Made by a program: the position numbers and the translations under genes | Shown: positions 1 through 20,000 of the stretch, in pieces | Numbering within the stretch: position 1 is the first letter of the stretch | Layout of the letters: each line of letters opens with the position of its first letter | Notes under the pieces: generated by a model | What the model saw: only the letters and a program-made list of their open reading frames with translations | The model's database searches: none | Told to the model about the DNA's origin: nothing | NCBI GenBank assembly: GCA_013115125.1 | Contig: JABANN010000069.1 | Location: 61,283-81,282, forward strand | Source of the DNA: Perkinsus olseni | Lineage: Eukaryota | Direction: 5' to 3' | DNA length: 20,000 nt

Positions 1-284
1 CTGCTTCCTAACGTATCCTGCCTTCACGACATCGGACGGGCTCAACACGACACTCCGCGGGTCCACGTGGTCACTACTAGAGGAGAACATGAAAAATTAT
101 GGAATGGAGGTCGTGGTCGGGAGCTGCGGTGTCGCGCGCCACGAAATTAAGCGCACGCCAGTGGGTATTCTGCGCCGGGTTGGTGAGAGTAGGAATGAAG
201 GAGAGAAATCTGGCTCACTTTAACGAGAAGGCGGCGGAAGATGCGGACAAGCTGTGGAGGGAGAAATGTAGTATCTTAGGTTGA
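1..284 (+). CDS. 3' end of a spliced gene, hypothetical protein (exons <1-109, 162-284)
   Basis: Frame 2 is open from the window start (CFLTYPAFTTSDGLNTTLRGSTWSLLEENMKNYGME). A 52-nt GT..AG intron (110-161) joins it in frame to WVFCAGLVRVGMKERNLAHFNEKAAEDADKLWREKCSILG*. No family recognised. Confidence 0.55.
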
Positions 285-397
285 TCATGGCGTATCTCAG
301 AATCGCTTGCATGGGAAAAGATTCCATATGCGTACAATTACTCGGAAAATTCTGGTTGTTAAAATTGGAGTATCTTTTATCTCGTGAAGTACTAGGT

Positions 398-2167
398 TCA
401 ACCTCCATTCCCCATTATCATGAAATGTATCATGCGTTCACGTTGGAGTGATATTATAAAAATGTATGTCTGCGACACAAGGCGATTTCCATACAAACTG
501 CCCAGGCGCATCCTAGGTCGACCACTGCGCAAGACAGAGTCCAAAGATACGTCTCCTAGCGAGCCAGTGTGATCGTATAAAGGATACTTCCTTCTTACCC
601 AGACCTCACTAGGTCCATCCGGCATCTTTCGCGTATCTTTCGAATCTTCTCTGTGCGGAGGTTTCTTCCTAGCCTCGCTCTCTTTCCAAAATAGTTGGGA
701 TATTTTTCTGGAGAATTTTCTTCTGGTCTACTCCAGTCTCAACCCTCGAAAATGGGTAATGTTTTTGATATATAATTGCGTTAAAATCTCCGATACTCCA
801 TTTTTTGAGTAAAAATCAAGCCAGGGCTGCCTCGACGGTGGTTGATCTGTCGGGCGTAGGATTTCTGCGAAAGTTGGTATCAGGCAATTTTTCCGACGAA
901 TTTTTCTCGTTAGGTACGGGGGAAGCTTCGAAAGCAGCGGCGGTGGACTTTCTGAAAACTTCGTTCAAGGTTGGCAGCGTGCGCGCTGACACTGTCAATT
1001 ATAAAGATGCCGACCGGGTAGTATTCCGGTCGTACCAAAATTTCCGTAACTCCTACGGATGGTGGGGTGGCTGACTGCTGAGTGATACCAACTTTTTCTC
1101 AACTCCCGGCGGATATCTTCCAGGTATTTCCCTTGTCGGATATACCGCCTGCAATAGTATCTTTCAAGCAAGCCGTGAAGAGCAGTGTTCGACCTAGGAT
1201 ACTCGACACCTTGCCGAAGCCTTGGGACGTCAGTAAGCCAGCTTCGCTCCGCCTTTTTCTTTCGAATTTCAATCTCATGGCCGTAAATCTACAGCGAATT
1301 TCCAGAAAAACTATTTGCGATGCCCACGAAAATTTTTCCGGAGTTTTTTCTCCTTTGTTCCTGTGCGAATTTCGTGGCGCGTGACGGATTTCTGCTCTAC
1401 TCCGTTCTCTTGATTAGAGCGTATCTTTCGGTACGGAGCCCAAGCGTTCTCCTTCCTCCTACCTCAGGCGTGAAGGCTGATGAGAAACCCGTTCGGAAGG
1501 ACTTGAGGAGGCAGCTGTTGATGGTTCGTGCCGGCCTTATGGATCAACCTCTGGTAGTATCTTTTTCACCTGTCAAGTACTATGATGAAGTTGCTGAAAG
1601 ATATGTCATTCACGAGCGATAATTACAGTTTTTCATTTCAAATCTGCATCGCTCCGCTAGGATATTGGATAACTATTTCAGTGGTATCCAAGGTCGAAGC
1701 ATAAAGATATGTCACCGGCAGAGTTCTCGTCGTCTTTGACTATAAAGGAGCGGGACACGATTCGGCATGTTGGGATGGTGACCGGGAAGGGTCCTGTAGG
1801 AAGCCTGACGAAGAGATGGTTCAATTTGGTGGACGAGAAGGGTAGTAGGGGTGGTAGTGATTTTGAGAAGTATCTTGTTTTTTGTGAAGCTCTTCGCCTC
1901 TTAAAGAGAACTTTCCTTCTTTTTTTCTTTCCATTAATTTATTGATCTCGTGCGTGATGTCGGCCAAAGTATTTACCCGATCGCGTTGCCTGGGGTAGTT
2001 TCCCGTCGGCGGGAGGGTTGAGCTCCTCTCCTGGTGCTGTCATTCAAGCAGCTCTGATTGTCGTCTTTGAAATATTTTCCAGAATCTCCTTTCTTCCTGC
2101 TGTGATTGTCTCGTATTGCATGTTGGACACGCGGCGGAGTGTCATATAACGCAGGAAATATTTTCAA
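398..2167 (-). CDS. possible multi-exon hypothetical gene; structure and strand unresolved
   Basis: There are several protein-like minus-strand open stretches (e.g. IYGHEIEIRKKKAERSWLTDVPRLRQGVEYPRSN.. after a TAG acceptor near 1290; ORFs 816-998 and 398-625; RVNTLADITHEINKLMERKKEGK near 1900-1980). I could not build one consistent splice path, and the + strand ORFs 1320-1622 and 1709-1945 compete with it. Confidence 0.25.
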
Positions 2168-2316
2168 AGGGAATATCAGGAAATAAGTATATTATTACGT
2201 CGTCTGCGTGGCGCAGGTTAACAGATAGCTTGGCATGGTACTCTCACCAGTTTCAAGTTGTGAATGAAATTGAAGACTGTTCACTTGTTCTTGGATTTGG
2301 GAAAGTTGTGGTACGC

Positions 2317-3678
2317 ATGTCCAGTATCGCAGGTGCTAGTCAGCATAGTGTTAACCCAGAGGACGATTTCGTCGGGTCCTGGGACATATCTTCTAGTACT
2401 TGTCATCCTGCTGACGTGAAGGCACGAGTGAGGGCTTTTGTTGAGGCAGAGAAGAGGAGAGTGAGAATGAACGGCGATGTGGACGCTCATGTTAACCGTA
2501 AAATATATAGGAAGTAACGGGGAGGAGACCTTGAAATCTTGCGCTCACTTGCGTTTCCTCAACGATCAGTCCTGAAGAGCATTTCGCGGAGTTCCAAGAG
2601 CTTGTTAGAGAGAAGAAACGGCAGTACGCTGATATCCGAGGGGAGTTCATACGAGAACTCAGGGTCGAAGTAAGATACGCGCCATTTCGCGCGCCACGAA
2701 ATTACCCTCCAGTTTCCCCACGCGTCGTTGATGAGGCTAGAGGCGATGGCTAGGAGGCTGCTGGATGAGAAGCTCCTATCGGATGAGAAGGTGGGGGAGT
2801 TGGTTGGGAGTTGATGTCAAAAGCGCGCGCCCTGGGGACCAGGAGGATGAGTTTTTTTGCTGGCTCTTTATTGGGGAGATTTTTGTGAAAAGCAGGAATT
2901 TTTGGGTGGACGAGAAATTTGTGGAATTTCTCGGGTGGGTGTTTTCTGCATTTCTGTGGTAAATTCATATTTTTCCTCTTTTGTGTTCCAGAGTCGCCGT
3001 TATCCGATTGCCCATGAGAGCTTTCGGCCGAATCTTTCGCTGACCACTCAGGACAGGCGGTAGTAGGGGGGAGGGCGGGTACTGGATCGGCGGAATACCA
3101 GTGTGGATAAGTATCTTGTATACTCCGGGAACGCAGAGGGATCACTGAGCGTGTGCAAGGAAGGCGGTTCGTAAGAGCTTGTCAAAAAATCAGAAAAGAA
3201 AATTCCCGCTGAAAAATGCGAAAAATGTGGATGGAAAACGAAGTGGAGAACAGAACCTCGCAGTCCTGATTACTCGCGGAAGTGGAGGGGGAATTAGGGG
3301 GGGGGAGGGTGAAGCGGAAGGTAGCGTGAAATTTGGTATCGAATTATTGTTGATCGAAGGTGTCGTTCCTACGGTTGTCCGGAGGAATGGGAGAAGTCGG
3401 AGGCAATTTTGGGGCTCCCAGCCTTGCCCTCTCCCGAATGATGGGAGAGTCGTCTTATTTGTTGCGATTGTTGTGGTATAGGTATCGCGAGCACTACCAT
3501 CCGGGGGCGTATGACATGATTGAAGTGGAAGGGAAGAGGGCCTGGTCGTGCTGTCTGAATTACGATTCGGACAGTCGAGGATGCGAGTGAGAGATGAGGA
3601 ATTTCGTGGCGCGTGACGGAATAAGGAGGCAGGTACCGAGTTATCAATCCGGATGCATGGTGCTTGTTGGGATTTTGA
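2317..3678 (+). CDS. hypothetical 197-aa protein with C-terminal Btk-motif/CHORD-like zinc-binding motif; exons 2317-2513, 2570-2669, 2713-2790, 2992-3059, 3482-3586, 3633-3678
   Basis: Six exons join in frame through GT-AG introns (594 nt): MSSIAGASQ...NPEEHFAEFQELVREKKRQY...RRYREHYHPGAYDMIEVEGKRAWSCCLNYDSDSRGCEYRVINPDAWCLLGF*. YHPG-x-WSCC-x-GC matches the Btk-type zinc-finger pattern. The start codon is uncertain because the ORF is open from 2116. Confidence 0.7.
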
Positions 3679-3803
3679 GGAATTGCAAGTGGAGCGAGAT
3701 TGGCAAGAATGTGGCATGTAGAAATTTTGGTGGTGTACGACCGAAGGAGTTGAGTTGGAGTATTATTATTTTTCGGGCGATGGTTTGTTAGCTTCCCTTA
3801 GTG

Positions 3804-6320
3804 ATGTCAGCGACTGCTACCGGTGGAGGAGATGCGGGGGACCTCGCGTACTATCAGGAGCAGTTGTCGCAGGTGAAGAGTCTGCTGGATCAGGACCCGG
3901 AGAATGCTGAGATTAAAGAGGTCAGTGGGTTATGCTTCGTGTTTGGTGTGGAGGAGGTATGGGGTTCTATCCCGGCGTCCTTTTTATCGCTTGCTCCGAG
4001 GTGAGGAGTGAGGTGGGGTGGAAACCAAGCGAAGGATATTCATGCGTGACAGCGTGAGAAGTGGGTGTCTCGGGGTGTCTCACCCTGGACTGAAGCGTGT
4101 TCTACATCGGTGAGGAATGCAGGTTTGGCGATTGGGGTAAATTGGGGTACTAGATCATCATCGAGGTTTGCGGCGGACAGTGTTTCTACGCGAAACCCAA
4201 ACGCAACGACATCCAACGAGCCCCTCCGCTTAGTAGCTGCGGCAACGAATTGGCCCTTAGGGATGGATCATGGTTAAATTGGGGAAGTGTTTCGGGACGG
4301 TTGTTGCTCATGTTGTTGGTCATCATCAGATTTATGAGCAGCTGAAAGATACTGTGAACATCCTTGAGGAGAGTGAAAAACAAAAAGAAAGTAGGCTTGG
4401 TATCATATGTGGGTGCTTCGCTCCGCTCTAGTGAGATTTCGTGAAGTGCCAGCATGTAGAAAGATATCCATCTAATAATAATGTCATCAATTCTGTCTTT
4501 CTCTTATCACTAACCGTCTGCTGTCAGCCGTACTCGCGATGGGCGCCGAGATTGAGAAGGAGCGGTTGGCAGCAGCGGCGGCCTTGGAAGCTGAGAAGAG
4601 CAAGGCGGCGGCCGAGGGCTCGGCTGCGGCCTCCTCGTCCACGGCGCAGGCTGCGGCGAGGAGGAGCCATTTGGTTGGGCGGACTTGTGAAGTCTTCTAT
4701 GAGAACAAATGGTAAGCTGGGGAGAGAGAACGATTATGGAATCTTAGGTTGATCATGGGTTTTCATACTGTCATGGTGTAGCCTGCGTGCTGCGTAATAT
4801 CGTTTTTCCGCCCTAGTTTTCAATTTTGGCAGTTTTTCCACCACATTTTGAAAAAAAAGGTTCCATTTTTTCATTTTTCGCAAGCACTTGGTATATTTTT
4901 TTCCGAAATTCAGCGGATATTCTACGACAATTTTCGGTAATTCTCTTCCTCCCTTACTCAGGTTCAACGCGGAGATCACGGGCGTCCGGATAGACGAGCT
5001 CGGCACTGAACGGTGCGTCGGAGGGGAGGGGGGAATCTTTTCCGAATACCATCATCACGAGACTTCACGAGTGTACTGAGATTCTGAGAATAGCCAGGGT
5101 CGACATAAGATACGCCTGGAGCTGTTACGCCTGACGTTGGTTCTGCTCAGCTTCATAGTGTTGTGGAGAATCTTTGGACTTTGTGATATGCTAGGATGGT
5201 AGCGGATGTATGATTTCCGAAGATGCCATCGAGCCCACGCCTTTGGACCTCGCAGGTGCGCCGTCCGGTTTATCGGTTTCGATCAGCGGAGAGAATACAA
5301 AGTGCAGGACGTAGCCCTGCTGAAGCCACCGCGACCACAGGAAGCTCCGGTGGGGTCGGTTGTGCAGGCAATCTGGGCACAGGATGGGCTGTGGTAGGAT
5401 AATCGATCAACTGGGCGAGCGCTAAATGGATGGGACAGGTATCAATGTACGATTTTGGAGCATACTGTGAAGGGGTATAAAGTGATATTTGAAGAGGATC
5501 CCGGGCAGACTCCTGAGGAGGTTAATATTGATCAGATTCGGTAGGGAGAGGTCGGCGGTTCGAACCTAGGGCTGGGCATTTTGGCTGTCATTTTTAGATT
5601 GATTGCGAGGGAGGCTCAAGCCAAGAAGGCTACCGTTGGGGAGAAAGAGTGAGTTTGGTTTCTATTCGGGAGGTCTCTGGTTCGATCCCCGCGTGGTGCA
5701 TTTTTCGTGTAGGTATATTACTCCTGCTGGGTACCGCATTCCGGAGAAGTACAAGGTGGACCCCAAGGTTGACTCGGAGGCATCGATTGGTGAGATGGAG
5801 AATCTTTGGGAATCTTTTGGAGTATCTTTCGTAACAATTATGCCCGCCTCTCACCTGAAGATATGAAAGATCTTTCACGTGCGTGATTGAGAATCTTGGA
5901 TGTTATTTTTGTCAGAGGCGAAGCGGAGGAAGATTCATCAGTTGAAGACTCAGCAGAGAGAAGAAATGAAAGATAAAGAATCCAAGTGAGTATCTTCTCG
6001 CGCTCGAAAATCTTCGCGGTGCGCACCGAACTTGTTCAAGTAGTGATATTGGTAGTTCGGAAGACGCGCTTTTGGCTACTTTGACATTCGGATTGTATAA
6101 CGCGCGGCGTATCCGAGGTCGACGCGTGACTTACGTGAGTTTTCGATGAAATTTCGTGTTTATTATGAAACGGCTGATCGATTTCGGGCGAGCGAAATCG
6201 CCATCGTGTCTCAGACAGTCGCAAGTGTCGTGGCAGAAGTTTGCGAAGAAGCAAGCGCATCGTGCTCACAAGCATAACTACATCCAAACTTCTAACGTCC
6301 GCAAGCCGATAGGGAAGTGA
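3804..6320 (+). CDS. SMNDC1: survival-of-motor-neuron-related splicing factor 30 (SPF30/SMNDC1)-like, 318 aa; exons 3804-3920, 4330-4390, 4528-4711, 4962-5012, 5256-5393, 5439-5540, 5598-5648, 5713-5789, 5916-5985, 6215-6320
   Basis: Ten exons join in frame (957 nt). It has the N-terminal LAYYQEQLSQVKSLLDQDPENAEIKE helix typical of SPF30, a Tudor domain VGSVVQAIWAQDGLWYQCTI...YKVIF, and C-terminal IPEKYKVDP..EAKRRKIHQLK...SWQKF. Confidence 0.85.
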
Positions 6321-6986
6321 CGATACAGTATCATACGGTATCTTAGGTTGATGCGTGTTGGGTTCAGAATGGGTCGGTAGAATGATTATGTGGTTAAGAT
6401 TGTAAAATATTGAATGGTCTCGTTTATGGAGGAATCTTTTTCTCCGGCGGTGCGATGCTCACCGGTACATTTTCCATTCACGCTCAGCGTCGCGGAGGCA
6501 TGTGAGTGGTTTTCCCTCGGTCTGTTGCCAGGTCTTTTCTTGTTGTTCACGAAAACTCATGACTAAGCGTGTTCTGGTTACGCAAATTATTTATCGTTAT
6601 ATTAATTTACCCTATCTTCGCTCCTTGACGAGCAATGACCGTACGCACGGGATTTCGGAATATTGGGCGAAAAATTGTGGAAAAAAATTGAGGAAAACTG
6701 GTATATCTCGGGGGGGGGGGGTTGGAACACATTCTTGTTTATGATACATAGAGAAACTGTGAAGAAGGTTGAAGAAGACAGGAATGAAAAAACGAGCGAG
6801 CGAAGATAACGGACTTCTCTGTTCGCCGTTTTTATCACTCCATTGATTTCACAGTAGCGGGAAATCTGTGGTTATGTTTTGGAATCTTGATTTTTTTCGC
6901 ATCGTCAGCGGCTCAGTAATTTATTAGAAGTTTCAGAGTTTTTGTTTTTCTTGTCGCCTCGGTTCGGTAGCGATTGTTTTGCGAAG

Positions 6987-9047
6987 ATGCAAAGACACAT
7001 GTGGAGCTTCGAAGGAAGATACGCCCCACCTCCAAGGGTAGGTCGGAAAAGGTCGACCTCGGATGGTATCTTTTTGTTCATGACAGGTGGTGAGCTCTCA
7101 GAGTGTGGGGTTCCACGGTAAGTTGCTGTTCTTGCGCACGGCAAAGAATATCTTTCGGAGTATCTTTATGTCAGGGACGGAGACGGAGGGCACTTCGACC
7201 ACTTCGCAGGGTGACAGAGTTCGAGCTGAAGTTGCTGGGAATAGGAGTAGGTCAAAGATACGGCGAAGAGTATCTTGATCGATTATGCCACAGGCAACTT
7301 CGATGTCGACCTCATGCCGATTGAAGATCTTGCGGCGTCCGCAAGCATCGAGACCTTGCGAAAGTGGAACTCAGTGATCAACCTCGAGCTGTCCGATCGC
7401 GCCGAGGCTCTCGCCAAGGAGCGTCAAGAGACCGAGCAGTGCATCAAGGCCACTCAGGAGATGACCACTGACGGGAAGGATGTGGCGGCGGCGGCGACCA
7501 ATGCTGAGGGCGCAGCTGGGCTGCAGCTGCAGAAATGGGACTTCTCTTTACAGTAGCTAGAGGTGTCAGAAAGATGTGCTGAGAGTAGCGCGCGGTGTGG
7601 TATCTCAGGTATTGTATACTAGGCGCCAGTGGAGTTGGGAAGACGGCTCTGTTCAATAGAATGGTGGAAGATTCCTTTCATAGTGATTACCGCCCTACAA
7701 CCGCGACTAATAGCGGGAAGGTTCTCCTTGATGTAAGAAATATCCTTCGCTGTGCGTGCAGTTGGGATGAGAAGATACCTTGAAACGGTCGGAGTTTGTC
7801 TTCTTAGGGCGGGCGAAATTGTTGATCGGTGATGTGTTAGTGGTTTTACGTGGCTTGGGCGTGCGTTCACCTCGCAGGTTAGCTAACCCGACCTTTCCGA
7901 GATATGCACGCTTGAAAGATTCGCATACTGCTGGAACTTGTGCTTCGTTGCAACCGCTGCCTCCTGGTTGTCGTGTGGTTACACTAACCAAACTTTCTTC
8001 CGGAAAGAAGGTCTCTGTGGTCCGTGAAGAAAAAACTGCAGCATCTTGAATTCTTATTTCCCTCTTGGACTTCCTCAACTCTCCATTCTCTTCATCAGAT
8101 ACAACAATCGCGGCTTCAACTGTGTATCTTCGATACCTACTATTCTCGCTTCGCCTACACCTACGCTAACGTGTCCGCGGTGGTTCTGCTTGTGTATGAT
8201 GTTACAGATCGCAGAGTAAGTGGCAATCGACCGCATCGCTCCGCCCCACCTCTCCAGCGCTGAGCACTACGCACAGATATGCGCAGACGGTTCCTATATT
8301 CTGAAAAATTGCTTAAATCGTACCAACTTTCCTTCACTTCTTCTTTACACGGGGCACTTAAATGCTATTAGTGGTGGACGTGTCGAATGCTGAGTGTCGG
8401 TTTTCAATGTTCTCCTGTGTGAACAGCGATTTGTCGTGAGTGTTTGAGCACATGCTACGCTCGACACTCGGGAGACGTTCATCACCCAAGGGAGTTTTCA
8501 CCATCTTTTATTGACATGTAGATAGCATCCTTCAAGTTTAATCTTTTTATGAACCTTCGTGAAAGACCCGATTTTTTGGGAAATTTCGGCGATTTTTGCT
8601 GCAAAATTGCCGGTTGATATTCGCTCTTTTTCAGTCGTTCGAGAATTTACTGGATTTCATCGATCGCGAGAAGGCCCGGGCGGCCAAACCCGGCGAGTCA
8701 TCGATAACGTGGCAGAAGTCAGCGACGTCTATCGTACTCGTTGCGAACAAATGCGATATGAATCCTGAGATGTGGCAAGTGAGCTCAGAAGAAGGACGGA
8801 AAGTTGGTATGGCCAATAGATTTTTGTATGTTGAAGTAATAATCGATCGCTCGGGCGAGCGTTTTTGTGGTCAGGGTGATCGTGTTTGCAGGTTTCGGCT
8901 AAAACGGGTAGTGGGGTTGAAGATATGTTCATCAATTGCAGCCGACAGGTTATGTTAATAATGCAGATGGGAGGTGGGTGCGTATCGGCGTCGCGAGATT
9001 CTCTGAATTATATTGAAAGAGAATACTGCCGAAGAGGTTGGAATTGA
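6987..9047 (+). CDS. atypical Rab-like small GTPase with N-terminal extension (324 aa if stand-alone); exons 6987-7037, 7087-7117, 7175-7210, 7294-7552, 7609-7732, 8099-8215, 8635-8835, 8892-9047 (or 8892-8973 if fused to the malic enzyme)
   Basis: G1 GASGVGKT, G2 YRPTT, LLVYDVTDRRSFENL, G4 VLVANKCD and G5 EVSAKTG join in frame across GT-AG introns. G3 reads DTYYSRF instead of DTAGQERF. The first three small exons are less certain than the GTPase exons. Confidence 0.8.
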
Positions 9048-9088
9048 TAACGCGATTTTTTGGCTCGATTGAAGCGTCAACCAGCTCT

Positions 9089-9106
9089 TTCTTTCGCCGT
9101 TTCCAG
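9089..9106 (+). promoter_or_regulatory. polypyrimidine tract plus AG splice acceptor 17 nt upstream of the malic enzyme ATG (cis acceptor for a fusion, or spliced-leader trans-splice acceptor)
   Basis: ttctttcgccgtttccag|GT CAA TTC TTG AGT AAC ATG. A similar acceptor (cttcccttag, AG at 3800-3801) lies just before the SPF30 ATG. Confidence 0.55.
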
Positions 9107-9123
9107 GTCAATTCTTGAGTAAC

Positions 9124-12100
9124 ATGTCTTCGAGTATCGTGGGGGTCAAGGCAGCCAGTGAGCAGTACAATGATTCCAACGACATTATGTTGGTGTCCTC
9201 ACGAGGAGCTAACATTCTCCGAGATCCAGTAGGCGATCTTGCTCATCTCTTTATCACTTGCATTTTCCTAACAGGTCCTCAATAAAGGAACCCAGTTCAG
9301 CGAAATCGAGCGTGACGAGCTGTCTCTGCGTGGCCTGATTCCGGTACGCCAGTGTAACATTGGAATGCAGATAACGCGCAATATGGAACGACTGAGGATG
9401 AGAGACACCGACCTATCCCGTTTTATGGATCTCCAAGGTAGGCGGTACCGCCATATCGTGAGTTTGCAGGAGTCGAAACTCGCCAATACTCCGCAGTTGT
9501 CATCGGTATCTTGTTCAACACCCGACTGTCATGCAACGGCTACTACTTCGTAGCTAATTGCACCCCGTTAGACTTGGGAGATTTTCATGCTGTCGTCGTA
9601 GATGGCGTTCGGAGAATCTCGCTCGGTGATAGTAGCGTTGTGAGGACTCATACAAGTTGATTGAGCTTCCACCTAGAGAGTATATATAACGTACCTCGAG
9701 TCGATGTATAGTACTACCTAATAAGCTTGAATTAACTTGTGACTTTCGCTACCCGTTCGCTGGTCTAATGATGGGTCATATTCTGTCAGCAATATTCGAT
9801 CGTAACGAGACTCTCTACTACCGTCTGCTAGTCGAGAACCTTGAGGAGCTGCACCGGATCGTATTCATTCCTACAGTTGGTGATGTGTAAGTCACGGATG
9901 CTGAATGTAGCGCCTGTTCCAACGGTGGTGTCGTTTCCAATGTGCGTGTACGCATTCTAATCCGCACATAATGCCTCGAAATGTGTTACTACTCGACTAC
10001 TACGGTGCGGAATTTCCCATGGTATTGGCATGTGTGACCAGAAAGCAGTAAGTCCTTAATTTGATTTCAAACGAGCGTTGGTCAACGGTTGGTGGAGTGC
10101 TTCGTCCAGTGCCTAATGGCATGGGGCCAATGCCCGTGCTGCCAAAGAACCTCACTTTGCAATCTCGCAAAGTCCGGGATGACCCAGCGGCAGCAATCCA
10201 AGGGTGGATGACTTTTATCCCGGAAGCGTGCTGGAGTTCTTGACAGCGTTCATGTTGCCCGAGGTCGTGACGCTGTGGATGATGGTCGCGATGGCGATAA
10301 AATAGTGACTAATAACAGAATTCCAACGTCACTATCGCCGCGATAGTGGATCTGTGTACACCGTGAAGTGGTATCGGCAGTGGAGGAGCACTCCTCTCGG
10401 CATTGGACGGTCGCGGCCGATTCTACGTCTTCACAGGCGGGCGAAGTATCCTGTCACGGATATACACCAGTCTGGTGTGGTGCCAAGTTGGCACTGCCAA
10501 CCCGGAGGAGCCTGTTCTTACTGTGAAGAGAAAGATCTGCAAGGCCGGGCCGCTTGGCGGTGGTGGCGACAAAAAGAATGAGAGGTTACTTTTCTCCTCG
10601 TCTGGTCTTGCGGTGTCTCGAGGTTGTGCCACATACTTTTCCTCTACTGTGCCGGCGGCCACTGTAGGTAAGCTCGTCAGCTGGTGCAACCAGTACAAAG
10701 TGGCGCCGCGTACAACGTGCTGGAGTACTTGACAGCGAGGATTCCTCGCCACCATGCCGGCTGAAAGTGCTGGCTGACATAGTGCACCTTGTGCCCTCCG
10801 TGCCCGTCTACAGGGAACAATTCCTTCATTCTCTCAACGTCCGCAGCCTGTGGATGGTGATCGAGGTGGCGATATAATAGAGACTTATACCATAGCCTAG
10901 AATGATATGAGTCATATGACATACTATATGACAGAGTACAAAATTATTCTCAAACTCTCGTGACTCGAGTGACTAGATGAGTACAGCCAACTGAATCCTG
11001 TCCGGTCTATCTCAAGCACGTCATCTGCTTCCGGCAGGGGTTCCTTCTGTGGGCTCGATTGCGCGTGCCTAGCATTCCAGAGTTGAGTTCAGAACGTATC
11101 TCTGGTGAGAAGCTCCAGTGTTACACTGGCAGTGTGCTCCTGATTTCATTTTCATTGTTGAAGTAGACCTTAGTAACTCCAGTACACGCGTTTTTCCTCG
11201 AAATTTGCTGGTAGTAGAATCACGCGGTTTCTTGTATAGGTGCAAGCAATACGGTAGTGTCTGGCGCTTCCCTCGAGGACTTTACTTCACGTACAGTGAC
11301 AAGGGACATTTTCAGGAAGTCGTTTATAATTGTCCTAACGAGGAAGTCGACCTTGTGGTAAGGTACTTGCATTGTGCGCATATCTTTCGACCTCATGTTC
11401 GGCCAGGTTGTGACTGATGGTAGCCGTATCCTGAGTCTTGGTGACCTCGGCGCCAACGGTATGGGGGTGTCTGTCGGCAAAGTATCCTTGTACGTGGCCT
11501 GTGCTGGGCTCAACCCCGCCCGTGTCTTGCCGTGCATTCTTGACATCGGCACTGACAACGAGGACCTTCTCAATGACCCGCTTTACATAGGAGAACACAA
11601 CAGAAGGCTGAAGGGCAACGACTACTTCGCCATGATTGATGAGTTCGTATCTGCTGTGCTCACGAGATGGCCAAACGCTGTTATTCAGTGGGAAGATTTC
11701 AGCCATCCGAATGCCTTCATGATCCTGGATAATTATTGCAACTCAATACGTAAGGTGCCGGGATCGAACCGGGGTTGCGAGGAGAGCCTAGCGGTATGGA
11801 CTGTTCCTCAGGCACGTTCAACGATGATGTCCAAGGCACTGCTGGTGTTGTTCTAGCAGCTATTCTAGCGGGCTTGAGGGTGAGTGGTGCGCAAAAGATT
11901 TTTTGCTTGCGAATTCGACCAACCGGAGTATCAACCACCATCATCGAGCGCAACAGCTAGAGGTGTCAGAATAAGGATGTCATTTCAGACACGAGCATAT
12001 CTGCAATCCAAGAACAGCGGTACTGGCCAACCTAGTTTCATCAAGAAGCGTTATTCACTTGACGGTCAGCGCTTTGTAAGCGCGTCTTTTCCGTTTCCAT

Positions 12101-13933
12101 TCGGTTGCGATCACAAGTTCCTTTCAGGTCTTTGCCGGCGCTGGTGGTGCGGCTATTGGTATCGTGCGGCTGATTTGTGAGGCGCTGGCACAGGAGGGAG
12201 TCCCGTTGGAGGAAGCCAGTAGGTTGACTGCGGAATTTTGTGGCGCGGTGACGGTCGAATATCTCAGAGTTCCGAATCTGGCTGGTTGATTCCAAGGGTT
12301 TGGTCAGTACGGATCGTCAAAGAGAATATGAGATGGCGAAGGGCAGAGCGAAGTGAGGAAGCGAGGCGCTTCGCTCCGCTGAGAACCTGTGGATTTTTTA
12401 GGACACTTAGGTACAGAATTCACTATGTTCAGCCGCCCATGAAATGCGGCAAGAATGATTTACTTTCGGTGGTGAAAGAAGTCAAGCCTACAGTCTTGAT
12501 TGGGTGAGAATATCTTCACGTCGAGCTAGGAAGATACGAAATAGGTCGAGCTCAAGCGTTATCTCTTAGGGTCTCAGCCCAGAGCGGATTGTTTTCATCC
12601 GAGGTTCTGAAGGCCATGAACGCTAACTGCGAGTACCCCATCGTCTTCAGTCTCTCTAACCCCACCAACTGTTGTGAATGCACCGCCGAGGAGGCCTACA
12701 GAGCCACCAACGGCAAGTGCCTCTTCGCTTCGGGAAGTCCCATGCCGGCCTATCGTGAGCCCAACACGGGAAAATCAGAGCCAGTAGTTGTTGATTTCAG
12801 ACGTGGCGAGTGGAAAGTCGTACAAGTTGAGCTCTCGGGAGTATCCGGAAACTGACGAACATTACATACCGGCACAAGCAAGCAACATGTAGGTTCTTCG
12901 CGGATCAACAGTGTGGCCATCGGCACACTACCGAGGTGCTGAGCTCAGCAGTAGTTCCCCTCAGGTATGTCTATCCTGGTATCGGTTTGGCTGCTACAGC
13001 GGGCAACCTGGCGATAATACCCAACCAGCTATTCTATATTGCAGCGAGTAGGTTGGTGAACATCATCATCATCATAGAGATGGTTTGTTCATGTTTGACG
13101 GGGATTTTTCACCGTGGCCCGTCAGCGTACCGCATCTTATGCGTAACTCATCTATTTCCAATGACAATCCGGTCCTAGACGATCGCGACATTAGTGCTCT
13201 CCCGATCTTCTTCCTTCTCTTGAGTGCCCTTCTTTCTTGATAATGTATAGTCGCCCACTCACCGCGCCTCCTCGAACGTTCTGGATGCTTGGAATGTTCC
13301 AACTGACTGTGTTGTCGCCTTAGGGACAATTGCCTCGATGGTCACAGTGGAGGAGATGAAGACGAGGACGCTTCTCCCGCCGATGTCCAAGATGCGGGAG
13401 ACTGCCTGTAAAGTGGCTGCTCAGTGCATCATCTATGGCTCAAAGAAGTAAGTTCCATGTCGCGCGCGACGAAATTGCTGCTGATGATCATTCGTTATGC
13501 AGGGGATTGACCAGAATCCAAACGCCTTTGGACGCAGAAGTCTTCGTGAAGTCGAAAATGTGGTATCCCGAGTAAGCCTCGTTGCTCTCTCGAATGGTTC
13601 TAGTTCGCCTCTGGCAGATACAAGCATTACATTCCTACCGCTCCTGTACACGCTCATCCCGAGGTGGGTAATCGAAAGGCCCTGGGTTCGATCCGAGGGT
13701 TTGTATTTTTTCAGATATTGCCATCCACTGTGACTACGTTCACAGAAGCGCCGGGTCAGACTCACCGAGCATCTTCTCATCATCAGCGGATTCATCGATT
13801 CGCTCCGAAGGTGGCTGAGACCTCCGTCCCCGCGTGGGGAGGCGCCACACACGCCGCCAAGATCCCCTCGATTGAGTCCAGCCAGTCTTCTCTTGAATGT
13901 AAGGAAGAGGTATCTTTCGCCCCGGCATCTTAG
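9124..13933 (+). CDS. NAD(P)-dependent malic enzyme family protein, 690 aa, 17 exons: 9124-9228, 9275-9437, 9790-9886, 11240-11357, 11407-11749, 11812-11879, 11989-12075, 12128-12218, 12268-12352, 12402-12503, 12570-12754, 12801-12888, 12965-13047, 13324-13447, 13503-13571, 13618-13663, 13715-13933
   Basis: The exons join in frame (2073 nt). Family motifs: [147 protein letters not shown]. Confidence 0.93.
10227..10885 (-). repeat. diverged duplicated segment inside the 1353-nt intron 3 of the malic enzyme gene; probable relic of a nested coding sequence
   Basis: 10227-10248 vs 10716-10737 match at 21/22 nt, and 10273-10310 vs 10848-10885 match at 32/38 nt, in the same order. Minus-strand translations are [12 protein letters not shown] and [12 protein letters not shown]. 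Confidence 0.6.
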
Positions 13934-14280
13934 GTTGACCTTAGGTGATCGAGAATCCATCCTGTCTGATAGTGATGATGCAGCATATTGAATCGCCGTA
14001 GCTGTCGGTTTCTTAACCACGGATTTTTCCATCGCCTTCAGCTCTCCTGTTCTTATGAAAGCTGCGACCCTGCGTACGGTCTATACTGTTCTTAGTGAGT
14101 TTCTCAATCTAATATTCTGACACTATGCTACGATACTTCTCAGAATACCGGAAGATGTTGCTTGTCAATCCACGTCGAGGCAGCTCCGCCAGGCATAGTA
14201 GACTAGCCGTAATTGTGGTTGCTTCTCTATCGAATTTCGCAGGTTCTATCCCTTCGTCTGTCATTTCGTTCGGTAGTACT

Positions 14281-15498
14281 ATGAGTGGGCTCCCTTCATC
14301 ATTATCGTCGTTGTCTGTTCTAGAGCACCAGCTTGAGGAGGAGCTCAAGGGACTTACTGTATCCCTACCGAAAGAGCCGGTTCGATCTCGGATACCTGTA
14401 CCTCGTGCGAAGGTCCCGAAGTTGCGCACGCGGAAAGATACTCTCTGCTCTCCGCAACGAGCTCACGGTGATGATGAGTTCGTGGCAGCCTTGGTGCGGT
14501 ACGCTAGCGAAGAAATGCCGGACAATCTCGTCGGAGACAGTCAGTTCGAACGAGTCTACGAGGGCCTTGCGAAGCGTGTTAATTCGATTATCAACTACGA
14601 TTCTTCTCATCCTCTTCACAGCGCACTCCCCACTGCTCGTCTCGTCAAAGCCCTCAATCAATTAGATTTCTCTCACCTGAGAAGTACTGCTGCCGTTGGT
14701 ACTGACCGGCCACTGTTCTCTAGCGGGCCTCAGCGCTGGTCGGTTGAGATACCAGGCAAGCCAGTGAGGTCGGTATTAGTCGTTTTACGGGACGTTGACA
14801 TCCGCTTGAGAGGTGCTCATCTGGCGTTGGTAGCGGCTCGCGACGGCGAGGATTTCCGTGAGGCGGCACAGCTTCTCTGTAGATGGTCACAGCGAATCCT
14901 ATTGGACGACCCAACGAGAACATATCGGATGACATGCGATGAAGCCAAAGGATACCGTATTGGGATATTCGACCGCGAATCTTTGGTGGCGAGCAGTGAG
15001 CGTTTGAGTGAAAGTGGACGAATCGAGTTGATTAACGCTCGCGGAGATTCCGTTGGTACTGCAACGGTCATGATATTGGAAGAGGGAACGAACCATCGGC
15101 TCACTGTCACGGTGCTTGCGATGAGTCTGCACAGGAAGAGCTTCGCTCCGCTCGGAGATTTGCGGCCGCTTCTTTGCTTGAACGGTGAGAATCCTCTCGA
15201 TATCGTTAGAGGGAATGAGGGTCGACGGGCTTCTATGTCTCGCGTGGCGAACTCGGCTGAGCTGAGGTCCAAGGCCGTAGTGGCTGAGTCCCGAGAGCCC
15301 TTCACAAGTTTCGCAATCTTCGCGATCACGGATGAGGAACAGATCATTGGAGGGACTGAGGAGCTCTTGATCGACGACGGCGATTACGACTGTGACGAGA
15401 GGGCAGTTGAGGTTGATTTATTTGATGACGCATGCGAGAATAAAATTGGGCTGGTGTCGCTACGTGTCAGGATCGAAAGGGAATTGGATGCTCAGTGA
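14281..15498 (+). CDS. intronless hypothetical protein, ~405 aa from ATG 14281 (ORF open from 14125); C-terminal half beta-rich, possibly two C2-like domains
   Basis: This is the longest ORF in the window (457 codons) and has normal composition. Segments IELINARGDSVGTATV and VEVDLFDDACENKIGLVSLRVRIE resemble the final strands of C2 folds (weak, by eye). Confidence 0.75.
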   Translation: MSGLPSSLSSLSVLEHQLEEELKGLTVSLPKEPVRSRIPVPRAKVPKLRTRKDTLCSPQRAHGDDEFVAALVRYASEEMPDNLVGDSQFERVYEGLAKRVNSIINYDSSHPLHSALPTARLVKALNQLDFSHLRSTAAVGTDRPLFSSGPQRWSVEIPGKPVRSVLVVLRDVDIRLRGAHLALVAARDGEDFREAAQLLCRWSQRILLDDPTRTYRMTCDEAKGYRIGIFDRESLVASSERLSESGRIELINARGDSVGTATVMILEEGTNHRLTVTVLAMSLHRKSFAPLGDLRPLLCLNGENPLDIVRGNEGRRASMSRVANSAELRSKAVVAESREPFTSFAIFAITDEEQIIGGTEELLIDDGDYDCDERAVEVDLFDDACENKIGLVSLRVRIERELDAQ

Positions 15499-15561
15499 TG
15501 ACAGTCGGTGGTTTGTACTCTTGTTTTCCGACGAGTCTGTACGCTTGCTTTTCAAGTATAT

Positions 15562-15633
15562 AGGGCACGCCCGGATTTGAACCGAGGACCTGCTGATCTG
15601 CAGTCAGCCGCTCTACCACTGGGCTACACACCT
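15562..15633 (-). tRNA. tRNA-Cys(GCA) copy 1, with A1:C72 and D-stem mismatches
   Basis: AGGTGTGTAGCCCAGTGGTAGAGCGGCTGACTGCAGATCAGCAGGTCCTCGGTTCAAATCCGGGCGTGCCCT. Confidence 0.75.
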
Positions 15634-15713
15634 GAACGAGCCACAAAAAATACGTCAATTTCGTTTTTTGTAGCTGTTCTTCGCGAAAATAGCTGTTCAC
15701 ATGCCGACTACGA

Positions 15714-15785
15714 AGGGCGCGCCCGGATTTGAACCGAGGACCTGTTGATCTGCAGTCAGCCGCTCTACCACTGAGCTACACACCC
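15714..15785 (-). tRNA. tRNA-Cys(GCA) copy 2, one anticodon-stem mismatch
   Basis: Matches the consensus except that the anticodon stem is GCTGA/TCAAC (C:A mismatch). Confidence 0.8.
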
Positions 15786-15864
15786 GAACGAGCCAAAAAA
15801 ATATGTCCAACTCGTTTTCTGTAGCTGTTCTTCCCGAAAATTACTGTTCACATACCGACTACGA

Positions 15865-15936
15865 AGGGCGCGCCCGGATTTGAACCGAGGACCTGCTGAT
15901 CTGCAGTCAGCCGCTCTACCACTGAGCTACACACCC
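15865..15936 (-). tRNA. tRNA-Cys(GCA) copy 3, intact
   Basis: GGGTGTGTAGCTCAGTGGTAGAGCGGCTGACTGCAGATCAGCAGGTCCTCGGTTCAAATCCGGGCGCGCCCT. Acceptor stem GGGTGTG/CGCGCCC, anticodon loop CT-GCA-GA, T loop TTCAAAT, U73 discriminator typical of Cys, no encoded CCA. Confidence 0.95.
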
Positions 15937-16015
15937 GAACAAGCGACAAAAAATGAGATCATTTCATTTTCTGTAGCTGCTCTTCATGAAAATAGCTGCT
16001 CATATACCGACTACG

Positions 16016-16083
16016 AGGGGCCGGATTTGAACCGAGGACCTGCTGATCTGCAGTCAGCCGCTCTACCACTGAGCTACACACCC
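16016..16083 (-). pseudogene. tRNA-Cys(GCA) copy 4 with a deletion in the 3' acceptor strand
   Basis: The + strand reads gaggggccggatttgaacc instead of gaagggcgcgcccggatttgaacc. Confidence 0.8.
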
Positions 16084-16163
16084 GAACGAGCCACAAAAAA
16101 TACGTCCATTTCGTTTTTCGTAGCTGTTCTTCCCGAAAATTACTGTTCACATACCGACTGCGA

Positions 16164-16235
16164 AGAGCGGGCTCGAATTTGAATCGAGGACTTCCCGAGC
16201 TGCAGTCAGCCGCTCTACCACTGAGCTAAACACCC
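16164..16235 (-). pseudogene. divergent tRNA-Cys(GCA) copy 5
   Basis: Mismatches at acceptor pairs 6 and 7, altered B-box (GATTCAAATTC) and altered anticodon-arm 3' strand. Confidence 0.75.
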
Positions 16236-16313
16236 GAATGAACCGTGAAAAATAAGTCCAGTTCGTTTTCAGTAGCTGTTCTTCACGAAAATAGCTGTTC
16301 ACACCGACTACGA

Positions 16314-16385
16314 AGGGCACGCCCGAATTTGACCCGAGGACCCGCTGATCTGCAGTCAGCCGCTCTACCACTGAGCTACACACCC
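16314..16385 (-). pseudogene. tRNA-Cys(GCA) copy 6 with T54>G in the T loop
   Basis: The T arm reads CTCGG GTCAAAT TCGGG. Confidence 0.7.
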
Positions 16386-16465
16386 GAACAAGCGACAAAA
16401 AATGAGATCATTTCGTTTCCTGTAGCTGCTCTTCCCGAAAATTACTGTTCACATACCGACTGCGA

Positions 16466-16537
16466 AGAGCGGGCTCGAATTTGAATCGAGGACTTGCCGA
16501 GCTGCAGTCAGCCGCTCTACCACTGAGCTAAACACCC
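16466..16537 (-). pseudogene. divergent tRNA-Cys(GCA) copy 7, near-identical to copy 5
   Basis: Carries the same variant positions as 16164-16235, 302 bp away. Confidence 0.75.
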
Positions 16538-16617
16538 GAATGAACCGTGAAGAATAAGTCCAGTTCGTTTTCTGTAGCTGTTCTTCACGAAAATAGCTGT
16601 TCACATACCGGCTACGA

Positions 16618-16689
16618 AGGGCGCGCCCGGATCCGAACCGAGGAACTGCTGATCTGTAGTCAGCCGCTCTACCACTGAGCTACACACCC
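16618..16689 (-). tRNA. tRNA-Cys copy 8 with ACA anticodon and A58>G; possibly a pseudogene
   Basis: GGGTGTGTAGCTCAGTGGTAGAGCGGCTGACTACAGATCAGCAGTTCCTCGGTTCGGATCCGGGCGCGCCCT. All four stems pair. Confidence 0.7.
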
Positions 16690-17649
16690 ACGCGCGTCTT
16701 GAAAACCCCGTTTGATTCATTGTCTTGTCGTCTCCCGAGCTAGCCGTGGTCTTCCCAACAGGACCGTCTTAATGAGACATTCCAGCCGACTTGGGTGGAG
16801 AGCTTCGTGGGCCACGAATCGTGGCACCAACAGGGACGAGCTGGCGCTTTCGGCACCACAAATATCCGCCAAAGGCAACTACGGTGTTACACGATCCTTG
16901 TTTCTGCGTGCACGATCGCACGCAGACGCACTTCTCTGCCCCAGATGCAAATTGCATCATGCAATCCAAACCCAAGAGGTTGGTGGCCACAACCAAGTGC
17001 AGTGGGCAGGGTGAAGAGTGGGGTACAGATTCCTCATTTGCTGCTGATACCGGAATTGGGGGAAGAACGAGGGAGTCTCAAATATGCGTTTTTGAGGTCG
17101 CTGTAGATACCGGCTTCGTCTTGAGTAGTTGAGGAGTCGCTGCATCTCGAACGCCGAATGCGTGATGGCTATCATGCTATTGACACTGTTCCGTATACAT
17201 CGGGCTGAAACACATCACGTCACTCAAGATGATGGTTGTCACTATGCCAAGCAATTGTAGAGTATTGTCTTCACTCTCCATTAGCATAGCTAGGCTGTTG
17301 TGCTGTAGCAGATGATACGAAGAGAAGCTTATTTCACCCCCGTCAGCAGTCGTGTTGATCCTAGTGAGCCTGCACAACAAATGATGACAGCGGCAGTGGA
17401 ACTTCTATAGTTGCACACATGGTTCTTCTGTAAGTCATGGTGTCACGCGGGTTGTCTCCCGCTGTCTCCAGGTGCTCTGGGCCATGTATCCACCAGTGTC
17501 GTTGTGAGGGTGGTCTTCGCCGTGCTCTTAGCTCTGTACTACGATCATCGTCTATCGCATTCGCCCTCGATGAACCCGTGAAAGGCTCTCGATTCAATTC
17601 CGGCGCTCTCAAGCGTGTCGTTAGGCGTATGCGTATCAGTTTGCCGGAA

Positions 17650-17678
17650 GTTCCGGGCCGGAAGCTCCGGCCCGGAAC
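17650..17678. repeat. perfect 13-bp GC-rich inverted repeat (hairpin)
   Basis: gttccgggccgga-agc-tccggcccggaac. Confidence 0.85.
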
Positions 17679-17986
17679 ACGGCTGTCGGGACACCATTGG
17701 TGATGCCTTAAGGCGCGATGTATTCTCATCGAGCCACCAGACCGTTTATGACTCTTCTTCCTTCGCCTTACCTGGCAACAAGCCTCGGGTTGACGAAAAT
17801 CAAACAACAGGGCCACGTCGGCGACGCCACATCTGTCCACCGTGAGGATGAGCGCGCCACTGCATTCGCACACACCCATGTGCTTGCGTGCTATTGGCTC
17901 GTACGAAAATAGCTCGCGTTATTGCAGCTCAATGAAACCCAGTGCAAGCGCTGGTTCCAAGTTACGCTCAGGTTAGTTATATAGAA

Positions 17987-18421
17987 ATGAAGTCCTTCGT
18001 CGTGACGACCCTGCTCATTGCTTCTGTTATCTTGTTAGTTCAAGACGATGGTGCCAAGGCCACCGATGTGAAAGAGTTCAATCCCCGCATCGCGCAAGAT
18101 GACGGCGCCGACGGCCGTATGCTGTCGGTCGATGCCCCTCGAGATTCCTCCCGTCGTGGGCGCTTCCTTCAAGGTCGTGGCGGCGACGGTCAAGCTGGGA
18201 GCGATGGTCGTACCGGCCGTGGAGGTCGTGGTGGTCGTGGTGGTTGTGCTGGTGCTTCTGGGGAAAGCGGCGCTGCTGGCGGTAATGGCGGTGGTCGCGG
18301 TGGTAGTGGTGGTTCTGGCTATCCCGGTGGTGGCGGCGGCGGGGGTGGTGGCGGAGGTGGAGGAGGGGGTGGTGGAGATGGAGGCGCTGGCGGTGACGGC
18401 GGTGATGGCGGCTGCAGATAG
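17987..18421 (+). CDS. secreted glycine-rich protein, 144 aa, intronless
   Basis: Signal-peptide-like MKSFVVTTLLIASVILLV, then a charged region with GRML and GRFLQ, then ~80 aa of Gly-rich sequence (GRGGDGQAG...GGCR*) encoded by mixed GGN codons. Confidence 0.8.
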   Translation: MKSFVVTTLLIASVILLVQDDGAKATDVKEFNPRIAQDDGADGRMLSVDAPRDSSRRGRFLQGRGGDGQAGSDGRTGRGGRGGRGGCAGASGESGAAGGNGGGRGGSGGSGYPGGGGGGGGGGGGGGGGGDGGAGGDGGDGGCR

Positions 18422-19658
18422 CTCGGGGCCTAGTATGGCGGCGGCGGTCGACTGCAATTGCGGACCAGATTAATGACCCTGCCATTAGAACCATGCGTGC
18501 CCGTGTTGGTGTATTTCAGTAGCCGCCCAGTTTATCTTTCTCTTCCGGTGTACTCAATCACCATTTGGCGTCTCAGCATCGCCATTCGGCTATTCGTTCA
18601 GCACAGTTCTGCTATGATCGACACTACCATTACACATTATTTCATTCGTCCGCGATCATTAGCTGAGGCTCTTTCAGTCAGTCTTTCACGACAGTCCTCG
18701 CCATAGCATAGCGAACGTACTCATAATCACGTTGGGTAGCGTTTGTAGTATCGCATGCGGTGCGAGGATAATGGTCGAACGCTGTCGTGTATCCGAGAAG
18801 CGATGTACATGACAATCCCAGTCTAGTCGAAAGCGTGGGGATGCTCGCTCGCAAAGCGCCTGATGGTTTGGGTTTCGTTGCGATCACTGAGCCAGGGGCG
18901 CCAGCATGATGCGGACGCTTACAAGAGTATGCCAGACCCTTGATCCTGACGAATTGTCCCTGGCATGTCTATTGCGATGCTGGTCTGGTTGCTACCACGT
19001 GTAGCCTGAGGATCGTTCCCCACGACCTCTACCACACCACTGCTAGGAACTCCCTCGAAGTGGGAAGGTGCAGGCTCTCGCCTGGTTACTCGGGTATCCG
19101 CGTTCATGCTTATATGAATCGTCCTCGTCTGGTCGATTAGACTGCATACTACCGATCGAGTACATCTTTAATAGCCTACGACCAAGAGGCAGAGCCATTC
19201 TCAGTCACCGGACTCCTGGCAGCACGACAACCAGGTAATGCAATGCTTATCCTCAATTTTAACTTCTCCAGAGCTTGGGCGTGGCGAGCGAGAGCGAAAT
19301 CCGACGTGACAGTAGCTGTATTAATCTCCCAAAACGATGCCGCTTTCAAGGTCGATACGTTTTTTGATCGCAAAAGTATCATATTTGTTCTCTTCGCTCA
19401 TCGGACAACGACAGGCGTTATCTCCTCGTTCTGATTCAAATGTGGTAATGGACATCCACCTACGAGATTAAGAGGCGAGTAGACCAGAGGTCGATTCAAG
19501 GAAACCTCGGGCGGCCGCACAGCTAATCTACTGGTAGTTCCAAAGCCGGGTGCTCAATGAGTACAATGTTCTGACGCTTCCTGGCGACTGCACAGTGTGC
19601 ATTGCACACTCCCAAAAGATGGAGGGTTCGGTCGGATCGGAGGTTACCATCGGAAGCT

Positions 19659-19708
19659 GAGGACCTGCTGATCTGCAGTCAGCCGCTCTACCACTGAGCT
19701 ACACACCC
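19659..19708 (-). pseudogene. 3'-truncated tRNA-Cys(GCA) copy 9 (first 50 nt only)
   Basis: Matches the consensus exactly from G1 into the 5' strand of the T stem, then runs into unrelated sequence. Confidence 0.85.
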
Positions 19709-19786
19709 GAACGAGTTGTGAAAGATAAGTCTAATTCGTTTTCTGTAGCTCCGCATCATGAAAACAGCTGATCACACAGACTACGA

Positions 19787-19858
19787 AGGACGGGCCCGGA
19801 TTTGAACCGAGGACCTGCAGATCTGCAGTCAGCCGCTCTACCACTGAGCTGCACACCC
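19787..19858 (-). pseudogene. degenerate tRNA-Cys(GCA) copy 10
   Basis: U8>C, a T:T mismatch in the anticodon stem and an acceptor-stem mismatch. Confidence 0.75.
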
Positions 19859-19938
19859 GAACGAGCAACGGAAAATAAGTCCAACTCGTTTTCTGTAGCT
19901 GTTCTTCGCGAAAATTACTGTTCACAAACCGACTACGA

Positions 19939-20000
19939 AGGGCGCGCCCGGATTTGAACCGAGGACCTGCTGATCTGCAGTCAGCCGCTCTACCACTGAG
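19939..20000 (-). tRNA. tRNA-Cys(GCA) copy 11; 5' 10 nt lie beyond the window
   Basis: The visible 62 nt are identical to intact copy 3. Confidence 0.85.

Follow-up and report, generated by a model that had tools for sequence, protein, structure and literature searches.

A probable single gene joining a Rab-like G domain to a malic enzyme in Perkinsus olseni

Small GTPases normally act as free-standing switches, and malic enzymes normally exist as free-standing enzymes. The stand-alone malic enzymes of human (ME1, ME2 and ME3), pigeon and Ascaris (PDB codes: 2aw5, 8e76, 1efk, 1gq2 and 1llq) are matched over their full length, in both Pfam domains, by a predicted protein of Perkinsus olseni, which shares with them the metal ligands, Lys183, Arg165 and the NAD-binding glycines but adds an N-terminal extension of about 340 residues containing a G domain, two inserts and a 77-residue tail, and differs from them in having Phe at the position of Tyr112 and Ser at the position of Asn466 of human ME2. 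The added domain shares with Rab GTPases the Ras-superfamily G domain, the P-loop, NKxD, SAK and the LVYDVT stretch. In contrast to Rabs, with none of which its identity exceeded 31% among those found, it has AGQE deleted and is preceded by a conserved N-terminal helix, and the hypervariable tail and the prenylated C-terminal Cys are absent because helix alpha5 continues into the enzyme. Malic enzymes fused to a non-catalytic relative of another family are known from bacteria, where the PTA-like domain of the MaeB-type hybrid enzymes senses acetyl-CoA, as described in excerpts of one report (PMC7902834). The added domain of the MaeB type is C-terminal and PTA-like whereas that of Perkinsus is N-terminal and of the Ras family, so that the resemblance is one of possible mode of action; Pfam matching at E-values up to 0.01 finds no PTA domain in the fusion protein. 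A G fold without catalytic residues is also seen in pseudoGTPases and GTPase-deficient small G proteins, and pseudoGTPases acting as interaction domains are described in the excerpted text of PMC12490416. Because the Perkinsus domain keeps G1, G4 and G5, it would be, to judge from its motifs, a pseudoGTPase of the nucleotide-binding kind. The searches run returned no record of a pseudoGTPase fused to a metabolic enzyme.

The window, which is the whole stretch of 20,000 nucleotides of P. olseni DNA analysed and is read on the forward strand, very probably contains a single gene of 26 exons in which the Rab-like G domain and the malic enzyme form one predicted product with the anatomy given in Table 1. 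There is a similarly strong case that one mRNA reads through the G domain into the complete malic enzyme, because the 133-nt intron holding the stop codon of the Rab-like frame is spliced out. An initial sequence-only reading had proposed this splice from a donor GTGGGT at 8974 following ATGGGAG, with an identical hexamer at 13664, and an acceptor GTTTCCAG ending at 9106, whose use joins G to GT CAA TTC in frame. These elements are all present, and the unspliced Rab-like frame indeed ends (EREYCRRGWN) without a terminal Cys motif, its stop lying 76 nt before the next ATG at 9124-9126. The proposed RNA check of the junction also gives a positive answer. The Rab exon 8635-8835 and the malic-enzyme exon 9275-9435 occur in the same RNA contig, 204 nt apart, in both X9 and X12, which come from two studies. 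Since this spacing equals the sum of exon 8892-8973 (82 nt) and exon 9107-9228 (122 nt), intron 8974-9106 is removed in RNA. The joint 8973>9107 is derived from this contig arithmetic together with bin depth, the bin 8849-9109 having 85 letters covered in both X9 and X12. Because the splice is seen in RNA, a chance agreement of the two frames is no longer at issue.

The two junction-spanning contigs are X9 record 14 (3154 nt) and X12 record 2 (1963 nt). The former aligns as one contig from 14072 back past 7294, each gap between its listed pieces is as long as the model exons at that place taken together, and its length equals the exon sum of the 26-exon model. All 25 model introns are of the GT..AG type, allowing for cut ambiguity, the joined exons give one open reading frame, and 15 RNA joints among those listed plus ten more equal the number of introns. 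In X9, X12 and X20 the depth over intron bins is zero. The donor at 13664 is used in RNA (joint 13661>13713, 'cut +2', three of four runs), and the 46-nt intron 13899-13944 is removed in contigs of three of the four runs. The stop codon 13931-13933, at which the sequence-only reading had ended a protein of about 996 residues, lies inside this removed intron, and therefore the coding sequence extends to TGA 13989-13991 and the product is 1009 residues long. The 5' end of the transcript at 6944 is derived from the bin depth of the RNA contigs. The RNA evidence consists of assembled contigs, not of single molecules spanning 6987 to 13991, and the depth figures apply per contig, so that no isoform ranking is drawn from them. 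The cover of X20 stops at 13546, and none of its listed pieces spans 8973/9107; the first base of its record 6 is 9107, without any overhang, a weak hint that there could be a second upstream context at this point, which might be an unspliced form or else a spliced leader. In X7, low-depth contigs lie over several introns, a cover that may represent DNA or pre-mRNA. An open reading frame inside the long intron (10367-10732) and those neighbouring open reading frames that were searched have no Pfam match.

Table 1. Coordinates of the fusion gene and of the mapped features of its predicted product (window positions).
Feature	Position	Strand	Description
Fusion-gene transcript	6944..14072	+	26 exons, 3154 nt summed
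Exons 1-9	6944-7037, 7087-7117, 7175-7246, 7294-7552, 7609-7732, 8099-8215, 8635-8835, 8892-8973, 9107-9228	+	
Exons 10-18	9275-9435, 9788-9886, 11240-11356, 11406-11749, 11812-11878, 11988-12075, 12128-12218, 12268-12352, 12411-12502	+	
Exons 19-26	12569-12754, 12801-12888, 12965-13047, 13324-13447, 13503-13571, 13618-13661, 13713-13898, 13945-14072	+	
CDS of fused protein	6987..13991	+	ATG 6987 to TGA 13989-13991; 1009 aa
Conserved N-terminal region	7296..7550	+	aa 53-137, NFDV.L.P..D motif; predicted long helix, then variable low-complexity stretch
Rab-like G domain	7551..8972	+	aa 138-312; exons 7609-7732, 8099-8215, 8635-8835, 8892-8973
P-loop GASGVGKT (G1), intact	7622..7645	+	alignment
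Degenerate G3/switch II DTYYS	8132..8146	+	AGQ(E/D) of Rab DTAGQE missing, with gamma-phosphate Gly and catalytic Gln
NKCD (G4, guanine specificity), intact	8746..8757	+	alignment
SAK (G5), intact	8895..8903	+	alignment
Fusion intron	8974..9106	+	133 nt, GTGGGT...CCAG; contains TGA 9045-9047, stop of the stand-alone Rab-like frame
Linker	9107..9195	+	aa 313-342, between G-domain helix alpha5 and malic enzyme
Complete malic enzyme	9196..13660	+	aa 343-932; N-terminal and NAD(P)-binding domains
Phe433 codon at place of catalytic Tyr (Tyr112 of human ME2)	9864..9866	+	ivFiptvg vs ivYtptvg
Long intron	9887..11239	+	1353 nt; joint 9886>11240 in 4/4 RNA runs
Ser824 codon at place of substrate-binding Asn466 of human ME2	12881..12883	+	SN instead of NN
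C-terminal tail	13661..13988	+	aa 933-1009, predicted disordered (pLDDT 31-48); split by introns 13662-13712 and 13899-13944

The fused architecture, which had been suggested as something to look for in sister species, is shared by an ortholog in Perkinsus chesapeaki and by a second Perkinsus paralog. The P. chesapeaki ortholog P0003 has 1009 residues, is 85.7% identical and has the same junction, and the two proteins also share their start (MQRHMW) and their end (SDSDDA.Y). By region, the G domain is 85.1% identical, the linker 83.3% (25 of 30 residues), the enzyme 91.9% and the C-terminal tail 60.9%. A second fused paralog, here called B, the window gene being paralog A, is present in P. olseni, P. 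chesapeaki and P. marinus. It is seen as P0133 and in 'Malic enzyme' records, namely P0284 of P. olseni (853 aa), P0283 of P. chesapeaki (850 aa) and, for P. marinus, only two partial models, of which P0292 covers the G domain together with the beginning of the enzyme, while P0282 starts within the SAK of G5. Paralog B has the same NFDV motif and helix, AGQE-less Rab-like G domain, short linker and full malic enzyme, but it has diverged from A to an identity of only 38.9% for the G domain and 45.4% for the enzyme, its G3 reads DTVWG instead of DTYYS, it keeps Tyr112 and the NN pair, and it has neither the inserts nor the long tail of A. Since fused paralog B is found in all three species, the fusion is very likely older than both the A/B duplication and the divergence of these species. 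In a tree of the enzyme part, A and B fall into one weakly supported group (85) and are not resolved as sisters, and no paralog A is seen among the P. marinus proteins found. No Rab-malic enzyme fusion outside Perkinsus was found in the searches. The earlier statement that no such fusion had been described holds for the searchable literature, in which no describing paper was found, but not for database records, because public automated models already carry the fusion junction. Two public P. olseni models, P0002 and P0293, wrongly read part of intron 9887..11239 as exon. The public P. olseni models bear the wrong name 'Survival of motor neuron--splicing factor 30', and RNA contigs correct the false exon.

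In the predicted product, a disordered N-terminus, a conserved helical segment, the G domain, a 30-residue linker, the malic enzyme and a disordered tail very probably follow one another in this order, an assignment made jointly with that of the fused gene. RNA contigs, relatives and the fold model agree with the earlier proposal of one frame running from a helical N-terminus to a disordered tail. The NFDV.L.P..D motif is common to the aligned paralogs A and B, and a helix is modelled at residues 70-111 of P0003 with a pLDDT of only 43-62. No lipid-anchor motif is found in the protein, which ends with DDAAY. A predicted complex of the enzyme part of P0003 (residues 340-935) with its N-terminal and G part (residues 50-313) scores 0.00 and gives no verdict.

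The G domain matches Pfam Ras with an E-value of 3.7e-28 over profile positions 3-160 of 162, and its best solved relatives are Rab4B, Rab14, Rab8A and Rab2 (E-values 3e-18 to 1e-14). The AGQ(E/D) gap of G3 is present in all five Perkinsus A and B sequences and in none of seven aligned Rab relatives, five of which have AGQ(E/D) while two Rab28-like ones have DIGGQT at this place. Of the Rab-specific stretches (RabF motifs), LVYDVT is present; where Rabs have TIGVDF in switch I, A has TTATNSG and B has TTGVEFS, and the segment that follows G3 is shorter. Because AGQE is missing in five of five sequences, a classical GTP/GDP switch is unlikely. The P-loop GxSGVGKT, NK(C/A)D and SAK are kept in the same five sequences, and since the two paralogs share only 38.9% of this domain, such retention points to selection for the binding of guanine nucleotides. 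The fold model of the domain is of low confidence (pLDDT 33-81); it was built on Perkinsus rows only, the Rab sequences being left unaligned in that alignment, and the G domains were re-aligned separately. ESM Atlas look-alikes of residues 53-313 are generic Ras-family clusters (among them a septum-promoting GTPase and a Rab32-like cluster, scores 0.94-0.95), which serve as leads only, with no subfamily assigned.

These motifs lead to the tentative proposal that the G domain may still bind guanine nucleotide, since the P-loop, NKxD and SAK are conserved, without normal hydrolysis or switching, since AGQE of switch II is deleted, and may thereby serve the enzyme as an integral domain for sensing nucleotides or for assembly, perhaps acting by analogy with the PTA-like acetyl-CoA sensor of the bacterial hybrid malic enzymes. 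It is also possible, although not the expected case, that the fusion is real and the G domain is purely structural, either as a degenerate pseudoGTPase that assembles oligomers or docks onto a partner or an organelle, or simply as an inert extension at the N-terminus. The absence of AGQE from switch II in all five sequences, the lack of a lipid-anchor motif and the existence of interaction-type pseudoGTPases, as given in the excerpts of PMC12490416, are consistent with such a role, but the nucleotide-binding motifs retained in both diverged paralogs argue against it.

The best solved relatives of the enzyme part are human ME1, ME3 and ME2, with E-values from 1e-131 to 1e-119. P0003 matches the malic profile at 1e-63 (positions 2-181 of 182) and Malic_M at 2e-69 (positions 18-253 of 258), the P. 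olseni model P0002 matches Malic_M at positions 1-253 of 258, and the fold model of the enzyme has a pLDDT mostly above 90. Alignments bear out the earlier suspicion that residues are non-canonical in both domains: besides the loss of AGQE, Phe replaces Tyr112 in both A orthologs (residue 433 in P. olseni, residue 432 in P. chesapeaki) but not in B, and Ser replaces Asn466 in both A orthologs whereas B keeps NN. An insert of about 14 residues lies within residues 798-823, just before Ser824. Among non-Perkinsus relatives with the respective motif, Tyr occupies the Tyr112 position in 216 of 218 and Phe in none, and the NN pair is present in 212 of 216. Tyr112 is one of the acid-base residues of the malic enzyme mechanism, a role that Phe cannot fill. 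The motifs QWEDF and FNDDVQG with Glu255, Asp256 and Asp279, the divalent-metal ligands of human ME2, are kept, and so are Lys183 (in VGKVSLY), Arg165, Asn421, Asn467 and the dinucleotide-binding glycines. The Ser of VVTDGSRIL, which is Glu in human enzymes, was rejected as a catalytic change, the same Ser being present in the non-Perkinsus proteins P0134 and P0135 and in paralog B.

According to the excerpted text of PMC7847962, a substrate analogue in human ME2 is liganded by Tyr112, Lys183, Arg165, Asn421, Asn466 and Asn467. Judged from the replacement of two of these residues, paralog A may be a weak or inactive enzyme and may be a regulatory partner of B, a suggestion made with considerable reserve. 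An unlikely alternative is that A is fully working with altered chemistry or substrate, such as a different 2-hydroxy or 2-oxo acid. The retention of the three metal ligands and of the other residues named above, the 91.9% identity of the enzyme part between species, which indicates strong constraint, and the position of the extra insert near the active site, adjoining Ser824, would suit an enzyme of this kind, but the contact between Tyr112 and the substrate analogue (PMC7847962, same excerpts) and the lack of Phe in any of the 218 relatives weigh against it. If the impaired state of A is combined with nucleotide binding by the G domain, there is a rather speculative picture in which a guanine-nucleotide sensor, binding GTP or GDP without turnover, would be wired onto malic enzyme and would thereby govern its assembly or activity, and catalytically silent A would be a regulatory subunit in mixed oligomers with active B.

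It is improbable that the locus consists of two functional genes with an occasional read-through chimera, in which a 336-residue Rab-like protein would be made by retention of the intron and a malic enzyme would start at Met319, its mRNA perhaps receiving a spliced leader at the 9106 acceptor. Perkinsus uses spliced-leader trans-splicing, as reported in excerpts of PMC3101222, the X20 record begins exactly at 9107, as would be expected at a branch of the assembly graph, Met319 is also present in P. chesapeaki, and the X7 contigs cover several introns. However, that cover may be DNA or pre-mRNA, and loose letters at 9107 occur in none of the four runs, although other exon starts do show short overhangs from splicing. 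Contigs of X9 and X12 run through the junction, and the fused frame recurs in P. chesapeaki and in paralog B, which has no Met near the start of the enzyme. The 83% conservation of the linker also speaks against two genes, as does the lack of any Rab tail in the protein that intron retention would give. The ATG at 9124-9126, taken in the sequence-only reading for the start of the enzyme, encodes Met319 within the linker of the fused frame, and the suggestion that 9106 is a spliced-leader acceptor only is refuted as its sole use, while an extra minor use may still occur. That the apparent fusion is an artefact of assembly or annotation is highly improbable: the P. olseni models in public databases were made automatically, bear a wrong name and contain errors, and the joint 8973>9107 comes from contig arithmetic, but the spliced contigs of independent RNA runs from different studies agree to the base, and an identical architecture is present in another species and at a second locus.

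A conserved, expressed and duplicated fusion of the Rab-like G domain with malic enzyme suggests that guanine-nucleotide status or a GTPase-type interaction surface is directly coupled to the malate/pyruvate node. One copy looks active and the other catalytically impaired, to judge from their residues, so that the pair would offer a natural test of how a pseudoenzyme originates after duplication. It is unusual for a signalling module to be joined to an enzyme of core metabolism, and here this occurs in a shellfish parasite. Because the architecture has been found only in Perkinsus, a genus of mollusc parasites, it is a lineage-specific feature of parasite metabolism, and if the G domain truly is a nucleotide sensor on malic enzyme, it would be a lineage-specific metabolic control point that is absent from the mollusc host.

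The Rab-like G domain and the malic enzyme are encoded by one spliced mRNA in one reading frame, and this arrangement is conserved across two species and two paralogs. The 26 exons, when joined, amount to 3154 nt and form a single open frame of 1009 amino acids from the ATG at 6987 to the TGA at 13989-13991, and all 25 introns are GT..AG after the 'cut +1/+2' alignment ambiguity has been applied. A sequence-only reading had proposed the fusion through removal of 8974-9106, and the features that it described are present. The donor GTGGGT at 8974 lies directly 3' of ...CAG ATG GGA G, a second such hexamer begins at 13664, and the acceptor is pyrimidine-rich (...GTTTCCAG, last base 9106). Excision of the 133 nt gives G/GT CAA TTC TTG AGT AAC ATG with the frame kept, and the protein stretch around the 8973/9107 junction reads ...IMQMGGQFLSNM... 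Without splicing, the TGA at 9045-9047 ends the Rab frame 76 nt before the ATG at 9124-9126, leaving a C-terminus (...EREYCRRGWN) from which a prenylation motif is absent.

Part of the window is contained in 20 public sequencing runs, and four of them, all used as contigs, were aligned to 6500-14300; X12 and X20 are recorded as RNA, and X7 and X9 are guessed to be RNA. Depth is zero in X9, X12 and X20 in the bins wholly within large introns (7805-8065, 8327-8587 and 9893-11197), indicating that their contigs are spliced RNA. A single X9 contig of 3154 nt (record 14) extends from 14072 back beyond 7294, and an X12 contig (record 2) is 1963 nt long. In both, the Rab exon 8635-8835 and the enzyme exon 9275-9435 are exactly 204 contig letters apart, whereas a path without splicing would take 337 nt. 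The enzyme-side exon 9107-9228, seen in X20 record 6, accounts for 122 nt of this distance, and the other 82 nt are 8892-8973, with AG at 8890-8891 on one side and GT at 8974 on the other. In agreement with this, the bin 8849-9109 has values of 6.23 of 19.1 in X9 and 3.0 of 9.2 in X12, either of which equals 85 covered letters (82 + 3). The joint table lists 15 joints and counts 10 more, against 25 introns in the model, and the 10 unlisted joints are exactly the model introns upstream of 9788. The joint 8973>9107 is absent from the 15 listed, and we infer it from the contig arithmetic, which no other placement fits; the removal of 8974-9106 itself is supported by the X9 and X12 contigs. Short loose ends at 8635 (X12) and at 8099, 11988 and 12268 (X20) match the final letters of the preceding exons and are therefore ordinary splices. 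A minority of transcripts may keep intron 8974-9106 or have a spliced leader joined at 9107, since an X20 contig begins exactly at 9107 and trans-splicing is reported to occur in Perkinsus (PMC3101222); no loose end at 9107 is reported in any of the four runs examined.

The introns measure 46-133 nt in 20 cases and 276, 352, 366, 419 and 1353 nt in the other five, which fits the lengths reported for Perkinsus introns in PMC3101222 (39-1622 bp, mostly <100). The stop codon first assigned to the fusion, at 13931-13933, has to be abandoned: it falls inside the 46-nt intron 13899-13944, which is spliced out in three of the four runs, and therefore the protein ends with ...ECDRESILSDSDDAAY. The 1353-nt intron, 9887-11239, contains a 45-nt sequence in two copies that are 82% alike and lie 575 nt from each other, and a 121-codon open frame (10367-10732) without a Pfam match, part of which has been wrongly taken as coding in the public models P0001, P0002 and P0293. 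Introns 11750-11811 and 13662-13712 contain stretches that by eye resemble a tRNA T arm (GGATCGAACC and GGGTTCGATCC); they are unreported by ARAGORN and Rfam and may be remnants of tRNA-derived elements. Beyond the fusion gene, the window contains a tRNA gene array and two further open frames, and an X7 contig extends to at least 14144. ARAGORN makes seven calls on the array, all tRNA-Cys, with the anticodon GCA in six and ACA in one, and Rfam gives 11 tRNA matches, one of which is cut by the window end.

Features of the window outside the fusion gene
Feature	Position	Strand	Remark
Tandem tRNA gene array	15562-16689 and 19623-20000	minus	spacing ~150 nt
461-codon open frame	14113-15498	plus	just downstream of the fusion gene; no Pfam match
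Open frame with long Gly-rich run (GGGGGGGGGGGGGGGG...)	17936-18421		no Pfam match

The fused proteins are already in public databases as automated predictions. The largest enzyme exon as a query retrieves Perkinsus olseni proteins at 100% identity, and the 8973/9107 junction is already used by the P. olseni models P0002 (1040 aa) and P0293 (1078 aa), which are named 'Survival of motor neuron--splicing factor 30' at NCBI and 'Malic enzyme' in UniRef. Both models have an open frame derived from the 1353-nt intron in place of a conserved 25-residue stretch (CKQYGS...KGHFQ) encoded by exon 11240-11356, which is contradicted by the joint 9886>11240 in all four runs. P0002 also keeps intron 13662-13712, contradicted by the joint 13661>13713 in three of the four. 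The P. chesapeaki ortholog, P0003, consists of 1009 aa with start, junction and end as in the P. olseni model, to which it is 85.7% identical overall (85.1% in the G domain, 25 of 30 residues in the linker, 91.9% in the enzyme and 60.9% in the tail). The partial P. olseni models P0001, P0004 and P0121 show a few residue differences to the protein encoded in the window, such as FIKK/FTKK, KFRIW/KSRIW and AVVLL/AVALL, which would fit alleles or other isolates.

An exhaustive HMMER search of 1.84 billion representatives with P0003 as the query gave P0133 as the second-ranked match (573 bits), which starts at query residue 129 and continues unbroken into the enzyme. P0133 has Pfam matches to Ras, malic and Malic_M. 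Its cluster comprises proteins from P. olseni (832 and 853 aa), one from P. chesapeaki (850 aa) and incomplete models from P. marinus. Among the latter, one starts inside the SAK motif, and P0292 covers the G domain together with the initial part of the enzyme. The alignment has an order common to the gene in the window (A) and this second one (B): an NFDV.L.P..D motif and a helix precede the G domain, after which come ...RQV.L..QMG, a short linker and the enzyme. Two fusion genes, A and B, are thus present in Perkinsus, the fusion predating their duplication. An enzyme tree of 65 rows places A and B within one group of eight with a support of 85 and does not recover a sister relation, and the shared N-terminal parts are a stronger argument than this tree for a single origin of the fusion. 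Paralog A from P. marinus was not found among the proteins searched, which is no evidence of genomic absence.

Residues 1-313 as a query against proteins of 554-1766 aa gave two matches among 3282 candidates, both Perkinsus records of A. Against shorter proteins there were 12, five of them P. olseni fragments of A, and the other seven, with 25-31% identity, Rabs or Ras-family proteins without a name. Apart from P0133, no match in the HMMER search with P0003 has a best stretch reaching the query upstream of residue 278, and among 20 longer relatives with N-terminal extensions, Pfam finds a Ras domain in P0133 only. In three others of the 20 the malic enzyme has a different partner, namely in P0150 (thioredoxin, 941 aa), P0225 (an arginine-kinase-type phosphotransferase, 1032 aa) and P0235 (lactate/malate dehydrogenase, 902 aa), and several further relatives are extended at the N terminus by 150-640 residues without a Pfam match. 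No paper describing the fused proteins was found among the main texts of openly accessible papers; nothing on the fusion protein was found in literature on Perkinsus malic enzyme, nothing on the fusion gene in Perkinsus genome papers, and no relevant paper, among those listed, on a fusion of malic enzyme with a Rab or small GTPase domain. Within this scope, a malic enzyme with an N-terminal Rab-like domain would be unprecedented.

The G domain matches positions 3-160 of the 162-position Pfam Ras profile with E 3.7e-28, and its closest solved relatives are Rab4B, Rab14, Rab8A and Rab2. When five Perkinsus sequences are aligned with seven Rab relatives, G.SGVGKT, NK(C/A)D and SAK are kept in all five, and the four residues at the Rab AGQ(E/D) site are missing from all five (DT----YYSRF in A, DT----VWGKY in B). 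In the Ras superfamily, the Gly of this site contacts the gamma-phosphate and the Gln is catalytic, and the deletion takes away both residues. Unlike Rabs, the Perkinsus G domain has neither a hypervariable tail nor a terminal cysteine, and its last helix continues into the linker. In the AlphaFold model of P0003, strands and helices follow one another as in Ras, but the switch II helix is absent; the G-domain pLDDT is 33-81, which is low because the alignment is shallow there. The retained and missing motifs suggest that the G domain binds guanine nucleotide without hydrolysis or classical switching.

The enzyme part aligns with human ME1, ME3 and ME2 at E values of 1e-131 to 1e-119, and its structure is predicted with pLDDT mostly >90. 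Residues were mapped through the row of the solved chain 1efk, in which query residue 341 is chain residue 21. In human ME2 numbering, Arg165, Lys183, Glu255, Asp256, Asp279, Asn421 and Asn467 are kept, Tyr112 is replaced by Phe and Asn466 by Ser; the Phe is residue 433 in P. olseni and 432 in P. chesapeaki, the Ser residue 824 and 830, respectively. In ME2 structures, a substrate analogue is contacted by both Tyr112 and Asn466 (PMC7847962). Of 264 non-Perkinsus relatives, 218 have a recognised Tyr motif (Tyr 216, Lys 1, His 1), those without a recognised motif being mostly partial sequences, and the NN pair is present in 212 of the 216 in which the motif around that pair was recognised. Paralog B, unlike A, retains Tyr and NN. 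Further features of A are two inserts, one preceding the dinucleotide-binding glycines and one of ~14 residues preceding Ser824, and a tail of 77 residues predicted to be disordered. With its two active-site changes fixed in both species and yet a conservation of 92% overall, A has the appearance of a subunit that is weakened or regulatory.

The G domain, putatively a nucleotide-binding, non-hydrolysing module, sits ~30 residues upstream of the N-terminal domain of the enzyme, the part that provides the dimer interface and fumarate site in known malic enzymes. The most economical reading would be that the G domain serves the enzyme as a built-in domain for allostery or assembly. In bacteria, hybrid malic enzymes are reported to sense acetyl-CoA via a fused non-catalytic PTA-like domain (PMC7902834); the fused non-catalytic domain in Perkinsus would parallel this, its sensing being putative. 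The G domain may be a nucleotide sensor, at less than even odds, and a purely structural pseudoGTPase is almost as probable. A function of A as a regulatory subunit, about as probable as the structural reading, would be compatible with either a sensing or a structural G domain. Since malic enzymes are oligomers, a mixed assembly of A and B in Perkinsus would be plausible.
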